In this document: positions 1 to 45,585 of the stretch, piece by piece | How the letters are laid out: each line of letters opens with the position of its first letter | Numbering within the stretch: position 1 is the first letter of the stretch | Virus record (IMG/VR): IMGVR_UViG_648276647_000019 | Span: 1 to 45,585 of that record | Source: a virus | Taxonomy: Duplodnaviria; Heunggongvirae; Uroviricota; Caudoviricetes | DNA length: 45,585 nt | Strand: one strand, 5' to 3' | Program-made: the position numbers and the translations under genes | The notes under the pieces: generated by a model | What the model saw: only the letters and a program-made list of their open reading frames with translations | Databases searched by the model: none | What the model was told of the DNA's origin: nothing

Positions 1-7833: not shown

Positions 7834-8717
7834 GTATGGAGCTGATGGTTAAGATGATCATGAGCAAACCAGTAATGATTGATTCTGATAATTCTGGGCG
7901 TTATATTGTTCTGGCAGCGGCAAAATCCGTTGCCGGGATTGGCGTCCTGAAATTGATTACTGAGCATAACCGCGCTCATGCGGTTTTTTCGTGTCATGAG
8001 CATTGCTACGCCCAAATTATGGTGGGGCGTACAGGGCCGACTTCGGTCGGGCCGGGTTCGGTAGTCTCCGGTAACGCCAACCCTGTACGTCTCACCACCT
8101 CTGTGATTGGCGTCCCATGTGGTGAGTTTTCTGAAAAACTGACTACCGGGGCTGTCACCATGACTACTCTCCCAACCCTCACTCAACCTGAAATTGCCAT
8201 CGTTGATGGTCAGGCTGTTACATCTTCTTTGGCTGTTGCTGACTTCTTCTCTAAACGTCATGACGATGTACTGAAAAAGATCCGCATTTTGGATTGTTCT
8301 CCAGAGTTTTGTGCCCGCAATTTTGCGGAGACATCAATTTTGGTACACCAGCCCAACGGCGGTACTCGCAAACTTCCTTGCTACCACATCACCCGCGACG
8401 GCTTCGCGTTCCTGGCAATGGGCTTCACTGGCAAACGTGCAACCCAGTTCAAGGAGGCATACATCAATGCCTTTAACCAGATGGAAAAGGCGCTGATCGG
8501 AAAGGTTGATAATTCATGTGTCGCGCACAATGCCCATGTTGTTTACCTCTACATGGCTGAAATTCACCGCGTCTGGTTAGAACAACTTTATCCGATGCTG
8601 GTTTCAGCTCAGTCGCCGCTGGCTTCATCACTCTACGACTACATCAACGATGGTGTATTCGTTGCCGGGCTGGTGGACTCGGAACTGAACGAAAAGCATA
8701 AGGAGGTGCGTAAGTGA
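7830..8717 (+). CDS. Rha-family phage regulatory/antirepressor protein (295 aa; Rha domain from internal Met at 8160)
   Basis: Strong RBS GGAGGTG before ATG 7830, overlapping the upstream stop; Rha-like core plus a C-terminal domain shared with copy 2. Confidence 0.7.
   Translation: MSMELMVKMIMSKPVMIDSDNSGRYIVLAAAKSVAGIGVLKLITEHNRAHAVFSCHEHCYAQIMVGRTGPTSVGPGSVVSGNANPVRLTTSVIGVPCGEFSEKLTTGAVTMTTLPTLTQPEIAIVDGQAVTSSLAVADFFSKRHDDVLKKIRILDCSPEFCARNFAETSILVHQPNGGTRKLPCYHITRDGFAFLAMGFTGKRATQFKEAYINAFNQMEKALIGKVDNSCVAHNAHVVYLYMAEIHRVWLEQLYPMLVSAQSPLASSLYDYINDGVFVAGLVDSELNEKHKEVRK
7880..8159 (+). repeat. Structured repeat unit 3 (near-identical to unit 1)
   Basis: Terminator-like hairpin about 7966-7992; the UUCG hairpin carries a compensatory pair change relative to unit 1 (CAAC/GUUG to CGAC/GUCG). 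Confidence 0.6.
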
Positions 8718-9655
8718 GCACTAAATTAACCGGCTATGTATGGGATGGTTGCGCTGCGTCAGGCATGAAGTTATCCAGCGTGGCAATTATGGCCCGCCTG
8801 GCTGATTTCAGTAATGACGAAGGTGTGTGCTGGCCATCAATTGAAACCATTGCCCGTCAGATTGGCGCGGGGATGAGTACCGTCAGAACGGCTATCGCAC
8901 GGCTGGAAGCAGAAGGCTGGTTAACGCGTAAGGCGCGTCGCCAGGGTAACCGCAATGCGTCGAATGTTTATCAGCTTAACGTTGCGAAGCTTCAGGCAGC
9001 GGCATTTTCTCAACTGTCAGATTCTGACCCGTCAAAATCTGACGCATCAAAATCTGACCCGTCAAAATTTGATGCGTCGAAATCTGGCAAAAAAGCGGGT
9101 TTTCACCCGTCAGAATCTGGCGGGGATCCGTCAGTAAAATCAAAACATGATCCGTCAGATAAAAAACCTTCTCGTCCGGACGCTTCGCAACCGGACACGC
9201 AGACGGATGAACAGGATTTTTTAACTCGCCATCCTGATGCGGTTGTATTCAGCCCTAAAAAGCGCCAGTGGGGGACGCAGGATGATTTGACCTGCGCACA
9301 GTGGCTCTGGAAAAAAATCATCGCCCTGTACGAGCAGGCCGCCGAATGTGACGGCGAGGTGGTTCGTCCCAAAGAACCTAACTGGACAGCCTGGGCAAAC
9401 GAAATTCGCCTGATGTGTGTGCAGGATGGTCGTACTCACAAACAAATCTGCGAGATGTACAGCCGCGTCAGCCGCGATCCGTTCTGGTGCCGTAACGTGC
9501 TCAGCCCGTCGAAGTTGCGGGAAAAATGGGATGAGCTTTCCCTGCGCTTATCGCCGTCCGTCAGCACGCACACAGAAAAACGTGAAGACCCGTACTTCAA
9601 AGCCAGTTACGACAACGTGGACTACAGCCAGATCCCGGCAGGATTCAGGGGGTGA
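8714..9655 (+). CDS. Replication initiator protein (O-like, winged-HTH N-terminus) with internal iteron origin
   Basis: N-terminal HTH-like segment typical of phage replication initiators; direct DNA repeats embedded in the gene. Confidence 0.7.
   Translation: MSTKLTGYVWDGCAASGMKLSSVAIMARLADFSNDEGVCWPSIETIARQIGAGMSTVRTAIARLEAEGWLTRKARRQGNRNASNVYQLNVAKLQAAAFSQLSDSDPSKSDASKSDPSKFDASKSGKKAGFHPSESGGDPSVKSKHDPSDKKPSRPDASQPDTQTDEQDFLTRHPDAVVFSPKKRQWGTQDDLTCAQWLWKKIIALYEQAAECDGEVVRPKEPNWTAWANEIRLMCVQDGRTHKQICEMYSRVSRDPFWCRNVLSPSKLREKWDELSLRLSPSVSTHTEKREDPYFKASYDNVDYSQIPAGFRG
9015..9170. repeat. Candidate phage replication origin: 15-bp iterons (TCTGACCCGTCAAAA-like, at least four direct copies plus inverted copies) followed by an A-rich tract
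   Basis: Direct repeats read off the sequence at 9021-9080 with related CCGTCAGA motifs to about 9160; an origin inside the initiator gene is the lambda O/ori arrangement. Confidence 0.55.
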
Positions 9656-9657
9656 TC

Positions 9658-10146
9658 ATGAGTCTGTTAAATGACGTTCAGAAATTCATTGAAGCCCATC
9701 CGGGGTGCACTTCCGGAGACATTGCGGATGCTTTTGCTGGTTACTCACGGCAGCGCGTTCTGCAGTCAGCAAGCAAGTTACGTCAGAGTGGGCGTGTGGC
9801 TCACCGTTGTGAAGGAGATACACGCAGACATTTCCCGCGCCTGACTGAGAGAGCGCAGGAGCCGGAACCACAACCAGTTCGAGAAACCAGACCTGTGCGC
9901 AATTTCTATGTCGGCACTAACGATCCCCGGGTGATTTTGTGCCTGACCCGCCAGGCTGAAGAACTGGAGTCAAGGGGCTTATACCGTCGTGCTGCAACCG
10001 TGTGGATGGCGGCATTCCGTGAAAGCCACTCCCAGCCAGAACGAAACAATTTTCTGACGCGTCGTGAGCGGTGCTTACGGAAAAGCAGCAAGCGCGCTGC
10101 ATCGGGTGAAGAGTGGTATCTGTCAGGGAATTACGTGGGGGCTTAA
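9658..10146 (+). CDS. Hypothetical regulator, possibly PerC-family transcriptional activator-like (162 aa)
   Basis: ATG at 9658 after GGGGGTG; motif ESRGLYRRAATVWMAAF resembles the PerC/Pch core as I recall it. Confidence 0.4.
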   Translation: MSLLNDVQKFIEAHPGCTSGDIADAFAGYSRQRVLQSASKLRQSGRVAHRCEGDTRRHFPRLTERAQEPEPQPVRETRPVRNFYVGTNDPRVILCLTRQAEELESRGLYRRAATVWMAAFRESHSQPERNNFLTRRERCLRKSSKRAASGEEWYLSGNYVGA

Positions 10147-10799
10147 TGAGTAATAAATATTGCCAGGCGCTGGTGGAACTGCGGAACAAACCAGCCCATG
10201 AACTGAAGGAAGTGGGCGATCAGTGGCGCACGCCGGACAACATTTTCTGGGGAATTAACACCCTGTTTGGCCCGTTTGTTCTGGATCTGTTTACTGACGG
10301 TGATAACGCCAAATGTGCCGCGTATTACACGGCGGAAGATAACGCGCTGGCGCATGACTGGTCAGAACGTCTTGCGGAGCTTAAAGGTGCTGCCTTTGGT
10401 AATCCCCCATACAGCCGCGCCAGTCAGCATGAGGGGCAATACATCACCGGCATGCGTTACATCATGAAGCATGCCAGTGCCATGCGTGATAAAGGCGGGC
10501 GCTATGTTTTCCTGATCAAAGCTGCCACCAGCGAAGTGTGGTGGCCGGAAGATGCAGATCATATTGCTTTTATTCGCGGGCGTATTGGTTTTGAACTGCC
10601 TGTCTGGTTTATCCCGAAAGACGAGAAGCAGGTGCCGACAGGAGCTTTCTTCGCTGGTGCTATTGCTGTTTTCGATAAGACCTGGAAGGGACCGGCAATC
10701 AGCTACATCGGGCGCGATGAACTTGAGGCATGTGGTGAGGCGTTTCTGGTGCAGGTTCGCCAGCAGGCGGAAAAACTGGTCAGGGAGATGGCGGCATGA
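10146..10799 (+). CDS. Phage DNA N6-adenine methyltransferase (Dam-like)
   Basis: NPPY catalytic motif (GNPPYSR); ATG overlaps upstream stop (TAATG). Confidence 0.8.
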   Translation: MSNKYCQALVELRNKPAHELKEVGDQWRTPDNIFWGINTLFGPFVLDLFTDGDNAKCAAYYTAEDNALAHDWSERLAELKGAAFGNPPYSRASQHEGQYITGMRYIMKHASAMRDKGGRYVFLIKAATSEVWWPEDADHIAFIRGRIGFELPVWFIPKDEKQVPTGAFFAGAIAVFDKTWKGPAISYIGRDELEACGEAFLVQVRQQAEKLVREMAA

Positions 10800-11122
10800 T
10801 GACATTAACTCAATGCCAGCAGCAGGTGCTGGATATGCTGATTTCTTATCAGAAAGAACGTGGCTTCCCGCCAACCAATCAGGAGGTGGCAACCATGCTG
10901 GGATACCGTTCGGTGAATGCAGCGGTGGAGCATCTTCGCGCACTGGAGAAAAAAGGCGTCATCACGATAAAGCGTGGCGTGGCCCGGGGGATAACGCTTC
11001 ATACCGCGGTGAAGGACGACGACAGCGAGGCGGTCGGGATTATCCGCTCACTGCTTGCCGGTGAGGAAAACGCCAGGCTGCGTGCAACCCACTGGTTACA
11101 TGAGAGGGGCCTTAAGGTATGA
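10796..11122 (+). CDS. LexA N-terminal DNA-binding-domain-only protein (108 aa; no S24 peptidase domain)
   Basis: Translation aligns by eye with the LexA winged-HTH domain (QQQVLDML...PPT.QEVA..LGYRS.NAA.EHL.AL..KGVI); the ORF ends before any peptidase domain. Confidence 0.7.
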   Translation: MMTLTQCQQQVLDMLISYQKERGFPPTNQEVATMLGYRSVNAAVEHLRALEKKGVITIKRGVARGITLHTAVKDDDSEAVGIIRSLLAGEENARLRATHWLHERGLKV

Positions 11123-11490
11123 AGCTGATCCTGCCTTTCCCGCCCAGCGTGAACACGTACTGGCGACACCCCAACAAAGGGGCGTTTGCAGGTAAGAGCC
11201 TGATAAGCGCGGCGTGTGCAGCAATAGTTGAGCAGTTACGTCGTCTGCCAAAACCAACGTCGGCACCAGCTTCAGTGGAGATCGTGTTGTTTCCTCCGGA
11301 TAACCGGATCCGCGATCTGGACAACTATAACAAGGCGCTGTTTGACGCCCTGACCCACGCGGGTGTGTGGGAAGACGACAGTCAGGTGAAAAGAATGCTG
11401 GTGGAGTGGGGACCGGTTATCCCGGAAGGGAAGGTCGAGATCACTATCAGTAAGTACGAAAAAGCGAGTTGCAAATTAGCAACTCGGTAA
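11119..11490 (+). CDS. rusA: Holliday junction resolvase RusA
   Basis: Characteristic RusA core (DLDNYNKALFDALTHAGVWEDDSQV). Confidence 0.9.
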   Translation: MKLILPFPPSVNTYWRHPNKGAFAGKSLISAACAAIVEQLRRLPKPTSAPASVEIVLFPPDNRIRDLDNYNKALFDALTHAGVWEDDSQVKRMLVEWGPVIPEGKVEITISKYEKASCKLATR

Positions 11491-11536
11491 CTGAATTGAG
11501 CAACACCCTAAATTGGGGTATTACCTCGTTAAAGAT

Positions 11537-11558
11537 ACTGTATTTATGAACAGTGTAT
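11537..11558. promoter_or_regulatory. LexA (SOS) box upstream of the KilA-N antirepressor-like gene
   Basis: TACTGTATTTATGAACAGTGTA matches the CTG-N10-CAG SOS-box pattern; about 85 nt upstream of the ATG at 11642. Confidence 0.6.
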
Positions 11559-11641
11559 CCTTGATAACTATTAAAAATCGCAGTAAGTTCATCTTGCATC
11601 AACGAAAAGGGAGTGCAGTCCCGAAATTTGTGGAGAAACCA

Positions 11642-12457
11642 ATGAATCAGTTGCTTGTAATTGATGGCGTTTCTGTGCGCCAGTACTTTGAATCTAACTA
11701 CTGTCTTAACGACCTTCAGAAAGCTGCTCTTCTTGCCGCTGGTGAGAATCGCTCCCCCCGTTCGCTGGAAGTTCACGAGTTTATGCGTCGTCCTGAAACG
11801 AAGGCTCTTGTGGAATTACTGGAAGAAGAAACTACGGGAGATTCCCGTAGTATTCCTGTCATCACCATTCAGGGGCGCAATGGTGGGACGTATGTCTGTA
11901 AAGAGCTGGTCTATGCATATGCAATGTGGATCAGCCCGGCATTCAGCTTAAAAGTGATACGTACTTTTGATGCGCTTCATAGTTCATCACCAGAAGAAAC
12001 CACATCCGATAAAATTAAATCCGGGGTCATTCTGCTTGAATCAGCAGCAAAGACTCTAAATCTGTCAAACTCCTCGAAACTTGGTGCATACCAGAAATTA
12101 TCAAAGGTAGCTGGTCTTCCTGAACTTATGCCGATCTATGCCATTGATGCCCCTGCTGATGCGCCAGATGGTTCAAGCCGCCCTACGCTGTCGCTGAGTG
12201 CACTGCTGAAACAGTATGGTATCCGCCTGACGGCTAATCAGGCATATCACCAGATGGCGAAGCTGGGGATCGTTGAACAACGTGAACGATACAGCCGTAC
12301 CGCGATTAACAACATCAAAAAATTCTGGTCGCTGACGGCGAAAGGCTGCATGTTCGGCAAGAACATCACCAGTCCTGCAAATCCGCGCGAGACGCAGCCG
12401 CACTTCTTCGAATCCCGATTCCCTGAGCTGTTAAAGCTGCTCGATACTGTTCACTGA
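11642..12457 (+). CDS. KilA-N domain protein, putative SOS-controlled antirepressor (271 aa from ATG 11642)
   Basis: KilA-N-like N-terminal motif (TYVCKELVYAYAMWISPAFSLKVI); GGAGAAA RBS; the ORF-track start at 11513 would include the LexA box. Confidence 0.7.
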   Translation: MNQLLVIDGVSVRQYFESNYCLNDLQKAALLAAGENRSPRSLEVHEFMRRPETKALVELLEEETTGDSRSIPVITIQGRNGGTYVCKELVYAYAMWISPAFSLKVIRTFDALHSSSPEETTSDKIKSGVILLESAAKTLNLSNSSKLGAYQKLSKVAGLPELMPIYAIDAPADAPDGSSRPTLSLSALLKQYGIRLTANQAYHQMAKLGIVEQRERYSRTAINNIKKFWSLTAKGCMFGKNITSPANPRETQPHFFESRFPELLKLLDTVH

Positions 12458-12472
12458 TGGGAGGTGTGGAGC

Positions 12473-12988
12473 ATGAGAATTACACCACCTCATCTGCAGT
12501 CTGTTTTATCCAGGGTTAAACGCTTTGTTGAACGAATGCCGGAAGGCGCAACACTGACCCAGATATCAAAGAAAGTGCAGGCGTACAGTCTGCTGAATAA
12601 AAGGGATAAGGAGATACTCATTGGCATTATCCGCGACAGTGGACTTCTGGTCGTTGCGAATGATGGAAGAACTACAACGCTACATCATCCTAAATTTGGA
12701 CATCAGGCAGTAAATAGTGAAATACCAGTAAAAACAGAGGAACCCGTTGTGATTAAAAAGACCGTTACTCCGGACGAATTGCGCAGGCACGCTGAGGAGC
12801 TGATCAGAGCTGCGGAAGAAGCAGAGAAGAAATTTAATGATCGTGCGGAAATTAAAAAGCAACTGGATCCTCTGAAACTGGAAATCCTCCAAGCGTATGG
12901 AATGGCAAGTCGTAAATTTGATGAGTTTGTTGATGCTATGGCGGATATGGGGAAAGCGGTACAGAAACTGAAACAGATTGCGCTGTGA
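12473..12988 (+). CDS. Hypothetical phage protein (171 aa)
   Basis: ATG at 12473 after GGGAGGTG; coiled-coil-like Glu/Lys-rich C-terminus. Confidence 0.5.
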   Translation: MRITPPHLQSVLSRVKRFVERMPEGATLTQISKKVQAYSLLNKRDKEILIGIIRDSGLLVVANDGRTTTLHHPKFGHQAVNSEIPVKTEEPVVIKKTVTPDELRRHAEELIRAAEEAEKKFNDRAEIKKQLDPLKLEILQAYGMASRKFDEFVDAMADMGKAVQKLKQIAL

Positions 12989-12997
12989 GGTTCTACG

Positions 12998-13987
12998 TTG
13001 AGAGCACTACTGACCCCTGAAATTGCCCCACGTATGGGGATCGTATTGTTCAGACCAGGTTCAGAGCTGATGCCCCTGTTTATGCAGGGGCGTGTCCTGC
13101 TGGAGCCTGAGCCGGAACGTTATTCATCTTTCGCCAGTGGTGCCGTTCCGGCGGCATCACAACCGCTGGCGGATGATCCTGTCGTTCGGGCCGTGTTCCG
13201 CAATGAGGCAGTGATCCGTCGTGCTGGTGGGGTGGAATGTCTTGAAAGCTGGTTACTTCGTGAAAAAGGCTGCCAGTGGCCCCATTCCGACTGGCACAGC
13301 GAGAACATGACCACAATGCGACACGCGCCGGGCGCAATCCGTCTGTGCTGGCACTGCGATAACCAGTTGCGCGATCAGTTCACGGAACGGCTGGAATCAA
13401 TGGCAACGGATAACTGTGCCCGCTGGGTGTTATCTGTTGTGCGTCGGGATCTCGGTTTTGATGATAGTCACGTTGTGACAATGCCGGAACTGTGCTGGTG
13501 GCTGATTCGTAATGACCTGGCGGATGCCTTACCGGAAAGTGCAGCCCGTAAGGCACTGAGATTACCGAAGCCTGTTGTGCCGTCTGTCACCCGGGAAAGT
13601 GACCTTGTGCCTTCGGTTCCTGCCACCAGCATCATCCAGGATAAGGCGAAAAAGGTGCTGGCGCTGAAAGTGGATCCGGAGTCGCCGGAGTCTTTTATGT
13701 TACGCCCAAAACGTCGCCGCTGGGTTAATGAAAAGTACACGCGCTGGGTTAAGACACAGCCGTGTGCATGTTGTGGAAAGCCCGCTGATGATCCCCACCA
13801 CCTGACAGGTCACGGTCAGGGTGGAATGGGAACAAAAGCGCATGACCTCTTTGTGTTGCCTTTGTGCAGAAACCATCACGACGAGCTACATGGGGATACC
13901 GTGGCATTTGAAGAGAAGTATGGCTCCCAGCTGGAGCTGATATTTCGTTTTATCGATCGCGCGCTGGCGATTGGTGTGCTAGCCTGA
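12998..13987 (+). CDS. DUF968-like protein with C-terminal Cys/His (HNH-like) motif
   Basis: C-terminus CACCGKPADDPHHL...CRNHHDELHG; start codon uncertain (TTG 12998 with GAGG, or ATG 13034/13070). Confidence 0.5.
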   Translation: MRALLTPEIAPRMGIVLFRPGSELMPLFMQGRVLLEPEPERYSSFASGAVPAASQPLADDPVVRAVFRNEAVIRRAGGVECLESWLLREKGCQWPHSDWHSENMTTMRHAPGAIRLCWHCDNQLRDQFTERLESMATDNCARWVLSVVRRDLGFDDSHVVTMPELCWWLIRNDLADALPESAARKALRLPKPVVPSVTRESDLVPSVPATSIIQDKAKKVLALKVDPESPESFMLRPKRRRWVNEKYTRWVKTQPCACCGKPADDPHHLTGHGQGGMGTKAHDLFVLPLCRNHHDELHGDTVAFEEKYGSQLELIFRFIDRALAIGVLA

Positions 13988-14004
13988 TTTTGTGGAGAAA
14001 ATTA

Positions 14005-14370
14005 ATGCGAGATATTCAGATGGTTCTTGAACGCTGGGGCGCGTGGGCGGCAAGTGATAGCTCTGGCGTTGACTATTCACATATAGCAGCTGGTTTTAAG
14101 GGACTTATCCCGCAGACGGGTAAAACACGAATTTCTTGTACAGATGATGATGCTCTTATCATTGAGGGCTGCCTCGCTCTCCTTAAGAAGAAAAAACCGT
14201 ACGAGCATTCTCTAATTGTGGCTCATTACCTGTATGGCATCTCGAAACGGAAGATCGCAAAGGCTCGTAAAAAAGATGAGAAATTAATACGTATCGAGAT
14301 ACAGATGGCTGAAGGGTTTATTGATGGCTGTCTTTCTATGTTGGGCGTGAAGCTTGAAATGGATAGCTAG
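14005..14370 (+). CDS. Q: Late-gene antiterminator Q
   Basis: Small basic protein in the canonical position between nin-region genes and the lysis cassette; ATG 14005 after GGAGAAA (ORF-track start at 13990 is TTG). Family call by position and resemblance. Confidence 0.65.
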   Translation: MRDIQMVLERWGAWAASDSSGVDYSHIAAGFKGLIPQTGKTRISCTDDDALIIEGCLALLKKKKPYEHSLIVAHYLYGISKRKIAKARKKDEKLIRIEIQMAEGFIDGCLSMLGVKLEMDS

Positions 14371-14406
14371 CATCGCACACGTTGGCCCCACTTGGGGGCC
14401 AAACCA

Positions 14407-14856
14407 TCACAAGTGAGGGAAGATTCTACGTAATATTGACCAGCACCTTCCGAAGGTATATAGCGAAATCATAAGGGAGGATAAGCCTAACAGTATGAAT
14501 AAGAAATCAATTGGCTGGCCCACAACAATAACATCATCTGGCAAAAACATAGCAATCAATGGGAATACGCATGCGACGATAAGTGTTATTCCTGTTGAAA
14601 GTAAGCGGTTTACTATTGTTGGCAATATGTTGTTTCGCTTAAGAGCATTGATAGCTCCTTCCTTATCGCTATCTGCGCTACTGAATATAGAAATTGCTGC
14701 CAGAACAAACCCAAACAGGATCCCTGAAATTGTCGAAAGCACACCTGCTGTTGTGAGAACGTCAGCATGTTTCATTGGCTTAAACAGTCTGGTTGCCACA
14801 TAGGTAAGTACAGCCAAGAGGACTGCCTTCCAGAGAATAGTCGCTAATTCTCTCAT
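14407..14856 (-). CDS. Small multi-pass membrane protein (about 149 aa, about four predicted TM helices), second gene of the inserted module
   Basis: Several long hydrophobic stretches; lower-GC region; 10-20 nt downstream of the 313-aa gene on the same strand; the two ATGs (14868, 14856) are ambiguous. Confidence 0.6.
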   Translation of the reverse strand: MRELATILWKAVLLAVLTYVATRLFKPMKHADVLTTAGVLSTISGILFGFVLAAISIFSSADSDKEGAINALKRNNILPTIVNRLLSTGITLIVACVFPLIAMFLPDDVIVVGQPIDFLFILLGLSSLMISLYTFGRCWSILRRIFPHL

Positions 14857-14877
14857 TGAATCCCCCATGTCGAGTTA

Positions 14878-15822
14878 TCAAGTTCTGTTAGCGAGTTCAT
14901 ACTGCGCTAAGTAGTTAGCGTTCTCAATTTTAGCAGATATCATCGCTGTTCTGATATCGGAATCAGATGGATAGCCACTTTTAACAACTATTGTTTTTGT
15001 ACCGATCAACACTTGATCAAGTAGGCTTTTCGGCGTTTTGTTTGTGGGTTCAGTGACATCAATTTTCTTGATTTTTAGTCCACCAGAACCTTTGGGAAAC
15101 AGCTCAATCAACTCCTTGATTGCGTCGGTGACTGAGGTTTTAAGATAGTTAAAACCAGCCTTTTTAGGGCGTAAACGACCTCGCATATTCAATCTTAGGT
15201 GCGATCCCCCCATCCCAACGACCATGTCAATGATGTCATTAGTCAAATCGTTCTTAATATTGTAATTAGCTTTATTGAAGTTTCTAGGCGCTGCAATCGT
15301 AAGGTCGAAACTGCGCAAGATATTGCCATCTTCGAGCAGTTCTTTCATGCTCTCATGCTTCCATATTGCTTCAAAAGTAACGTTGTTCATTTTGGTTTTG
15401 TTGTACAAAATAAACGCTAAATCATTAACTTTTGGTCCTAAATGGTTGAGAGTCATGGCTAATAAGTCTGTCTCGTAGTAATACATAAAGTATGTACGCT
15501 CTACGACAGAATCTTTATCGCTAAGGGGTATCGTACGTTCGCTGCCAGTTGTCCTGTCCTCAATAAACGGTAACAGGCAGTCCCTTCTCCAGGATACGTA
15601 GCCAAAGTAGCTCTTCTGTGTTGCGTCCTTTTCAAGTATGACGAGCTTTAAACCTCGATTTTGGGTTTCAGTTGTGTGCACCAAAGGGAAGGTGATCGGG
15701 GCGACTGCAGTAATTTGATCAAAAGCTAGCTTTGCTGTAGACGAACCATCTTTTTTGCTTCCATTACCAGTGAAAAAACCAACTCTAACTCGACGAGTTT
15801 TGTTCTTGTCTTGAGTGCTCAT
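14878..15822 (-). CDS. Hypothetical cytoplasmic protein (313 aa from ATG 15822), first gene of the inserted module; candidate defence protein
   Basis: Lys/Asn-rich, lower-GC ORF; the 415-aa ORF-track version reads through terminator hairpins and A-tracts, so the ATG at 15822 is preferred; no motif assigned. Confidence 0.6.
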   Translation of the reverse strand: MSTQDKNKTRRVRVGFFTGNGSKKDGSSTAKLAFDQITAVAPITFPLVHTTETQNRGLKLVILEKDATQKSYFGYVSWRRDCLLPFIEDRTTGSERTIPLSDKDSVVERTYFMYYYETDLLAMTLNHLGPKVNDLAFILYNKTKMNNVTFEAIWKHESMKELLEDGNILRSFDLTIAAPRNFNKANYNIKNDLTNDIIDMVVGMGGSHLRLNMRGRLRPKKAGFNYLKTSVTDAIKELIELFPKGSGGLKIKKIDVTEPTNKTPKSLLDQVLIGTKTIVVKSGYPSDSDIRTAMISAKIENANYLAQYELANRT

Positions 15823-15870
15823 TCTCGATCCGAAACAAAGTTTAACAACTGGATGAAAACTACAATAAAA

Positions 15871-15900
15871 ATTAGAGAAAATCACTAATGCGGTCCGCAA
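15871..15900 (-). promoter_or_regulatory. Candidate sigma70 promoter for the two-gene module (-35 TTGCGG, 18 nt, -10 TCTAAT on minus strand)
   Basis: Read from the reverse complement of 15871-15900; about 45 nt upstream of the ATG at 15822. Confidence 0.3.
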
Positions 15901-15948
15901 AAAATACTGTAATCTGTTAAGAATGGTCACTTCGCCACACAACTTAAA

Positions 15949-15970
15949 CCCGCCGCGAGCGGTTTTTTTC
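15949..15970 (+). terminator. Plus-strand intrinsic terminator (CCGC stem, loop, GCGG, then T7)
   Basis: ACCCGCCGCGAGCGGTTTTTTT; would stop rightward read-through from Q before the lysis genes. Confidence 0.45.
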
Positions 15971-16002
15971 ATTTCTGGCATCCCGCAGGCAGAAATGCAG
16001 GC

Positions 16003-16032
16003 AAAAAAAAAGCAGGGCGGCGCGCGCCCTGC
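16003..16032 (-). terminator. Minus-strand intrinsic terminator (8-bp GC stem GCAGGGCG/CGCCCTGC followed by U9)
   Basis: Plus strand shows A9 then the perfect-arm hairpin; on the minus strand the hairpin is followed by nine U. Confidence 0.55.
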
Positions 16033-16169
16033 AAAAATGGATGGCGCCAGGGGATGATGGATACCCCTTGACGGTTTCATGTTCTCAACGCACAAGATAG
16101 TATAAAGAGCGGAGAGTGTATACAAAGGAAGTGTTGCAGAATTACAGGAAATGATGCGTTTTGTTATTA

Positions 16170-16200
16170 TTGATATAATGCGAAATCATTTTTATAAAAA
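16170..16200 (+). promoter_or_regulatory. Promoter-like element TGATATAATGCGAAAT (extended -10), candidate late promoter
   Basis: Perfect TATAAT with upstream TG; 13-mer TATAATGCGAAAT recurs at about 19393 and in variant form at about 18497 and 14455. Confidence 0.3.
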
Positions 16201-16223
16201 ATGAAATTGCGCATTTAAGGAAT

Positions 16224-16302
16224 AAAAAAATCGGGAACCCAGGGGCTCCCGAAAAGGATTAACATGAATTCTCACAATGTTGCGGTGCCTGCCATGCATC
16301 GC
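16224..16302 (-). ncRNA. Candidate small antisense RNA (about 80 nt)
   Basis: Minus-strand TTTACA-N16-TATGAT promoter (16309-16336) followed about 80 nt later by hairpin UCGGGA/UCCCGA plus U7 (16224-16252). Confidence 0.3.
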
Positions 16303-16455
16303 GTTTTCATCATACCGAAAAAACAACCGCTGTAAACTCTGAAATATTATCCGGTGACGGATGATTAATGGTTTTTATATCAGGTTCGCTACGGCGGGCC
16401 TTTCTTATTCCACTCACCCGACATCCGGGTAATTCATCTCCCGGAAGGGGGAGTC

Positions 16456-16677
16456 ATGACAATGGACAGAATGACAACCGGTGCATCATACGGCGTGTCG
16501 GCGGCCACAACAATTTATTCTCTCCTGGATTCCTTCACCCACGATGAGTGGGCTGCAATCGGTATTCTGGGCGGGTTGTTTTTTGGTGCGCTGACGTGGA
16601 TCACCAATATTTATTTTCAGCACCGGCGACTGAAACTGGAAGAGCAGCAGAGGAATGGCGTTAAAAACGAAAGTTAA
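16456..16677 (+). CDS. Class II holin (pinholin-like, phage 21 S21 type)
   Basis: About 70 aa, two TM segments, the first Gly/Ala/Ser-rich; dual-start-like N-terminus (M-T-M); directly precedes a SAR endolysin. Confidence 0.85.
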   Translation: MTMDRMTTGASYGVSAATTIYSLLDSFTHDEWAAIGILGGLFFGALTWITNIYFQHRRLKLEEQQRNGVKNES

Positions 16678-17194
16678 ATACGGCCTGTCAGCCGCTGTTC
16701 TGGCGCTGATTGCTGCCGGTGCGTCTGCTCCTCAGATACTCGACCAGTTTCTGAATGAGAAAGAAGGTAATCACACAACGGCATACCGTGATGGTTCCGG
16801 TATATGGACCATCTGCCGTGGTACCACCATGGTGGATGGTAAGCCTGTTATTCCTGGCATGAAACTGACGAAGGAAAAATGCGACCAGGTTAATGCCATT
16901 GAGCGGGATAAGGCGCTGGCATGGGTGGAGAAAAACATCAAAGTGCCACTGACCGAACCCCAGAAAGCGGGTATTGCGTCATTCTGCTCCTATAACATTG
17001 GCCCCGGTAAGTGTTTCCCGTCGACGTTTTATAAGCGGCTGAATGCCGGTGATCGTAAGGGCGCATGCGAGGCGATTCGCTGGTGGATAAAGGACGGTGG
17101 ACGCGACTGCCGTATCCGTTCAAATAACTGCTACGGTCAGGTTGTTCGCCGTGACCAGGAGAGCGCATTAGCCTGTTGGGGTATCGACAGATAA
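16655..17194 (+). CDS. SAR endolysin (lysozyme with N-terminal signal-anchor-release domain)
   Basis: N-terminal weakly hydrophobic Ala/Gly-rich segment (LSAAVLALIAAGASAP) followed by a lysozyme-type catalytic region; overlaps holin 3' end. Confidence 0.9.
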   Translation: MALKTKVKYGLSAAVLALIAAGASAPQILDQFLNEKEGNHTTAYRDGSGIWTICRGTTMVDGKPVIPGMKLTKEKCDQVNAIERDKALAWVEKNIKVPLTEPQKAGIASFCSYNIGPGKCFPSTFYKRLNAGDRKGACEAIRWWIKDGGRDCRIRSNNCYGQVVRRDQESALACWGIDR

Positions 17195-17303
17195 GCAGAA
17201 TATTTCGCTGAAAAATGACGTTGGCCAACGCGGGCGGATAACACGAAATCCTGCAAACCGGCAAAATGTAAGTGAATAAAGCCAGGGTTATTGTTTCACG
17301 CAG

Positions 17304-17330
17304 AGGCACCGTAATGGTGCCTTTGTCATT
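17304..17330 (+). terminator. Intrinsic terminator-like hairpin after the endolysin
   Basis: AGGCACC-GTAAT-GGTGCCT followed by TTTGTCATTT. Confidence 0.45.
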
Positions 17331-17468
17331 TATGCGCTTCGCACAAGCGTAAATAAACCAAAGAACCTTTCAGGATGAGCCCTGGTGGATAACCGGCAGT
17401 GGTCTGGTTAACCCTTTTTGGGCTGGTTATTCCTGTGCGCAGGGTTCATCACTAAAAGGAAGTAACCG

Positions 17469-18038
17469 ATGAATATGATGACCGTGCCATTCCACGGCGC
17501 AGAGCTTTATGTTGTCAACCACAACGGCGAGCCGTACACCCCAATGAAACCTATCGTTGAGGGAATGGGTATGACCTGGCAGTCTCAACACCGCAAGTTG
17601 ATGGAGAGATTTAAGACCTGCATCATCGAAATGATGATGCAGCTCCCCGGTGATACTCAGCGTCGTCTGGTTATCTGTCTTGCTTTACGTAAACTTGCAG
17701 GTTGGCTGCAAACCATCAGCCCTAACAAAGTCCGCCCTGAAATCCGCGACAAGGTAATCCAGTATCAGGAAGAGTGTGACGATGTGCTCTATGAATACTG
17801 GACTAAAGGTTTTGTCGTTAATCCCCGTCGAATGAGCGTGATGGAGGAACTCAACCAGGCATGTGCTGACATGAAAAGGGATAAAAACATCGCCAGTCTG
17901 TATGGTGCAGGGTTAAACGAATGGAAATCAGTCAAAGCGGCTCATGTATCAAAAATTCGTGCGCTGGTGGATGAGGCAAACTTGCTGATCGGCTTTGTCA
18001 TGGCGGATACAGGGAAGGGGAAAACCACCGGGACATGA
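17469..18038 (+). CDS. Phage antirepressor (Ant-type, P22 AR N-terminal domain-like)
   Basis: N-terminus MNMMTVPFHGAELYVVNHNGEPYTPMKPIVEGMGMTWQSQHRKL matches the antirepressor N-terminal pattern as I recall it. Confidence 0.7.
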   Translation: MNMMTVPFHGAELYVVNHNGEPYTPMKPIVEGMGMTWQSQHRKLMERFKTCIIEMMMQLPGDTQRRLVICLALRKLAGWLQTISPNKVRPEIRDKVIQYQEECDDVLYEYWTKGFVVNPRRMSVMEELNQACADMKRDKNIASLYGAGLNEWKSVKAAHVSKIRALVDEANLLIGFVMADTGKGKTTGT

Positions 18039-18048
18039 AATAAAAGTA

Positions 18049-18086
18049 AAACCCCGATTGCACGAACAGTCGGGGTTTTTTGTTTC
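18049..18086 (+). terminator. Intrinsic terminator after the antirepressor gene
   Basis: CCCCGA...UCGGGG stem followed by UUUUUUGUUU. Confidence 0.65.
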
Positions 18087-18112
18087 TGACCTTGAGTAAG
18101 ACAAGGGAGAAC

Positions 18113-18295
18113 ATGGGGAAGTATAAACGAATCCTGTTGAGGTTGACTATGAAAAACGGCCTTGAACTGAAGGCGCCTGTAACTGATGACATCAGCAGAG
18201 CGCTGGCCTTTGCTATTAAGTGGGTGGCTGTTGGCATCGCTGTGTCTCCGATACTGTATGGGCTGGCAAAACTGGTCATTGCACTGAAATCATGA
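18113..18295 (+). CDS. Hypothetical small protein with C-terminal TM segment (60 aa)
   Basis: ATG 18113 after AAGGGAG; hydrophobic C-terminus (WVAVGIAVSPILYGLAKLVIAL). Confidence 0.4.
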   Translation: MGKYKRILLRLTMKNGLELKAPVTDDISRALAFAIKWVAVGIAVSPILYGLAKLVIALKS

Positions 18296-18725
18296 ATGGC
18301 TGGCAGAGAGATGAACCGTGTTTTATCGGTCAGATACGCTGGTGGTGAGAGAGGGGCCGGAGGGCTGCGACAGCAGGCCCGTCGGGGCGAAACGGGCAAA
18401 GAAAAGTGCAACACAAATAAAACAATAAAGTTACATGTATTTTGTAAGATATTATTCGAATTTGTTTTGAATTATCGAAATGCATATTATTTACTATAAT
18501 GCAATAATTTAATTTCCATTATTGTCATGGTGTTGCGCGAATAAAAAATCATGCCAGTTTTATTGAGTTTACAATTTTAATGTTAATTATGACAACATAA
18601 TGATAACGCAAAAGGATGAAAAAACTCACTGTACCAGAAGCGGCGGACGACAGCGACGGGCAGCTGCATGACCGCTACGTAATACCCGTTCATCAAAATC
18701 ACGGAGTATCAGAACAGGTGGCTGC

Positions 18726-19193
18726 ATGAACCGCATAACGACGTACGTAATAATATTATTGCTGGTAGTGACTGCAGCGCTGGCATGGACAACGGACCAT
18801 TACTACCGTAACGCTGTCACTTACAAAGAGCAGCGCGACAAAAACGCCGGAGAGCTGAAACTGGCGAACGCGACCATTACTGACATGCAGCAGCGTCAGC
18901 GTGATGTTGCTGCACTTGATGCCAGATACTCAAGGGAGTTAGCTGATGCGAAAGCTGAAAATGATGCTCTGCGTGCTGATGTTGCCGCTGGTCGTCGCCG
19001 GTTGCGTGTCAGGGCAGTCTGCCCCACCGTGTCCGCAGATAAAACCGCCACCGCCACCGGCGTGGCTGATGCAGCCAGCCCCGGACTTACTGACGCCGCT
19101 CAGCGGGATTATTTCATCCTCAGGGAACGAATCGCAACCAGCGACAAAATGATTCGGGGATTGCAGGCGTACATCAGGAAGGAATGTCAGTAA
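18726..19193 (+). CDS. Rz: Spanin inner-membrane subunit Rz
   Basis: Strong similarity to lambda Rz as recalled (RDKNAGELKLANATITDMQQRQRDVAALD...AENDALRADVAAGRRRL). Confidence 0.9.
   Translation: MNRITTYVIILLLVVTAALAWTTDHYYRNAVTYKEQRDKNAGELKLANATITDMQQRQRDVAALDARYSRELADAKAENDALRADVAAGRRRLRVRAVCPTVSADKTATATGVADAASPGLTDAAQRDYFILRERIATSDKMIRGLQAYIRKECQ
18946..19152 (+). CDS. Rz1: Spanin outer-membrane lipoprotein Rz1 (embedded in Rz, +1 frame)
   Basis: Lipobox LVVAGC and proline-rich core PPPPPAW, embedded in Rz as in lambda. Confidence 0.85.
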   Translation: MRKLKMMLCVLMLPLVVAGCVSGQSAPPCPQIKPPPPPAWLMQPAPDLLTPLSGIISSSGNESQPATK

Positions 19194-19228
19194 AAAAAGC
19201 AGGGCCGGCTCAGACCCTGCAGAATATA
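19194..19228 (-). terminator. Minus-strand intrinsic terminator (GCAGGG/CCCUGC stem plus U7)
   Basis: Plus strand shows A7 then hairpin; the U-tract exists only on the minus strand. A second similar element (CCCC-GGAA-GGGG) lies at 19252-19275. Confidence 0.4.
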
Positions 19229-19410
19229 CGATGAATATTAAGATAAGTTATAAAAATAAAACCCCGGAAGGGGCTCCTATGCCGTCATAAGAATAGTAAG
19301 AATGGTTCCGGGGGTATATGGATAAAAAAATTCAGAATGAAAAAAAGTAATTCTGGTTGTTATTTTGAGTGTTTATGCGAAATGCGCCTTACTATAATGC
19401 GAAATGCTGA

Positions 19411-19440
19411 ATGACAAATAAAAAAAAGGAGCCGAAACGG
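19411..19440 (-). terminator. Minus-strand intrinsic terminator (GGAGCC/GGCUCC stem plus U8)
   Basis: Plus strand A8-GGAGCCGAAACGGCUCC; U-tract on minus strand; adjacent to the TATAATGCGAAAT element. Confidence 0.4.
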
Positions 19441-19633
19441 CTCCGAAAAATAAGTCATCAAAGTTTACACGCGTATTCAATTACGGCTTTGCAGTGCTCG
19501 TCTGCGGTTAATATCGTACAGAAACATAATAATCTTCGTACACCATGAAAATGTAACCAGATACTAAACACTGGCGCATGCCATGAACATATTCTACTGG
19601 CTGAAAAGCCTTATCCATAAGGAGCAAAAAACA

Positions 19634-19816
19634 ATGCCTGAGATTAAAGATATTGTTACTGATGAACTGGTAAAAAATGCCCTTAAATCAGAGGTTGTCA
19701 CTCTGGCTGTAAAAACTCAGATTAAGAACACGCTGGAGCCTCAGATTGAGGTGGCAGTTGATAATGCACTGTCAGATATTCTGGGCGTCATGAGTACAGG
19801 TGACACCGGAGAATAA
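19634..19816 (+). CDS. Hypothetical small protein (60 aa)
   Basis: ATG 19634 after AAGGAG; ORF-track start at 19583 lacks an RBS. Confidence 0.4.
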   Translation: MPEIKDIVTDELVKNALKSEVVTLAVKTQIKNTLEPQIEVAVDNALSDILGVMSTGDTGE

Positions 19817-20171
19817 CAGCGGTTGTTGCTGTATTTGTTCCTCACCGGGCCAGCCTAATCGCTGGGGAAGAACGAAAAAACTTCAATTGCTTGCAAAGCT
19901 GGAACGTCTGGAGAAACAAGGACAGTTTTTATTACCGGGATTCGATAAAGGTATTCAAGCCTGACACATCATGCGCCGTATCGTCGCCGTATTCCTGCAT
20001 TAACCATGACCGCTGCTGATAACCCGGCGCGAGTGTGCGGGAATAATCAGAAACGATGCACACCGGGTTTTTACCGCGTTTATGATTCGCGGGTTTGCCC
20101 CTCATGCTCGCCGGCCCTGCGCGGGGGTGGAAGAAGCGGGGTATTATGAATGCACAGAGAGAGATTAATTT

Positions 20172-20714
20172 ATGGGGATTATCGTTTCATCGTCACCGCT
20201 CAGATTACCCGGCGGATATGATGCCGTCCCTGTCGTTTCATCCGGCACGCCGGTTCTGGGCAATCTGCCTTCTGTTTTTGTCATTCCGACCGGACTCCGT
20301 AAAAAACTACAGCCCGCCAACAGAACGGGGCTGGGGAGTACCGACATCCAGGGGAATGTCATCACCACGCAGGAGGACAGTCGCAGTATTCTGTCAGTAG
20401 TGAACACTTATCTTCAGGAGTCATTAACGGACAGTGAGCTCAGTTTTATTCTTCAGCACAGAAAGCATTTTGTTTTTACTGCCGGCATGGGCGACCGGCG
20501 GCAGGACTATTGCTGGCGTTTCGGGATGATAACCAACTGGCACGGGAAGGATGTGAGTGATTTGTTGATGCAGCCGTGGGTCTACGCCAGTGAACATTAC
20601 AACTTCAGGCTCACATTTGACGGTGAAAGCGGGCAGATGACGCTGACGGACACTCATTATGGTGACAACAATAAGTGGGGAAGTCTGCGTTATCTCACCA
20701 TAGAGGTGAAATAA
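20172..20714 (+). CDS. Hypothetical protein (180 aa), candidate moron between lysis genes and cos
   Basis: ORF with ATG start; no recognisable motif. Confidence 0.45.
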   Translation: MGIIVSSSPLRLPGGYDAVPVVSSGTPVLGNLPSVFVIPTGLRKKLQPANRTGLGSTDIQGNVITTQEDSRSILSVVNTYLQESLTDSELSFILQHRKHFVFTAGMGDRRQDYCWRFGMITNWHGKDVSDLLMQPWVYASEHYNFRLTFDGESGQMTLTDTHYGDNNKWGSLRYLTIEVK

Positions 20715-20750
20715 GGGGAACGAACAGACAGATAATGGGAGAGAGAGTTG

Positions 20751-21011
20751 ATGAAATCAGGAGAAACAGAAACTGTGTTGTTAACACAGGAGCCTGTGCA
20801 GATTACGGATGGTTCAGTATGGGCTTATGTCCAGCCGCTGGCGGGGTCAGGAGGAATTGCTGTGCAGTATTGTTTGTCTGGTGAAAAACCTTCACAAGCC
20901 AGCAGCTGGCATACGATAAGACATGATGTAACGATTGGTCCACCTCTGGTCTGTTGGTTACGCCTCCCTGAGGGAAGAGGGGCTGTTGTGGTTACTCAGT
21001 GGACCTCCTGA
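20751..21011 (+). CDS. Hypothetical protein (86 aa)
   Basis: ATG 20751 after GGGAGAGAGAG; 37 nt after the upstream gene. Confidence 0.45.
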   Translation: MKSGETETVLLTQEPVQITDGSVWAYVQPLAGSGGIAVQYCLSGEKPSQASSWHTIRHDVTIGPPLVCWLRLPEGRGAVVVTQWTS

Positions 21012-21039
21012 TTTTTCAGGGTCCTTTCCGGCAGTTTGA

Positions 21040-21130
21040 GTCGCTGCGGGGCGGCAGCGGCGCAGATTTTCACTGTTTATGAAAATTTTTCAGGAAAAAT
21101 CGTGTCGGTACTTATTTTATATAACTCGTT
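21040..21130. other. cos site (cosN with lambda-like 12-nt cohesive-end sequence GGGCGGCAGCGG at 21049-21060; cosB-like region follows)
   Basis: GGGCGGCAGCGGCGCAGATTTTCACTGTTTATGAAAATTTTTCAGG parallels the lambda left end GGGCGGCGACCTCGCGGGTTTTCGCTATTTATGAAAATTTTCCGG (recalled); about 175 nt upstream of Nu1. Confidence 0.7.
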
Positions 21131-21235
21131 GTTTTTAATTGATATGTGATGAAAAGATACCGTCATGTGAATGTGGGAGTAAGCCATTTTCAGGCTGTTT
21201 TGTGTCGGAACTGATTTTTGATAAAGATTTGATCC

Positions 21236-21784
21236 ATGAACGTTAATAAAAAGAAACTAGCCGAAATTTTTAATGTCGATCCACGTACAATTGAACGCTG
21301 GCAAACTCAGGGGCTCCCTCCGGTATCTGGTGGCGGAAAGGGGATTGAAGTCATATTTGATTCTGCGCAGGTGATCGAATGGTATGCACAAAGAGAAAAG
21401 GATATTGAAAACGAAAAACTCCGCAAAGAAGTGGCGGATTTGCGTGCCGCCACCGAATCTGACTTACAGCCTGGCACGATAGATTACGAACGCTACAGAC
21501 TTACTAAGGCACAGGCTGATGCGCAGGAGTTAAAGAATGCGCGTGATAGTGCCCTGGTGATTGATACTGGTTTTTGTATGTATGCGCTGGCGCGCCTTGC
21601 TCAGAACATTTCCGGTATTCTCGACAGCATTCCATTGTATATGCAGCGAAAATTTCCAGATTTACCCCCTTCCGCCCTTGAATTTTTGAAATCGGAGATA
21701 GCAAAAGCGTCTAATAAGTGCGCGGATACAGCAGATGGGTTACCAGATATGCTTGCAGACTACATTAGAGAGTCAAATTCATAA
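21236..21784 (+). CDS. nu1: Terminase small subunit Nu1
   Basis: Near-colinear similarity to lambda Nu1 ([10 protein letters not shown]...[29 protein letters not shown]). Confidence 0.95.
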
Positions 21785-23681
21785 TTTTGTTTTTCCTTTC
21801 CGGGCCGGGCTGAGGGGGCTGATTCGTCCGTTGCCGGTAACCCCGGTGGAGTGGGCTAACCGATATTATTATCTTCCACCTGAGTCTTCGTATCTGGCTG
21901 GTCGATGGGAAACGTTGCCGTTTCAAATCGCCATCATGAACAGTATGGGGAATGACCGGATCCGTACTGTAAACCTGATTAAGTCGGCGCGCGTTGGTTA
22001 TACCAAAATGTTGCTGGGTGTGGTCGGGTATTTTATTGAGCACAAATCCCGTAATACCCTGCTTTTTCAGCCGACAGACTCTGCAGCTGAGGATTTTATG
22101 AAATCCCATGTGGAATCCACACTTCGGGATGTTCCTTGCCTCAAAGCGCTCTCGCCATGGCTGGGACGTAAGCACAGGGATAATACGCTGACATTAAAGA
22201 GATTCAGTTCCCGGGTTGGATTCTGGTGCCTGGGTGGTGCTGCTGCCAAAAACTACCGTGAAAAATCTGTCGATGTGGTCTGTTATGACGAACTCTCCTC
22301 GTTTGAACCGGATGTGGAAAAAGAAGGTTCGCCAACACTGCTTGGTGATAAACGTATCGAAGGTTCGGTATGGCCAAAATCCATTCGTGGCTCAACCCCC
22401 AAAATCAAAGGCTCCTGCCAGATCGAAAAAGCTGCTAACGAGTCGGCGCATTTCATGCGGTTTTATGTGCCCTGTCCGCATTGCGGGGAGGAGCAGTATC
22501 TGAAATTTGGTGATGATGCCACGCCTTTCGGTCTTAAATGGGAGAAGAATAAGCCTGAAAGCGTTTTTTACCTCTGTGAACATCATGGCTGTGTGATCCA
22601 TCAGTCGGAACTTGACCAGACTGATGGCCGCTGGATTTGTGACAATACCGGCATGTGGACCCGTGACGGCCTGACATTTTTCAGTGCCCGGGGGGATGAA
22701 ATTCCGCCGCCGCGCTCCATCACTTTCCATATCTGGACGGCGTACAGTCCGTTCACCACCTGGGTACAGATTGTCTATGACTGGCTGGATGCACTGAAAG
22801 ATCCCAACGGACTGAAAACCTTTGTGAACACCACGCTGGGCGAGACCTGGGAAGAGGCCGTGGGTGAAAAACTCGATTACCAGGTACTGATGGATAAGGT
22901 TGTGCGTTACACGGCGGCGGTGCCTGCCCGGGTGGTTTATCTGACGGCGGGCATTGACTCGCAGCGAAACCGTTTTGAGATGTATGTCTGGGGATGGGCT
23001 CCGGGAGAGGAAGCCTTTCTGGTGGATAAAATCATCATTATGGGGCGTCCCGATGAGGAAGAGACGCTGTTACGTGTGGATGCGGCAATCAACAAAAAAT
23101 ACCGCCATGCAGATGGTACCGAAATGTCCATTTCCCGTGTCTGCTGGGACATCGGGGGTATCGATGGTGAAATCGTGTATCAGAGATCAAAAAAACACGG
23201 TGTTTTCCGGGTGCTGCCGGTGAAAGGTGCTTCAGTCTACGGTAAGCCGGTGATCACCATGCCGAAAAAACGCAATCAGCGGGGTGTGTATCTGTGTGAG
23301 GTGGGAACGGACACCGCCAAAGAAATTCTCTATGCCCGTATGAAAGCCGATCCCACCCCTGCGGATGAGGCCACGTCGTATGCCATCCGTTTTCCTGATG
23401 ATCCGGAGATTTTTTCGCAGACAGAGGCGCAGCAACTGGTGGCGGAAGAGCTTGTGGAGAAGCGGGAAAAAGGAAAGATGCGTCTGCTGTGGGATAACAA
23501 AAAGCGGCGTAATGAGGCCCTGGACTGTCTGGTGTATGCCTACGCGGCATTACGTGTGTCCGTGCAACGCTGGCAGCTTGATTTAACCGCACTGGCAAAA
23601 TCCCGCACAGAAGAACAGCAACAACCAACACTTGAACAACTTGCCGCAATACTGGCAGGAGGGAGAAATGGTCACAACTGA
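21735..23681 (+). CDS. A: Terminase large subunit A
   Basis: Strong similarity to lambda gpA along its length ([46 protein letters not shown]); start overlaps Nu1 3' end as in lambda; exact start uncertain (ATG 21735 or TTG 21753). Confidence 0.95.
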
Positions 23682-23874
23682 AGAATTACAGGCACTGCGA
23701 CAGGCGCGTATTGATCTGTTAACCGGCAAACGGGTGGTATCTGTTCAGAAGGATGGACGGCGTGTTGAATTCACGCAGGCATCCCTTAATGACCTGAATC
23801 GTGCCATTAACGATGCTGAAGTGATGCTGGGGACAGCCAGTCGCCGCCGTCGTCCGCTGGGGGTAAGGCTGTGA
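23668..23874 (+). CDS. W: Head-tail joining protein W
   Basis: Similarity to lambda gpW (LTGKRVVSVQKDGRRVEFT); ATG 23668 after GGGAGAA. Confidence 0.85.
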   Translation: MVTTEELQALRQARIDLLTGKRVVSVQKDGRRVEFTQASLNDLNRAINDAEVMLGTASRRRRPLGVRL

Positions 23875-25463
23875 AACGCGCGCCAGTATTGATTGACGTG
23901 AACGGCAACCCCCTTCGCGGGAGTATGAGCTATACAGGTGGCGGGACTGGTTTTGGCGGGCAGATGATCGACTGGATTCCACCGGTACAAAGTGTGGATG
24001 CAGCGCTGTTACCGTCACTTCGTCTGGGTAATGCACGCGCGGATGACCTGGTGCGCAATAACGGGATTGCGGCTAATGCAGTGTCCCTGCATAAGGATCA
24101 TATCGTCGGACACATGTTCCTGATCAGCTATCGCCCCGACTGGCGCTGGCTGGGGATGCGTGAAACGGCAGCGAAAAGTTTTATAGATGAGGTTGAAGCG
24201 GCCTGGTCGGAATATGCAGAAGGGATGTTTGGCGAGATCGACGTGGAAGGTAAACGCACCTTTACCGAATTTATTCGTGAAGGTGTGGGCGTTCATGCTT
24301 TTAACGGTGAAATTTTTGTGCAGCCGGTCTGGGAGGTGGAGACCACACAACTGTTTCGTACGCGCTTTAAAGCGGTAAGTCCGAAGCGGGTGGACACGCC
24401 GGGACATGCCACCGGGAATCGCTTTCTGCGTGCGGGGGTGGAAACTGACCGCAATGGACGGGCGCTGGCTTATCATATCTGTGAAGATGACTGGCCGTCA
24501 TCAGGTACTGGTGGCTGGGTGCGGGTGCCCGGAGAACTGCCCACGGGGCGTCCGGGGATGCTGCATATTTTTGAACCTGTGGAGGACGGACAGACCCGTG
24601 GAGCCAATCAGTTTTACAGCGTCATGGAACGGCTGAAGATGCTGGATTCCCTGCAGGCCACGCAGCTTCAGTCGGCCATCGTGAAGGCGATGTATGCAGC
24701 CACAATCGAAAGCGAACTGGATACCGATAAGGCGTTTGAGTATATCGCTGGTGCGCCGGAGGAGCAGAAGGATAATCCATTGATTTATATGCTGATGAAG
24801 TATTCGCGCTGGTATGACACGAATAACGTGACGCTGGGTGGCGTCAAAATTCCGCACCTTTTCCCCGGTGATGCGCTGAACCTGCAGACTGCGCAGGATT
24901 CAGACAATGGATTTTCGGCGCTTGAACAGGCGCTGCTGCGGTATATCGCCGCCGGTCTTGGCGTTTCCTACGAACAGTTGTCCCGTGATTACTCGAAGGT
25001 CAGTTATTCAAGTGCCCGCGCATCCGCCAATGAGTCGTGGCGCTATTTTATGGGGCGGCGAAAATTTATTGCGGCCCGGCTGGCCACGCAGATGTTTTCC
25101 TGCTGGCTGGAAGAGGCACTTCTTCGGGGGATTATTCGTCCGCCACGGGCGCGTTTTGATTTTTATCAGGCGCGATCAGCCTGGTCACGGGCAGAGTGGA
25201 TTGGTGCCGGAAGAATGGCCATTGACGGGCTCAAGGAGGTTCAGGAATCAGTGATGCGCATTGAGGCCGGACTGAGCACGTATGAGAAAGAGCTGGCGCT
25301 GATGGGCGAGGATTATCAGGACATTTTCCGCCAGCAGGTCAGGGAATCTGCAGAGCGGCAAAAAGCCGGACTCTCACGTCCGGTGTGGATAGCGCAGGCG
25401 TATCAGCAGCAGATAGCGGAGAGTCGCAGGCCGGAAGAGGAGACAACACCACGTGAGACGTAA
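23871..25463 (+). CDS. B: Portal protein B
   Basis: Strong similarity to lambda gpB (GNARADDLVRNNG, FEPVEDGQTRGAN, LLRYIAAGLGVSYEQLSR); GTG start overlapping the W stop. Confidence 0.95.
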   Translation: MKRAPVLIDVNGNPLRGSMSYTGGGTGFGGQMIDWIPPVQSVDAALLPSLRLGNARADDLVRNNGIAANAVSLHKDHIVGHMFLISYRPDWRWLGMRETAAKSFIDEVEAAWSEYAEGMFGEIDVEGKRTFTEFIREGVGVHAFNGEIFVQPVWEVETTQLFRTRFKAVSPKRVDTPGHATGNRFLRAGVETDRNGRALAYHICEDDWPSSGTGGWVRVPGELPTGRPGMLHIFEPVEDGQTRGANQFYSVMERLKMLDSLQATQLQSAIVKAMYAATIESELDTDKAFEYIAGAPEEQKDNPLIYMLMKYSRWYDTNNVTLGGVKIPHLFPGDALNLQTAQDSDNGFSALEQALLRYIAAGLGVSYEQLSRDYSKVSYSSARASANESWRYFMGRRKFIAARLATQMFSCWLEEALLRGIIRPPRARFDFYQARSAWSRAEWIGAGRMAIDGLKEVQESVMRIEAGLSTYEKELALMGEDYQDIFRQQVRESAERQKAGLSRPVWIAQAYQQQIAESRRPEEETTPRET

Positions 25464-26958
25464 TCTTTCACACATTATTGCCGCAGCATTCAATGAACCG
25501 CTGCTTCTGGAGCCCGCCTATGCGCGGGTTTTCTTTTGCGCGCTCGGGCGCGAGATGGGGGCAGCAAGTCTTTCGGTACCACAGCAGCAGGTACAGCTTG
25601 ATGCTCCCGGAATGCTGGCTGAAACGGACGAGTACATGGCCGGAGGTAAACGACCGGCCCGTGTTTACAGGGTGGTGAACGGTATTGCTGTACTGCCGGT
25701 GACAGGCACGCTGGTACACCGGCTGGGGGGAATGCGACCGTTTTCCGGAATGACAGGCTATGACGGCATTGTTACCTGTCTTCAGCAGGCAATGGCAGAC
25801 ACTTCGGTCCGGGGAGTACTGCTGGACATTGACAGCCCCGGCGGGCAGGCTGCCGGCGCGTTTGACTGCGCCGACATGATTTATCGCCTCCGGGAACAAA
25901 AGCCTGTCTGGGCGCTGTGTAATGACATGGCCTGTTCTGCCGCCATGTTACTGGCGGCGGCCTGTTCGCGCCGACTGATCACGCAGACGGCAAAAACGGG
26001 GTCGATTGGTGTGATGATGGCGCATACCAGTTACGAGAAACAACTGGCACAGGACGGAGTGGATATCACGCTGATTTACTCCGGGCAGCGCAAGGTTGAC
26101 GGTAACAGCATTCAGGCATTGCCGGCAGGTGTGCGGGCGGATTTTCAGCAACGTATTGATGAAGCCCGCCGGATGTTTGCTGAAAAAGTGGCGATATATA
26201 CCGGTTTATCTGTGGATGCAGTTATGGAGACAGAGGCCGCCGTTTTTGACGGTCAGTCCGGTATTGAGGCCGGGCTGGCGGATGAATTAATTAATGCGTC
26301 GGATGCTATTGACGTGATGGCAGCGGCGCTGAATACACACAATACAGGAGGCATTATGCCGCAATTAACTGCAACGGAAGCTGCCGCGCAGGAGAACCAG
26401 CGAGTGATGGGGATCCTGACGTGTCAGGAAGCGAAAGGACGTGAACAGCTTGCCACGATGCTGGCAGGGCAACAGGGCATGAGCGTTGAACAGGCCCGGG
26501 CGATTTTGTCCGTGGCGGTAGCACAGCAACCTGTTGCATCCGCGCAGAGTGAAGCCGATCGCATTATGGCGTGCGAAGAAGCGAACGGTCGTGAACAACT
26601 GGCTGCAACGCTGGCGGCGATGCCGGATATGACAGTGGAAAAAGCCCGCCCGATCCTGGCTGCTTCACCGCAGGCGGATGCCGGACCATCACTCCGTGAT
26701 CAAATCATGGCTCTGGATGAGGCGAAAGGGGCTGAGGCGCAGGCTGAAAAACTGGCGGCCTGCCCGGGAATGACTGTGGAGAACGCCCGGGCTGTACTGG
26801 CTGCGGGATCAGGTAAAGCAGAACCGGTCTCTGCATCCACAACCGCCCTGTTTGAACGTTTCATGGCGAACCATTCACCGGCAGCGGTGCAGGGCGGCGT
26901 GTCACAGACGTCAGCAGACGGTGATGCGGACGTGAAAATGCTCATGACCATGCCATAA
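25453..26958 (+). CDS. C: Prohead protease/scaffold protein C (S49 family; Nu3-like scaffold in C-terminal part)
   Basis: Similarity to lambda gpC (AFNEPLLLEPAYARVFFCAL, GSIGVMMAH); three tandem ~40-aa repeats in the C-terminal part. Confidence 0.9.
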   Translation: MRRNLSHIIAAAFNEPLLLEPAYARVFFCALGREMGAASLSVPQQQVQLDAPGMLAETDEYMAGGKRPARVYRVVNGIAVLPVTGTLVHRLGGMRPFSGMTGYDGIVTCLQQAMADTSVRGVLLDIDSPGGQAAGAFDCADMIYRLREQKPVWALCNDMACSAAMLLAAACSRRLITQTAKTGSIGVMMAHTSYEKQLAQDGVDITLIYSGQRKVDGNSIQALPAGVRADFQQRIDEARRMFAEKVAIYTGLSVDAVMETEAAVFDGQSGIEAGLADELINASDAIDVMAAALNTHNTGGIMPQLTATEAAAQENQRVMGILTCQEAKGREQLATMLAGQQGMSVEQARAILSVAVAQQPVASAQSEADRIMACEEANGREQLAATLAAMPDMTVEKARPILAASPQADAGPSLRDQIMALDEAKGAEAQAEKLAACPGMTVENARAVLAAGSGKAEPVSASTTALFERFMANHSPAAVQGGVSQTSADGDADVKMLMTMP

Positions 26959-26994
26959 AGTCACTGCAGATTATCAATACGAGGTTTTAACAAT

Positions 26995-27333
26995 ATGGTG
27001 ACGAAAACCATCACTGAACAGCGTACGGAAGTATGTATTTTTGCCGGTAATGATCCGGCTCATACCGCCACAGGCAGCAGCGGGATTTCCTCGCCAACAC
27101 CGGCACTGACGCCCCTGATGCTGGATGAAGCCACCGGGAAACTGGTGGTCTGGGACGGACAGAAAGCCGGTACCGCCGTGGGGGTTCTTGCCCTGGAGCT
27201 GACTGGCGCTGAACCCGGCCTGACTTACTACAAAACCGGCACTTTTGCTACTGAAGCGCTGAAATGGCCTGCTTCCGTGGATGAGGTAAAAAAGGCGAAT
27301 GCATTTGCCGGTAGTGCCATCAGCCATGTGTAA
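26995..27333 (+). CDS. D: Head decoration protein D
   Basis: Similarity to lambda gpD (DPAHTATG..., YKTGTF, FAGSAIS); ATG after GAGG. Confidence 0.9.
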   Translation: MVTKTITEQRTEVCIFAGNDPAHTATGSSGISSPTPALTPLMLDEATGKLVVWDGQKAGTAVGVLALELTGAEPGLTYYKTGTFATEALKWPASVDEVKKANAFAGSAISHV

Positions 27334-27359
27334 GAGCCCCCCTTCATCCCACCTTCACA

Positions 27360-27386
27360 GGGCCGCATGCGCGGCCCTTGTTTTTT
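27360..27386 (+). terminator. Intrinsic terminator/attenuator between D and E
   Basis: GGGCCGC-AUGC-GCGGCCC followed by UUGUUUUUU. Confidence 0.5.
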
Positions 27387-27413
27387 CCGTATTCATTTAA
27401 GGAACGAATAATT

Positions 27414-28442
27414 ATGGGCTTATTTACAACCCGCCAGTTGCTTGGTTACACCGAGCAGAAAGTGAAATTTCGTGCGTTATTTCTGGAACTGTTTTTTCGC
27501 CGCACGATCAACTTCCATACCGAAGAAGTGATGCTGGACAAAATTACCGGCAAAACACCGGTTGCGGCGTATGTTTCTCCGGTCGTGGAAGGGAAAGTGT
27601 TGCGTAACCGTGGTGGTGAAACGCGTGTCCTGCGTCCCGGTTATGTGAAGCCGAAACATGAGGTGAACTATCAGCAGGCGGTGGAACGTCTGCCCGGAGA
27701 AGATCCTGCACAGCTGAACGACCCGGCTTATCGTCGTCTGCGTATCATCACCGATAATCTGAAGCAGGAAGAGCAGGCCATTGTCCAGGTGGAAGAGATG
27801 CAGGCGGTGAATGCCGTTCTGTATGGTAAGTACACCATGGCCGGTGAACAGTTTGAAACGGTGGAAGTGGACTTTGGTCGTTCTGCCGCGAATAACATCA
27901 CGCAGGGTAGCGGTAAGGAGTGGTCAAAACAGAACACGGAGACGTTCGACCCGACGCATGATATTGACCTCTACTGTGATCAGGCCAGCGGTATGGTGAA
28001 TATTGCCATTATGGACGGTACGGTATGGCGTCTGCTGAATGGTTTTAAGCTGTTCCGCGAAAAACTGGATACCCGCCGGGGCTCAAATTCGCAACTGGAA
28101 ACGGCAGCGAAAGACCTGGGGGCTGTGGTTTCCTTTAAAGGGTATTACGGCGATCTGGCGATAGTGGTGGCAAAAACGTCTTATGTGGCGGCTGATGGTA
28201 CCGAAACCCGCTACCTGCCTGAGGGCACGCTGGTGCTGGGGAATACGGCGGCTGATGGGATCCGTTGCTATGGGGCCATTCAGGATGCCGGAGCGCTGAA
28301 CGAGGGGATCGTGTCGTCGGCCCGCTATCCGAAACACTGGCTGACGGTGGGCGACCCGGCCCGTGAATTCACCATGACGCAGTCCTCGCCGTTGATGGTG
28401 TTACCGGATCCGGATGAGTTTGTGGTGGTGCAGGTTAAATAA
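27414..28442 (+). CDS. E: Major capsid protein E
   Basis: Strong similarity to lambda gpE (YVKPKHEVN, EEMQAVNAVLYGKYTM, TGDPAREFTM); ATG 27414 after AAGGAA. Confidence 0.95.
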   Translation: MGLFTTRQLLGYTEQKVKFRALFLELFFRRTINFHTEEVMLDKITGKTPVAAYVSPVVEGKVLRNRGGETRVLRPGYVKPKHEVNYQQAVERLPGEDPAQLNDPAYRRLRIITDNLKQEEQAIVQVEEMQAVNAVLYGKYTMAGEQFETVEVDFGRSAANNITQGSGKEWSKQNTETFDPTHDIDLYCDQASGMVNIAIMDGTVWRLLNGFKLFREKLDTRRGSNSQLETAAKDLGAVVSFKGYYGDLAIVVAKTSYVAADGTETRYLPEGTLVLGNTAADGIRCYGAIQDAGALNEGIVSSARYPKHWLTVGDPAREFTMTQSSPLMVLPDPDEFVVVQVK

Positions 28443-28449
28443 TCCGTGA

Positions 28450-28476
28450 GCGGGAGCGAAATGCTCCCGTTTTCAT
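28450..28476 (+). terminator. Intrinsic terminator-like hairpin after E
   Basis: CGGGAGC-GAAAU-GCUCCCG followed by UUUUCAUU. Confidence 0.45.
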
Positions 28477-28492
28477 TCAACCGGGAGCAGAT

Positions 28493-28894
28493 ATGGCAAA
28501 GAAAGACGAGAACCTGATACGTCTGAAGGAACTGGCAGAATTGCTGGGGCGTGAGCCTGATATGTCGGGAAGCGCAGCAGATATTGCGCAGCGTGTGGCA
28601 GAACTGGAAGAAGAGCTTGGCGATGCGGATGGCTCTGCTGATCAGGGGGCGCATCCCGCGCAGGAAAGGGAGCTGACCGGACATGAAAATGAGGTGGTAT
28701 CAGCGCAGCCGGATACCGTGATTCAGGATACGGCTGATCTGGTCACGGTCGTGGCACTGGTGACGCTGCATACCGATGCACTTCATGCCACGCGGGATGC
28801 GCCTGTGTCACTTGTGTTGCCCGGGAAGGCATTCCGTGTCTCTGCCAGTGTGGCAGCCGGTATGACAGAACGTGGTCTGGTCAGAATGCAATAA
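28493..28894 (+). CDS. FI: DNA packaging protein FI
   Basis: Similarity to lambda gpFI (LTGHENEVVSAQPDTVIQDTADLVTVVALVTLHTDALHATRD). Confidence 0.85.
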   Translation: MAKKDENLIRLKELAELLGREPDMSGSAADIAQRVAELEEELGDADGSADQGAHPAQERELTGHENEVVSAQPDTVIQDTADLVTVVALVTLHTDALHATRDAPVSLVLPGKAFRVSASVAAGMTERGLVRMQ

Positions 28895-28905
28895 CGGGAG
28901 GCGGT

Positions 28906-29277
28906 ATGGCTGATTTTGACAACCTCTTTGATGGTGCGATTGCGGATGCTGATGAAGCCATTCTGAGGACGATGGGCATTCCGGTACAGATTACGTCGGG
29001 ACGACTGGCGGGAGTGACGATCACCGGTATTTATGATGATCCGGAGAATATCGCCATGGTTGCAGGTGGTATCCGTCTGGAAGACTCCCTGCCGTCCTTG
29101 TTTGTCAGAACGGCATCGGTTTCCCTGCTGTGTCGTCAGGATACTCTGGATATCGGGGGCGAGTCGTTCTTCGTGGATCGTATTACTCCGGATGACGGGG
29201 GCAGTTGCTGTGTGCATCTGCGCCGTCATCCGGGGCAATCAGCCAGCAGTCCGGGCGGTATGTATGAAAGGACTTGA
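28906..29277 (+). CDS. FII: Head-tail connector protein FII
   Basis: Similarity to lambda gpFII (MADFDNLFD...DDPENI...PSLFVRT...PDDGGSC). Confidence 0.85.
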   Translation: MADFDNLFDGAIADADEAILRTMGIPVQITSGRLAGVTITGIYDDPENIAMVAGGIRLEDSLPSLFVRTASVSLLCRQDTLDIGGESFFVDRITPDDGGSCCVHLRRHPGQSASSPGGMYERT

Positions 29278-29842
29278 GAATGCCATCCGTAATCTGAACA
29301 GCCTTGATACCCGTATGGTGCCACAGGCCTGCGCATGGGCGATAAACCGTGTGGCACAGAAAGCGGTTTCGTTTGCCACACATCAGGTCGCGCAGAATAC
29401 CGTGGCGGGGGATAACCAGGTGAAGGGGATCCCCTTTCACCTGGTGAAAGAACGTGTCCGGCTACTGAAAGCCGGCCCTGACGGAAAAATGTATGCCCGC
29501 ATGCGCGTTAACCGGGGCAACCTGCCCGCCATCAAACTGGGAGCCGCACGGGTCAGACTGGCGCGTCGTGGCGGAAAACTGCGGTTCCGGGGCAGTGTGC
29601 TGAAGGTGGGCAGATATCTTTTCCGGGATGCGTTTATTCAGCAACTGGCAAACGGTCGCTGGCATGTGATGCAGCGTACTGAAGGCAAAAATCGTTACCC
29701 CATTGACGTGGTGAAAATCCCGATGGACGGACCGCTGACACAGGCATTTAACGATGCCCGCGACCGCATCATTGCGGCGGAGATGCCAAAAGAACTGGGG
29801 TATGCACTGAAACAACAACTGAGGTTATGGCTGACCCGATGA
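29264..29842 (+). CDS. Z: Tail completion protein Z
   Basis: Similarity to lambda gpZ (MKGLENAIRNLNSLDTRMVPQACAWAINRVA); internal ATG at 29264. Confidence 0.85.
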   Translation: MKGLENAIRNLNSLDTRMVPQACAWAINRVAQKAVSFATHQVAQNTVAGDNQVKGIPFHLVKERVRLLKAGPDGKMYARMRVNRGNLPAIKLGAARVRLARRGGKLRFRGSVLKVGRYLFRDAFIQQLANGRWHVMQRTEGKNRYPIDVVKIPMDGPLTQAFNDARDRIIAAEMPKELGYALKQQLRLWLTR

Positions 29843-30240
29843 ACAGACACACACAAATCCGCCAGGTCGTGCTGACACGCCTGCGGGACGAATGCGGGGA
29901 GCGCGCGGCGCTTCTGGACGGGCTTCCGGTATTCATTGATGCGCAGGAGCTTCCCGCCGTGGCGGTATGGCTGAGTGATGCACAGTACACCGGAAAAATG
30001 ACGGATGAAGACGACTGGCAGGCGGTTCTGCATATTGCTGTTTTCATCCGGGCACAGGCACCGGATTCAGAGCTGGATATGTGGATGGAGAATACCGTTT
30101 TTCCGGCCCTGAATGACATTCCGGCCCTTTCCGGACTCATCGACACGCTGATCCCGCTCGGTTTTAACTATCAGCGTGATAATGAGATGGCCACCTGGGC
30201 GATGGCGGAAATCACGTATCAGATCACCTACACAACTTAA
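29827..30240 (+). CDS. U: Tail terminator protein U
   Basis: Similarity to lambda gpU (AVAVWLSDAQYTG, DIPALSGLI). Confidence 0.9.
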   Translation: MADPMNRHTQIRQVVLTRLRDECGERAALLDGLPVFIDAQELPAVAVWLSDAQYTGKMTDEDDWQAVLHIAVFIRAQAPDSELDMWMENTVFPALNDIPALSGLIDTLIPLGFNYQRDNEMATWAMAEITYQITYTT

Positions 30241-30250
30241 GGAGGTGGCA

Positions 30251-30994
30251 ATGACCACACCAAATCCACTGGAAAAAATGAAAGGGGCGGGGACCACACT
30301 CTGGTTGTATACCGGTAACGGCGATGCATATTCGAATCCCTTATCAGATGCTGACTGGCTGCGTCTTGCGATGGTGAAGGATCTGCAGCCGGGTGAAATG
30401 ACCGCGGATGCCGAGGATGATGACTATCTTGATGATGAAAATGCCGACTGGAAAAGCACCACACAGGGGCAGAAATCCGTCGGCGATACGTCGGCAACGC
30501 TGGCCTGGCGTCCGGGGGACAGCGGGCAGAAGAAACTGGTTCAGCTGTTCGACTCCGGCGAAGTCTGTGCGTTTCGCATCAGATATCCCAACGGCACGGT
30601 TGATGTGTTTCGCGGCTGGGTGAGTTCACTGGGTAAAACCATCGCGGCAAAAGACGTGATGACCCGTACCGTGAAAATCAGCGGCGTGGGACGTCCGTAC
30701 CTGGCGGAAGAAAGTACGGAGACGGTCCGCGTGACCGGGCTGACGGTGGCACCGGCATCCGTCAGTATCAGGGAGGGGGCCACAGCCACGCTGACCTTTA
30801 CGGTAAAACCTGAGGACGCCGGAGACAAAAACATCCGTGTGCTTTCTACGGATCCGCAGACAGCCACGGTGACCCTGAGCGGCCCTGTGGCCACGGTGAA
30901 AGGTGTGAGGCAGGGCAGTGCCACCGTGGTGGGCATGACTTCTGACGGCGATCTGGTGGCGGCGGCGGTGGTGACTGTCAGCGCGGCGGGTTAA
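30251..30994 (+). CDS. V: Major tail tube protein V
   Basis: Similarity to lambda gpV (KGAGTTLWLY, NGTVDVFRGWVSS, C-terminal Ig-like segment); ATG 30251 after AAGGAGG. Confidence 0.95.
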   Translation: MTTPNPLEKMKGAGTTLWLYTGNGDAYSNPLSDADWLRLAMVKDLQPGEMTADAEDDDYLDDENADWKSTTQGQKSVGDTSATLAWRPGDSGQKKLVQLFDSGEVCAFRIRYPNGTVDVFRGWVSSLGKTIAAKDVMTRTVKISGVGRPYLAEESTETVRVTGLTVAPASVSIREGATATLTFTVKPEDAGDKNIRVLSTDPQTATVTLSGPVATVKGVRQGSATVVGMTSDGDLVAAAVVTVSAAG

Positions 30995-31021
30995 CAGGAT
31001 GATACACATCATTATTTATTT

Positions 31022-31045
31022 GCCCCGGTTATCCGGGGCTTTTTG
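31022..31045 (+). terminator. Intrinsic terminator-like hairpin after V
   Basis: GCCCCGG-UUAU-CCGGGGC followed by UUUUUG. Confidence 0.5.
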
Positions 31046-31057
31046 CAGGTGGAGAAC

Positions 31058-31450
31058 ATGATGTTTCTGAAACAGGACACGTTTAATTACGGCGAACAGT
31101 CTGTGGTGCTGACGGAACTTTCCGGGCTGCAGCGGGTGGACTGGCTGGCGTTTGTCCGGGAGCGTACGGCCGCCTTTGATGAACAGGTGGTGGATATGGC
31201 AGAGCCGGAGCGTCAGATCGCCTTTCTGGGAATGGGGATGGATTTGAACGCCTGGCTGGTCTCCCGCTCACTGTGGAATGCCGATCAGTCTCAGGATGCC
31301 GGGGCGCTTTATTCCGCTGTCCGCATAACATGGTCTTATGATGCGCTGGGGCAGGCAGCGGAACGCATTCTGTCCCTGAGTGGCATGGCCCCGGCGGAAG
31401 TCCGTGATGACAGTGACACACAGGCGGCACTGACGCCGGAAAAGTCCTGA
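31058..31450 (+). CDS. G: Tail assembly chaperone G
   Basis: Similarity to lambda gpG; ATG 31058 after GGTGGAG. Confidence 0.9.
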   Translation: MMFLKQDTFNYGEQSVVLTELSGLQRVDWLAFVRERTAAFDEQVVDMAEPERQIAFLGMGMDLNAWLVSRSLWNADQSQDAGALYSAVRITWSYDALGQAAERILSLSGMAPAEVRDDSDTQAALTPEKS

Positions 31451-31458
31451 CGCAGGAA

Positions 31459-31773
31459 ATGCAGTTTGTCATGCACCTTGCCCGGGAGTTCCGGCGGGCA
31501 GACTGGCGGCGGATGCTGTCGGAGATGTCGGCCACGGAGCTGGGTGAGTGGGGCGATTATTTCCGGATGCAGAGCTTTGGTGATATCTGGCTGGATGCGC
31601 AGTTTTCCACGCTGAAATCGCTGATTGTGCAGATGGTGTCCGGTGAACGTTTTCCGGCCGGTGAGTTCAGTCTGGTACCGGATGAGGGGGCGATTGCTGA
31701 ACGGACGGATGATGAACTGATGCACCTGGGGGAAGGCATTTCCGGAGGAGTGAGATTTGAGCCAGATAGCTGA
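31459..31773 (+). CDS. T: Tail assembly protein T segment (expressed as G-T fusion by -1 programmed frameshift near 31438-31447)
   Basis: ORF in the -1 frame relative to G, beginning right after the G stop; lambda G/GT arrangement; slippery site appears noncanonical (GGAAAAG). Confidence 0.75.
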   Translation: MQFVMHLAREFRRADWRRMLSEMSATELGEWGDYFRMQSFGDIWLDAQFSTLKSLIVQMVSGERFPAGEFSLVPDEGAIAERTDDELMHLGEGISGGVRFEPDS

Positions 31774-34765
31774 CCTTGTTATTGATCTGGGGATTGATGC
31801 CGCTGATTTTAAAGAGCAGCTTCCGCGTATTAAGGCACAGCTGACCGGGGCGGCCCGGGAGGCGGAACGCGCGGAAGCCCGCGTGAAGCAGTTTGAGGCG
31901 CGTCAGAAACAGGCGGCAGAGACTGCACGAAAACAGACCCGGACCCTGAACGATAACGCGCGGGCGCACGTCTCGCTGGCAGACGATGTGGAAAGAACAC
32001 GCCAGCGGATCGGGGCCCTGAACCGGAAAATGCGTGAGGAGCAGGCGCAGGCCAGGGCGCTGGCGGAGGCGCAGGATAAAGCGGCTGCTGCGTTTTATCG
32101 TCAGATTGACAGTGTGAAACAGGCCGGTGCGGGGCTGCAGGAATTACAGCGTATTCAGCAGCAGATCCGGCAGGCCAGAAACCGTGGCGGGATTGGTCAG
32201 CAGGATTATCTGGCGCTGATTTCGGATGTGACGGCGAAAACCCGTGTGCTGACACAGGCTGAGGAAGCGGCCTCCCGGCAGAAAGCGGCGTTTATCCGTC
32301 AGCTTAAAGAGCAGGCAGCCCGCCAGAATCTTTCATCTTCTGAACTGCTTCGTGCCCGGGCGGCTCAGCTGGGGGTAAGCAGTGCTGCGGAAGTGTATAT
32401 CCGTAAAATGGAGCAGGCCGGAAAAGCCACGCAGTCTCTGGGGCTGAAAAGTGCGGCAGCCCGGCGGGAGCTGGGGGTGTTGATCGGTGAGCTGGCGCGC
32501 GGCAATTTCGGTGCGCTCCGGGCTTCCGGCATCACCCTGGCAAACCGTGCCGGATGGATTGATACCTTACTGTCCCCGAAGGGGATGGTCACCGGCGGGG
32601 TTATCGGGGGGCTTGTTGCGGCCGTCGTGGGGCTGGGCAAAGCCTGGTATGACGGTCAGAAGGAGGGGGAAGCCTTTAACCGTCAGCTGTCGCTGACAGG
32701 ACATTATGCCGGGGTCACTGCCGGGCAGCTGTGGACGCTCAGCCGGGCCATTTCCGGCAATGGTATCACGCAGCATGCCGCCGCCGGTGTGCTGGCGCAG
32801 GTGGTGGGCAGCGGGGCGTTTAATGGCAGTGATGTCCCGATGGTGGCGAAAGCGGCCGCACAGATGGAACGTTCAGTGGGCCAGTCGGTCAGCGGGACCA
32901 TCAGTCAGTTTAAACGGCTGAAGGATGATCCGGTTAACGCCGCGAAGGCGCTGGATGATGAGCTGCATTTTCTGACTGCCACCCAGCTTGAGCAGATCCG
33001 CGTTCTCGGGGAGCAGGGGCGTACCAGTGACGCTGCCCGGACAGCCATGTCTGCACTGGCAGAGGAAACCGGTCGGCGTACTGCGGATATTGACAGTAAC
33101 CTCAATGCACTCGGCCGTACGCTGAAATTTCTGTCTGACGGGTGGAAGGGTTTCTGGGATGCGGCCATGAATATTGGTCGTGAAGACTCGCTGGATGAAC
33201 AGATTGCCGCTTTACAGGAGAAAGTGTCGCGGGCGAAAAGACTCCCCTGGACGGCATCATCTTCTCAGGTGGAATACGATCAGCAGCGTCTTAACGATCT
33301 TCAGGAGCAAAAATGGCAGAAGGATTTGCTGGATGCAAAAGCGCAGGCGGAGCGGAATTATCAGGAACAGCAGAAACGCCGGAATGCAGAAAATGCTGCG
33401 CTGAACCGGATGAATGAAACGGAAGCCACACGACATCAGCGGGAAATTGCGCGTATTAACGCCATGCAGTACGCCGACCAGGCGGTCAGGGATGCGGCGA
33501 TACAGCGGGAAAATGAACGTTACGAAAAAACCATCAGAAAAAAAACACCGGCCACCCGTAATGATGAGGCCACCCGCTTACTGTTGCAGTACCGCCAGCA
33601 GCAGGCACAGGTGGAAGGGCAGATTGCGGTGGCCAGACAGTCAGCAGGCACCGCCACGGACAGGATGACAGAAGCACATAAACAGCTTCTGGCCCTGCAG
33701 CAGCGTATCAGCGACCTGGACGGGAAAAAACTGACGGCAGATGAAAAAAGCGTGCTGGCGCACAAGGATGAGCTGGTTCAGGTGCTGACGCTGCTGGATG
33801 CAAAACAGCAGGAGTTGCAGAAGCAGACGGCACTCAACGAGCTGAAGAAAAAAACCATTCAGCTGACCAGCCAGCTGGCGGAAGAGGAGCGCGCTCAGCG
33901 TCAGCAACATAATCTGGATATCGCCATGGCGGGGATGGGCGAACAGCGGCGGCAGCGATATCAGACACAGTTCAGTCTGCAACAAAAATATCAGCAGCAG
34001 ATGGAACAGCTGGAGCGTGACAGTAAGCTGAAAGGGACTTACGGGACGGAGGATTACCGGAAGGCTGAACAGACGCTGGCAGACAGTCTTGACCGGCAGC
34101 TGAACGAAAACAGGCGTTACTGGCAACAGCTTGAAGTGGCGCAGGGCGACTGGAAAAACGGTGCCCTGCGTGCATTTCAGAATTTTACGGCAGATGCGGA
34201 TAATGCGGCAGGAACGGCTGAACAAATGTTTACATCGGCATTCAGCGATATGGGAAACGGGCTGGCAACCTTTGTCACGACTGGCAGACTCAGTTTCAAA
34301 TCCTTCACCTCTTCGGTGCTGTCAGATATGGCGAAAATCCTGGCGCAGGCAGCCATGATGAAGGCAGTAAAGGGCGTCGGTTCTTTATTCGGCTTCACGG
34401 CTAATGCTGACGGCGGTGTTTATCAGTCTGCTGACCTGAGCCGCCACAGTGGTACGGTGGTTAACCGTCCGACGTTTTTTGCGTTTGCAAAAGGCGGGGG
34501 GGTGATGGGGGAAGCGGGACCTGAAGCCATTCTGCCGCTGCGTCGTGGTGCTGACGGTAAGCTGGGCGTTGTGGCGGCGACTGCCGGTTCAGGTATGGCG
34601 ACGTTTGCCCCGCAGTACAACATCACGATCCATAACGACGGCACGAACGGGCAGATCGGTCCGGCTGCCCTGAAGGTGGTTTATGACCTCGGGAAAAAAG
34701 CGGCGGCGGATTTTATGCAGCAGCAGGCCCGTGATGGCGGCCGGTTAAGCGGAGTGTACCGGTAA
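31757..34765 (+). CDS. H: Tail tape measure protein H
   Basis: 1002-aa coiled-coil-rich protein in the canonical position; N-terminus similar to lambda gpH; TTG start after GGAGGAG. Confidence 0.95.
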   Translation: MSQIADLVIDLGIDAADFKEQLPRIKAQLTGAAREAERAEARVKQFEARQKQAAETARKQTRTLNDNARAHVSLADDVERTRQRIGALNRKMREEQAQARALAEAQDKAAAAFYRQIDSVKQAGAGLQELQRIQQQIRQARNRGGIGQQDYLALISDVTAKTRVLTQAEEAASRQKAAFIRQLKEQAARQNLSSSELLRARAAQLGVSSAAEVYIRKMEQAGKATQSLGLKSAAARRELGVLIGELARGNFGALRASGITLANRAGWIDTLLSPKGMVTGGVIGGLVAAVVGLGKAWYDGQKEGEAFNRQLSLTGHYAGVTAGQLWTLSRAISGNGITQHAAAGVLAQVVGSGAFNGSDVPMVAKAAAQMERSVGQSVSGTISQFKRLKDDPVNAAKALDDELHFLTATQLEQIRVLGEQGRTSDAARTAMSALAEETGRRTADIDSNLNALGRTLKFLSDGWKGFWDAAMNIGREDSLDEQIAALQEKVSRAKRLPWTASSSQVEYDQQRLNDLQEQKWQKDLLDAKAQAERNYQEQQKRRNAENAALNRMNETEATRHQREIARINAMQYADQAVRDAAIQRENERYEKTIRKKTPATRNDEATRLLLQYRQQQAQVEGQIAVARQSAGTATDRMTEAHKQLLALQQRISDLDGKKLTADEKSVLAHKDELVQVLTLLDAKQQELQKQTALNELKKKTIQLTSQLAEEERAQRQQHNLDIAMAGMGEQRRQRYQTQFSLQQKYQQQMEQLERDSKLKGTYGTEDYRKAEQTLADSLDRQLNENRRYWQQLEVAQGDWKNGALRAFQNFTADADNAAGTAEQMFTSAFSDMGNGLATFVTTGRLSFKSFTSSVLSDMAKILAQAAMMKAVKGVGSLFGFTANADGGVYQSADLSRHSGTVVNRPTFFAFAKGGGVMGEAGPEAILPLRRGADGKLGVVAATAGSGMATFAPQYNITIHNDGTNGQIGPAALKVVYDLGKKAAADFMQQQARDGGRLSGVYR

Positions 34766-35094
34766 TGGAAACCTTTCACTGGAAAGTCAGGCCGGCCATG
34801 ACGGTGGCATCAGCGCCGCAGGTGGTGAAGGTGAAACTGGGAGACGGTTATGAACAGCGTCGTCCGGCGGGGCTGAATCACTGTCTGCCGTTTTACAGTG
34901 TGACGATCCGTCTGCGCCGGGGAGAGCACCAGAGTCTGGATGCTTTTCTGTCCCGGCACGGCGGCGTCAGGGCATTTCTGTGGACGCCGCCGTACCGGTG
35001 GGAGCCCGTCAGGGTGGTGTGCCGGAAATGGAACGCGTCTGTCAGTGCGGTGTGGGTCACCGTGACGGCAGATTTTGAACAGGTCGTGGCATAA
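34765..35094 (+). CDS. M: Minor tail protein M
   Basis: 109 aa, similar to lambda gpM (FHWKVRP...GDGYEQR...FLWTPPY). Confidence 0.95.
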   Translation: METFHWKVRPAMTVASAPQVVKVKLGDGYEQRRPAGLNHCLPFYSVTIRLRRGEHQSLDAFLSRHGGVRAFLWTPPYRWEPVRVVCRKWNASVSAVWVTVTADFEQVVA

Positions 35095-35104
35095 GGAGAA
35101 TGAG

Positions 35105-35803
35105 ATGCACGCCATTCCACAGGCAACACATGATGAGACGACACGCCTCACGCAGTCAGCCCGGGTGACGCTCTGGGAAATTGATCTGACCGGCATCGGG
35201 GGCGAGCATTATTTTTTCTGTGATGAACTGAATGAAAAAGGTGAGCCGGTCACCTGGCAGGGGCGGGCGTATCAGGCGTACCCCATTCAGGGAAACGGCT
35301 TTGAACTGAACGGAAAGGGAGCCAGTACACGCCCCACGCTGACGGTCTCAAACCTGTACGGCATGGTGACCCGGCTGGCGGAGACGCTGCAGAGTCTGAC
35401 CGGCGGAACGGTGGTCCGGCGAAGGGTTTACGCCCGTTTTCTGGATGCGGTGAACTTTACCGGCGGAAACAGTGAAGCCGATCCGGAGCAGGAGGTGGTG
35501 AGCCGCTGGCGGATTGAACAGTGCAGTGATCTGACGGCGGTGAGTGCGACATTTGTGCTGGCGGCCCCCACGGAGACCGACGGTGCCGTGTTTCCCGGGC
35601 GGATCATGCTGGCAGATATCTGCACGTGGACATACCGGGGCGATGAATGTGGTTATACCGGTGGTGCCGTGGCGGATGAGCATGACCAGCCCACATCCGA
35701 TATCACGAAGGATAAATGCAGCAAATGCCTGCGCGGGTGTGAACTGCGCGGCAATGCCGGAAGGTTTGGCGGCTTCCTTTCCATTAACAGACTTTCGCAG
35801 TAA
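35105..35803 (+). CDS. L: Minor tail protein L
   Basis: Similar to lambda gpL (LWEIDLT, VTWQGR.YQ.YPIQG.GFELNGKG, TWTYRGDECGY); ATG 35105 after AAGGAG. Confidence 0.95.
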   Translation: MHAIPQATHDETTRLTQSARVTLWEIDLTGIGGEHYFFCDELNEKGEPVTWQGRAYQAYPIQGNGFELNGKGASTRPTLTVSNLYGMVTRLAETLQSLTGGTVVRRRVYARFLDAVNFTGGNSEADPEQEVVSRWRIEQCSDLTAVSATFVLAAPTETDGAVFPGRIMLADICTWTYRGDECGYTGGAVADEHDQPTSDITKDKCSKCLRGCELRGNAGRFGGFLSINRLSQ

Positions 35804-35807
35804 ATCC

Positions 35808-36551
35808 ATGACAGAGACAGATTCAGAGATTCTGGCGCACGCCCGGCGATGTGCGCCGGCGGAGTCGTGCGGCTTCGTGGTGAGCACGCCGGAGGGAGAA
35901 AGGTATTTCCCCTGTGTGAATATCTCCGGTGAGCCGGAGGTGTATTTCCGGATGGCGCCGGAGGACTGGCTGCAGGCAGAAATGCAGGGGGAGATTGTGG
36001 CGCTGGTCCACAGCCACCCCGGTGGTCTGCCCTGGCTGAGTGAGGCCGACCGGCGGCTGCAGGTGCAGAGTGGTCTGCCGTGGTGGCTGGTCTGCCGGGG
36101 GGCGATTCATAAATTCCGCTGTGTGCCGCATCTCACCGGGCGGCGCTTTGAGCACGGGGTGACGGACTGTTACACGCTGTTCCGGGATGCCTACCATCTG
36201 GCGGGGATCGCCCTGCCGGATTTTTCCCGGGAGGATGACTGGTGGGATCGGGGCGAAAACCTGTACCTGGATAATCTGGCGGCAGGCGGTTTTCACCGGG
36301 TGGCCCTGTCAGCGGCACAGCCGGGTGATGTGCTGCTGTGCTGTCTGGGTTCACCGGTGGCGAATCATGCCGCCATTTACTGTGGTGACGGCGAACTGCT
36401 GCATCACATTCCTGAACAACTGAGTAAACGGGAGAGGTATACCGGAAAATGGCAGCGACGCACGCACTCCCTCTGGCGGCACCGGGCATGGTCCGCATCT
36501 GCCTTTACGGGGATTTGCAACGATTTGGCCGCCGCATCGACCTTCGGGTGA
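35808..36551 (+). CDS. K: Tail assembly protein K (MPN/JAB plus NlpC/P60-like domains)
   Basis: JAMM-like motif VHSHPGG and Cys/His segments; ATG 35808 directly after the L stop. Confidence 0.85.
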   Translation: MTETDSEILAHARRCAPAESCGFVVSTPEGERYFPCVNISGEPEVYFRMAPEDWLQAEMQGEIVALVHSHPGGLPWLSEADRRLQVQSGLPWWLVCRGAIHKFRCVPHLTGRRFEHGVTDCYTLFRDAYHLAGIALPDFSREDDWWDRGENLYLDNLAAGGFHRVALSAAQPGDVLLCCLGSPVANHAAIYCGDGELLHHIPEQLSKRERYTGKWQRRTHSLWRHRAWSASAFTGICNDLAAASTFG

Positions 36552-37099
36552 AAACGGGGGCTGAAGCCATCCGGGCACTGGCCATACAGCTCCCGGCGTT
36601 CCGTCAGAAACTGAGCGACGGCTGGTATCAGGTGCGGATCGCCGGACGTGATGCCGGTGAAACGGAATTATCAGCCCGTCTTAATGAGCCGCTGGCGGGG
36701 GGTGCGGTGATCCACATTGTTCCGCGTCTGGCGGGCGCAAAAAGTGGTGGCGTGTTTCAGGCGGTGCTGGGGGCGGCGCTGCTTGCGGTGGCGTGGTGGA
36801 ACCCCGCGGGCTGGCTGGGTGCAGCAATGGTGTCAGGCATGACCGTCACGGGCGCCTCGATGATGCTGGGAGGGGTGGCACAGATGCTGGCACCGAAAGC
36901 CGGAACGCCCGGTGCGACCGGCACAGATAACGGAAAGCAGAACACGTATTTTTCCTCGCTGGATAATCTGCTGGCGCAGGGAAATCCGGTACCGGTGGTG
37001 TATGGCGAGATGCTGACGGGCTCACGACGCATTTCAGAATCCACCGACGTCAGGGATGACACCCGTGACGGCCGGGACGTGCATTTGTATCTGCGGTGA
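36449..37099 (+). CDS. I: Tail assembly protein I
   Basis: Similar to lambda gpI (MAATHALPLA...ICLYGDLQRFGRRIDLRVKTGAEAIRALA). Confidence 0.9.
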   Translation: MAATHALPLAAPGMVRICLYGDLQRFGRRIDLRVKTGAEAIRALAIQLPAFRQKLSDGWYQVRIAGRDAGETELSARLNEPLAGGAVIHIVPRLAGAKSGGVFQAVLGAALLAVAWWNPAGWLGAAMVSGMTVTGASMMLGGVAQMLAPKAGTPGATGTDNGKQNTYFSSLDNLLAQGNPVPVVYGEMLTGSRRISESTDVRDDTRDGRDVHLYLR

Positions 37100-37142
37100 G
37101 CGACCGGATACCGGATATTGCAGACGAAAGGAGAGATAACGC

Positions 37143-39962
37143 GTGGGAAAGGGCAGTAAAAAAGGGCACACGCCGCATGAAGCCCCGGATAACCTGAAAT
37201 CCACACAACGGCTGAGTGTGACTGACGTGCTGAGTGAAGGTCCGGTTGTGGGGCCTGTTAACGGGCTGAACAGCCTGCTGATTAATGACACGCCGGTTGT
37301 GGATCCTGCCGGAAACGTGAACCTGCATGGCGTGACCGTGGTTTACCGGACCGGAGAGGAGGAGCAGACGCCGCCGGAGGGATTTACCGCTTCCGGTGCG
37401 GAGACGGTATTGGGTACGGAAGTGAAGCATGACGCGCCGGTCACCCGGACCATCACGTCGGCAAATATCGACCGTCTGCGCTTTACCCTGGGGGTGCAGG
37501 CCCTGGTGGAAACCACATCAGAGGGGGACCGCAATCCGTCAGAGGTCCGTCTGCAGGTTCAGATCCGGCGTGACGGTGACTGGGTGACGGAAAAGGACAT
37601 CACCATTAAGGGGAAAACCACCTCGCAGTATCTGGCCTCCGTGGTGGTGGATAACCTGCCGCCGCGGCCGTTTGATATCCGGGTGTGCCGGGTGACGCCG
37701 GACAGCACCACTGATCAGCTGCAGAATAAAACCTTCTGGTCATCGTACACCGGACTCATCGATGTGAAACAGAGTTATCCCGGTACCGCCGTGGCCTTTG
37801 TGCAGGTGGAGTCAGCGCAGTACGGCAGTCAGCAGGTGCGGATTAATTATCACATCCGGGGAAAGATTGTCCGCGTGCCCTCTAACTATAACGCCATTGC
37901 CAGACGGTACCACGGGCTCTGGGACGGTACATTCATGCCTGCGTGGACGGATAACCCGGCCTGGTGTCTGCTGGATATGCTGACCCACCCGCGTTACGGC
38001 ATGGGAACCTCCCTGACGGTGGACGATATTGATATCTGGTCCCTGTACGCCATTGCGCAGTACTGTGACCAGCCCGTGCAGGATGGTTACGGCAGCTCGG
38101 AGCCGCGGATGGCCTGTAATGCGGTGCTGTCCACACAGCGCAGGGCCTGGGATGTGCTGGCTGACTTCTGTTCGCTGATGCGCTGTATGCCGGTGTGGAA
38201 CGGACAGACGCTGACGTTTGTGCAGGACCGGCCGTCGGATAAGGTGTGGACTTATCACCGCAGTAATGTGGTGATGCCGGATGACGGGGCACCGTTCCGT
38301 TACAGCTTCAGTGCCCTGAAGGACCGTCATAATGCCGTTGAGGTGAACTGGGTTGATCCGGATAACGGCTGGAAGACGGCAACCGAACTGGTGGAGGACA
38401 CAGAGGCCATCCGCCGTTACGGACGTAATGTCACCCGGATGGAGGCCTTTGGCTGTACCAGCCGGGGACAGGCGCACCGCGCCGGGCTGTGGCTGATTAA
38501 AACGGAGCTGCTGGAGACGCAGACGGTGGACTTCAGCGTGGGCGCAGAAGGGCTTCGCCATGTGCCGGGCGATGTCATTGAAATCTGTGATGATGATTAT
38601 GCAGGCGTGAGCACTGGCGGGCGTATTCTGGCCGTTGACCTTCCGGCACGGACCCTGACGCTCGACCGTGAAATCACGCTGCCGTCTTCCGGCACCACGC
38701 TGATAAGCCTGGTCGACGGGAAGGGGGAGCCGGTCAGCGTGGCGGTTCAGTCCGTCACCGACGGCGTGAAGGTGACCGTGAGCCGTGTGCCTGACGGCGT
38801 GGCAGAATACAGCGTGTGGGGGCTGAAGCTGCCGGTGCTGCGTCAGCGCCTGTTCCGCTGTGTGAGCATCCGCGAGAACGATGACGGCACATATGCCATC
38901 ACCGCCGTGCAGCATGTGCCGGAAAAAGAAGCCATTGTGGATAAGGGGGCCCGTTTTATGCCCCGGCCGTCAGCCGGTCCGGTGGCATTATCCCGGCTGA
39001 CAACGGCGATAATTTCCGGTCATGACGGCATCAGCGTCAGGGTCTGCTGGGCGGCACCGCAGGCAGGCAGCGGCTGGCAGTTCAGGGTCCGGCTCATGAC
39101 AACCGCACCGGACGATGACAGCGGTGACGTCCGGTGGCTGTTGTCCGAAAAGGTGACCCGTGACACGGAGACCGTTTTCTCTTCCCTGGCACAGGGCGAT
39201 TACCGGGTCAGCCTCAGTGCCACAGAGGGCACCGGACAGTACTGTGACCCCGTCACGGCGGATTTTACCGTCGGCAGTCCGCCGCCTCCGGTCAGGACGG
39301 AGGTCATTCCCGGATTCTGTAAAGTGACGCTGGTTCCGCATCAGGCGCAGGCACAGACGGACGTGACATATGATTTCTGGTTTTCGGAACAGAGACTGAC
39401 AGATCCACAGAAGGCGGAAACCACGGGGACCTGGCTGGGGCGGGGGCTTTTCTGCACTCGGGAAAACCTGACGGACAGCAGCCATGATTACTGGTTTTAT
39501 GTGCGCAGCGTGAGCGCGACCGGAAAGTCGGCGTTTACGGAGGTGTCCGGCAGGCCGTCAGCCTCAGAGGGGGCGATTGATACGGAAATGTTGTCACCGG
39601 CACTTCAGTCCCGGATAGGCAGTGTTCCGGAGAGCGGGCATATTGACAGCGTGTCCGCGCGGCCGGACCAGACGGTGAGCCGCCGGGTGACCTGGTCCCC
39701 GTCTGACACGGATGCCCGGGAGCTGACCGCCGTGATCAGCGTGGTTTCAGAAGGGTACACAGGGACACTGACGCTGACGGCGGGCGAAAAAACATTTTCT
39801 TATTCCGGTGGCCAGTTGCCGGTGTCCGGCTCTCTGGTGGTGACGGCAGGGATCACCCCGCCGTCAGACATTGTTCTGTCCCTGAGTGCCGCGGAGGGCC
39901 GGTGTACGGCATCGGCGGGGCTGACCGTTTCGCGGTTATCCGGTTCATTCAGCGGAGGGTAA
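37143..39962 (+). CDS. J: Central tail fibre / tail tip protein J (939 aa; lambda-like to about residue 870, divergent shorter C-terminus)
   Basis: N-terminal about 870 aa closely parallel lambda gpJ as recalled; the C-terminus differs and the protein is about 190 aa shorter than lambda J. Confidence 0.9.
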   Translation: MGKGSKKGHTPHEAPDNLKSTQRLSVTDVLSEGPVVGPVNGLNSLLINDTPVVDPAGNVNLHGVTVVYRTGEEEQTPPEGFTASGAETVLGTEVKHDAPVTRTITSANIDRLRFTLGVQALVETTSEGDRNPSEVRLQVQIRRDGDWVTEKDITIKGKTTSQYLASVVVDNLPPRPFDIRVCRVTPDSTTDQLQNKTFWSSYTGLIDVKQSYPGTAVAFVQVESAQYGSQQVRINYHIRGKIVRVPSNYNAIARRYHGLWDGTFMPAWTDNPAWCLLDMLTHPRYGMGTSLTVDDIDIWSLYAIAQYCDQPVQDGYGSSEPRMACNAVLSTQRRAWDVLADFCSLMRCMPVWNGQTLTFVQDRPSDKVWTYHRSNVVMPDDGAPFRYSFSALKDRHNAVEVNWVDPDNGWKTATELVEDTEAIRRYGRNVTRMEAFGCTSRGQAHRAGLWLIKTELLETQTVDFSVGAEGLRHVPGDVIEICDDDYAGVSTGGRILAVDLPARTLTLDREITLPSSGTTLISLVDGKGEPVSVAVQSVTDGVKVTVSRVPDGVAEYSVWGLKLPVLRQRLFRCVSIRENDDGTYAITAVQHVPEKEAIVDKGARFMPRPSAGPVALSRLTTAIISGHDGISVRVCWAAPQAGSGWQFRVRLMTTAPDDDSGDVRWLLSEKVTRDTETVFSSLAQGDYRVSLSATEGTGQYCDPVTADFTVGSPPPPVRTEVIPGFCKVTLVPHQAQAQTDVTYDFWFSEQRLTDPQKAETTGTWLGRGLFCTRENLTDSSHDYWFYVRSVSATGKSAFTEVSGRPSASEGAIDTEMLSPALQSRIGSVPESGHIDSVSARPDQTVSRRVTWSPSDTDARELTAVISVVSEGYTGTLTLTAGEKTFSYSGGQLPVSGSLVVTAGITPPSDIVLSLSAAEGRCTASAGLTVSRLSGSFSGG

Positions 39963-39963
39963 T

Positions 39964-40737
39964 ATGCCGGAGGCAATCAGAATTTCAGGTATCCTGCAGG
40001 ATGGTACGGGGAGACCGGTGACGGACTGTACCATTGTCCTGAAGGCCAGGGTGACCACACAGGATGTTATTGTGAAAACCGCCGGGCACGGAAGCGTGGA
40101 TCCGGCGGGGTATTATGCCATGGATGTTTTTCCCGGTGAGTATGAGGTGATCCTGTGGATGGAGAAACAGCCACCCGCGCATGTGGGGGTGATAACGGTA
40201 TACCAGGATTCTCCGTCCGGCACCCTGAACAGTTTTCTGCTGACGCCGGGCATCAGTACGCTGACACCGGCAGTCCTGAAGCAGTTTGCCGATATTGCCG
40301 CCCACATCGATGTGCAGGAAGAAAAAATCAGTGACGCGGTTAAACGGGCAGAGGCTGCCGTCGGAAAAGCGCAGGCACTGACGGGCGTGCCCGATGAGCC
40401 GGGGTGCTTTGTGATGACGCGTGACGGCTGGCTGAAACGGGAACGTTTTGATGTGGCGGTGCAGAGCGTGTCAGACAACGGCACGATCGACGCGTCGTCG
40501 CACCAGTGTTTTTATATTGACGGGACCAAAAAACTGTCGCTGACATTCACCGGGCTGCCGGCTGGCCGGGTCGTGATGCTGGTTCTGGTGGTCAGGGGGA
40601 GTGGTGGCCAGCTGGTGTGGCCGGATACGCTGCACTGGTCGTGGGGGATCCCGCCGTCACCGGGAAAAACCCGGACGATTATTCCGGTGATCTGGGACGG
40701 GGAGGGGCTGTATGGAGGAGCCCCTGTCGTTATCTGA
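39964..40737 (+). CDS. Hypothetical tail-associated protein (257 aa), translationally coupled to J
   Basis: ATG 1 nt after the J stop with GGAGGG RBS; beta-rich composition; function unknown. Confidence 0.5.
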   Translation: MPEAIRISGILQDGTGRPVTDCTIVLKARVTTQDVIVKTAGHGSVDPAGYYAMDVFPGEYEVILWMEKQPPAHVGVITVYQDSPSGTLNSFLLTPGISTLTPAVLKQFADIAAHIDVQEEKISDAVKRAEAAVGKAQALTGVPDEPGCFVMTRDGWLKRERFDVAVQSVSDNGTIDASSHQCFYIDGTKKLSLTFTGLPAGRVVMLVLVVRGSGGQLVWPDTLHWSWGIPPSPGKTRTIIPVIWDGEGLYGGAPVVI

Positions 40738-40756
40738 TGAAACGGAGGAGCCGGAA

Positions 40757-40951
40757 ATGTTTGCACTTTTACTGAACGGAAAGCCGCTCGATCCGGCAAC
40801 GTTTATTGATGTGGGTTATGTGACGCTGAGACCTTTTTATGCCAGCCACCTGCCGCTGGTGATAAAACATGCGGTGGTTAGTGTGGGGCATGAGAATGTG
40901 CTGCCGGTACTGACCGGACGGACCTGGCTGACATATCTGATTCAGAACTGA
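40757..40951 (+). CDS. Hypothetical small protein (64 aa)
   Basis: ATG 40757 after GGAGGAG. Confidence 0.4.
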   Translation: MFALLLNGKPLDPATFIDVGYVTLRPFYASHLPLVIKHAVVSVGHENVLPVLTGRTWLTYLIQN

Positions 40952-40963
40952 GGTGAAATCAGC

Positions 40964-42040
40964 ATGAATATTATAAATATGGAAGGATTCAGTCAGATCC
41001 CCGCAGATGTGGAGCTGAAGGCAGCATCACCCGATAAAACTCTGGAGGTGCTGAAACGGTATGGCGTGGGGCTTATTACCGGGTGCGGAAATATCAGCAC
41101 CCTCAGTTCCCTGAAAGCGGGAACACAGGTGGTGGATACGGTGGCATATCATGGTCTGCAGGCACAGATATATGGTACCGGAAGCAATAGCGGATTCAGT
41201 CTGACGTTTCTGCTTCCTGATGTCAGGAAGGCAGCTGTCCAGGCCGGTTTCCGTTTAACCGTATCAGCCGGAAAAAAACTGACTCAGTCGCTGCTTCGGG
41301 TCGGCAGTTCATCATTTGGTACCAGCATGGCGGATGATGAGGCAACCAGTTATTATTATGAAATATTTGTCCGTTACAGGGCTGACACCTTCATTCAGGT
41401 GGAGTTGTACTGCAACCGGGTGTTGATGAAAACGGATTCATTCCCTTCCGAAGGCAGCTGGTACACGACCCGTGCGCCGGACAAGGTGGAGGTGACGCTG
41501 GGGTCGGAGAATTTTTTTGCAGGGCATGTTCACGGGACGATGACGATCGGCGATATCTATCTCGGTACAACGGACTATGGAGAGAATTTCAGTGCCGTTC
41601 CGGACCTGCTGGGCAGTGTTGAAGTGGCAGCCTGTCCGGTGGTGGCTTTTGAAGGGAATGCGCACGTCAATACCCTGGGGAAGGATGTGGTGAAAGGGCT
41701 GAACTCCGGGACTGCGGAGGCGGGGTATCTGTCCCTGCGTCCGGTTGACCAGCCGGCGGTGATTACGTTTGAAAGGCCGGATGTCGTGGGAAAGAAGGTT
41801 CTCGGTGTGATGGTGGGGCTTACCTGGCGGAGCAGCAGTGCGCCCAACAACCATCTGGCGTGGCAGGTCAGGCAGGGAGCGGTGGACGGACCGCTGATGG
41901 AGGAGGCCTCAGCCAAAGGAGATCCGGGGAGCTGGACAACGCTGACGCGGACATTTATGACGCCGGTGGATAATACGCCGGTGTGGGATGAACGGAATAT
42001 GCAGTTTTCCCTGGTGCTGTATAACCGGAATAATACGTGA
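40964..42040 (+). CDS. Hypothetical protein (358 aa), candidate receptor-binding/tail fibre-like or moron protein
   Basis: ATG 40964 after GAGGTG; Gly/Ser/Thr-rich beta-type composition; no motif recognised. Confidence 0.5.
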   Translation: MNIINMEGFSQIPADVELKAASPDKTLEVLKRYGVGLITGCGNISTLSSLKAGTQVVDTVAYHGLQAQIYGTGSNSGFSLTFLLPDVRKAAVQAGFRLTVSAGKKLTQSLLRVGSSSFGTSMADDEATSYYYEIFVRYRADTFIQVELYCNRVLMKTDSFPSEGSWYTTRAPDKVEVTLGSENFFAGHVHGTMTIGDIYLGTTDYGENFSAVPDLLGSVEVAACPVVAFEGNAHVNTLGKDVVKGLNSGTAEAGYLSLRPVDQPAVITFERPDVVGKKVLGVMVGLTWRSSSAPNNHLAWQVRQGAVDGPLMEEASAKGDPGSWTTLTRTFMTPVDNTPVWDERNMQFSLVLYNRNNT

Positions 42041-42050
42041 GGTGGAACAG

Positions 42051-42317
42051 ATGACGACCCGGAAAATGAGGGTAAATGAAGAGCCGCAGCGGGTGACGGG
42101 CGGGAATGAGACTGCGGTGATACAGTTTAATGGCACCGTGGCGTTGTGTGACAGTGCGGAGAAACCGGCAACGGGTGCGGCAGCGATGTATTTTTCTTCG
42201 GACGGACGTTACCAGACCCTGACAATCACGCCGCCGTTCAGGGCGTGGATATGGTCCGCCGTGCCGGAAAAAACAGTTGATGTGGTGATAAGTGACTGGA
42301 CGGAATCGGTGAGCTGA
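42051..42317 (+). CDS. Hypothetical protein (88 aa)
   Basis: ATG 42051 after GAGGTGG; 10 nt after the upstream gene. Confidence 0.45.
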   Translation: MTTRKMRVNEEPQRVTGGNETAVIQFNGTVALCDSAEKPATGAAAMYFSSDGRYQTLTITPPFRAWIWSAVPEKTVDVVISDWTESVS

Positions 42318-42348
42318 CGGAGGCGCTCCGGGACACCGATAAAAGGAA

Positions 42349-42382
42349 ACCCCGGCTTATGCGGAGAAGAGCGTAAGCCGGG
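42349..42382 (+). terminator. Hairpin (10-bp stem CCCCGGCUUA/UAAGCCGGGG) closing the tail-distal operon
   Basis: Long perfect-arm stem read from sequence; weak U-tract. Confidence 0.4.
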
Positions 42383-42572
42383 GCGCTTTGTCGAGCTATC
42401 GAAAAAGGGCGAAACATCCCGCAGGGACACTACAGGATGTTTCTCGTCACACGAATACAGCATAACGACGTCTCTGGAGTGTGCCGTGTGACTGTCAGTA
42501 TTTATCGCTTTTAATCTCCGGGTGATCAAGTGCTTTGCATATTCTGGCCGGGAGATTTCGTAAAGAGACAAA

Positions 42573-42615
42573 AACCGCAGACACGACGTATGCAGGACGT
42601 GCTGCGGTTGGCTGG
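42573..42615 (-). terminator. Minus-strand terminator downstream of dinI
   Basis: Hairpin ACCGCAG...CUGCGGU followed by UUUUUGUCUCUUU on the minus strand. Confidence 0.45.
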
Positions 42616-42675
42616 TGAACTTTCGATAGTGCGAGTATTGAATGATTTCCAGCCGTTACCGATTTTACGTGTTTA

Positions 42676-42924
42676 TTAGTGAACAAACCACTCGTCAGCA
42701 GACTCCCAGGTATCTTTCAGAGTCTCCTGAACAAATGTTTTTGCAGAATCCTTATCTGCTGTGCGTGTAACAGAAAGCCCATCATTGCTGGTGGCTTTTA
42801 CGATCACTTCTACATCGTCATAACGCTTACTGATGCGCCGAGTTAATTCTTCCTTTAACGCATCCACAGCACCGTTTGGCATTTTAGTCATTTTCTCTTT
42901 GGCTATGCAGATTTCAATACGCAT
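42676..42924 (-). CDS. dinI: DNA damage-inducible protein I homologue (DinI family)
   Basis: 82 aa with DinI-like ends (MRIEICIAK...[11 protein letters not shown]); tandem LexA boxes upstream. Confidence 0.9.
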
Positions 42925-42937
42925 AAAAATCCCTCTA

Positions 42938-42985
42938 TACTGTGTTTGTATACAGTGTTATTTTTATCTGTATAAATAAACAGTG
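42938..42985. promoter_or_regulatory. Two tandem LexA (SOS) boxes upstream of dinI
   Basis: TACTGTGTTTGTATACAGTG (42938-42957) and CTGTATAAATAAACAG (42968-42983), both CTG-N10-CAG. Confidence 0.65.
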
Positions 42986-44083
42986 TCAAGAGGTCTTGTT
43001 TCTGCTCTTTTGGAGTTCTTCAAAACGATTATGTAAAGATTTCGGATACAGTTCGGTATATACCTGCCATAGCACGTTTAATGAACGATGCCCTGTAACT
43101 TGAGCGACTTCCTCAATACTAAAACCAGCCTCAAATAAGCGACTTGCCCCTTCTCTACGCAAATCATGGTATCGCAGATCTTTAATACCTAATTTGCTTC
43201 TTACCCTCTGAAATCCTGCGGTAACAGAAGTGCTGTTATATGGAAAAATGAATTCTGATTTTTTTGGTTGTCGCTGGACGATATCCCAGGCTTCCCCAAG
43301 CAAGGCAACTTTCATATGGTTACCTTCCTTTTTACGTGGATCTTTCCTATCTCTTACTAGTATAGATTTTTGTTCTTGGTCGAGATCTTCCCATCGTAAC
43401 CGGCATAATTCTCCGATTCGCATACAGGACCACACAGAAAATTTGAGGATATCAACGAACGGAATTTTTGAGCATTTATGAGTAGATCGTTGTTGAAGGC
43501 CTTCAATGAGCATGTCCAGTTCATCAGATGCTGGTCTACGATTACGACGGTTTGATTTACCAATCAAACCGAGTTTAAGTAGATATGGACGAGCGCTTTT
43601 CGCCGGGTTTGATGTGTAATTGATTCCGTATACAGGTTTTGCCGCATCCAGAACACTGCCAAGATAACTAACATCGTGGCTGACTGTTGCTGGGCCTGCA
43701 CCAGCGTTGTTTCTTAGCCTGCAATGTTCAATTACGTCATTTTCTGTCAGTTCAGATAGTTTGATCGCGGATATGTCACTATCCATAAGCAGTTCCAGCA
43801 CATATCTTTTAGTACGGCCTGCTTTACCTCCGGCATTTGGGTCATTTAAATATTTGTGTAGTAAGTCACGGACTGTAAGTCCATCAACAGCATTTGATGA
43901 TGGAATGCCATATAGATCTAATTCCATCACTTTCTGTGCGCCCCATGTTTTGGCATGAGCATGTTTAGGGAATGTTTTGCTTTCCCTGTAAGTGATAACA
44001 CCTTTTTCTTTGATAATCACATTACAGCGATAGCGTGGTGTGCCATCGGATTTTAGTCGTTTCTCTATGTTATAGTACGCCAT
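42986..44083 (-). CDS. int: Tyrosine-type site-specific integrase (dusA-associated)
   Basis: 365 aa with tyrosine-recombinase catalytic-domain motifs (R...HDLRR...Y near the C-terminus); abuts the dusA 5' end. Confidence 0.95.
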   Translation of the reverse strand: MAYYNIEKRLKSDGTPRYRCNVIIKEKGVITYRESKTFPKHAHAKTWGAQKVMELDLYGIPSSNAVDGLTVRDLLHKYLNDPNAGGKAGRTKRYVLELLMDSDISAIKLSELTENDVIEHCRLRNNAGAGPATVSHDVSYLGSVLDAAKPVYGINYTSNPAKSARPYLLKLGLIGKSNRRNRRPASDELDMLIEGLQQRSTHKCSKIPFVDILKFSVWSCMRIGELCRLRWEDLDQEQKSILVRDRKDPRKKEGNHMKVALLGEAWDIVQRQPKKSEFIFPYNSTSVTAGFQRVRSKLGIKDLRYHDLRREGASRLFEAGFSIEEVAQVTGHRSLNVLWQVYTELYPKSLHNRFEELQKSRNKTS

Positions 44084-44260
44084 TACACGACCTCGTTATT
44101 TCGGGTTCCCATAAAACGTGGGAACCTGTGCGGGAACCTAACGCGAGAAAAATAGCCTGAAATGTTCAAAAATGCACGATAATCCTGAAACACAGAAAAC
44201 TAATCAAACCAGCGTCATGCCTGAAAAAACTGGCGCTTACTGGAGTTCTCGGTTTAGCAT
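44084..44260. other. Approximate prophage right attachment region within the 5' end of dusA
   Basis: Integrase start at 44083 and dusA start at 44172; the dusA N-terminal residues differ from the E. coli K-12 N-terminus as I recall it, while the rest looks native. Confidence 0.4.
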
Positions 44261-45209
44261 TGCTCCTATGCTTGACTGGACGGACAGACATTGCCGTTAT
44301 TTCCTGCGTCTGCTTTCCCGCAATACGTTGCTGTATACCGAAATGGTGACCACAGGGGCGATTATTCACGGTAAAGGTGATTACCTGGCGTACAGTGAAG
44401 AAGAACATCCGGTAGCGTTGCAACTCGGGGGTAGCGATCCGGCGGCGCTGGCACAGTGTGCGAAGCTGGCAGAAGCGCGCGGATATGATGAGATCAACCT
44501 GAATGTCGGCTGCCCGTCTGACCGGGTGCAGAACGGCATGTTTGGTGCGTGTCTGATGGGTAATGCGCAGCTGGTTGCCGACTGCGTGAAAGCGATGCGC
44601 GATGTGGTGTCGATTCCGGTGACGGTGAAAACGCGTATTGGCATCGATGATCAGGACAGCTATGAATTTCTCTGCGATTTCATCAACACCGTTTCCGGCA
44701 AAGGTGAGTGTGAGATGTTCATCATCCACGCACGTAAAGCCTGGCTTTCTGGGTTAAGTCCGAAAGAAAACCGTGAGATCCCGCCGCTCGATTATCCGCG
44801 TGTGTATCAACTGAAGCGTGACTTTCCGCATCTGACGATGTCGATTAACGGTGGTATCAAGTCGCTGGAAGAAGCTAAAGCGCATTTGCAACATATGGAT
44901 GGCGTGATGGTCGGGCGCGAGGCGTATCAGAATCCGGGGATTCTGGCGGCGGTAGACCGAGAGATTTTTGGTTCCTCGGATACCGATGCCGATCCGGTGG
45001 CGGTAGTGCGCGCCATGTATCCGTACATTGAGCGTGAACTCAGCCAGGGGACGTATCTCGGCCATATTACCCGGCATATGCTGGGCTTGTTCCAGGGTAT
45101 TCCTGGCGCGCGGCAGTGGCGACGTTATTTAAGTGAAAATGCCCATAAAGCGGGTGCAGACATTAATGTGCTGGAACACGCGCTCAAACTGGTGGCGGAT
45201 AAGCGTTAA
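44172..45209 (+). CDS. dusA: tRNA-dihydrouridine(20/20a) synthase DusA (host gene; 5' end likely phage-supplied)
   Basis: 345-aa protein with the DusA FMN-binding TIM-barrel sequence; ATG at 44172. Confidence 0.9.
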
Positions 45210-45342
45210 CTTTTCACCAAAAAGTAGTCAAATTCACCACGCCCTGCGCACCGTCGCGGGGCGTTTTGCTGTTAAATCAATAGATTATTTTTGGCATGAT
45301 TCTTGTAATGCCAGCAAGAGATTTCATATTTGGGAGAGCATC

Positions 45343-45585
45343 ATGCTGGAACTACTTTTTGTAATTGGCTTTTTTGTCATGCTGATGGTCACTGGTGTTT
45401 CGTTGCTGGGTATTATCGCCGCGCTGATTGTGGCGACGGCCTTCATGTTCCTCGGCGGTATGCTGGCATTGATGATTAAGTTGCTGCCGTGGCTGCTGTT
45501 GGCGGTTGCGGTGGTGTGGGTGATCAGGGCGATTAAAGCACCAAAAGTGCCGAAATATCAGCATTATGACCGCTGGCGTTACTAA
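45343..45585 (+). CDS. pspG: Phage shock protein G (host gene)
   Basis: 80-aa hydrophobic protein from the internal ATG at 45343; known dusA neighbour in E. coli; the longer ORF from 45133 is rejected. Confidence 0.8.
   Translation: MLELLFVIGFFVMLMVTGVSLLGIIAALIVATAFMFLGGMLALMIKLLPWLLLAVAVVWVIRAIKAPKVPKYQHYDRWRY

Follow-up and report, generated by a model that had tools for sequence, protein, structure and literature searches.

A candidate SOS-responsive promoter cassette before a phage KilA-N gene, and a separate protein resembling the LexA DNA-binding domain

LexA-controlled loci time the lytic switch of some prophages, and it is through such loci that DNA-damaging antibiotics act. In the Salmonella prophages Gifsy-1, -2 and -3, an SOS operon comprises a dinI homologue, an antirepressor gene (gfoA, gftA or gfhA) and irsA; its LexA box is found 1.3 kb downstream of the genes for replication, with terminator-like palindromes before it, and cleavage of LexA fires the locus with no dependence on the phage repressor (Lemire et al., 2011, PMC3121763). 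Two antirepressors cited in the same paper, coliphage 186 Tum and N15 AntC, are likewise LexA-controlled, each being the product of a single phage gene held off by host LexA. A different use of LexA is found in GIL01, a tectivirus of Bacillus thuringiensis, in which gp6, a truncated LexA homologue, activates a late promoter (Fornelos et al., 2018, PMC6182141).

Here we consider a locus that recalls each of these systems in part. It lies in a 45,585-nt stretch of phage DNA (IMG/VR record IMGVR_UViG_648276647_000019, positions 1–45,585; referred to below as the window), within the following run of genes.

10113–10799, plus strand: phage Dam-type DNA N6-adenine methyltransferase (Pfam PF05869, E=1.1e-45)
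10796–11122, plus strand: 'LexN', a LexA-DNA-binding-domain-only protein of 108 aa (winged HTH, no S24 domain, no cleavage site)
11119–11490, plus strand: RusA Holliday-junction resolvase (Pfam PF05866, E=1.3e-13)
11642–12457, plus strand: KilA-N domain protein of 271 aa (KilA-N domain 1–114, helical middle, conserved C-terminal domain)
12464–12988, plus strand: 174-aa open reading frame downstream of kilA-N
12998–13987, plus strand: DUF968/HNH gene (Pfam)
13990–14370, plus strand: antiterminator Q (Pfam)

As in Gifsy, a LexA box and a private promoter appear to lie to the right of the replication genes of a lambdoid prophage, after a terminator-like palindrome. Our preferred reading, to which we would give a probability of about 0.55, is that the 150-bp spacer separating rusA from kilA-N would be an SOS-responsive promoter cassette set within a delayed-early (nin-type) operon, and that LexN would be a separate binder of SOS boxes that cannot be cleaved.

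The spacer between rusA and kilA-N

The features of the spacer and its margins are as follows.

11465–11486, strand not assigned: terminator-like palindrome at the rusA 3' end, CGAGTTGC AAATTA GCAACTCG (RNA fold, terminator scan)
11536–11555, strand not assigned: SOS (LexA) box TACTGTATTTATGAACAGTG, an exact CTGT-N8-ACAG and a predicted LexA site
11561–11566, plus strand: predicted −35 hexamer TTGATA of the kilA-N promoter (sigma-70 matrix)
11584–11589, plus strand: predicted −10 hexamer TAAGTT of the kilA-N promoter (start predicted near 11596)
11609–11622, plus strand: leader hairpin GGGA-GTGCAG-TCCC, with a conserved apical loop (G/U)UGCAG
11632–11635, plus strand: Shine–Dalgarno sequence GGAG, 6 nt upstream of the ATG and part of a GTGGAGA motif that nearly all loci keep

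The original prediction of an SOS box before the KilA-N gene stands as to the presence of the box, which is near-consensus and beyond chance, but its position had been given one base off: the 22-mer TACTGTATTTATGAACAGTGTA occupies 11536–11557 rather than 11537–11558, and ends 84 nt before the kilA-N ATG. The core CTGTATTTATGAACAG (11538–11553) has the CTGT-N8-ACAG form around an AT-rich centre and is the predicted operator. Five sites of this form occur in the window against 0.57 expected, and none of 100 shuffles reaches five. On a LexA weight matrix, which is approximate and gives relative scores only, the kilA-N box ranks first in the window (5.6), followed by two boxes before a dinI-like gene (6.1 and 7.0); the next site scores 11.75.

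The predicted −35/−10 pair (10.7 bits, 17-nt spacer) is the best sigma-70 matrix pair within 190 nt upstream of kilA-N, and most homologous spacers have such a pair at the same place, the −10 ending about 58–65 nt before the ATG. The call combines this looser weight-matrix scan with positional conservation; a stricter promoter scan of 10700–12600 reported no promoter. An alternative pair (TTGAGC/TATTAC, 11497–11525), from which the box would lie at +4 to +23, was discarded, as it reaches only 5.9 bits in a stretch that is unalignable in relatives. With the conserved pair, the box is centred about 50.5 nt 5' of the predicted start, 5 bp separating its end from the −35, and because it is thus upstream of the −35, not over the core promoter, repression in the window allele may perhaps be weak or absent.

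The spacer is present only in the window-type allele, which is carried, with an identical box, by the Shigella phage SfIV, PhiR49_1, 41 IMG/VR contigs and 186 of 5426 complete E. coli genomes (STEC among them); in SfV, SfII, Stx2a_1447 and mEp460 the spacer measures 19 bp and contains no box. Across the 41 contigs the box is invariant, even though the adjoining leader shows substitutions and an 11-bp indel. Further afield, an SOS-like box (matrix score <=14, at most 170 nt from the start of kilA-N) occurs in 15 of 23 long-spacer loci from other species versus 0 of 18 short-spacer loci, these 41 usable loci sharing phylogeny and being counted without independence; shuffles gave a mean of 0.29 and a maximum of 2. 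The exact form CTG-N10-CAG is found in 7 of the 23, where 1.5 would be expected (Poisson P=9e-4). One group of loci has its box at −50.5, and in others the site covers the −10 (−7.5) or the −35 (−30.5); from these three positions relative to a homologous promoter it seems that the box moved but was kept.

It might be argued that the box has no present function, and that a palindrome which arose by chance or is in decay happens to adjoin a constitutive 'moron' promoter. Degraded boxes do occur in some long-spacer lineages (L007, L009, L098, L099 and L147), left half-sites reading GTG, ATG or ATA in several, and in the window there is no overlap between the box and the predicted core promoter. 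We nevertheless consider this very unlikely for a site that matches far beyond chance, has not varied among the 41 contigs and has been retained at each of three places relative to the promoter. Because boxes recur beside a conserved promoter in long-spacer loci and in none of the short-spacer loci, it is well supported, from these comparisons of sequence, that kilA-N would be under LexA/SOS control; the wiring of the gene to the SOS response proposed earlier thus gains from the conserved sigma-70-like promoter and from the recurrence of boxes in many genera.

The palindrome at the end of rusA folds at −13.5 kcal/mol (z=−3.25) and is followed by a T-run on the minus strand only (CTTTTTCG), as would be expected if the box controlled a minus-strand transcript (a small RNA, or the message for a peptide) ending at 11486–11465. 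This we reject as extremely improbable: inspection by eye of 11490–11640 revealed no plausible minus-strand −35/−10 pair, there is no ORF and no Rfam family there, and the palindrome sits where short-spacer phages have the sense-strand leader hairpin of kilA-N. What had been likened to Gifsy is borne out in its arrangement: the upstream gene has a palindrome at its end, a LexA box and promoter follow, and all of these fall in the interval from the replication genes to Q (PMC3121763).

The leader hairpin precedes kilA-N widely, in long- and short-spacer alleles and across genera, and shows compensatory changes at 5/5 pairs; Rfam covariance models applied to 11400–11720 gave no match up to E=10. 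A covariance model of the hairpin, run over the window and SfV, picked up one further candidate at E=0.14 only, a site whose close relatives vary too little for covariation testing.

On the preferred reading, host LexA in a lysogen would sit on the box at 11536–11555, abutting the sigma-70 promoter, and RecA-stimulated cleavage of LexA would allow kilA-N to be transcribed from its private promoter, by a route independent of cI cleavage and of read-through from pR; in relatives that lack the cassette, pR read-through would be the only route to kilA-N. The genes beyond would probably be transcribed together with it. The interval from kilA-N to Q is tightly packed and holds no excess of terminator-like sites (4, with a shuffle expectation of 1.9 +/- 1.5), and we infer that transcription begun at the kilA-N promoter could continue through 12464–14370, as far as Q.

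The KilA-N protein and the phage repressor

The KilA-N domain itself is clear (Pfam PF04383, residues 10–114, E=1.2e-15; 57.7 bits against a gathering cut-off of 23.8), and an alignment of the C-terminal domain shows a conserved motif, GKNITSPANPRETQPHFFES. There are 2729 homologues. PHROGs places the protein in phrog_129, a generic 'transcriptional regulator', and NCBIfam gave no match. A fold search of the PDB found no match at E<0.1, the C-terminal half being without a significant fold match, and the AlphaFold model has only weak predicted resemblances, to winged-helix proteins (PadR, MarR, DnaD-N) and to Mbp1. A PADLOC search returned nothing meaningful for the KilA-N protein, the LexA-like protein, the 174-aa ORF, the DUF968 protein or two minus-strand ORFs after Q. 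The DUF968/HNH gene is almost always next downstream of kilA-N, and this, together with the conserved leader hairpin that precedes the gene, points to a function in the lytic cycle. We picture KilA-N as a two-domain protein that would bind nucleic acid as part of the early lytic programme.

The original prediction went further, to KilA-N as a LexA-controlled antirepressor of cI that would provide a second induction circuit, as Tum does in phage 186 or GfoA and GftA do in Gifsy. Assessing this brings in other loci of the phage.

4080–4754, minus strand: S24-type cI repressor (Pfam Peptidase_S24, E=1.5e-26)
5637–7421 and 7830–8717: ORFs with Rha domains, three domains in two ORFs
17469–18038: P22_AR_N antirepressor-like gene, between the lysozyme and Rz genes
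42676–42924, minus strand: dinI-like gene, monocistronic and followed by a hairpin and T-run
42938–42957 and 42966–42985, strand not assigned: tandem SOS boxes before the dinI-like gene, which would be the phage's other locus under LexA control

Much of the induction apparatus that had been read from the sequence is recognizable here: the S24-type cI matches Peptidase_S24 as expected, an Ant-type gene does lie between the lysis genes, and the three Rha-like genes turn out to be three domains shared between two genes. The genomic position of kilA-N, behind an SOS box, is that of the Gifsy SOS operon; apart from dinI, kilA-N is the sole protein-coding gene of the window that a strong box precedes; and a search after dinI for a small antirepressor gene of the Gifsy type found none, dinI ending at a terminator (the hairpin and T-run). 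All this would suit an antirepressor. The contents of the two loci differ, however. Here the gene behind the promoter encodes a 271-aa KilA-N protein, whereas Gifsy has DinI and a small antirepressor; the dinI-like gene of the window stands apart at the other end, as a monocistronic locus that has two boxes of its own; and the repressor is of the self-cleaving S24 type, unlike the Gifsy repressors, which are not cleaved. Searches of Pfam and PHROGs revealed in KilA-N none of the antirepressor-type domains (ANT, KilA-C, P22_AR, Tum or DinI-like), a comparison that omits the small Gifsy antirepressors, for which the libraries used contain no profile. Nor does KilA-N resemble Tum or AntC in sequence or domains (Tum has a DinI-like half, KilA-N none); what it would share with them is being a single phage gene predicted to be held off by host LexA.

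An S24-type cI needs no antirepressor. By tblastn, the cI of the window is 100% identical to that of SfIV and 99.6% identical to that of SfV, yet SfV and the window have different kilA-N alleles, that of SfV lacking the box. Since the cassette is absent from phages that share this cI, it is unnecessary for induction. Moreover, roughly half of the relatives have these C-terminal two-thirds of KilA-N in an ordinary early gene with no box. With its fold search empty, and its neighbour and leader indicating a role in the lytic cycle, we find an antirepressor function for KilA-N doubtful, and this part of the original prediction is not upheld.

LexN, a LexA DNA-binding domain without the protease

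The 108-aa protein is, as had been proposed, a LexA N-terminal winged HTH without an S24 domain: it matches the whole of the Pfam LexA_DNA_bind model (PF01726, 1–65 of 65, E=6.4e-19), has no Pfam match to Peptidase_S24 and ends at residue 108. Lacking the Ser119/Lys156 dyad and the Ala84–Gly85 cleavage site, it is not LexA proper; against NCBIfam lexA (TIGR00498) it scores 69.9 bits, below the cut-off of 110.95, and covers only model positions 1–91 of 203. In PHROGs it falls into phrog_362. LexN aligns with residues 1–69 of E. coli LexA (1lea, E=6.6e-16), and its AlphaFold model (mean pLDDT 80) superposes on DNA-bound LexA (3JSO) at 1.2 A over 66–67 residues, with 51–52% identity. The model suggests a winged HTH (1–68), a flexible linker (69–75) and a two-helix C-terminal hairpin (75–103), and this tail is conserved in divergent homologues. 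The DNA contacts of LexA include Ser39, Asn41, Ala42, Glu44 and Glu45 (PMC3091678), of which LexN keeps four, Glu44 being replaced by Val; it also differs from LexA in having Asn for Arg28.

RecA-stimulated cleavage cannot inactivate LexN, because the S24 domain is absent, and it is plausible, from the contact residues retained, that LexN could occupy SOS boxes without being cleavable. The isolated N-terminal domain of LexA is a weak DNA binder; a guess is that the tail of LexN mediates dimerization. LexN would then consist of a LexA DNA-binding domain and a short, probably dimerizing, helical tail, and once made it would most likely bind SOS boxes of the CTGT type, both the three of the phage and those of the host. 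LexA(Ind-) and the N-terminal cleavage fragment of E. coli LexA are likewise DNA binders that RecA cannot inactivate, and they can keep SOS genes repressed; these come from a host gene, whereas LexN is encoded by an early-operon phage gene and has its own tail in place of the dimerization domain. The closest precedent, likened by description, is GIL01 gp6, which is also a phage-encoded LexA winged HTH lacking the protease and dimerization domain, in a phage that uses host LexA boxes, as is predicted here. GIL01 belongs to another phage type with a host of another phylum, and LexN is unlike gp6 in having the extra conserved two-helix tail and in keeping the recognition residues of E. coli LexA.

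The lexN gene overlaps its neighbours by ATGA at both ends (dam stop with lexN start, and lexN stop with rusA start), and would be an early gene in its own right, its translation coupled to that of dam and rusA. Its supposed association with the boxed KilA-N gene holds in part: both genes are present, with rusA between them, but the link is weak, each occurring without the other. Genes like lexN are common in phages without a kilA-N box (SfV, SfII, Stx2a_1447 and mEp460), and kilA-N boxes also occur in prophages without a LexA-like gene. From these distributions, LexN is best regarded as a module independent of the kilA-N box.

One observation might nevertheless connect them. Among loci of other species with known context, a LexA-like gene lies about 800 nt upstream in 6/6 with a box at about −50, but in only 1/10 with the box elsewhere, mostly over the core promoter (Fisher P=9e-4, shared ancestry ignored). 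Box and −35 stay the same distance apart in spite of divergence of the intervening sequence. By analogy with the gp6-activated late promoter of GIL01, the −50.5 box might chiefly serve LexN, which would activate the kilA-N promoter after the loss of host LexA. We judge this unlikely, if worth keeping in mind: the −50 loci form a single alignable lineage, and the association may thus be plain linkage; the frequency of the LexA-like gene in phages lacking the box tells against it; the kilA-N promoter is not obviously weak (10–12 bits); and the box matches the host LexA consensus better than an activator site requires. A correspondence between residue 45 (Glu or Asp) of the LexA-like protein and the left half-site (CTG or GTG) was suggestive but was set aside, about four lineages being too few and only one half-site changing.

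A broader speculation, which we hold to be rather improbable, is of a hand-over between two proteins of the LexA family, with host LexA on the SOS boxes in the lysogen and phage LexN there afterwards. Host LexA would hold the kilA-N and dinI boxes until damage destroyed both LexA and cI, whereupon the early operon would make an uncleavable LexA-domain dimer. At −50.5 of the kilA-N promoter the dimer would be an activator, boosting transcription towards Q; where a box overlaps the core promoter it would be a repressor that RecA could not remove, with the SOS regulon of the host, the phage's own dinI and those antirepressors of rival prophages that LexA controls as its targets.

Implications for the phages and their hosts

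Our literature search, which also covered the LexA DNA-binding domain, found no description linking KilA-N or KilA genes with LexA/SOS boxes in prophages, and the cassette is unannotated in all of the E. coli genomes among the matches listed. If it does feed Q, there would be a path from DNA damage to late-gene expression that is independent of cI. The leader hairpin, for its part, is a candidate new cis-regulatory RNA of a very large phage gene family.

LexN is far commoner than the cassette, forming single clusters of 2527 and 782 sequences at 90% identity, and its gene occurs in Stx2a-converting phages. Were the hand-over to be true, there would therefore be a phage-made SOS brake during the development of Shiga-toxin phages. 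An uncleavable binder of SOS boxes made early in induction could, if it acts as supposed, turn off the SOS response of the host or silence prophages nearby.

SOS boxes and the predicted promoter of kilA-N

The window is the genome of a lambdoid, SfIV-like phage, and it is quite likely, from comparison with its relatives, that its KilA-N gene is under LexA control, as the original prediction had it. This is backed by the quality of the box, by its incidence among relatives and by its retention at several promoter positions. The whole explanation, which includes SOS-box binding by the nearby 108-aa LexA-like protein, has in our estimate a probability of about 0.55. The locus would be a new LexA-controlled prophage locus, an already known kind, and no paper tying KilA or KilA-N to LexA boxes was found in the literature searched. 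The relevant features are:

4080-4754 (-), S24-type cI
8714-9655 (+), O-like replication gene
9652-10146 (+), PerC-like gene
10113-10799 (+), Dam-type methyltransferase gene
10796-11122 (+), LexA-like gene, 108 aa
11119-11490 (+), rusA
between rusA and the KilA-N gene, 150-bp spacer
11561-11566 (-35) and 11584-11589 (-10), kilA-N promoter predicted from a spacer alignment, predicted start near 11596
11609-11622 (+), leader hairpin GGGA GTGCAG TCCC
11642-12457 (+), KilA-N gene
12464-12988 (+), 174-aa ORF
12998-13987 (+), DUF968/HNH gene
13990-14370 (+), antiterminator Q gene

The box is present, but TACTGTATTTATGAACAGTGTA lies at 11536-11557, one base to the left of the position first assigned to it. 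CTGT-N8-ACAG occurs five times in the window (0.57 expected), and a LexA matrix (approximate, and reliable only for ranking) gave 5.6 for the kilA-N box, 6.1 and 7.0 for two tandem boxes at 42938-42985, and 11.75 for the next site. The tandem, near-consensus boxes adjoin the stop codon of the integrase gene (42986-44083, -) and are followed by a dinI-like gene (42676-42924, -), which is monocistronic and ends at a hairpin and T-run. No Gifsy-type small antirepressor gene was found after it. SOS loci of this sort are ordinary in lambdoid prophages.

Fifty loci encoding KilA-N relatives, one genome per species, from Phytobacter/Pantoea to Proteus/Gilliamella, were compared; in 41 the gap upstream of kilA-N could be classed as short (16-42 bp) or long (at least about 64 bp). 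Of the 23 long-gap loci, 15 had an SOS-like site (score <=14) no more than 170 nt from the kilA-N start, but none of the 18 short-gap loci did; shuffled spacers gave a mean count of 0.29 (maximum 2), and in these loci any 170 nt has a 1.4% background chance of such a site. With exact CTG-N10-CAG, a matrix-free test, the count was 7/23 loci against 1.5 expected (P=9e-4, such P values being indicative only, as the loci are related by descent). The boxes vary in sequence by genus (e.g. TACTGGTTACACGATCAGTA, AACTGTTCAAACATACAGGT, GGCTGTTTTAATATCCAGTA, GATTGTATATTTATACAGTC), and the motif itself is therefore conserved, beyond the surrounding DNA.

When the spacers are aligned, most loci show a -35/-10 pair in the same position (TTGATA/TTGAAA, a 17-nt gap, then TAAGTT/TAATGT/TAAGGT/TATATT), with about 58-65 nt between the end of the -10 and the ATG; a stricter built-in scan reported no promoter. 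Relative to the predicted start, the box is centred at -50.5 or -49.5 in the window and in seven of the fetched relative loci, designated by L numbers (L008, L013, L015, L024, L025, L027, L028), and over the -10 at -7.5 in L011, L021, L042 and L044; in L020, L023, L037 and L019 it covers the -35 region (-30.5 to -20.5). A box that is shifted yet kept with the same predicted promoter is the strongest argument for selected LexA control of kilA-N. The weak point in the case for LexA repression in the window is the -50.5 placement, measured from a predicted start: the box ends five bases short of the predicted -35, so LexA may only disturb upstream polymerase contacts.

In SfV (L137), the only strong SOS box, TACTGTAAAAATAAACAGTG (34170-34189), is at the 5' end of orf48, a DNA methyltransferase gene that comes after Q and its terminator; thus, phages with the LexA-like protein have SOS boxes, at differing places. 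L009 (7156) and L026 (6951) have the identical 20-mer about 3 kb beyond kilA-N, and similar boxes occur in L046 and L055. Very strong boxes (e.g. TACTGTTTTTATATACAGTA) were also seen in L018 (371), L016 (270), L043 (647) and L008 (356), about 3.3-3.7 kb upstream of kilA-N, near the presumed immunity/early region; several related prophages with such far-upstream boxes were reported as having none before kilA-N.

The closest known arrangement is that of the Gifsy prophages, in which a LexA box 1.3 kb downstream of the replication genes, with terminator-like palindromes before it, drives dinI, a small antirepressor and irsA (PMC3121763). The window box occupies the equivalent region and likewise has a stable palindrome before it, at the rusA 3' end (11465-11486, -13.5 kcal/mol, z=-3.25), but the payload and the repressor type differ.

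The spacer and its leader hairpin

Successive ATGA overlaps join the dam, LexA-like and rusA genes, which are therefore translationally coupled. The dam/LexA-like/rusA/kilA-N string was found in 54 phage records, including SfIV, SfV, SfII, Stx2a and Stx2c phages and mEp460, and the 150-bp spacer in five of these (two SfIV entries, VIT_AJPSC and two PhiR49_1 entries). SfV, SfII, Stx2a_1447 and mEp460 have a 19-bp rusA/kilA-N gap with no box, and another N-terminal domain on the same C-terminal part of KilA-N; in these phages kilA-N is just another early rightward operon gene. Of 5426 complete E. coli genomes, 186 carry the window-type spacer, and none of the genome matches listed has a feature annotated on it; the spacer is also present in 41 IMG/VR contigs.

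The box is invariant in all window-type spacers compared, and the adjacent leader shows substitutions and an 11-bp indel. This indel separates near-identical spacer copies, between the leader hairpin and the ribosome-binding site (11623-11630 compared with L001/L005/L057): SfIV, PhiR49_1 and 32 contigs carry CTCGTGGATAA, which the window and six contigs lack; where it is deleted, the leader structure loses its outer stem (CGA/TCG). The -10 region and leader (GCAGTAAGTTC...CGAAAA-hairpin; 11584-11622) are like the 3' coding ends of short-spacer rusA genes (TCAGTAAGTACGAGAAAAC-hairpin; L002-L006). From its sequence, the long spacer seems to derive from duplication of a rusA end, with a -35 and an SOS box added.

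Long- and short-gap alleles alike (L002-L006, L007-L055, L097-L099, L113-L126), from Enterobacterales such as Escherichia to Gilliamella, have a hairpin 20-40 nt before the kilA-N start codon; its stem varies, and its apical loop is nearly always (G/U)UGCAG. In SfV-type phages the hairpin is within the rusA 3' end (GGCGG GTGCAG CCGCC), and in Proteus and Morganella the loop at the same place is UGUACGG or UAUACGG. Among 23 distinct sequences, compensatory changes affect all five inner pairs, and 93% of cells pair, compared with 28-46% when the partner is slid one to three columns (because only sequences with a stem were chosen, the paired fraction is inflated; the variety of pair types is not). 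Sense-strand G.U pairs (GGCGG/CTGCC) point to RNA. The hairpin matched no Rfam family and its stability is not unusual.

An early-left gene (2677-3039, -; 120 aa), a homologue of SfV orf32, has a second hairpin of this type, CGACC TTGCAG GGTCG (3060-3075, -), 21 nt ahead of its ATG (3039). This hairpin ranked first among non-training covariance-model matches, yet with E=0.14 only. Before it, TTTGTGGAGAAACCAA (3077-3092, -) is the same 16-mer as the kilA-N ribosome-binding region (11627-11642). The SfV counterpart of this hairpin site is at about 24640-24660 (-).

KilA-N and its neighbourhood

That KilA-N is an antirepressor, as had been supposed, was not borne out and is improbable. No antirepressor domain was found: Pfam gave only KilA-N, PHROGs phrog_129 ('transcriptional regulator') and NCBIfam nothing. 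In the model there are a KilA-N domain, two long helices and, at the C-terminus, a helix/strand domain that resembles a winged helix, and a fold search against the PDB gave no match with E<0.1. Moreover, cI pairs with both alleles, being 100% identical to that of SfIV and 99.6% to that of SfV, which has the box-less allele and the other KilA-N N-terminus; cI also has the S24 domain expected of it. A DUF968/HNH gene follows kilA-N in nearly all loci, which suggests a conserved role in the lytic programme; the two genes thus make up a conserved pair shortly before Q. In L007-L056 this YdfU-type gene is at about +790 to +850 from the kilA-N start.

Between kilA-N and Q there is no convincing intrinsic terminator (4 terminator-like sites, 1.9 +/- 1.5 in shuffles), and a transcript from the predicted kilA-N promoter could therefore reach Q. 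The intervening 174-aa ORF matched nothing in Pfam or PADLOC; it appears moron-like in behaviour because a homologue occupies that place, between kilA-N and the DUF968/HNH gene, in only two of the 50 species-representative loci (L007, L015).

An Ant-type gene amid the lysis genes was correctly foreseen (a P22_AR_N antirepressor-like gene sits between the lysozyme and Rz genes), and the three Rha-like genes prove to be three Rha domains in two ORFs, one of 594 aa (5637-7421, +; one Ash domain and two Rha stretches) and one of 295 aa (7830-8717, +; one Ash domain and one Rha stretch).

The LexA-like protein

Pfam, NCBIfam and AlphaFold superposition agree with the reading of the 108-aa protein as a LexA DNA-binding domain without an S24 domain. 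Its match to Pfam LexA_DNA_bind spans the full length of that model (E=6.4e-19), Pfam finds no S24 domain in it, and it falls under the NCBIfam lexA cut-off, aligning with the first 91 of 203 model positions. AlphaFold predicts a winged helix-turn-helix at residues 1-68 and, after a linker modelled with low confidence (69-75), two confident helices (75-87 and 93-103). When the model is superposed on DNA-bound E. coli LexA (3JSO), its DNA-binding part fits at 1.2 A and is 51-52% identical. Of the residues by which LexA contacts DNA (Ser39, Asn41, Ala42, Glu44, Glu45; PMC3091678), four are identical and Glu44 is replaced by Val. The two-helix tail (DEAI..LR.L..GD..ARE.A..FLE.RG), kept in homologues down to 45% identity, we take to be a putative dimerisation element. 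MntR/DtxR-type regulators, in which a winged helix is coupled to a helical domain, gave weak fold matches that fit a dimerising tail, though they are no proof.

The protein appears to be a module independent of the kilA-N box. Its gene is found in short-gap phages without a box before kilA-N, and it is absent from many prophages whose box overlies the core promoter; among 80 IMG/VR loci fetched for divergent homologues, kilA-N lies downstream in 48, some boxed and some box-less. On the other hand, it is about 800 nt upstream in 6/6 other-species loci with a -50 box and known context, against 1/10 loci with the box elsewhere (Fisher P=9e-4); this favours a link, but the six loci are one alignable lineage, and the association may be linkage alone. 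The best precedent is gp6 of GIL01, a truncated homologue of LexA by which a late promoter is activated (PMC6182141). A similar activator role at the -50.5 box is unlikely. No paper on this LexA-domain protein of lambdoid phages was found in the literature searched; the protein would be a Gram-negative counterpart of the truncated phage LexA homologue.

What the first reader, a model, noticed from the sequence alone, without database searches (positions are those of the whole stretch)
14371..16125. Lower-GC two-gene module in the Q-to-lysis moron slot: candidate anti-phage defence system
Between Q (ends 14370) and the pinholin (16456), the slot where Stx phages carry their toxin genes, sits about 1.75 kb of visibly AT-richer DNA encoding two co-oriented minus-strand genes opposite to the late operon: a 313-aa Lys/Asn-rich soluble protein (15822-14878) followed 10-20 nt later by a 149-aa membrane protein with about four TM helices (14856-14407). 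The module has a plausible own promoter (TTGCGG-N18-TCTAAT, 15871-15900) and is bracketed by a plus-strand terminator (15949-15970) and a strong minus-strand terminator (16003-16032). Soluble protein plus small multi-TM partner is the architecture of several two-gene abortive-infection systems (Kiwa-like, minimal CBASS/Pycsar), but I cannot match either protein to a family and the gene order is opposite to Kiwa as I recall it. A 10-mer GCGAAATCAT occurs at both edges (14459-14468 and 16186-16195), hinting at insertion into a former Q-proximal promoter region.
Basis: partly seen in the sequence, partly recalled or inferred. Interest (0 to 1): 0.85.

Follow-up and report, generated by a model that had tools for sequence, protein, structure and literature searches.

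The report
Divergent RexAB-like phage exclusion gene pair
The two unannotated genes wedged between the prophage's Q gene and its late promoter look like a very distant relative of phage lambda's RexA/RexB abortive-infection system. About one in nine complete E. coli genomes carries a copy, and a 2023 defence-system database does not recognise it.

Summary
The two minus-strand genes are real. A is 314 aa (15822-14878) and B is 149 aa with four TM helices (14856-14407). Both are AT-richer than the window and under strong purifying selection (dN/dS 0.05 and 0.11 against E. coli copies).

Neither protein hits Pfam, NCBIfam or PADLOC directly. A belongs by transitive homology to DUF6731 (PF20505).

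- Profile-profile comparison links DUF6731 to RexA end to end (E 1.7e-5). It links the partner family to RexB (Prob 94%, E 1.5e-7). Reversed controls fail.
- In all 18 DUF6731 phage loci that could be assessed, a small 3-4-TM gene follows directly. At least ten loci sit just downstream of a cI-like repressor, as in lambda.

The best explanation is a RexAB-type two-component abortive-infection system: a DNA-binding sensor plus a membrane effector. Kiwa, CBASS and Pycsar are not supported.

The cassette lies between the Q stop codon and a conserved candidate PR'/tR' element. That element directly abuts Q in an Stx2a phage. This is not the stx slot. No function was tested.

The parts
14878..15822 (-). 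Gene A, 314 aa: soluble RexA-like protein, a divergent member of the DUF6731 family. Predicted sensor and DNA-binding component.
14407..14856 (-). Gene B, 149 aa: RexB-like inner-membrane protein with four TM helices. Predicted effector.
   Evidence: Translation. Kyte-Doolittle segments. AF2 four-helix model, pLDDT 82. PHROG 8552. hhalign against the partners of main-clade DUF6731 genes gives Prob 98.8, E 1e-16; those partners against RexB give Prob 93.9, E 1.5e-7. The top BFVD hit is a 165-aa protein of phage Sbash. dN/dS is 0.11.
14857..14877 (-). A-B intergenic spacer of 21 nt, with a GGGGGA ribosome-binding site for B.
   Evidence: Read directly from the sequence. All homologues of B start at the equivalent Met.
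15823..15879 (-). 5' leader of gene A and right end of the inserted cassette. The promoter of the module is not resolved; it must lie here or overlap the adjacent conserved element.
   Evidence: Conserved between the window and E. coli copies. No sigma-70 consensus site was found on this strand. Homology to a cargo-free Stx2a phage starts at about 15880.
15880..15975 (+). Context: a conserved ~100-nt element, the candidate late promoter PR' with its leader and small tR'-like hairpin plus T7. It includes a -10-like TAATCT at 15908-15913 and a near-invariant GTTAAGA(A/G)TGG.
   Evidence: Conserved in the window, E. coli, Pantoea, mEp460 and PhiR40_1. Present in 359 phage records, mostly Stx-converting. 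Starts within about 5 nt of the Q stop codon in phage Stx2_EH2201, which has no cargo there. The function is inferred.
13990..14370 (+). Context: antiterminator Q (PF06530), convergent with gene B. Left border of the cassette.
   Evidence: Pfam E 7e-53. 75% identical to Q of Stx2a phage Stx2_EH2201.
14386..14402 (.). GC-rich hairpin GGCCCC-ACTT-GGGGGCC between the convergent Q and B genes. It has no T run, and its role as a terminator is uncertain.
   Evidence: Read directly from the sequence. Not reported by the terminator scan.
16003..16032 (-). Strong intrinsic terminator on the minus strand, upstream of the module. It would shield the module from leftward read-through.
   Evidence: 8-bp stem, 7 GC pairs, T9.

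Best explanation
The module is a highly diverged RexAB-type two-component abortive-infection (phage-exclusion) system carried as prophage cargo.

Gene A encodes a cytoplasmic protein with the two-domain RexA/RdgC fold. By analogy it would act as a dimeric, non-specific DNA-binding sensor that detects an infecting phage. Gene B, translated from the same transcript 21 nt downstream, encodes a four-helix inner-membrane protein homologous to RexB.

When A is triggered it would activate B. B would then open or damage the membrane, collapsing membrane potential and ATP. The infected cell stops growing and the superinfecting phage is aborted.

The cassette is inserted between the Q stop codon and the candidate late promoter PR', pointing away from the late operon. 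It can therefore be expressed in the lysogen without being part of Q-dependent late transcription.

SHOWN HERE: both genes exist and are under purifying selection. The pair is conserved across the DUF6731 family. A has the RexA fold. Both proteins have remote profile homology to RexA and RexB. The layout resembles lambda's in other family members. The insertion point is defined.

INFERRED, NOT SHOWN: DNA binding, the A-B interaction, the trigger, membrane depolarisation, and any anti-phage phenotype.

For: 2. REMOTE HOMOLOGY OF A. A 101-sequence DUF6731 alignment compared with a 24-sequence RexA alignment gives hhalign Prob 78.6%, E 1.7e-5. The match covers 253 collinear columns, A 14-294 against RexA 2-271. 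Reversed and cross controls give Prob below 1%.

3. PARTNER. B has four TM helices at about residues 4, 39, 85 and 118. RexB homologues have theirs at about 8, 49, 85 and 116. B's family against the partners of main-clade DUF6731 genes gives Prob 98.8, E 1.4e-16. Those partners against RexB give Prob 93.9, E 1.5e-7, covering TM1-TM3 and the TM2-3 loop. Reversed controls stay below 6%. The top BFVD hit for the B model is a 165-aa protein of mycobacteriophage Sbash, a phage with a proven Rex-like gp30/gp31 system (PMC6426596).

4. ARCHITECTURE. The gene order is A then B, with sizes 314 and 149 aa against 279 and 144 aa in lambda. In all 18 viral loci assessed with DUF6731 genes only 20-30% identical to A, a co-oriented 124-161-aa ORF with 2-4 hydrophobic segments (3-4 in 17 of them) follows at -26 to +16 nt.

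5. CONTEXT. At least 10 of 43 DUF6731 loci have a cI/LexA-type S24 repressor just upstream on the same strand. One example is P. putida NBRC 14671, with repressor, small ORF, DUF6731 and a 4-TM gene in that order. This is the lambda cI-rexA-rexB layout.

6. CARGO BEHAVIOUR. The same pair sits in the Q slot in E. coli and Pantoea, and between tail genes in Proteus prophages. It is present in 594 of 5426 complete E. coli genomes.

7. SELECTION. dN/dS is 0.05 for A and 0.11 for B.

Against: - No direct HMM hit. Pfam RexA (PF15969) and RexB (PF15968), and the PADLOC RexA and RexB models, score lambda's proteins at E-61 to E-110. They do not detect A or B at E <= 1.
- The close-family alignment of A against RexA is not significant (Prob ~1%). 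The signal appears only with the broad DUF6731 profile, and 78.6% is below the usual 90-95% comfort level.
- B's own family against RexB reaches only Prob 43%, so that link needs the intermediate family.
- Small four-helix membrane proteins are common and compositionally biased.
- The module is not in the immunity region, and its promoter was not identified.
- RexA in lambda also has a non-defence role, modulating the lysis-lysogeny switch (PMC11077077). Fold alone therefore does not prove defence.
- No experiment was possible.
Confidence: 0.62

Rival explanations
1. The pair is homologous to RexAB but serves the prophage's own life cycle rather than defence. A would act as a DNA-binding modulator of the lysis-lysogeny switch or of recombination (like RexA acting alone, or RdgC). 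B would act as a membrane or proteolysis modulator, as has been proposed for RexB.
For: The fold is shared with RdgC, a recombination-associated DNA-binding protein. The RexA paper reports that RexA biases the lambda switch independently of RexB, and that DNA binding is not strictly needed for exclusion (PMC11077077). Many DUF6731 loci sit next to the repressor.
Against: In the window, E. coli, Pantoea and Proteus the cassette has left the immunity region. It behaves as exchangeable cargo in slots that hold other accessory genes, which fits poorly with a core regulatory role. The strict A-B pairing is kept in all 18 assessed loci. Every experimentally tested Rex-type pair read about here excludes phages (PMC6426596, PMC12894663).
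Confidence: 0.15
2. It is a superinfection-exclusion or lysogenic-conversion module that acts at the envelope without killing the cell, for example by blocking DNA entry. B would be the active membrane protein and A an accessory factor.
For: B is a small polytopic inner-membrane protein encoded by a prophage. The module is transcribed opposite to the lytic genes, which suits lysogen expression. Its position resembles that of other prophage cargo genes.
Against: The cytoplasmic partner with a DNA-binding fold and the remote homology of B to RexB are unexplained by an entry-blocking model. Known exclusion proteins were not detected by PADLOC or Pfam.
Confidence: 0.1
3. It is a different, unrelated two-gene defence system, or a membrane toxin-antitoxin-like pair, that merely converges on the RexAB layout. 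This includes the first reader's Kiwa-like, CBASS-like or Pycsar-like ideas.
For: There is no direct sequence hit to Rex models. The profile probability for A is moderate. A soluble protein plus a small TM effector is a recurrent defence architecture.
Confidence: 0.08
4. The genes are decaying or functionless hitch-hikers in a recombination-prone junction.
For: They are annotated only as hypothetical proteins. Some E. coli copies have IS elements next to them.
Against: dN/dS is 0.05 and 0.11 with saturated synonymous change. Intact full-length pairs occur across Enterobacterales and beyond. The pair is present in 594 complete E. coli genomes.
Confidence: 0.03

Closest known systems
Phage lambda RexA/RexB exclusion system (Pfam PF15969 and PF15968; PDB 8TWQ)
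   Different: There is no direct HMM or BLAST similarity. A is 35 aa longer. The module is not next to cI or under PRM; it lies between Q and the candidate PR' with its own, unidentified promoter. No phenotype is known.
Pseudomonas putida prophage P1 RexAB-type system PP_5643/PP_5644 (Rosendahl et al. 2026, PMC12894663)
   Different: RexBpp has at least 181 residues, against 149 for B. That system lies downstream of a cI-like repressor. Whether PP_5643 is a DUF6731 protein could not be tested, because its sequence was not obtainable.
Actinobacteriophage Rex-like systems Sbash gp30/gp31 and CarolAnn gp44/gp43 (PMC6426596)
   Same: A soluble protein plus a 4-TM protein confer heterotypic phage defence. 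In Sbash the pair sits next to a tail gene, as the module does in Proteus prophages. The B model's best BFVD match is a 165-aa Sbash protein.
   Different: The hosts are Actinobacteria, and gp30 is larger (372 aa). That the BFVD hit is gp31 was not verified. No sequence comparison was made.
Pfam DUF6731 (PF20505)
   Same: A's homologues at 46-62% identity pass the gathering score. 92 of 101 proteins recovered with A's family profile are DUF6731 members.
   Different: A itself scores below E = 1 against the model. The Pfam family is described as of unknown function, and no paper in the searched library mentions it.
E. coli RdgC (PDB 2OWL)
Kiwa (KwaA/KwaB), minimal CBASS and Pycsar
   Same: Only the general theme of a soluble protein plus a TM protein.
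   Different: There are no PADLOC hits and no cyclase or DUF4868 domain. The gene order is opposite to Kiwa.

Membership tests
RexAB (lambda type) | Component 1 has the two-domain RexA/RdgC-like fold | tested here: met
RexAB (lambda type) | Component 1 matches the RexA sequence models (Pfam PF15969, PADLOC RexA) | tested here: not met
   No hit at E <= 1. The same models score lambda RexA at 1e-97 and 9e-110.
RexAB (lambda type) | Remote (profile-profile) homology of component 1 to RexA | tested here: inconclusive
   The broad DUF6731 profile against the RexA profile gives Prob 78.6%, E 1.7e-5, over 253 collinear columns, and controls give Prob below 1%. The close-family profile gives only about 1%.
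RexAB (lambda type) | Component 2 is a ~145-aa inner-membrane protein with four TM helices, encoded directly downstream of component 1 | tested here: met
   149 aa, four TM helices, 21-nt gap. TM spacing is close to that of RexB homologues.
RexAB (lambda type) | Component 2 matches the RexB sequence models (Pfam PF15968, PADLOC RexB) | tested here: not met
   No hit. Lambda RexB scores 8.5e-92 and 8.6e-61.
RexAB (lambda type) | Remote homology of component 2 to RexB | tested here: met
   The link runs through the intermediate family. B's family against the DUF6731 partners gives Prob 98.8, E 1.4e-16. The DUF6731 partners against RexB give Prob 93.9, E 1.5e-7. The direct comparison of B's family with RexB gives only Prob 43.5. 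Reversed controls stay below 6%.
RexAB (lambda type) | Located in the immunity region downstream of cI and co-transcribed with it | tested here: not met
   In the window the cI-like gene is at 4080-4754, and the module is 10 kb away between Q and the holin. The feature is met in at least 10 of 43 other DUF6731 loci.
RexAB (lambda type) | Both genes are needed to exclude phages (classically T4 rII), with membrane depolarisation, a RexA-RexB interaction and DNA binding by RexA | not testable with these tools
   Requires plaque assays, membrane-potential dyes, a two-hybrid assay and EMSA.
DUF6731 (PF20505) | Score above the Pfam gathering threshold (27 bits) | tested here: not met
   Window protein A gets no hit at E <= 1.
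DUF6731 (PF20505) | Homology to bona fide members | tested here: met
   A is 46-62% identical to proteins that pass the threshold (P0022, P0029, P0040). The profile of A's family retrieves 190 clusters, and 92 of the 101 scanned are DUF6731.
Kiwa | KwaA (4-TM) upstream of KwaB (DUF4868) | tested here: not met
   No PADLOC or Pfam hit. The gene order is reversed.
CBASS / Pycsar | Oligonucleotide or pyrimidine cyclase plus an effector | tested here: not met
   No cyclase domain and no PADLOC hit. A's fold is RexA/RdgC-like.

The most novel reading that the evidence does not exclude
DUF6731 plus its 4-TM partner is a second, previously unrecognised lineage of Rex-type systems, spread across Gammaproteobacteria. 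In Enterobacterales it has detached from the immunity operon and become a free-standing cassette that moves between prophage cargo slots (the Q-PR' junction and the tail-gene slot).

At the Q-PR' junction its promoter is interleaved back-to-back with the late promoter. Polymerase loading and Q-dependent late transcription at PR' would then shut the cassette off on induction, sparing the prophage from self-exclusion. That would be a built-in self/non-self switch that lambda achieves differently.
Probability: 0.15. Interest if true: 0.65.

Novelty: new variant of a known kind. Interest (0 to 1): 0.5.

Why it matters
RexAB was one of the first phage-exclusion systems described. How RexA senses infection and how RexB acts on the membrane are still unresolved.

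If this reading is right, a family now labelled only 'DUF6731' or 'hypothetical protein' is a second Rex lineage. It is present in about 11% of complete E. coli genomes (594 of 5426), and the 2023 PADLOC models tested here do not detect it.

That would add an unscored defence system to surveys of E. coli, Citrobacter, Yersinia, Proteus and Pseudomonas genomes. It would provide natural sequence diversity: two alleles only 46-50% identical share the same E. coli slot. That diversity could be used to map the A-B interface and the trigger specificity.

It would also define a cargo micro-slot between Q and the late promoter. This slot is distinct from the Q-dependent stx slot and holds other unknown reverse-oriented genes in phages such as mEp460 and PhiR40_1.

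Tried and rejected
- DIRECT FAMILY SEARCHES of A and B (PADLOC, Pfam, NCBIfam) gave nothing meaningful. The only matches were a CARF_HEPN fragment at E 0.011 and weak matches to TM families, all below their cut-offs. PHROGs gave families of unknown function only.
- The PDB SEQUENCE SEARCH with the A profile gave no hit at E <= 10.
- hhalign of the CLOSE-FAMILY ALIGNMENTS against single lambda RexA or RexB sequences gave no signal.
- The afdb50 fold library was unavailable.
A 12-sequence subset was used instead.
- I TRIED TO LINK the experimentally validated P. putida RexApp (PP_5643) to DUF6731. Its termini were deduced from the published primers (MHRTATFV... and ...VYNKQSRLMV). No fetched protein or locus matches them. 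Exact-DNA scans of viral and metagenome contigs were empty. Cluster look-ups gave only 'DUF6731 family protein' names. The P. putida NBRC 14671 locus that was found has a 142-aa partner, so it is not RexBpp.
- Rfam on 13900-16900 found nothing credible, only STnc410 at E 0.2 inside gene A.
- LITERATURE SEARCHES for DUF6731, PF20505 and the E. coli WP accessions returned no papers. The Tai tail-assembly-interference paper proved irrelevant.
Full report
OBSERVATION

The region holds two real, co-oriented minus-strand genes. A runs from 15822 to 14878 and encodes 314 aa. B runs from 14856 to 14407 and encodes 149 aa. They are separated by 21 nt that contain a GGGGGA ribosome-binding site.

B has four hydrophobic segments by Kyte-Doolittle analysis. 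Its AlphaFold model has four long helices (pLDDT 82).

GC is 0.42 across 14371-16125. The whole window is 0.52 and the preceding DUF968 gene is 0.54-0.59. Q itself (0.44) and the spacer up to the holin are equally AT-rich, so the low-GC tract is wider than the module.

Pfam confirms the neighbours: DUF968, a PF06530 Q antiterminator, a P21-type holin, a lysozyme and Rz.

- The promoter TTGCGG-N18-TCTAAT fails a sigma-70 scan, and its -10 is not conserved in E. coli copies.
- The 10-mer is at 14463 and 16180, with one copy inside gene B. In 8% of shuffles the two edges shared at least one 10-mer.
- The plus-strand 'terminator' is part of a conserved late-operon element described below, not a bracket of the module.

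WHAT THE GENES ARE

Direct searches are silent. PADLOC, Pfam and NCBIfam give nothing above noise, and both proteins fall in PHROGs of unknown function.

Homologues of A form a small family in Enterobacterales. Members at 62% identity or below are bona fide DUF6731 (PF20505) proteins. A profile search of 1.8 billion representative proteins found 190 clusters, and 92 of the 101 scanned are DUF6731. No paper in the searched library mentions DUF6731.

At the sequence level the close-family profile does not see RexA. The broad DUF6731 profile does align with a RexA-family profile end to end: hhalign Prob 78.6%, E 1.7e-5, 253 columns. Reversed and cross controls stay below 1%.

THE PARTNER AND THE PAIR

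Homologues of B co-occur with homologues of A in the same genera, and are adjacent to them wherever loci were examined.

I then asked whether distant DUF6731 genes keep such a partner. In all 18 IMG/VR loci assessed, a co-oriented ORF follows within -26 to +16 nt. The DUF6731 genes at these loci are only 20-30% identical to A. The following ORFs are 124-161 aa with 2-4 hydrophobic segments, 3-4 in 17 of them.

Those partners are homologous to B's family (hhalign Prob 98.8, E 1.4e-16). They are also related to RexB homologues harvested downstream of rexA genes (Prob 93.9, E 1.5e-7). That alignment covers TM1-TM3 and a conserved motif in the TM2-3 loop, and reversed controls stay below 6%.

TM helix positions are nearly superimposable: RexB homologues about 8/49/85/116, DUF6731 partners about 4/40/83/107, and B about 4/39/85/118.

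The B model's best match among viral predicted structures is a 165-aa protein of mycobacteriophage Sbash (prob 1.00, E 0.02). Sbash carries the experimentally proven Rex-like gp30/gp31 system (PMC6426596). I could not verify that this hit is gp31.

CONTEXT

At least 10 of 43 DUF6731 loci have a cI/LexA-type repressor immediately upstream on the same strand. In P. putida NBRC 14671, for example, the order is repressor, small ORF, DUF6731, 4-TM gene. This reproduces lambda's cI-rexA-rexB layout.

The window's clade has left that position.
- In E. coli it lies between Q and the lysis genes, in 594 of 5426 complete genomes at about 80% identity.
- A second allele, only 46-50% identical, occupies the same Q-adjacent position.
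- It is in the same slot in Pantoea.
- In Proteus prophages it lies between the tail chaperone and the tape-measure gene.

Both genes are under strong purifying selection, with dN/dS of 0.05 and 0.11. The window has no canonical rexAB.

THE INSERTION POINT

A ~100-nt stretch just right of the module (about 15880-15975) is conserved even where the proteins are only 45-48% identical. It occurs in 359 phage records, mostly Stx-converting phages.

In Stx2a phage Stx2_EH2201 the Q protein is 75% identical to the window's. There the element begins within about 5 nt of the Q stop codon and precedes the methylase, tRNAs and stx2A.

The element has a -10-like TAnnnT, a near-invariant GTTAAGA(A/G)TGG, and a small hairpin followed by T7. 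I infer it is the late promoter PR' with its leader and tR'. This is not shown.

The cassette is therefore inserted between Q and PR', upstream of the point where Q acts. It is not in the Q-dependent stx slot. In phages mEp460 and PhiR40_1 the same micro-slot holds other reverse-oriented genes of unknown function, so it behaves as a cargo hotspot.

MECHANISM

The best-supported reading (confidence about 0.6) is a RexAB-type abortive-infection pair. A would be a dimeric DNA-binding sensor. It would activate B, a membrane effector, causing depolarisation or leakage and growth arrest.

The rivals are less well supported:
- a Rex homologue serving the prophage's own switch;
- a non-lethal exclusion function at the envelope;
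- a convergent, unrelated system;
- decaying, functionless genes.

MEMBERSHIP VERSUS RESEMBLANCE

The module fails the sequence models that define lambda-type RexA and RexB. It also fails the immunity-region criterion. It should not be filed as a canonical RexAB member.

It meets the fold, architecture and remote-homology criteria, so it most probably works like RexAB. It represents a separate lineage, the DUF6731 type.

VERDICT

The finding is a new variant of a known kind. It is moderately interesting, mainly because it is common, unannotated and directly testable.

Noticed in passing
window 16222-16336 (minus strand): A good sigma-70-like promoter (TTTACA-16-TATGAT, 10 of 12 matches, 16336-16309) is followed about 50 nt later by a strong intrinsic terminator (16252-16231, 9-bp stem, T7). 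Together they would give an RNA of about 80 nt, antisense to the leader of the lysis operon. There is no Rfam match, and the fold z-score is only -1.6.
   Followed up: partly
window 15979-16455: The ~480-bp spacer between the conserved late-promoter element and the holin has no match in the phage collection except the holin start. It contains an extended -10 promoter-like site on the plus strand (TGATATAAT, 16171-16179). In E. coli relatives this position instead holds small ORFs and a DNA methyltransferase.
   Followed up: partly
L078 1522-2448 (phage mEp460_4F5) and L079 1963-2409 (phage PhiR40_1): Different reverse-oriented cargo genes (308 aa and 148 aa) occupy the same micro-slot between Q and the conserved element. 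Neither has a Pfam or PADLOC hit. They are possible further unknown accessory or defence genes.
   Followed up: partly
L003-L006 8001-9408 (Proteus mirabilis prophages): The same A-B pair (about 40% identical) sits between the tail-assembly chaperone (DUF6246) and the tape-measure gene, co-oriented with the tail genes. In one variant (L004) it is followed by an HTH-S24 repressor and antirepressor-like genes.
   Followed up: partly
window 17469-18038: A P22_AR_N/ORF11CD3 antirepressor-like gene is inserted inside the lysis cassette, between the lysozyme (16655-17194) and Rz (18726-19193). Very AT-rich stretches follow it (GC 0.32 at 18400-18700 and 0.37-0.39 at 19150-19750). This may be another cargo slot.
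   Followed up: no
L007 6031-6312 (Pantoea prophage): A gene with an Acb2/Tad1-hairpin domain (PF24729, an anti-defence sponge family) lies just after the lysis genes of the Pantoea prophage that carries the module. The same prophage therefore carries both defence-like and anti-defence-like cargo.
   Followed up: no
window, whole: The closest named relatives of A and B (88-93% identity) are from Citrobacter freundii and Hafnia. The best E. coli DNA match is only about 80%. The host is probably a non-E. coli member of the Enterobacteriaceae.
   Followed up: no

What the first reader, a model, noticed from the sequence alone, without database searches (positions are those of the whole stretch)
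16126..16455. Repeated promoter-like element TATAATGCGAAAT in the late region and a candidate antisense small RNA
The 13-mer TATAATGCGAAAT occurs at 16180-16192 (with extended -10 TG) and 19392-19404, with variants at about 18497 (TATAATGCAATAAT) and 14451-14470 (TATATAGCGAAATCAT); the first two are each followed within about 40 nt by an A-tract plus GC hairpin. These may be copies of a late or moron promoter. On the minus strand, TTTACA-N16-TATGAT (16309-16336) followed about 80 nt later by a hairpin plus U7 (16224-16252) predicts a discrete small RNA antisense to the leader of the lysis transcript.
Basis: seen in the sequence. Interest (0 to 1): 0.5.

Follow-up and report, generated by a model that had tools for sequence, protein, structure and literature searches.

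The report
Repeated antisense-RNA cassettes flanking prophage lysis genes
The flagged stretch is not the phage's late promoter but a conserved non-coding cassette in the leader of the lysis genes that most likely makes a roughly 79-base antisense RNA, with a diverged second copy after the lysis genes.

Summary
The sequence features are real; two coordinates are off by 6 and 1 bases.

**Late promoter.** The Q-dependent late promoter and its terminator lie upstream, at 15869-15970. That element is conserved next to Q in about 30 loci and 76 phages. None of the 59 Q loci carries the 13-mer.

**Cassette A.** The flagged region belongs to a non-coding cassette (about 15996-16410) between that terminator and the holin leader. 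I found diverged orthologues (55-78% identity) in four other E. coli prophage lineages. They keep these parts:
- the minus-strand promoter hexamers (TTTACA and TATGAT) across a changing spacer;
- two minus-strand intrinsic terminators, with compensatory stem changes and U-runs only on the minus strand;
- a plus-strand terminator before the holin.

No expression data exist.

**The 13-mer.** Within this window the repeat is at chance level. Orthologues show that regions A (16003-16252) and B (19192-19444) are diverged paralogues, and C (18470-18590) holds partial copies. The TATAAT is conserved in A lineages (17/17 bases in the most diverged one) but not in B's orthologue. A 23-codon ORF is refuted (ATG becomes ACG). 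Nothing matches Rfam. I score it as a new member of a known kind, of moderate interest.

The parts
13990..14370 (+). Q antiterminator gene of the Q21/933W family (context)
   Evidence: Matches Pfam PF06530 at 6.6e-53. Weak hit to the Q21 structures 6p18 and 6jnx, E = 1e-4.
15869..15970 (+). The real Q-linked late promoter element with its terminator tR' (hairpin 15950-15962, T7 at 15963-15969)
   Evidence: Conserved downstream of Q in about 30 of 59 Q loci and in 76 phages, including SfIV, SfII, cdtI, Stx2a phages and 434B/DLP12. It is always followed by an intrinsic terminator whose sequence varies.
16003..16032 (-). T2, a minus-strand intrinsic terminator (stem 16032 to 16012, U9 at 16011 to 16003); left boundary of cassette A
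   Evidence: Found by the terminator scan. The stem and the A-run are conserved in L121, L112 and L123 while the loop varies. L123 carries two compensatory pairs (GCAGGATG/CATCCTGC).
16141..16214 (+). AT-rich block. It holds the consensus extended -10 (TG 16171-16172, TATAAT 16174-16179, predicted start about 16186) and a pair of ATGCGAAAT-type motifs (16178-16186, and 16200-16214 as an inverted or variant copy)
   Evidence: Highest-scoring sigma-70-like site in the region. TATAAT is kept in the window/L081, L128/L129, L121 and L123; L112 has AATAAT. The 17-mer TTGATATAATGCGAAAT is identical in L123. The motif pair, 22 nt apart, is shared with cassette B.
16224..16252 (-). T1, a minus-strand intrinsic terminator (9-bp stem 16252 to 16231, U7 at 16230 to 16224); 3' end of the antisense RNA
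   Evidence: L121 and L112 carry different stems (UGGGAGC/GCUCCCA and CGGGGGC/GCCCCCG), each followed by a U-run. A G.U pair on the minus strand would be an A.C mismatch on the plus strand.
16224..16302 (-). Predicted antisense small RNA of about 79 nt: a 5' stem-loop, a single-stranded middle, a U-rich stretch, then terminator T1
   Evidence: The same architecture folds in three sequence variants. A covariance model finds it only at the orthologous position, at 88-115 bits. No Rfam family matches.
16309..16336 (-). Promoter of the antisense RNA: -35 TTTACA (16336 to 16331), 16-nt spacer, -10 TATGAT (16314 to 16309)
   Evidence: Matches 10/12. The -35 is invariant in all lineages. The -10 is TATGAT in four and CATGAT in L123, and the spacer sequence varies.
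16382..16410 (+). Plus-strand terminator-like hairpin (16382-16401) with a U-rich tail, just before the holin leader
   Evidence: A hairpin with a T-run sits at this position in L121, L112, L084-L086 and L123, with differing stems. It is duplicated around inserted genes in L081, L128 and L129.
16411..16677 (+). Holin leader (16411-16455) and the class II (S21-type) holin with two start codons (16456-16677)
   Evidence: Matches Pfam PF04971. The leader is 89-94% identical in L121 and L112.
19192..19444 (.). Cassette B, a diverged paralogue of A. It has a minus terminator (19220 to 19199 plus U7), ATGCGAAAT motifs at 19375 and 19397 (the second within TATAATGCGAAAT, 19393-19405), and a minus terminator (19444 to 19428 plus U8)
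   Evidence: Collinear homology with A-family orthologues. The L121 orthologue is 82% identical. Terminators found.
19420..19557 (-). Second antisense RNA candidate, in cassette B: promoter GTTACA-17-GATTAT (19557 to 19529), an RNA of about 103 nt, and terminator 19444 to 19428
   Evidence: The -35 is conserved in the window, L121 and L122. The -10 is GATTAT, or AATAAT in L122. In L122 the terminator is replaced by a different hairpin with an A-run.
18470..18590 (+). Block C: partial paralogous copies of the AT-rich promoter block (TATAATGCAATAAT at 18495-18508), with no minus-strand terminator after it
   Evidence: L123A against C scores 36 (shuffle maximum 34). L121A against C scores 33 (maximum 31). 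Controls are not significant.

Best explanation
Region 15996-16410 is a self-contained non-coding cassette in the leader of the late (lysis) operon. It lies downstream of the true Q-dependent promoter and terminator (15869-15970) and upstream of the holin leader. It holds two convergent sigma-70 promoters.

**Minus-strand unit.** The promoter TTTACA-16-TATGAT (16336 to 16309) makes an RNA of about 79 nt that ends at the strong terminator T1 (16252 to 16224). A second minus-strand terminator, T2 (16032 to 16003), stops any read-through before it reaches the late promoter.

**Plus-strand unit.** The promoter TGaTATAAT (16171-16179) would make a non-coding RNA of about 220 nt. That RNA runs through the antisense gene and stops at the plus-strand terminator (16382-16410), so it does not express the holin.

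**Inferred function.** The small RNA is fully complementary to every plus-strand transcript crossing 16224-16302, including the Q-antiterminated lysis mRNA. I infer that it pairs with leaky leader transcripts in the lysogen, leading to duplex cleavage and destabilisation, and that its promoter also interferes with weak oncoming transcription. Strong Q-modified transcription would override it. It may also act in trans.

**Paralogues.** Cassette B (19192-19557, after Rz and before a DUF826 gene) is a diverged paralogue with the same layout. Block C (about 18470-18590) is a partial copy.

**Shown versus inferred.** Shown by comparison: the layout, the conservation of signals and the paralogy. Inferred and untested: transcription and function.
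For: **The true late promoter is elsewhere.**

**Orthologues.** Found through holin homologues: L121 (75-78% identity), the L112 type (67-72%, six contigs), L123 (about 55-60% in the left half), and L128/L129/L081 (94-99%).

**Minus-strand promoter.**
- The -35 is invariant. The -10 is TATGAT in four lineages and CATGAT in L123.
- 5 of the 16 spacer positions differ in L112.
- An independent scan of L112 finds the same 10/12 site.

**Terminators T1 and T2.**
- Different stems with the same geometry, and U-runs on the minus strand only.
- G.U pairs on the minus strand would be A.C mismatches on the plus strand.

**Other evidence.**
- All three RNA variants fold into the same architecture.
- The plus -10 is kept in 4 of 5 lineages, and 17/17 bases are identical in L123.
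- A plus-strand terminator precedes the holin in all variants.
- No conserved ORF exists. The ATG of the 23-codon ORF is ACG in L121 and L112, and the other small ORFs are frameshifted or lack starts.
- A and B are paralogous. The minus-strand unit of B is conserved in L121 and L122.
Against: - There are no expression data of any kind.
- Only about five distinct lineages exist, and several are near-identical, so the counts are small.
- In L121 the minus promoter has a 15-nt spacer. In L123 the -10 is CATGAT, the terminator is weak (5 bp, tail UUUUAUAA), and the RNA body is largely different. The RNA sequence is therefore not strongly constrained.
- The high window-L121 identity of the RNA body (96%) continues through to the holin, so it may reflect a recombination breakpoint rather than selection.
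- Folding z-scores are modest, -1.0 to -2.1.
- The plus -10 is weaker in L112 (AATAAT, no TG) and is lost in B's orthologue (CAAAAT). What A and B share is the ATGCGAAAT motif rather than the hexamer.
- The antisense target lies about 150 nt upstream of the holin ribosome-binding site, so an effect on lysis is not obvious.
- The cassette is rare. It is absent from 5,426 complete E. coli genomes, the phage and plasmid collections, IMG/VR and JGI metagenomes.
Confidence: 0.55

Rival explanations
1. One reading: the TATAATGCGAAAT sites are copies of the phage late promoter, on which Q acts.
For: Copy A has a consensus extended -10. A second -10-like AAAAAT lies 22 nt downstream, which resembles a promoter followed by a sigma-dependent pause element. 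Plus-strand terminators follow, at 16382-16410.
Against: The element that co-occurs with this Q family in about 30 loci and 76 phages is a different sequence, at 15869-15970, with its own terminator. None of the 59 Q loci contains the 13-mer, even allowing one mismatch. Relatives such as 434B/DLP12 and SfIV go from that element to the holin in about 115-140 nt with no such site. The -10 of copy B is not conserved.
Confidence: 0.04
2. The conserved core of the AT-rich block is a protein-binding site rather than a promoter. It would be two ATGCGAAAT-type boxes 22 bp apart, on the same face of the DNA. The TATAAT in A would then be incidental or secondary.
For: What A and B families share is the box, not the hexamer. 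Box 1 is ATGCGAAAT, ATGTGAAAT or GTGCGAAAT. Box 2 is ATG-AAATT, GCGAAATG, ACGAAATT, ATGCGAAAT or ATGCGAAAAT, always about 22 nt downstream. The exact 9-mer occurs 3 times against about 0.35 expected, all in A and B, plus an inverted one-mismatch copy in A. In A the boxes form an imperfect 37-bp palindrome.
Against: No candidate binding protein is identified. There are few independent sequences. In the window as a whole, one-mismatch matches to the box are not enriched (10 against 15.7 expected). In L123, conservation covers the whole TTGATATAAT as well, which fits a promoter. The two readings are also compatible, as an operator overlapping a promoter.
Confidence: 0.2
3. The cassettes are decaying remnants of morons, or recombination 'linker' sequences at module boundaries, with no present function. 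The promoter-like and terminator-like pieces would be leftovers.
For: All three blocks sit in variable slots of the lysis region: between tR' and S, between ant and Rz, and in the bor position after Rz. Inserted genes in this slot are flanked by duplicated hairpins. No ORF is conserved. The cassette is rare.
Against: At 55-72% overall identity the promoter hexamers stay intact. Two terminators keep their hairpin and U-run through compensatory changes, and the layout is collinear in A and B. Neutral decay would not preserve these.
Confidence: 0.15
4. The hairpins act in the plus-strand late mRNA leader, for example as processing or stabilising stem-loops. They would not be minus-strand terminators, and no antisense RNA would be made.
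For: Every late transcript contains these hairpins. The plus-strand 228-nt leader folds better than shuffles (z = -3.4). Processing of late leaders by RNase III is known in lambda (cited in PMC7547250).
Against: U-runs of 7-9 follow the stems only on the minus strand, in every lineage and in both cassettes. G.U pairs on the minus strand become A.C mismatches on the plus strand. A conserved promoter points into T1.
Confidence: 0.06

Closest known systems
P22 sar RNA (Psar convergent with Pant in the immI region)
   Same: A short antisense RNA of about 70-80 nt is made from a promoter inside the leader of a phage operon. That promoter is convergent with a strong plus-strand promoter, the RNA ends at an intrinsic terminator, and the unit is expressed autonomously. 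This is stated from my own knowledge of the P22 literature.
   Different: There is no sequence relationship. The Rfam sar model gives only a sub-threshold hit elsewhere in the window (18044-18128, 25 bits against a threshold of 43). sar covers the ant ribosome-binding site, whereas this RNA covers non-coding leader about 150 nt upstream of the holin start. Here the unit has an extra insulating terminator and occurs in two paralogous copies.
Lambda oop RNA
   Same: A 77-nt phage antisense RNA with its own sigma-70 promoter and intrinsic terminator, which triggers cleavage of the overlapping mRNA. oop is cited as a lambdoid regulatory RNA in PMC7547250.
   Different: oop lies in the early region, opposite the 3' end of cII, and belongs to the lysis-lysogeny switch. 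It shows no homology to this RNA.
Short RNAs ended at tR' of lambdoid late promoters (lambda 6S RNA, StxS)
   Same: These are non-coding RNAs from the late-leader region of lambdoid prophages, made in lysogens (PMC7547250). This window has such a unit at about 15920-15970.
   Different: Those are plus-strand products of PR' itself. The RNA studied here is on the opposite strand, has its own promoter and lies downstream of tR'.
Morons (autonomous promoter-gene-terminator inserts in lambdoid phages)
   Same: The cassette is AT-rich (33% GC against 52%), sits in a classic insertion slot, has its own promoter and terminators, and is absent from close relatives of the flanking genes.
   Different: It carries no protein-coding gene. 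The cargo is non-coding.
Type I toxin-antitoxin loci (hok/sok type)
   Same: The geometry is similar: a plus-strand leader, a short antisense RNA made from within that leader, and a membrane-damaging protein (the holin) downstream.
   Different: There is no conserved small toxin ORF (ATG becomes ACG). A plus-strand terminator separates the cassette from the holin. The holin is a normal Q-controlled late gene.

Membership tests
Q-dependent late promoter (PR'/qut) of lambdoid phages | Co-occurs with the Q gene across genomes, immediately or shortly downstream of it | tested here: not met
   The 13-mer, allowing one mismatch, is absent from all 59 Q loci. A different element, at 15869-15970, is the one linked to Q.
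Q-dependent late promoter (PR'/qut) of lambdoid phages | Followed by an intrinsic terminator that produces a short RNA in the absence of Q | tested here: inconclusive
   A plus-strand terminator lies about 200-220 nt downstream, at 16382-16410. It is also the general insulator of the holin leader in relatives that lack the cassette.
Q-dependent late promoter (PR'/qut) of lambdoid phages | Q-dependent read-through | not testable with these tools
   This needs a reporter or an in vitro transcription assay.
Phage cis-antisense small RNA (oop/sar kind) | Own sigma-70 promoter on the strand opposite a transcribed operon | tested here: met
   TTTACA-16-TATGAT matches 10/12. The hexamers are conserved over a varying spacer in 4-5 lineages.
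Phage cis-antisense small RNA (oop/sar kind) | Discrete short transcript ended by an intrinsic terminator | tested here: met
   This is a prediction from sequence. T1 has a 7-9 bp GC stem and U7, with compensatory stems in L121 and L112. The RNA itself has not been observed.
Phage cis-antisense small RNA (oop/sar kind) | Complementary to a functional site of the target mRNA (ribosome-binding site or 3' end) | tested here: not met
   The overlapped 23-codon ORF is not conserved. The overlap lies in non-coding leader about 150 nt upstream of the holin start.
Phage cis-antisense small RNA (oop/sar kind) | The RNA is detected in cells | not testable with these tools
   No transcriptome data are available here.
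Any curated RNA family (Rfam 15) | Score at or above the family's gathering threshold | tested here: not met
   There are no gathering-level hits in 15750-16500 or 18030-19620. The best sub-threshold hits are noise.
Moron | Insert between conserved phage genes that is absent in relatives, with deviant composition and its own promoter and terminator | tested here: met
   The tR'-to-holin distance is 485 nt here, against about 115-140 nt in 434B/DLP12 and SfIV. GC is 33% against 52%. For the promoters and terminators.
Moron | Carries a protein-coding gene | tested here: not met
   No conserved ORF lies on either strand.
Type I toxin-antitoxin | A small toxic ORF on the sense RNA whose translation the antisense RNA controls | tested here: not met
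   The start codon ATG at 16264 is ACG in L121 and L112. The 21-codon ORF at 16277 is frameshifted in L121 and lacks an ATG in L112.

The most novel reading that the evidence does not exclude
A subset of E. coli lambdoid prophages brackets its lysis genes with a family of paralogous, terminator-insulated, sense/antisense non-coding cassettes: before S, before Rz, and after Rz. Together these would form a second control layer, independent of Q. It would filter out leaky lysis-gene transcripts in lysogens and help set lysis timing. Alternatively, it would supply trans-acting small RNAs to the host. The paired ATGCGAAAT boxes would be the shared control site.
Probability: 0.15. Interest if true: 0.65.

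Novelty: new member of a known kind. Interest (0 to 1): 0.4.

Why it matters
Lysis genes are lethal if expressed early. Their control in lambdoid phages is usually explained by Q antitermination and the holin/antiholin timer. A conserved antisense RNA gene in the lysis leader, with a paralogue just after the lysis genes, would add a testable RNA-level safeguard or timer.

The work also has practical value for annotation:
- It places the real late promoter of this Q21-family prophage about 1.5 kb downstream of Q, beyond an opposite-strand two-gene insert.
- It corrects an over-extended gene call across that promoter.
- It shows that a paralogy invisible within one genome became detectable through orthologues.

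Tried and rejected
**Searches for the cassette.**
- No match in the phage collection (near and distant), plasmids, or 5,426 complete E. coli genomes (distant).
- IMG/VR pattern scans gave only chance hits.
- Of the two JGI metagenome scans, one gave nothing and the other 19 chance hits.
- Orthologues were reached only through holin homologues and exact-protein look-ups.

**Ideas I rejected.**
- A protein-coding small ORF or type I toxin: the start codon is not conserved.
- My first reading, that the segment is an insert specific to this window: it is a conserved leader family.
- My earlier verdict that the repeat is pure chance: revised after the orthologue comparisons.
- Copy D at 14457 as a promoter: it is coding sequence.

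**Checks that gave nothing.**
- A trans target within the window: none stands out.
- Known RNA families: none match.
- The two-gene minus-strand insert as a defence system: no PADLOC hit.
- Literature searches for the sequences: nothing relevant.
- The covariance model found no distant homologues in 90 sources. The exception is a weak hit at the orthologous spot in L123.

**Left unverified.** The cold-box-like motif and the link between DUF826 and cold-shock genes.
Full report
**Context.** The window is an E. coli lambdoid prophage. It is identical to GL883931.1 of assembly GCA_000176555.2 (L082), and the closest holin relatives are from E. coli. Around the finding the genes run as follows:

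| Coordinates | Strand | Feature |
|---|---|---|
| up to 13987 | + | DUF968 gene |
| 13990-14370 | + | Q (PF06530) |
| 14407-14856 | - | 149-aa gene |
| 14878-15822 | - | 314-aa gene |
| 16456-16677 | + | S21-type holin |
| 16655-17194 | + | lysozyme |
| 17469-18038 | + | Ant |
| 18726-19193 | + | Rz |
| 19583-19816 | + | DUF826 gene |
| from 21236 | + | terminase |

**Observation.**
- The 13-mer is at 16174-16186 and 19393-19405.
- The variants are at 18495 and 14457.
- The minus-strand promoter-like site 16336 to 16309 (10/12 match) and the hairpin plus U7 at 16252 to 16224 are exact.

Within the window alone the repeat is statistically ordinary. About 22 repeated 13-mer pairs are expected by chance and many isolated ones are present. 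Pairwise local alignments of the copies do not exceed shuffles. Promoter matches of 10/12 or better number 4, against 5.9 expected. One oddity stood out: the three sites are the only TATAAT hexamers on the plus strand in 45.6 kb, and all lie in AT-rich islands.

**Where the late promoter really is.** I fetched 59 loci that encode relatives of this Q.
- A segment of about 100 nt, window 15869-15978, recurs downstream of Q. The distance ranges from 30 nt to 2.5 kb.
- It has a strongly conserved core (TGTTAAGAGTGGTyACTTCGnCACA). Before the core lies a variable but always palindromic box.
- Within 30-50 nt it is followed by an intrinsic terminator whose sequence differs between loci.
- The same element is in 76 phage records.
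- In SfIV and in 434B/DLP12 it lies between a minus-strand insert and the holin, 115-140 nt before the holin start.
- Q is distantly related to the structurally solved Q21, and PF06530 is named as the Q21/933W family in bioRxiv 10.1101/651190.

This element is the Q-linked late promoter with tR'. The 'late promoter' reading is therefore not supported.

**Finding orthologues of the flagged region.** DNA searches of every collection failed. Holin homologues and exact-protein look-ups gave contigs in which the whole stretch from tR' to the holin is homologous but diverged:

| Locus | Identity to the window |
|---|---|
| L121 | 75-78% |
| L112 type (six contigs, DLP12-like Q-porin context) | 67-72% |
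| L123 | about 55-60% on the left, 93% on the right |
| L128, L129, L081 | 94-99% |

The region is therefore a conserved leader family, not an insert peculiar to this genome.

**What is conserved on the minus strand.**
- The -35 hexamer TTTACA is invariant. The -10 is TATGAT in four lineages and CATGAT in L123.
- The 16-nt spacer changes at 5 positions in L112, and is 15 nt long in L121. The scanner finds the same 10/12 site independently in L112.
- Terminator T1 has different stems in the window, L121 and L112. Each forms a 7-9 bp GC hairpin followed by a U-run.
- Terminator T2 keeps its stem while the loop varies, and in L123 it carries two compensatory pairs.
- U-runs follow these stems only on the minus strand. 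G.U pairs on the minus strand would be A.C mismatches on the plus strand.

So these are minus-strand terminators. All three sequence variants fold into a 5' stem-loop, an open middle, a U-rich stretch and the terminator.

The RNA body is not strongly constrained. It is largely different in L123. The 96% identity to L121 continues through to the holin, so it may reflect a recombination breakpoint.

**What is conserved on the plus strand.**
- The consensus -10 is present in the window/L081, L128/L129 (TGgTATAAT), L121 (no TG) and L123. L112 has AATAAT.
- In L123 the 17-mer TTGATATAATGCGAAAT is identical although its surroundings are only about 55-60% identical.
- A plus-strand hairpin with a U-rich tail precedes the holin leader in every variant, with different stems. 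Transcripts that are not Q-modified should therefore stop before the holin.
- The 23-codon ORF with a good Shine-Dalgarno sequence (16264-16335) is not real, because its ATG is ACG in L121 and L112. Other small ORFs are not conserved either.

**The repeat is a paralogy.** Comparing A-family orthologues with region B gives long collinear alignments. These run from T2 through the AT-rich block to T1.
- L121-A against window-B scores 52, with a maximum of 36 in 200 shuffles.
- L112-A against L121-B scores 45, with a maximum of 34.
- A six-sequence alignment shows the shared order: an A-run with a GCAGGGC...GCCCTGC hairpin, short conserved words, an AT-rich block with two ATGCGAAAT-type boxes about 22 nt apart, then an A-run with a GC hairpin.
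- In that alignment B's first box (19375) corresponds to A's TATAATGCGAAAT, and B's TATAATGCGAAAT (19393) corresponds to A's second box.
- In B's orthologue the hexamer is CAAAAT although the box persists. The shared element is therefore the box, and only the A lineages consistently offer a consensus -10.
- Block C also matches A-family sequences above shuffles (36 against 34; 33 against 31), whereas three control intergenic regions do not. C has no T1.
- Cassette B has its own conserved minus-strand unit: GTTACA-17-GATTAT (AATAAT in L122), an RNA of about 103 nt, and the terminator 19444 to 19428. In L122 that terminator is replaced by a different hairpin.

All three blocks lie in variable slots of the lysis region when compared with Stx2 phage 86.

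**Mechanism (inferred).** The cassette is an insulated pair of convergent transcription units. T2 shields the late promoter from minus-strand read-through, and the plus-strand terminator shields the holin from plus-strand transcription. I think the small RNA most likely pairs with plus-strand leader RNA, whether it comes from the cassette's own promoter, from leaky read-through of tR', or from the Q-antiterminated lysis mRNA. Its promoter would also interfere with weak oncoming transcription. The result would be a threshold against accidental lysis-gene expression. A trans-acting role is equally open. None of this is tested. The overlap lies about 150 nt from the holin start, which weakens a direct translational model.

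**Comparison with known systems.** The closest analogues in mechanism are P22 sar, lambda oop, and the short PR'-derived RNAs such as StxS (PMC7547250). There is no sequence or Rfam relationship to any of them. The cassette has a moron's position and composition but carries no gene. It fails the defining test of a type I toxin-antitoxin locus.

**Verdict.**
- The antisense-RNA reading is supported by comparative evidence.
- The 'repeated promoter' reading is partly right: the blocks are paralogous, and a promoter is plausible for copy A only.
- The 'late promoter' reading is wrong.
- I rate this a new member of a known kind, of moderate interest.

Noticed in passing
window 5997-8102: Three tandem pairs of isrK-like RNA and C4 antisense RNA, all above the Rfam gathering score, plus one c4-a1b1 target element. 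This looks like a triplicated P1/P7 immI-type anti-repressor control region.
   Followed up: no
window 14407-15822 (minus strand): A two-gene insert on the opposite strand separates Q from its late promoter. It encodes a 149-aa membrane protein and a 314-aa protein (PHROGs 8552 and 7651, function unknown, no PADLOC hit). Both are 85-87% identical in E. coli APEC O78. Gene calls that extend the 314-aa gene to 16080 or 16125 run across the late promoter and are over-extended.
   Followed up: partly
window 15885-15900; loci L001-L059, L083, L108, L109: The upstream half of the conserved late-promoter element holds a box that varies between loci but is always palindromic (GCGGTCCGC, TTTACGTACGTAAA, GCGTTACGC, TCGGCCCGA). 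It may be the Q-binding element that changes with Q subtype. L010 carries two tandem copies of the whole element.
   Followed up: partly
L081 5320-5960; L128, L129; L086 2990-3460: Genes inserted between tR' and the holin are flanked by two copies of the plus-strand hairpin GG(Y)TCGC..GCGGGCC with a T-run. This suggests that the terminator hairpin is the recombination or insertion point for morons in this slot.
   Followed up: partly
window 19420-19557 (minus strand): A second antisense RNA candidate of about 103 nt lies in cassette B. Its -35 is conserved in three lineages, and in L122 its terminator is replaced by an unrelated hairpin.
   Followed up: partly
window 18616-18729: A 37-codon ORF with a Shine-Dalgarno sequence (MKKLTVPEAADDSDGQLHDRYVIPVHQNHGVSEQVAA). 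Its stop codon overlaps the Rz start, and it lies downstream of block C.
   Followed up: no
window 19511-19525: ATATCGTACAGAAAC, upstream of the DUF826 gene, contains CGTACAGA. From memory, this resembles the cspA 'cold box'. In alignments it corresponds to the -10 region of cassette A's minus promoter. Its significance is unknown.
   Followed up: no
window 15897-15969: The short RNA predicted from the late promoter to tR' gives a very weak isrK-like Rfam hit (11.6 bits, E = 9.7). This is probably noise, but isrK-type RNAs are present elsewhere in this prophage.
   Followed up: no

Follow-up and report, generated by a model that had tools for sequence, protein, structure and literature searches.

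A conserved, covarying leader precedes an Ant-like gene between the endolysin and spanin genes of a lambdoid prophage

The question raised by this locus is why a gene named as an antirepressor should lie among the lysis genes of a prophage, between endolysin and spanins, and whether its product deserves the name. The DNA analysed (the window, 45,585 nucleotides) comes from a dusA-integrated lambdoid prophage of E. coli M605 that is kin to the Stx phages; the gene adjoining the integrase is, judging from its translation, presumably dusA (tRNA-dihydrouridine synthase A). A first-pass annotation had described a lysis cassette split by two inserted genes, and all of the features in that description were recovered, at or near the coordinates assigned to them. 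From the pinholin and SAR-type lysozyme the locus runs through a hairpin with T-run, the 189-aa gene, a terminator, the 60-aa gene and an AT-rich stretch to Rz/Rz1. The genes that matter to the argument are as follows.

4080-4754: phage repressor cI (Peptidase_S24, RecA-cleavable type)
16456-16677, + strand: class II holin (P21 S-type, pinholin-like; PF04971, 69.3 bits; PHROG 20)
16655-17194, + strand: lysozyme-type endolysin R, SAR-like (PF00959, 89.6 bits; PHROG 7)
17469-18038, + strand: Ant-like gene of the Bro network, 189 aa (P22_AR_N at residues 5-114, ORF11CD3 helical hairpin at about 123-181)
18113-18295, + strand: 60-aa peptide, basic at the N-terminus and with a transmembrane segment at the C-terminus (PHROG 1115, E 2e-41)
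18726-19193, + strand: Rz i-spanin (PF03245, 151 bits)
18946-19152, + strand: Rz1 o-spanin lipoprotein, embedded in Rz (PF06085, 55.6 bits)
42986-44083: integrase, adjoining the putative dusA gene

The pinholin and SAR endolysin assigned to 16456-17194 are supported by the PF04971 and PF00959 matches, which place the pair with the phage 21 type, and by the hydrophobic, Ala/Gly-rich segment LSAAVLALIAAGASAP that can be read from the translation at the endolysin N-terminus; release of the enzyme from the membrane is a prediction. Rz and Rz1 do come last, downstream of both inserted genes, and the PF03245 and PF06085 matches describe a two-component spanin, with an Rz-family i-spanin and an Rz1 lipoprotein ORF inside its gene.

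The cassette had been described as split; comparison with related phages confirmed the order R-ant-Rz and showed it to be common. The arrangement holin-R-ant-Rz was found in 77 of 80 close IMG/VR relatives and R-ant-Rz is the majority order in Stx phages, so the window is not exceptional. Full-length homologues annotated as ant occur in 260 phage records, mostly Stx phages, and the window protein is 75-88% identical to its homologues over residues 1-187, a span that takes in both domains. Stx-converting phages (Stx2 phage 86 and many Stx1a/Stx2a phages) have the same S-R-ant-Rz/Rz1 order and the same two-domain protein, the order in Stx2 phage 86 (AB255436) being r-ant-rz-rz1-bor. The distance from R to ant is nearly constant, at 273-278 nt in the IMG/VR relatives and 274 nt in the window (278 nt by tblastn ends), and Stx2 phage 86 shares both this 274-278-nt spacer and, at 97% identity, the leader within it. 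From ant to Rz the distance varies from 157 to 1061 nt; it is 691 nt in the window against approximately 165 nt in the Stx phages. The window further differs from these phages in that an intact 60-aa gene, the relic of an Rz start and some 300 nt of filler unique to it come before a divergent Rz allele (approximately 62% amino acid identity to the Stx-phage Rz), that stx is absent, and that the Q-to-holin interval holds two uncharacterised minus-strand genes. The gene arrangement is thus routine Stx-phage annotation and already known; the leader is the unexpected part.

Comparison of related loci indicates that ant and the 60-aa gene are two independent accessory insertions between R and Rz, since related prophages carry ant only, the 60-aa gene only, or other fillers in this position. 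R followed by the 60-aa gene and Rz, with ant missing, is found in CP027437 and in phage PhiR5_2, and loci with both genes do occur, the combination of both in intact form being rare. Short repeats border the ant cassette, GTGAATAAAG at 17272-17281 and TGAAATAAAAG at 18036-18046, and the elements between R and the 60-aa gene are:

17195-17281, + strand: 3′ flank of R, common to ant-less loci and ending in repeat GTGAATAAAG, the left junction of the ant cassette in alignments
17303-17331, + strand: T1, a GC hairpin GAGGCACC/GGTGCCTT with a T-rich run, 5′ border of the ant cassette
17331-17468, + strand: structured leader of the P22 rha or "P22F" type, approximately 135 nt (nhmmer, covariation, Shine-Dalgarno pairing)
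18048-18086, + strand: T2, a strong intrinsic terminator with a 13-bp stem and T-run

A terminator had been placed after the endolysin. The hairpin and T-run are there (stem 17303-17323, T-run to 17331), but they lie 110 nt past R and belong to the ant cassette, as comparison with ant-less loci reveals; the equivalent hairpin is annotated as a terminator in ES18 and HK544. The second terminator, T2, fits its description as the ant gene's own (hairpin 18048-18079, followed by a T-run), as in a moron, and in prophages that lack ant it directly follows the R flank, ahead of the 60-aa gene. Late-operon expression, which the first-pass annotation assumed, is inferred as the simplest reading: both inserted genes run in the direction of the late genes, neither has a promoter that could be detected, and Rz/Rz1 are situated past both terminators. 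A crude scan of the + strand at 17195-17468 and 18087-18112 found no sigma-70 consensus, and a weak sigma-70 promoter or one of another type could still lie upstream of ant.

The leader is found once in the window, as an nhmmer match to the leader profile at 17330-17459 (E 6.8e-21). It is 97.1% identical in nucleotide sequence to that of Stx2 phage 86, as against 84.8% for R, 75.4% for ant and 70.3% for Rz, and judged by these identities it is far more constrained than the genes on either side. At 95% identity or above it is present in 530 of 5426 complete E. coli genomes (approximately 10%), where the region is unannotated, and the type-A leader can reach four copies per genome. At least 120 IMG/VR contigs fit the leader pattern, and every match lies 18-24 nt ahead of an ATG. 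The genes that follow encode Rha, KilA-N, Bro-N, P22_AR_N or HNH_3 proteins, while upstream of the leader Rz-type spanins predominate (of 105 neighbours, 36 match the Rz of the window), others being, as we read their sequences, presumably Q-like antiterminators or endolysins. The leader also stands ahead of P22 rha, ES18 gp79 and the KilA-N gene of HK544; blastn ties the family to P22 positions 39468-39647, and the annotated start of P22 rha falls inside the leader. In P22 the core of the homologous leader was reported in 2026 to accumulate during infection as an 89-nt sncRNA, P22F (PMC13397905). Our search of the literature found no description of the leader as a shared 5′ element of Bro-network genes. 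Rfam, searched at E ≤1 over 15800-20200, returned nothing on the leader, and C4 (RF01695), c4-a1b1 (RF03163) and isrK (RF01394) had no match at E ≤1 either in this interval or in six related lysis-type loci; the only sub-threshold matches, to the rimP leader and sar (25 bits), both fall on the T2 hairpin.

To describe the structure of the leader we refer to the following elements, with the Shine-Dalgarno sequence abbreviated as SD.

17335-17349, + strand: P0 hairpin, with loop f (CGCACA) at 17340-17345 and its partner f′ at 17434-17439
17358-17364 and 17415-17421, + strand: strands a and a′
17366-17378, + strand: anti-SD strand e, whose partner, e′ plus SD, lies at 17446-17462
about 17391-17409, + strand: inner hairpin

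In the closing helix the strand CCUUUCAGGAUGA pairs with UCAUCACUAAAAGG, burying the SD. Across the 36 pairs tested, 90.5% of cells were paired, compared with 28-41% when partners were slid, and two-sided changes were seen in 23 of the 36 pairs compared with 8-15 in the slid controls, figures that come from leaders fetched by sequence pattern, so that some columns are fixed and the sample may be biased to one subfamily. None of 500 shuffles, with the crossing helices f and a included, reached the observed covariation, a comparison that overstates significance because the sequences are related; the slid-partner control does not have that weakness. All six pairs of helix f are compensatory. Two of the covarying helices, P0 loop-f′ and a-a′, cross the remaining helices, giving a pseudoknotted topology, and the variable covarying helices are interspersed with unpaired stretches that are conserved. 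Of 42 leaders, 39 have a paired SD, where shuffled strands give 20.2 ± 3.3 and permuted partners 28.9, and the mean SD duplex energy is -13.9 kcal/mol, against -6.4 and -10.4 kcal/mol respectively. For the window's own copy of the leader the minimum free energy is -50.1 kcal/mol with the SD helix included (z = -3.4 for a longer stretch), and imposing the f and a pairings costs approximately 8 kcal/mol in an energy model that allows nested pairs only. RNAalifold alone gave a nested compromise (d-d′ and the inner stem) and missed the crossing helices. The covariation fits a simultaneous pseudoknot and two alternative folds alike.

These pairings bear on whether the conserved region works as RNA at all. 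It could instead act as DNA, whether as a recombination or homing hotspot, as a promoter bound by IHF or a regulator, or as part of a longer ORF, the RNA structure being incidental. The cassette is highly mobile and exchanges its genes while the 5′ region stays constant, its cargo includes HNH_3 endonuclease genes, and nuclease-linked mobilisation of Bro genes has been suggested (PMC10111431). The P22 rha start inside the leader points the same way. Henthorn and Friedman are also said to have found, in 1995, that rha expression depends on IHF. We nevertheless consider a DNA-level role very improbable. The two-sided compensatory changes described above include long-range and loop-to-strand pairs, which selection on double-stranded DNA does not predict; the window leader has stop codons in every frame, the crude scan found no sigma-70 consensus on its + strand, and in P22 the RNA has been detected experimentally (PMC13397905).

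On balance, the probable reading is that the region between R and Rz is a mosaic accessory slot in a Q-dependent late lysis operon, with two cassettes and a leader-gated Ant-like gene in the first. Cassette 1 would consist of T1 with its T-run, the leader RNA of approximately 135 nt, the 189-aa Bro-network gene and the strong terminator, and cassette 2 of the 60-aa tail-anchored membrane peptide. Both lie in the orientation of the late genes with no detectable promoter of their own, and would be transcribed only when Q-modified polymerase passes T1 and T2, a read-through that is needed anyway because Rz/Rz1 are downstream. As the closing helix buries the SD, OFF would be the default state of the leader, which probably keeps translation of the Ant-like gene off, and the crossing pairings P0 loop-f′ and a-a′ may either lock a pseudoknot or form an alternative ON conformation.

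A different role for the same RNA would be mainly in trans or in the sensing of a ligand or factor, as a processed immunity-type RNA (P1 c4, P4 CI, Gifsy-1 IsrK) or a riboswitch-like element; for the former, specificity among co-resident prophages would reside in the variable covarying helices. The accumulation of a processed 89-nt species in P22 infection (PMC13397905) is in keeping with this, although the small RNA reads could represent a stable decay intermediate. Related genes in Vibrionaceae have genuine C4 and isrK elements ahead of them, their loci scoring 66-72 bits with Rfam C4/isrK-class models, and relatives of immI type have sar-like hairpins, so RNA control is the rule for this gene class. 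The pseudoknotted topology, the conserved unpaired stretches between variable helices and the multiple type-A copies per genome could also be expected of a trans-acting RNA. The window leader, however, fits no Rfam model, and SD pairing in cis is already sufficient as a mechanism; a mainly trans-acting or sensing role is in our judgement decidedly unlikely.

Known systems resemble the gated cassette in part. The leader of P22 rha/P22F (also of ES18 gp79, the HK544 KilA-N gene and BTP1 rha) is homologous from the hairpin and T-run through P0 and the core to the SD, the core corresponding to the 89-nt RNA, and rha is likewise a neighbour of the lysis genes within the late operon. The P22 cassette, however, comes after Rz/Rz1 and its gene is for a Phage_pRha protein; that of the window is placed between R and Rz, and its gene is for a P22_AR_N protein. 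In P1/P7 c4-icd-ant and Gifsy-1 isrK-orf45-anrP a structured, partly processed leader RNA controls translation of an Ant/Bro-type gene, and an upstream terminator hairpin is read through, as is predicted for T1 in the window. The window leader differs from both in having no C4, c4-a1b1 or isrK match and no coupled upstream ORF, and in its architecture of an SD-sequestering closing helix with two crossing pairings. Bro-network regulators in general (KilA-N/Bro-N/Rha/ANT) show the same modularity, with a variable DNA-binding-like N-domain and a shared C-terminal module, and are frequently associated with regulatory RNAs, as here.

The product of the gene had been called an Ant-type antirepressor. 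The N-terminal domain bears this out: P22_AR_N (PF10547) scores 153.9 bits against a gathering cut-off of 30.7, and the ORF matches PHROG 524, "anti-repressor Ant", at E 1e-99. The remainder of the protein and its surroundings do not, for P22_AR_C (PF10548) was absent in the Pfam search and the mnt/arc and sar context of immI was not found around the gene. P22 Ant aligns to residues 1-127 only of the 189 (44.6% identity), its C-terminal half being missing; residues 123-163 match ORF11CD3 (PF10549; 30.2 bits, cut-off 25), which an AF2 model (pLDDT 74.6) renders as a helical hairpin. P22 immI Ant thus shares one domain with the window protein, which lacks P22_AR_C, mnt/arc and sar and is encoded in the late operon instead of an immunity region, and in terms of sequence the antirepressor label derives from the N-terminal domain only. 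PADLOC matched no defence system to the Ant-like protein, the 60-aa peptide or the neighbouring uncharacterised genes, NCBIfam had no match for the first two, and a sequence search of solved structures gave no meaningful match.

A working antirepressor, made late and inducing in trans by binding the repressors of co-resident lambdoid prophages or the phage's own cI, would nonetheless fit part of this evidence. Apart from the P22_AR_N domain itself and the uniform naming of homologues as Ant in databases, the N-domain is 93% identical to that of a 288-aa E. coli protein (P0118) with mnt/arc upstream, the synteny of a true immI antirepressor. Two precedents may be cited. The Ant of phi24B speeds induction (PMC3064807), though it is the product of a different gene, upstream of Q and kin to the C-terminus of P22 Ant, so these results are not transferable to the window gene. 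AnrP of Gifsy-1, termed anti-repressor-like, increases the expression of antQ, and the same study also monitored induction of Gifsy-1 when anrP was expressed (PMC4825925). For the lysis-cassette ant our literature search found nothing beyond homology-based annotation. Besides the missing C-terminal half, the modelled N-domain resembles the DNA-binding KilA-N/APSES folds, and the same leader and slot carry Rha, KilA-N, Bro-N and HNH genes, which indicates a shared role other than antirepression. The product would be made only after Q acts, too late for induction of its own prophage, and the resident repressor, being RecA-cleavable, needs no antirepressor. On this evidence we think a working antirepressor unlikely. 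The protein is probably not a dedicated antirepressor of P22 type; most likely it belongs with the DNA-binding or regulatory late proteins of Rha/KilA/Bro kind, and its dose would have to stay low. Bro-network proteins have been described as DNA-interactive regulators (PMC10111431).

The annotation "Ant" in Stx-phage lysis cassettes should therefore be read with caution, as it is not evidence of antirepressor activity. The leader, which is unannotated, is among the most conserved non-coding elements of these prophages, is present in P22 and many Enterobacterales phages, and would join a large class of phage regulators (Rha, KilA-N, Bro-N, Ant-like) through one shared post-transcriptional control element. 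It would also bear on why Bro-type proteins must be kept low, rha being toxic to phage growth in IHF mutants, and on what the P22F RNA does. A bolder proposal, which we put forward as speculative and unlikely to hold in full, is that the leader represents an unclassified family of pseudoknotted RNA switches (a "rha/ant leader" with P22F as its core) gating Bro-network regulators in the late operons of enterobacterial temperate phages; helices f, a and e would set specificity, and a processed RNA or a cellular or phage factor would flip the switch in trans, as with c4, CI and IsrK. Such a family would amount to RNA-based cross-talk or immunity between co-resident prophages.

Downstream of ant, the first-pass annotation of a 60-aa protein with a hydrophobic C-terminus at 18113-18295 was borne out. 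Other E. coli prophages have the gene in this position too, and our low-confidence guess is that it encodes an accessory inner-membrane peptide co-made with the lysis proteins. The region between it and Rz contains:

18305-18322, + strand: relic Rz ribosome-binding site and start, AGAGAGATGAACCGTGTT (18 nt, from alignment)
18323-18615: lineage-specific filler, 60% GC at first and 24.8% GC over 18406-18615
18616-18729, + strand: 37-aa ORF, a candidate gene whose stop overlaps the Rz start

The relic matches the genuine Rz start of 63 related loci letter for letter and therefore marks a recombination joint. We infer that the region is the scar of an Rz-allele replacement, with the relic start followed by foreign GC-rich and AT-rich filler. 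Such a joint might suggest that the cassettes have no present function and are carried along passively, as untranslated or decaying morons, in what is clearly a recombination hotspot, and the exact 189-aa sequence is known from strain M605 only. The Ant-like ORF is intact, however, and has 1985 homologous clusters at E ≤1e-5, the best listed of which come from many Enterobacterales genera and retain both domains; the leader is more constrained than the adjoining genes, and the 60-aa ORF is 95% identical in amino acid sequence in other prophages and belongs to a cluster of 411 members. Inert cassettes are for these reasons a most improbable explanation.

The stretch ahead of Rz had been described as 300 nt of very AT-rich DNA containing a TATAAT element. 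It is AT-rich over approximately 210 nt, with the GC-rich part before it, and the TATAAT is present at 18495-18500 but has no matching -35 hexamer. Within the limits of blastn sensitivity the filler had no homologue in phage or E. coli collections, and it held no credible gene, repeat or RNA family, Rfam being silent on the AT-rich part. Three origins for that part were considered and rejected: as a gene (the ORFs inside are unconvincing), as the scar of a mobile element (the repeats are unconvincing, the best inverted repeat being 73% complementary) and as a promoter (7 promoter-like sites in the region compared with 5.7 ± 2.4 in shuffles). The 37-aa ORF shows no homology to the membrane ORF of 43-49 aa found ahead of Rz in E. 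coli relatives. LexA control of ant was likewise rejected, the R-ant spacer containing no CTGT-N8-ACAG even with one mismatch. Elsewhere in the window, perfect tandem LexA-type boxes lie next to int at 42940-42983, where they presumably serve a dinI-like gene.

The first-pass annotation described a lysis cassette split by an Ant-type antirepressor and a small membrane protein, and every gene that it listed was confirmed by an ORF map and family scans. The late genes are co-oriented and are arranged as follows:

16456-16677: P21 S-type holin
16655-17194: lysozyme-type endolysin (R), N-terminus hydrophobic and Ala/Gly-rich
17303-17331: GC hairpin with T-rich run (T1), in the R-ant spacer
17469-18038: 189-aa Ant-like ORF (ant); P22_AR_N 153.9 bits, ORF11CD3 30.2 bits, PHROG 524 'anti-repressor Ant'
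18048-18079: intrinsic terminator with 13-bp stem (T2), 3' of ant
18113-18295: 60-aa ORF, hydrophobic segment C-terminal; PHROG 1115, function unknown
18726-19193: spanin gene Rz, with Rz1 embedded within it

The reported AT-rich stretch is real, with 24.8% GC over 18406-18615 vs 52% across the window. It does contain a TATAAT element, but no matching -35 was found and the region holds 7 promoter-like sites, no excess over the 5.7 ± 2.4 of shuffled sequence.

The synteny check in related phages proposed at that stage was run, and the R-ant-Rz order recurs in Stx phages and E. coli. The annotation of Stx2-converting phage 86 reads r, ant, rz, rz1, bor, and E. coli RefSeq genomes carry a lysozyme, a 'phage antirepressor N-terminal domain-containing protein', a small ORF and a 'lysis protein'. 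A full-length Ant homologue, annotated ant, is found in 260 phage records, nearly all of them Stx phages. Approximately 77 of the 80 closest IMG/VR loci have the order holin-R-ant-Rz; in these the R-to-ant gap is 273-278 nt, and ant-to-Rz gaps of 157-169, 344, 513 and 1061 nt occur, compared with 691 nt in the window. The 'split' cassette is therefore a known and widely annotated order. Other E. coli prophages, and phage PhiR5_2, have the 60-aa gene in this slot but lack ant; at one of these loci (L003) the R 3' flank joins directly to the terminator that lies 3' of the window ant. The ant cassette is flanked by GTGAATAAAG at 17272-17281 and TGAAATAAAAG at 18036-18046, and ant and the 60-aa gene were seen intact together only in the source genome. 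A Salmonella enterica locus (CP191473, 1637-3240) carries an ant homologue with the same leader, followed by a 60-aa ORF that has an LVGC lipobox and may be a spanin; its endolysin is unlike the window R, so the post-endolysin position of ant recurs with a different lysis gene.

The R-ant spacer is better conserved than the neighbouring genes. Compared with Stx2 phage 86 the leader of ant (17296-17468) is 97.1% identical, while R, ant and Rz are 84.8%, 75.4% and 70.3% identical. Of 5426 complete E. coli genomes, 530 have it at ≥95% identity, in up to 4 copies each and with no annotation under the copies. Across genera the same layout is kept over about 150 nt 5' of the start codon, and a pattern search, in which some columns were fixed so that the sample may be biased, matched at least 120 IMG/VR contigs, each time with an ATG 18-24 nt downstream. 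The genes that follow form 17 clusters, and the domains they carry are Phage_pRha, KilA-N (with or without P63C), Bro-N, P22_AR_N or HNH_3. Most of the 5' neighbours are Rz-type spanins (36 of 105 match the window Rz), and the rest read as antiterminators of the Q type or as endolysins. The element is also found in front of P22 rha, ES18 gp79, the HK544 KilA-N gene and BTP1 rha, and in two of these records its hairpin is annotated 'terminator'. In P22-pbi (AF527608) the leader spans 2201-2380 and rha (orf201) is annotated at 2308-2913, with a start inside the leader and approximately 70 nt upstream of an SD-preceded ATG that aligns with the starts of all other cassettes; the annotated start of P22 rha may be wrong.

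A structure read from the sequences was tested on an alignment of 43 leaders less than 90% identical to each other in pairs, and the following helices are supported:

17335-17349: hairpin P0
17340-17345 (P0 loop) with 17434-17439: helix f with f', compensatory in 6/6 pairs
17358-17364 with 17415-17421: helix a with a'
17366-17378 with 17446-17459: long closing helix e
within the leader: inner hairpin

For these mutually related sequences 90.5% of cells pair, falling to 28-41% with the 3' partners shifted by 1-3 columns; changes on both sides are seen in 23 of 36 pairs (8-15 in the shifted controls) and 129 cells are compensatory (13-39), with none of 500 shuffles reaching any observed measure. 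Helices f and a cross helix e, so the leader RNA is either a pseudoknot or has two alternative folds. Helix e reaches into the Shine-Dalgarno (SD) sequence, and at least 2 of 3 SD nucleotides are paired in 39 of 42 leaders, compared with 20.2 ± 3.3 for shuffled strands and 28.9 when partners are permuted between sequences. The mean duplex energy of this helix is -13.9 kcal/mol vs -6.4 (shuffled) and -10.4 (permuted), and the minimum free energy fold of the window leader includes a CCUUU:AAAGG pairing.

No Rfam 15 family matches the leader. A small-RNA study of P22 infection from 2026 reported an 89-nt species, 'P22F' (PMC13397905), whose sequence, from AAUGGGCC up to the SD, is the core of the leader. 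Within Rfam 15 and the literature that could be searched, the leader has so far been noted only as this uncharacterised P22 sncRNA. Relatives of ant differ in their RNAs: immI-type relatives have sar-like hairpins, while those of the Vibrionaceae have genuine C4 and isrK elements in front (66-72 and 43-61 bits). Four Photobacterium and Veronia loci (L028, L030, L032, L033) place a C4 antisense RNA and isrK/c4-a1b1 before P22_AR_N genes, so this domain is also coupled to another module of RNA control, one already known. The leader would be a further variation on the known theme of RNA-gated Ant/Bro genes (c4, sar, IsrK).

The Ant-like protein matches 1985 protein clusters at E ≤ 1e-5, and among the best matches listed (E. 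coli, Salmonella, Enterobacter, Photorhabdus, Xenorhabdus, Serratia, Sodalis, Hamiltonella and others) both domains are kept. The alignment of P22 Ant is confined to residues 1-127, with 44.6% identity. The sole functional study of a Stx-phage Ant (phi24B, PMC3064807) deals with a different gene, which lies upstream of Q and is related to the P22 Ant C-terminus. Of the designation 'Ant-type antirepressor' the shared P22_AR_N domain thus stands, and the label itself is an inference from that one domain's sequence. A 288-aa E. coli protein, encoded behind divergent Arc-family genes in true immI synteny, has an N-domain 93% identical to that of the window protein, showing recent domain shuffling. 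An AlphaFold model of moderate confidence (pLDDT 74.6) consists of a beta/alpha N-domain followed by a helical hairpin at the C-terminus, in agreement with the 'Bro network' of DNA-interactive, domain-swapping regulators (PMC10111431).

The arrangement described by the first-pass annotation was thus already known, and its mechanism, action in trans, is only partly supported. No promoter was detected for the cassettes, and Rz/Rz1 lie downstream of both T1 and T2. Polymerase modified by the late antiterminator Q would read through both hairpins and so transcribe both cassettes. The leader would shut off or hold down translation of the Ant-like protein, and crossing pairings, or processing to a P22F-like RNA, would modulate this. 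The product is probably a late regulator of the Rha/KilA/Bro kind that binds DNA and is dose-sensitive; Henthorn and Friedman (1995) reportedly found phage growth inhibited by rha over-expression in IHF mutants. Action on other prophages or satellites is possible.

The 60-aa peptide is conserved and membrane-anchored. Directly 3' of its gene, 18 nt at 18305-18322 (AGAGAGATGAACCGTGTT) are identical to the sequence that in 63 related loci forms the ribosome-binding site and start of Rz. They are a relic of an Rz start and mark an Rz-allele replacement joint. The following 300 nt or so have no match among phage or E. coli collections, and a divergent Rz allele lies 3' of them. The filler, GC-rich and then AT-rich, is therefore best taken for a recombination joint and is not evidence of a regulatory element. 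E. coli relatives have a conserved hydrophobic 43-49-aa ORF directly 5' of Rz (L002 4361-4510, L003 3778-3909, L004 3773-3904), whereas the window has an unrelated 37-aa ORF (18616-18729).

An identical Ant protein (EGI13121.1) is found only in E. coli M605. Other genes of the prophage are:

4080-4754, minus strand: repressor with Peptidase_S24 domain, hence of the RecA-cleavable type
5637-7421: Bro-network protein, Ash and two Rha domains, 594 aa
11513-12457: Bro-network KilA-N protein, 314 aa
14407-14868, minus strand: 153-aa ORF
14878-16080, minus strand: 400-aa ORF
42676-42924, minus strand: 82-aa ORF reading as DinI-like, adjoining the integrase-like ORF
42986-44083, minus strand: integrase-like ORF
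44172-45209: gene reading as dusA

The leader is absent from both other Bro-network genes, nhmmer finding its sole window copy at 17330-17459. Stx phages carry stx between Q and holin, an interval filled here by the 153-aa and 400-aa ORFs. Neither matched Pfam or PADLOC, and the only NCBIfam match, to the MusI family and far below threshold, was for the 153-aa ORF; the two ORFs form a candidate moron for lysogenic conversion or defence. A terminator-like site lies on the minus strand at 16032-16012. The DinI-like, integrase-like and dusA-like genes at the window end indicate a prophage integrated at dusA, and two perfect CTGT-N8-ACAG LexA boxes (42940-42955 and 42968-42983) precede the DinI-like ORF, suggesting that an accessory gene under SOS control lies at this end of the prophage.

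What the first reader, a model, noticed from the sequence alone, without database searches (positions are those of the whole stretch)
37143..42317. Lambda-like J with a replaced C-terminus followed by a four-gene tail-distal module of unknown function
J follows lambda J for about 870 residues and then diverges and ends about 190 residues earlier, so the lambda LamB-binding C-terminal region appears absent. A 257-aa gene starts 1 nt after the J stop, followed by 64-, 358- and 88-aa genes, all with good RBSs and closed by a 10-bp-stem hairpin (42349-42382). This is where lambda has lom/stf/tfa, but none of these proteins resembles them as I recall. The module could be an alternative receptor-binding apparatus or a set of morons.
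Basis: partly seen in the sequence, partly recalled or inferred. Interest (0 to 1): 0.5.

Follow-up and report, generated by a model that had tools for sequence, protein, structure and literature searches.

The report
Short-J lambdoid tail with lectin-like add-on
An E. coli lambda-like prophage has swapped lambda's long LamB-binding tail needle and side fibres for a stubby tip plus a rare four-gene set, which most likely forms a short, collar-mounted, lectin-like host-binding device; this is an unusual variant of a known kind of phage host-range module, not a new kind of system.

Summary
J (37143-39962, 939 aa) matches lambda J at 69% identity only to residue ~813 (not ~870). It then ends in an unrelated 126-aa domain, 193 residues short of lambda J. 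Four tightly packed genes (257, 64, 358, 88 aa) and a strong hairpin follow.

The 257-aa protein does resemble Stf: residues 4-132 are the Stf N-terminal collar domain (Pfam PF08400, 45% identity to lambda Stf), solved in PDB 9e7m.

- **257-aa protein:** a minimal side fibre made of collar, a short coiled coil, and a knob shared with myovirus tail-fibre C-termini.
- **358-aa protein:** a rare family (about 12-19 clusters among billions of proteins). The confident model has two beta-sandwich domains, one ConA-like. Its nearest full-length fold match is a virion protein of phage AchV4 detected by mass spectrometry.
- **64-aa protein:** a free-standing copy of 17-residue repeats. In 20 of the 22 other loci examined (L016 and L018 differ), these repeats end the tail-fibre or baseplate protein (Stf-type, Mu Gp48-type) just upstream of a 358-family gene.
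- **88-aa protein:** function unknown.

All parts show dN/dS of 0.06-0.43 across E. coli and Salmonella copies. Best reading: an alternative host-recognition apparatus, not morons. It is a new variant of a known kind, of moderate interest.

The parts
37143..39581 (+). J, residues 1-813: lambda-type tail-tip hub (hub domains, FNIII-A, two Ig/FN3-like domains)
   Evidence: 69% identical to lambda J residues 1-816. Pfam FNIII-A_GpJ, Phage-tail_3, Ig_J and Ig_J_second. Matches PDB 8iyk and 9e7m over residues 1-813.
39582..39962 (+). J, residues 814-939: replacement C-terminal domain, predicted as a small 8-strand beta-sandwich. Lambda's central-fibre shaft and LamB-binding domain are absent.
39964..40737 (+). 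257-aa minimal side tail fibre: Stf-type collar domain (residues ~4-93), linker, short coiled coil (~100-140), C-terminal knob (~143-257)
   Evidence: PF08400 E 2e-34. 45% identical to lambda Stf. Matches the Stf chain of PDB 9e7m, E 6e-27. The knob matches the C-terminus of phrog_3904 tail fibres. It is 38-45% identical to the C-termini of tail-fibre proteins of large myoviruses such as W70 and 4MG. It is 43% identical to the end of the 579-aa fibre of Salmonella prophage L002.
40757..40951 (+). 64-aa protein made of about three 17-residue repeats; proposed docking adaptor between the knob and the 358-aa protein
   Evidence: 61-62% identical homologues sit directly upstream of 358-family genes in L011 and L002. 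It matches an HMM of the 17-aa repeats that end the upstream fibre or baseplate proteins elsewhere (9.9-25.9 bits; 0 of 2000 shuffles reach these scores).
40964..42040 (+). 358-aa two-domain beta-sandwich protein with a ConA-like lectin/glucanase domain; proposed distal receptor-binding protein
42051..42317 (+). 88-aa accessory protein, function unknown, present only in the E. coli-type copies
   Evidence: phrog_4772 E 2.8e-14, function unknown. No Pfam hit even at E 5. No tblastn hit in phage records and none in IMG/VR. 77-83% identical in L007 and L044 with dN/dS 0.25-0.30. Absent from L011 and L002.
42350..42383 (.). 13-bp-stem hairpin closing the late operon; probably a bidirectional terminator
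   Evidence: -33.3 kcal/mol, z = -5.6. The minus-strand reading is followed by TTTCCTTTTA.

Best explanation
The segment from about 38950 to 42570 is a swapped-in host-recognition cassette in an otherwise ordinary dusA-integrated lambdoid prophage of E. coli.

**Shown:**
- J keeps the lambda hub and FN3 domains but ends in a compact ~100-residue beta-sandwich. Lambda's long central fibre and LamB-binding domain are gone.
- The 257-aa protein carries the Stf collar domain. In Ur-lambda, 12 copies of that domain ring the gpV/gpM junction and carry four trimeric side fibres.

**Inferred:**
- The 257-aa protein forms four very short trimeric stubs: collar, a ~40-residue coiled coil, and a knob.
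- The 64-aa repeat protein bridges the knob to the 358-aa protein.
- The 358-aa protein, with its ConA-like jelly-roll domain, is the distal and most variable component. It probably binds a surface carbohydrate such as LPS, O-antigen or capsule.
- J's small C-terminal domain may still contact an outer-membrane component to trigger DNA ejection.
- The 88-aa protein is an accessory, either an assembly helper or a small cap. This is the weakest assignment.
For: **Collar anchor**
- PF08400 E 2e-34, 45% identity to lambda Stf, and a match to the Stf chain of 9e7m.
- The collar architecture comes from PMC12617516.

**J end replaced but functional**
- No similarity to lambda J beyond ~813.
- The new end is conserved in E. 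coli and Salmonella copies with dN/dS 0.12-0.24.

**The cassette travels as a unit**
- Short J + 257 + 64 + 358 recurs in E. coli OU349849 at a different chromosomal site, in metagenome contigs, in L044, and in S. enterica subsp. salamae.
- The knob + 64 + 358 trio also occurs behind a 579-aa Stf-like fibre in a podovirus-like Salmonella prophage (P22-type portal, SU10-type adaptor).

**Fusion ('Rosetta stone') evidence**
- In the ~40%-identity branch of the 358 family, the gene immediately upstream is a genuine virion protein. It is a Mu Gp48-type baseplate wedge subunit in Mu-like prophages, or an Stf-type fibre in lambda-likes.
- That protein ends in 2-7 tandem 17-aa repeats (consensus EPLVINRxxLQSGxxT). 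The 64-aa protein matches these repeats.

**358-aa fold**
- Confident model with a ConA-like domain.
- The best full-length fold match is AchV4_0026. It lies downstream of a short (888-aa) J-like protein and a 240-aa fibre. It was detected in virions by LC-MS/MS (PMC7996906).

**Variation pattern**
- The 257-aa protein is the most conserved part: 94-98% identity, dN/dS 0.06-0.09.
- The 358-aa protein is the most divergent in the L044 comparison (76.5%) and has the highest dN/dS against L007 (0.43); against L007 only p88 is lower in identity (88% vs 77%).

**Operon features**
- Gaps of 1-19 nt, no + strand promoter or terminator inside, late-gene GC, no signal peptides.
- The first 12 residues of the 358 family are nearly invariant (M1 I3 N5 E7 G8 F9 Q11 I12), even between members at 36% identity. 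This is what a conserved docking segment would look like.
Against: - No member of the 358-aa family, the J C-terminal domain or the 88-aa protein occurs in any of 50,697 deposited phage genomes. There is therefore no direct virion evidence for this family.
- The link to AchV4 proteins is fold-level only. hhalign probability is 0.6%, and ConA-like jelly rolls are very common folds.
- The match of the window's own 64-aa protein to the repeat HMM is weak (9.9 bits). It was scored against a tiny database, although no shuffle reached it.
- The 358-family gene is often the last prophage gene before host DNA (L005, L006, L011). That is also where morons sit.
- Two loci (L016, L018) have a DUF4376-type protein without repeats as the nearest upstream ORF.
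- No multimer prediction could be run, so knob-64-358 contacts are untested.
- The J C-terminal model rests on a two-sequence alignment (mean pLDDT 61).
Confidence: 0.55

Rival explanations
1. Only J and the 257-aa stub are virion parts. The 64-, 358- and 88-aa genes are morons, that is lysogenic-conversion, exclusion or defence cargo carried at the end of the late operon and not built into particles.
For: They lie at the prophage end next to dinI/int, and in L005, L006 and L011 the 358-family gene is the last phage gene. The family is rare and absent from all deposited phage genomes. The 88-aa gene is dispensable in some lineages.
Against: - There is no own promoter or terminator, gaps are 10-19 nt, and GC matches the late genes.
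- There is no signal peptide or clear membrane segment and no PADLOC hit.
- In Mu-like prophages the gene lies between the Gp48 baseplate wedge and the tail fibre with its chaperone. In L002 it lies between a fibre and further tail genes.
- It is almost always preceded by the 17-aa repeats, which are fused to virion proteins.
- Its fold matches a virion protein verified by mass spectrometry.
Confidence: 0.2
2. The 358-aa protein is virion-bound, as in the best explanation, but acts as an enzyme. It would be a small polysaccharide lyase or glycanase that cuts capsule or O-antigen, not a passive lectin.
Against: Sequence identities are 4-14%. No lyase or glycosidase family is detected by Pfam or NCBIfam. 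No PL7 or GH16 signature motif was recognisable by eye among the invariant residues (inference). Lectin, CBM and phage Dit/BppU-type non-catalytic domains score about as well.
Confidence: 0.1
3. The 358-aa protein is an assembly factor, a large chaperone or scaffold for the repeat-bearing fibres, that is not retained in the mature particle.
For: It sits in the position that fibre chaperones (tfa) usually occupy, directly after the fibre gene. The module contains no Caudo_TAP or DUF4376 chaperone.
Against: - At 358 aa with two beta-sandwich domains it is unlike known fibre chaperones.
- It is the fastest-diverging part, whereas chaperones track their fibre.
- In L014 and L002 separate chaperone-type genes (Caudo_TAP, DUF4376) are present as well.
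Confidence: 0.08
4. The locus is decay: a J truncated by deletion and leftover gene fragments in a defective prophage.
For: J is 193 residues shorter than lambda J, and the 257-aa fibre is far shorter than the 400-700-aa Stf proteins.
Against: All five reading frames are intact. They are conserved over dS up to ~2 with dN/dS 0.06-0.43 in E. coli and Salmonella lineages at different insertion sites. The rest of the window encodes a full lambdoid set, including repressor, Rha/Ash, gpA-type terminase, head and tail genes.
Confidence: 0.04

Closest known systems
Ur-lambda side tail fibre Stf (collar domain; PDB 9e7m; PMC12617516)
   Same: The N-terminal ~90 residues are homologous (45% identity) and are followed by a linker and a coiled coil. 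The gene sits in the same place downstream of J. The gpM/gpV-type tail it would clasp is present.
   Different: Total length is 257 aa against 774 aa for intact Stf. The coiled coil is only ~40 residues. There is no gp37-like distal domain and no Tfa chaperone. The protein ends in a knob shared with myovirus fibres and is followed by the 64- and 358-aa genes.
Lambda J / TipJ central tail fibre (PDB 8iyk, 8xcj)
   Same: Residues 1-813 are 69% identical: hub, FNIII-A and two Ig-like domains.
   Different: It lacks the Phage_Tail_Tip shaft and the Ig_GpJ_C LamB-binding domain and has an unrelated 126-aa beta domain instead. It scores below the NCBIfam lambda_TipJ cut-off.
Siphophages with compact hubs and delegated receptor binding (T5 pb3, own knowledge; tripod-like tips of Chi, JBD30, R4C and Avs-1, PMC13612043)
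   Same: A J-like hub of about 890-950 aa ends in FN3 plus a small distal beta-rich domain without a needle-like fibre. Other proteins do the host binding.
   Different: Those hubs are only distantly related in sequence. Here the hub is a close lambda relative that has lost its fibre, and the partner is anchored through the Stf collar.
Achromobacter phage AchV4 (Casjensviridae) tail-distal genes AchV4_0023 to 0027 (phrog_2448)
   Same: The gene order is parallel: short J-like protein (888 aa), short fibre (240 aa), then ~350-aa two-domain proteins. AchV4_0026 is the best full-length fold match to the 358-aa protein, and AchV4_0025 and 0026 were found in virions by LC-MS/MS.
   Different: There is no detectable sequence similarity (hhalign probability 0.6%). 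AchV4 has three paralogues and no 17-aa repeat protein, and its fibre lacks the Stf collar domain.
Adaptor-plus-RBP arrangements such as lactococcal BppU-BppL, or the branched fibres of CBA120 and G7C (own knowledge; analogy only)
   Same: A virion-anchored adaptor protein non-covalently holds a separate receptor-binding protein, so heads can be exchanged.
   Different: There is no homology. The docking element proposed here is a tandem 17-residue repeat, either free or fused, which to my knowledge has not been described.

Membership tests
Lambda TipJ (NCBIfam NF049904 lambda_TipJ) | N-terminal hub, FNIII-A and two Ig-like domains | tested here: met
   Pfam PF24801, PF13550, PF24421 and PF24489. 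69% identity to lambda J residues 1-816. PDB 8iyk and 9e7m matched.
Lambda TipJ (NCBIfam NF049904 lambda_TipJ) | C-terminal central-fibre shaft (PF09327) and receptor-binding domain (PF12421); whole-protein score above the curated cut-off | tested here: not met
   No PF09327 or PF12421 hit, although full-length J proteins in L005 and L006 have both. NCBIfam score is 1389.5 against a cut-off of 1950, matching profile positions 1-809 of 1163.
Stf-type side tail fibre (Pfam PF08400 phage_tail_N) | N-terminal collar domain | tested here: met
   119 bits against a cut-off of 26.6. 45% identity to lambda Stf. PDB 9e7m Stf chain matched, E 6e-27.
Stf-type side tail fibre (Pfam PF08400 phage_tail_N) | Long coiled-coil shaft, gp37-like distal receptor-binding region and a cognate Tfa (Caudo_TAP) chaperone gene | tested here: not met
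   Only 257 aa, with similarity to Stf ending at about residue 130-170. No Caudo_TAP or DUF4376 domain in the 64-, 358- or 88-aa products.
Stf-type side tail fibre (Pfam PF08400 phage_tail_N) | Assembly as a 12-copy collar on the gpV/gpM junction of the virion | not testable with these tools
   Known for Ur-lambda (PMC12617516). Here it is inferred from homology only.
phrog_8291 (the 358-aa family) | Full-length sequence match to the family profile | tested here: met
   E 1.1e-72, residues 1-357 against profile positions 1-348 of 349. 12 homologous clusters at 36-99% identity.
ConA-like lectin/glucanase fold proteins | Jelly-roll beta-sandwich fold | tested here: met
ConA-like lectin/glucanase fold proteins | Carbohydrate binding or catalysis | not testable with these tools
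   No family-level sequence match. Needs biochemistry.
Casjensviridae ~350-aa virion proteins (phrog_2448, AchV4_0025 and 0026) | Sequence-level homology | tested here: not met
   hhalign probability 0.6%. The 358-aa protein hits phrog_8291, not phrog_2448.
Casjensviridae ~350-aa virion proteins (phrog_2448, AchV4_0025 and 0026) | Same two-domain fold over the full length | tested here: met
   Foldseek E 2.6e-15, TM 0.64-0.65 over the whole chain.
Prophage morons (lom/bor type) | Own promoter and terminator, atypical composition, exported or membrane product | tested here: not met
   No + strand promoter or terminator between the genes. GC 0.51-0.59, like the late genes. No signal peptide or clear TM segment. 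No Ail_Lom domain, unlike L011 and L043.
Anti-phage defence systems (PADLOC) | Match to a known defence protein model | tested here: not met
   No hit for any of the four proteins at E 0.1.

The most novel reading that the evidence does not exclude
The 17-residue-repeat peptide plus the ConA-like ~350-aa protein form an undescribed plug-in adhesin system that moves between siphovirus, myovirus and podovirus tails. The repeats are the universal socket. They occur fused to Stf-type fibres or Mu Gp48-type baseplate wedges, or free as the 64-aa protein docking on a fibre knob. In this prophage lineage the system has allowed a true lambda relative to give up its central fibre altogether. Host recognition, and perhaps triggering of DNA ejection, would then run through collar-mounted lectins and not through a porin-binding J tip.
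Probability: 0.3. Interest if true: 0.65.

Novelty: new variant of a known kind. Interest (0 to 1): 0.5.

Why it matters
Lambda's J-LamB interaction is the textbook model of siphophage host recognition, and J and Stf are being engineered to retarget phage-derived particles (for example PMC11338833, listed).

A close lambda relative that naturally lacks the central fibre would show how far the lambda tail tip can be simplified. It carries a 257-aa collar-anchored stub with a separate lectin-like head. That arrangement would also offer a compact, modular scaffold for swapping receptor-binding heads.

The repeat-plus-lectin pairing appears across three tail morphotypes. If it is confirmed as a docking system, it would add a new way of attaching receptor-binding proteins to virions. 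It would also assign a function to two PHROG families now labelled unknown (phrog_8291 and possibly phrog_4772).

If the proteins turn out not to be in virions, the finding reduces to an ordinary mosaic tail end with cargo genes.

Tried and rejected
- **Homologues of the J C-terminal domain.**
  - The word-indexed search with the 128-aa end found nothing.
  - A 320-aa query returned only one true relative, P0030, plus lambda-type J fragments.
  - IMG/VR and JGI metagenome scans with alignment A2 found nothing.
  - tblastn against phage records found nothing.
- **The 88-aa protein.** No Pfam hit at E 5 and no NCBIfam or PADLOC hit. tblastn against phages and an IMG/VR scan were empty. Its function remains a guess.
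- **DNA-level relatives of 39600-42400.** None among phage records (blastn) and none in 5426 complete E. coli genomes (megablast), apart from the dinI flank.
- **PDB sequence search with the 358-family profile.** Nothing significant.
- **Sequence link between the 358-aa protein and AchV4_0026, or between the 257-aa protein and AchV4_0024.** None.
- **Link between the 88-aa protein and the small ORFs of the sibling prophage GCU-H1, or between W70_130 and DUF4376.** None.
- **Alignment A4 for structure prediction of the J end.** Rejected because MAFFT forced lambda-type C-termini onto unrelated columns. The two-sequence alignment A5 was used instead, at the cost of confidence.
- **Defence-system reading.** Considered and dropped, since there was no PADLOC hit.
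- **Pseudogene or decay reading.** Dropped on the dN/dS results.

Full report
**Setting**

The window is a lambdoid prophage of Escherichia coli integrated at dusA. Its right end (42570-45585: dinI-like gene, tyrosine integrase, dusA, pspG) is 99.5-99.8% identical to the same junction in 731 of 5426 complete E. coli genomes. The rest encodes a normal lambdoid set:
- an S24 repressor, Rha/Ash regulators and DUF968;
- a gpA-type terminase and head genes;
- a lambda-type tail operon: tape measure, M, L, K, I, J.

A sibling dusA prophage in strain GCU-H1 carries J (1232 aa), lom, stf (688 aa), two small ORFs and a tfa remnant before dinI. DNA similarity between the two stops at window position 38950 (J residue ~603) and resumes at 42570. 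The finding is therefore a swapped cassette inside a common prophage backbone. No complete E. coli genome and no deposited phage genome has DNA similar to 39600-42570.

**Checking the observation**

The ORFs, coordinates, ribosome-binding sites and the hairpin are as described. Two corrections apply.
- J is 69% identical to lambda J over residues 1-813. After that there is no similarity, apart from a faint trace to ~825 against other J proteins. J is 193 residues shorter than lambda J and lacks the Phage_Tail_Tip and Ig_GpJ_C domains that full-length J proteins carry.
- The 257-aa protein does resemble stf (see below).

**The J end**

The last 126 residues have no significant Pfam or PHROG match. 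They find no relative in 50,697 phage genomes, in IMG/VR or in JGI metagenomes.

The domain is nevertheless real. It is 87-93% identical in three other E. coli-type copies and 51-53% identical in a Salmonella enterica subsp. salamae prophage and a related fragment, with dN/dS 0.12-0.24.

Compact J-like hubs without a needle are known in other siphophages, for example the tripod-like tips of Chi, JBD30, R4C and Avs-1 (PMC13612043).

**The 257-aa protein**

- Residues 4-132 match Pfam PF08400 (E 2e-34).
- Residues 4-127 are 45% identical to lambda Stf.
- Residues 4-93 match the Stf chain of the Ur-lambda tail-tip structure 9e7m.

In that structure, 12 copies of Stf residues 1-94 form a collar around the gpV/gpM junction. 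The collar carries four trimeric fibres through a flexible linker and a coiled coil (PMC12617516). The anchor therefore does not depend on the missing J end.

After a ~40-residue helical stretch, residues 143-257 form a domain with these relatives:
- the C-terminus of phrog_3904 tail fibres;
- the last ~115 residues of long tail-fibre proteins of Vequintavirinae-type and related large myoviruses, at 38-45% identity;
- the end of a 579-aa Stf-like fibre in Salmonella prophage L002, at 43% identity.

The protein is thus a minimised side fibre: collar, short stalk, knob.

**The 358-aa protein**

It belongs to phrog_8291 (E 1e-72) and has no Pfam, NCBIfam, PADLOC or PDB sequence match. The family is rare:
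- 12 clusters among 5.8 billion proteins;
- 19 hits among 1.84 billion representatives;
- 28 IMG/VR prophage contigs and one species-representative genome, E. albertii.

- matches include sialidase lectin domains, CBMs, PL7 and PL14 lyases, GH16, legume lectins and ERGIC-53;
- phage matches include the phage J-1 Dit CBM2 and a mycobacteriophage baseplate protein.

Foldseek against viral models gives full-length matches (TM ~0.65, E 1e-15 to 1e-11) to ~350-aa proteins of several siphophages. AchV4 is classified in Casjensviridae. The top hit is a 352-aa 'virion structural protein' of Achromobacter phage AchV4.

In AchV4 the gene order is: J-like protein (888 aa), 240-aa fibre, 333-aa protein, 352-aa protein, 377-aa protein. 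The 333- and 352-aa products were detected in virions by LC-MS/MS (PMC7996906). The 352-aa length identifies the top hit as AchV4_0026. The similarity is fold-level only, with hhalign probability 0.6%.

**Genomic contexts**

The full arrangement of short J (939-947 aa), a 257-259-aa fibre, a 64-69-aa protein and a 358-362-aa protein recurs in four other lineages:
- E. coli OU349849, next to different host genes;
- two metagenome contigs nearly identical to the window;
- contig L044;
- S. enterica subsp. salamae.

The 88-aa gene is present only in the E. coli-type copies.

The trio of knob, 64-aa homologue and 358-aa homologue also occurs in a podovirus-like Salmonella prophage with a P22-type portal and an SU10-type adaptor. 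There it sits between the 579-aa fibre and a DUF4376 protein plus further tail genes.

The ~40%-identity branch of the family occurs in two settings:
- Mu-like myovirus prophages, between a Gp48-type baseplate wedge subunit and the tail fibre with its Caudo_TAP chaperone;
- lambda-like prophages that keep a full-length J, behind Stf-type proteins.

**The 64-aa protein and the repeats**

In 20 of the 22 other loci examined, the protein encoded just upstream of the 358-family gene ends in two to seven tandem 17-residue repeats. The consensus is roughly EPLVINRxxLQSGxxT, and the last repeat ends in a hydrophobic tail. These repeats are appended to genuine virion proteins:
- Gp48-type wedges of 319-396 aa, compared with a 224-position family profile;
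- Stf-type fibres;
- a 156-aa protein that has little beyond the collar domain, a linker and the repeats.

The window's 64-aa protein has the same 17-residue period (LPLVIKHAVVSVGHEN / VLPVLTGRTWLTYLIQN). It matches an HMM built from the fused repeats at 9.9 bits. Its Salmonella homologues score 14.2 and 25.9 bits. None of 2000 shuffles of each sequence reaches the observed score.

In the sample, a free-standing repeat protein occurs exactly where the upstream fibre ends in the knob domain. Fused repeats occur where it does not. Two loci (L016, L018) have a DUF4376-type ORF nearest upstream instead.

This fusion pattern is the main reason I propose that the repeats are the docking site for the 358-aa protein, and that the 64-aa protein bridges it to the knob. 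This step is inferred, not shown.

**Selection and expression**

| Part | vs L007 (dN/dS) | vs L044 (dN/dS) | vs L011 (dN/dS) |
|---|---|---|---|
| J hub | 0.16 | 0.26 | 0.19 |
| J C-terminal end | 0.12 | 0.22 | 0.24 |
| 257-aa protein | 0.06 | 0.09 | 0.09-0.12 |
| 64-aa protein | no nucleotide differences | 0.32 | 0.12 |
| 358-aa protein | 0.43 | 0.25 | 0.19 |
| 88-aa protein | 0.30 | 0.25 | gene absent |

The L007 and L011 hub values cover J residues 1-800; the L044 value covers residues 516-813, the only part on that contig.

- The fibre is the most conserved part at 94-98% identity.
- The 358-aa protein is the most divergent part against L044 (76.5%) and has the highest dN/dS against L007, where only p88 is lower in identity. 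This is the pattern expected of an anchor and an exposed host-contact head.
- The genes are 1-19 nt apart, with no + strand promoter or terminator among them.
- Their GC (0.51-0.59) lies within the late-gene range, unlike dinI and int at 0.42-0.43.
- None has a signal peptide or a convincing membrane segment.

These features argue against morons and against decay.

**Verdict**

Most likely (about 0.55), this is an alternative host-recognition apparatus with three elements:
- a lambda hub capped by a small knob instead of the LamB-binding fibre;
- four short collar-anchored stubs;
- a lectin-like head held through a repeat adaptor.

The 88-aa protein remains unexplained. The main rival (about 0.2) is that the last three genes are non-structural cargo.

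The kind of thing is well known: a mosaic tail-tip and tail-fibre host-range cassette. The particular solution is, as far as these searches show, undescribed and absent from cultured phages. It combines a fibre-less lambda J, a minimal Stf and the repeat-plus-ConA-like pairing seen across three tail morphotypes. I rate it a new variant of a known kind, with interest about 0.5.

Noticed in passing
window 14407-16125 (- strand): Two adjacent minus-strand ORFs (415 aa and 153 aa) lie in a low-GC stretch (~0.42-0.43) between the DUF968/nin-like region and the lysis genes. They have no Pfam or PADLOC hit. This could be a moron or an unrecognised defence cassette.
   Followed up: partly
window 40757-40951 vs L007:7794-7988: The 64-aa gene has no nucleotide differences from the copy in E. 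coli OU349849, while the genes on either side differ at dS 0.13-0.17. This suggests a recent recombination patch or constraint at the nucleotide level.
   Followed up: no
window 42570-45585; L043: The dinI-integrase-dusA-pspG junction is 99.5-99.8% identical in 731 of 5426 complete E. coli genomes. The sibling prophage in strain GCU-H1 has J (1232 aa)-lom-stf-tfa instead of the module. Similarity breaks at 38950 and resumes at 42570, which marks the mosaic boundaries.
   Followed up: yes
window 42411-42443 (- strand): A second terminator-like hairpin (14 pairs followed by a T-run) faces the dinI-like gene. The 42350-42383 hairpin also has its better T-run on the minus strand, so the pair may terminate convergent transcription from both sides.
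   Followed up: partly
L014:7018-7977, L025:6788-7978, L028:6753-7970, L013, L015, L005, L006: Mu Gp48-type baseplate wedge proteins and Stf-type fibres carry C-terminal extensions of 2-7 tandem 17-residue repeats (EPLVINRxxLQSGxxT). Repeat number varies between near-identical prophages (for example L025 vs L026 vs L027).
   Followed up: partly
L041 (Achromobacter phage AchV4) 16050-19264: AchV4_0025, 0026 and 0027 are paralogues (27-29% identity; 0025 and 0026 both hit phrog_2448). This gives a tandem array of ~350-aa two-domain proteins behind a short J-like protein. Serratia phage JS26 also has three fold-level matches.
   Followed up: partly
L005:6370-7032, L006:6816-7478, L002:9137-9772: DUF4376 proteins (211-220 aa) lie directly after full-length J in some lambda-like prophages, and after the 358-family gene in the podovirus-like prophage. 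Their role (fibre chaperone?) is unclear.
   Followed up: no
L011:1306-2025: In the Salmonella salamae prophage an Ail/Lom-family outer-membrane protein gene sits between the M-like and L-like tail genes, not after J as in lambda.
   Followed up: no

Follow-up and report, generated by a model that had tools for sequence, protein, structure and literature searches.

Evidence for a phage-supplied dusA 5' end at the attR of an mEp460-type lambdoid prophage

Mobile elements that integrate into dusA have been described as the DAI family, which is defined by tyrosine recombinases that are nearest to Rci and whose genes adjoin the 5' end of dusA (Farrugia et al. 2015; PMC4482086). DAI elements replace the 5' end of dusA and leave semi-conserved imperfect direct repeats of about 21-28 bp; a homologue of prtN, present in 64% of published dusA islands, is frequent but not defining (PMC4482086). 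In A. baumannii D1279779, the att sites, TCAGTAGCCCCTATGATGGATTGGAC and TCAGTGTAGCTCCAATGATGGACTGGAC, cover the codons S-V-A-P-M-M-D-W (supplement to PMC4482086), and the att site in A. baumannii was mapped by excision PCR (PMC4482086). Insertion into dusA has also been reported for Stx1a, Stx2a, and Stx2k phages with the integrase considered here, including Lys8385Vzw and the Stx2k phages.

The DNA analysed in this work is 45,585 nucleotides long and is referred to, in its entirety, as the window (positions 1 to 45,585 of IMG/VR record IMGVR_UViG_648276647_000019). It almost certainly contains the attR end of an mEp460-type lambdoid prophage that entered dusA by means of a DAI-family tyrosine integrase. 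The features on which this assignment is based are the following:

1-44275, no strand assigned: lambdoid prophage, extending leftward from attR as far as window base 1, with phage genes throughout
42676-42924, minus strand: DinI-like gene (Pfam DinI, E = 1.2e-19)
42986-44083, minus strand: dusA-associated tyrosine integrase of 365 aa (Pfam Phage_integrase)
44084-44171, no strand assigned: spacer of phage origin (P arm of attP) bearing three GGGAACC motifs
44172-44267, plus strand: phage-supplied dusA 5' end, codons 1-32 (from the same-lineage empty site and phage genomes)
44268-44275, plus strand: 8-bp core ATGCTTGA (from the four-way att comparison)
44276-45209, plus strand: chromosomal dusA body, codons 36-345 (from identity to Z0117EC0055 and matches to Pfam Dus and NCBIfam DusA)

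The gene content of the prophage includes an S24 repressor, CII-like, Ash/Rha, and O-like proteins, Q, a tail-fibre N-terminal domain, and DinI. The integrase gene, int, adjoins the DinI-like gene, which is followed by tail-fibre genes, and dusA is followed by pspG, as in any E. coli. The prophage thus ends in this region, and int is its outermost gene. DinI is a conserved neighbor in the integrase module, being found beside the integrase also in mEp460, SKA5, O157, EC12, and a plasmid-borne copy. The int product matches Pfam PF00589 (Phage_integrase) with a score of 75.5 bits (E = 5.8e-21), and residues R222, H306, R309, H332, and Y342 (RHRH/Y) are invariant in its alignment with homologues of 34-69% identity. 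The dusA ORF spans positions 44172-45209 of the plus strand (345 codons), and its match to NCBIfam DusA scores 581 bits.

Several other features were observed in the prophage part of the window. Positions 5637-8717 comprise three diverged Ash/Rha regulator units in tandem, arranged as a 594-aa ORF (Ash-Rha-Rha) followed by a 295-aa Ash-Rha ORF; these tandem units account for direct repeats of 190-195 nt and for three GC-rich, T-tailed 22-mers. Six iteron-like repeats of the TCAAAATCTGAC type, with 15-nt spacing, occupy positions 9002-9124, within a gene resembling those of HTH replication initiators (8714-9655), and are probably the phage origin. Directly after the Q-like antiterminator gene, two ORFs of 153 and 415 aa lie on the opposite strand (14407-16125, minus). 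They match phrog_8552 and phrog_7651, PHROG families without known function, and look like a moron of unknown role. The 415-aa ORF, the one of the pair that was scanned, had no Pfam match, and PADLOC returned no match for the minus-strand ORFs at 14407-16125 or for the ORFs at 40964-42317. The window's ORF list contains no stx-sized ORF in the interval between Q and the lysis genes.

An earlier note on this DNA had stated that the start of int abuts dusA, and that the first residues of DusA differ from those of E. coli K-12, while the rest looks native. The former is borne out: the int ATG is at position 44083 and the dusA ATG is at 44172, so the two genes are divergent and separated by an 88-bp spacer. 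As to the latter, comparison with the DusA of K-12 (MC4100) revealed 10 residue differences, all of them in residues 3-30, with the other 315 residues identical; in the DNA, differences affect 19 of the first 102 nt and 25 of the remaining 936 nt. The position of the differences is therefore as the note had it, but its reference is not a native one, for the K-12 N-terminus itself appears to be element-derived (see below).

The loci compared with the window were the empty sites of K-12 (L001) and Z0117EC0055 (L002), and the occupied site of EC12 (L003). Strain Z0117EC0055 represents the same host lineage, for which the dusA body is 99.8% identical to that of the window. All 60 mismatches between the window and the unoccupied dusA of this strain fall in nt 1-96, while nt 97-1038 agree throughout (0/942). 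Host-derived sequence therefore starts at position 44268. As the first 96 nt are essentially unrelated to those of the same-lineage empty site, the replaced segment is sharper and more divergent than had been thought. Alignment with an unoccupied dusA, the check proposed in the earlier note, thus located the junction, with divergence exactly left of 44268; the note had regarded a 5' end identical to that of an unoccupied strain as evidence against its reading, and what was found is 60 mismatches in 96 positions. Within the replaced segment, an internal ATG at 44217 (MPEKTG...), a possible alternative start, lines up with the native start codon. The T. thermophilus Dus structure (3B0P) can be aligned with the protein only from residue 26 onward, so the first 25 residues are an extension without a counterpart in that enzyme.

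To search for phage sequences, a query comprising int and its flank (42986-44330) was compared with 50,697 phage records. Ten records match from the int stop codon onward, with 96-97% identity, and their matches end at query positions 1287-1292, i.e., at 44272-44277 of the window. The records are those of mEp460 (two records), mEp460_4F5, PhiR40_1, PhiR47_1, PhiR55_1, phiSTEC1575-Stx2k, SKA5, Lys8385Vzw, and 1720a-02; in the case of SKA5, the dusA fragment is labelled "tRNA-dihydrouridine" by the depositors. We conclude that the segment 44084-44267 is of phage origin. Copies of the dusA 5' end beside int are also carried by more distant phages, namely Yersinia YeP3 (integrase 69% identical to that of the window; copy ending ...RFSVAPMLD), Shewanella M16-3 (54%), Burkholderia BcepIL02 (36%; copy ending ...CAPMMDWTD), and Pseudomonas E220 (35%; copy ending ...RFSVAPMMD).

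These data bear on two other accounts of the 5' end. At 81% identity to the widespread K-12 allele, the 5' end in the window could, at first sight, be taken for a diverged allele, the N-terminal differences then being ordinary allelic variation in a gene left untouched by a prophage in the zur-dusA intergenic region. This is extremely improbable, given that the segment is found in packaged phage genomes, with homology stopping at the core, that the same-lineage empty site combines an unrelated 5' end with an identical body, and that a displaced native fragment is found at attL of related lysogens (in O157, the PGAP annotation calls this displaced 5' fragment a partial dusA). An import of the 5' end from K-12-type E. 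coli by homologous recombination, independent of the prophage, would be favored by the homology of the two 5' ends over about 107 nt. We consider it just as hard to credit, since the window sequence is only 81% identical to the K-12 type versus 96-97% to the phage copies, the spacer upstream is contiguous phage DNA without K-12 similarity, and the breakpoint coincides with the att core. Delivery of the dusA 5' end by the phage itself is thus strongly preferred.

The site of recombination was located by comparing four att sequences: attP of mEp460 and SKA5 (...gcattgctcctATGCTCGAtaggatgtaccg), attB of Z0117EC0055 (cgattgccccgATGCTTGActggacggacag), attR of the window (gcattgctcctATGCTTGActggacggacag), and attL of a related lysogen, UID2404240032, where it adjoins zur (cgattgccccgATGCTTGAtaggatgtaccg). 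Only ATGCTYGA (window positions 44268-44275) is shared as a block by all four; its sixth base is C in the sequenced phages versus T in the window. The four sites are consistent with a single crossover, and the comparison places strand exchange, as far as it can be read from sequence, within this 8-bp core, which covers the Met-Leu-Asp codons of "APMLDW". The core is surrounded by a 27-bp imperfect repeat (44259-44285), in which attR (ATTGCTCCTATGCTTGACTGGACGGAC) and attL (ATTGCCCCGATGCTTGATAGGATGTAC) have 21 of 27 bases in common. The core corresponds to nt 97-104 of the dusA ORF, in agreement with the expectation in the earlier note that it would lie within roughly the first 100 nt. The note's central proposal, a dusA-specific integrase whose element carries a replacement 5' end for the gene, is upheld by the phage genomes, the empty site, the attL of related lysogens, and the near-identity of the integrase to one from a listed DAI island.

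A second copy of the att region as a direct repeat was not found in the window, because attL lies outside it. In the related lysogen L004, the attL core is located 3,072 bp to the left of the position aligned with window base 1; by this alignment, attL of the window prophage would lie about 3 kb beyond the left edge. The matching core anticipated at the other prophage end was thus found at attL of related lysogens, while that of the window genome itself falls outside the window. The predicted attL of the window genome would consist of zur followed, ~210 nt later, by ...CGATTGCCCCGATGCTTGA joined to TAGGATGTACCG, the native dusA 5' fragment being fused to the phage arm as ...CCCCGATGCTTGATAGGATGTACCG. 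Such a displaced native 5' fragment beside zur, joined to the other phage arm, is seen in UID2404240032 and in O157:H7 NE122. A different pattern was observed at attR of O157:H7 NE122 (L005), where the 11 nt left of the core are of the K-12 type (gcgttgcacca) and not of the phage type (gcattgctcct), with phage-type sequence further left. This suggests exchange or gene conversion between homologous 5' copies, to the left of the usual core.

These comparisons lead to the following mechanism. The attP site is composed of the 8-bp core ATGCTYGA, an integrase-side spacer with GGGAACC repeats, a copy of the dusA start, and a second arm on the far side. The phage copy amounts to 32 codons, ending ...RFSIAP. 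Crossing over between this site and its counterpart core in the chromosomal dusA joins the copy in frame to the body of the gene, so that the DusA reading frame, including the first TIM-barrel beta strand, is left intact; the native dusA 5' fragment would remain beside zur at the other end of the prophage. The chimeric DusA is predicted to be active. The spacer (44084-44171) is where a promoter of int or of chimeric dusA would necessarily lie; a scan of positions 43900-44400 for simple σ70 consensus promoters and terminators returned none. For annotation purposes, the analysis fixes the right boundary of the prophage to 8 bp and shows dusA to be still an intact ORF.

The GGGAACC motifs of the spacer are located at 44103-44110 (minus), 44120-44127 (plus), and 44132-44139 (plus). 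Exact GGGAACCT sites occur three times in 45.6 kb, and two of them are here, 12 bp apart. The motifs are kept in the Kosakonia and Phytobacter elements, whose integrases are 82% identical to that of the window, while in Yersinia YeP3 their place is taken by GGGGTGCT pairs, arranged alike, with a second pair on the other arm. The GGGAACC motifs are probably binding sites of the arm type, and we regard them as candidates for recognition by protein.

The window prophage may still be able to excise. DAI elements are described as leaving in circular form, which restores native dusA, and the phage genomes with a reconstituted attP are in indirect agreement with this. A PrtN-family gene is located at the far end of the element in L004, O157, mEp460, and the plasmid-borne copy, at a spot whose equivalent lies left of window base 1; its product is a likely directionality factor. 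It is conceivable, though unlikely, that the junction is as described above but the prophage is fixed and does not excise, making the chimeric dusA permanent rather than reversible. Decayed versions of the element are indeed common, e.g., a 10.9-kb remnant in O157:H7, an Intestinirhabdus locus whose integrase gene is a pseudogene, and fossils lacking an integrase in both Kosakonia and K-12-type E. coli. The window, however, contains an intact integrase ORF with all catalytic residues and an apparently complete lambdoid gene set, and near-identical int-attP modules are present in inducible phages, all of which argues for an element that would retain the capacity to excise.

The window element belongs to the DAI family of Farrugia et al. 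2015 (PMC4482086). Its integrase is identical at 363 of 365 positions to that of the O157:H7 dusA remnant, which measures 10,855 bp from core to core in NE122, exactly the value of the EC4115 entry in Table S1 (PMC4482086); identity to the integrases of mEp460, mEp460_4F5, and PhiR47_1 is 97.8-99.5%, with 97.8% for mEp460. The att repeat of the window lies at the same S/V-A-P-M-L/M-D-W codons as attL and attR of A. baumannii. Annotations hint at a link to Rci, the mEp460 depositors citing INT_Rci (cd00796) and distant phage homologues being named "shufflon-specific DNA recombinase". Homologues of the integrase encoded next to dusA, in the same arrangement, were found in Kosakonia sp. S29 (82.5% identity), Phytobacter ursingii (82%), a metagenome-assembled genome of Pluralibacter (70%), and Intestinirhabdus alba (64%, partial sequence), and in each of these genomes the dusA alongside has the same type of 5' end.

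The junction sequence 44084-44267 is present in 742 of 5,426 complete E. coli genomes. With this many genomes sharing it, and with dusA-inserting Stx phages already reported, integration into dusA with a phage-supplied 5' end is a known phenomenon; replacement of the dusA 5' end is well documented for this integrase family, and the present case is therefore ordinary. EC12 (L003:1-1371) has the same integrase and attR, with 99.8% DNA identity over window positions 44084-45300; its cargo is different, with a gene for a reverse-transcriptase-domain protein and a gene for a SLATT-domain protein beside DinI. Plasmid pEND_Eco 18005 (NZ_CP126947.1), a 205-kb F-type plasmid, carries a 41-kb contractile-tail prophage with the module of int, DinI, and dusA copy in a ParB-family gene. 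The junctions of this prophage are ...cccgTGCTCGA joined to TAGGATGTACCG (L094:7814) and ...cctATGC joined to GGCACCGGACAG (L094:49185); since they share only TGC, this is a case of secondary-site integration, with the dusA copy fused to a truncated parB-like gene. The same module was found at seven plasmid places. A review of Stx phages counts yjbM, zur, and dusA as separate insertion sites (PMC8065619). All three genes flank one att site, and which gene neighbors attL depends on the resident dusA allele; most simply, the "dusA", "yjbM", and "zur" sites of the STEC literature are probably a single att site named after different neighbors.

The body of dusA was matched in all complete E. coli genomes (5,426/5,426), with alignments that begin at three different places. 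Resident dusA 5' ends are of the K-12 type in 4,302 genomes and of a second type in 1,123; together, these account for 5,425 of the 5,426, and the two types never occur in the same genome. In the second type, zur ends 210 nt from the core. E. albertii, E. whittamii, and Escherichia sp. E1V33 share with it both the type of N-terminus and the spacing of 210 nt, and a short, native-type N-terminus is present in nearly all other Enterobacteriaceae sampled. Judged by this distribution of sequence types, the second type is the ancestral dusA 5' end of Escherichia. The K-12 end is of the element type and differs from the ancestral one; K-12 therefore cannot serve as a native reference.

Several properties of the K-12 type are reminiscent of an occupied site. 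Its 5' end (L001:3001-3107, compared with window 44169-44275) shares 81% identity with the phage copy and 84% with the copy beside the integrase gene of Kosakonia sp. S29, while only 33% of aligned positions match the native type versus 25% expected by chance. Departure from the native type occurs at the att core, and in the K-12 type zur and dusA are separated by ~1.55 kb of additional DNA (yjbL/yjbM). By these sequence features, the K-12-type dusA 5' end looks like a fossil attR. We think it likely that the K-12 5' end (MHGNSEMQKINQTSAMPEKTDVHWSGRFSVAP..., the basis of the 345-aa annotation) is the fossil right junction of an extinct dusA element, present in ~79% of E. coli, and that present-day phages integrate into this fossil. 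In O157:H7, for example, the current element sits in a K-12-type 5' end, which is now a 105-nt pseudogene at attL.

In the K-12 zur-dusA interval, tblastn detected no significant integrase remnant; a 14/16-nt match to the int start, in the collinear position (empirical p about 0.04), is at most a possible vestige. The DUF2713 (yjbM) protein was absent from all 80 species loci searched, so yjbL/yjbM can be regarded only as putative cargo. Elsewhere, an integrase-less copy in Kosakonia pseudosacchari has a recognisable, decayed P arm (p about 0.001), and in Intestinirhabdus an integrase pseudogene lies beside an element-type dusA 5' end. A decay series at dusA was observed in Kosakonia, Intestinirhabdus, and Silvania, with a partial integrase at one locus (L065) and none at three others (L021, L067, and L070), of which L021 still has a degenerate P arm.

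The opposite course of events, in which a K-12-type host was the source of the dusA copy in the phages, was considered and rejected for E. coli, because in all outgroup Escherichia and in most Enterobacteriaceae zur lies directly upstream of a dusA with the other, short N-terminus. It is also disfavored by the occurrence of the element type in scattered genera, beside an integrase or decayed arm sequences. The ultimate source of the dusA copy was presumably some ancient host. We did not find the point that the K-12 N-terminus is element-derived in Farrugia et al. 2015 (PMC4482086). If the K-12 5' end is indeed a fossil junction, the start of dusA has been replaced serially by mobile elements, and the native start (MPAESHTVYPAYRFSIAP..., 210 nt from zur) persists only in ~21% of E. 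coli and in E. albertii, E. whittamii, and E1V33. The use of K-12 DusA as the wild-type N-terminus, or as a reference for occupancy, would then amount to comparison against an element-derived sequence, and dusA would exemplify a host gene whose start was overwritten repeatedly by mobile elements and which was nevertheless kept.

Known systems close to the window element include the DAI islands and prophages, among them A. baumannii D1279779_RGP05, P. protegens Pf-5 Prophage 03, and the O157:H7 EC4115 remnant. In all of them, the integrase gene is divergent from dusA, a new dusA 5' end that includes beta strand 1 is supplied, and the repeats lie at the ...APM(L/M)DW codons. Excision has been shown by experiment only for the DAI elements of Acinetobacter and Pseudomonas, whose integrases are ~31-35% identical to that of the window, as judged from phage homologues in those genera. 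The SGI1-related genomic islands of Vibrio are reportedly mobilizable, IncC-plasmid-dependent elements, and not phages. They, too, reportedly target dusA (PMC8409611). The same int-attP module as in the window is found in mEp460, mEp460_4F5, SKA5, Lys8385Vzw, phiSTEC1575-Stx2k, 1720a-02, and PhiR40_1/47_1/55_1, but outside this module the genomes are mosaics, with contractile tails in SKA5 and the plasmid-borne copy and stx in others. In phage 21 and e14, which use icd, and in phages that use the 3' ends of tRNA genes, attP carries the displaced gene segment and thereby preserves the gene. In those cases it is a 3' end that is replaced, whereas the window phage replaces the 5' end of dusA, including the start codon and presumably the promoter, which would place dusA expression under signals supplied by the element.
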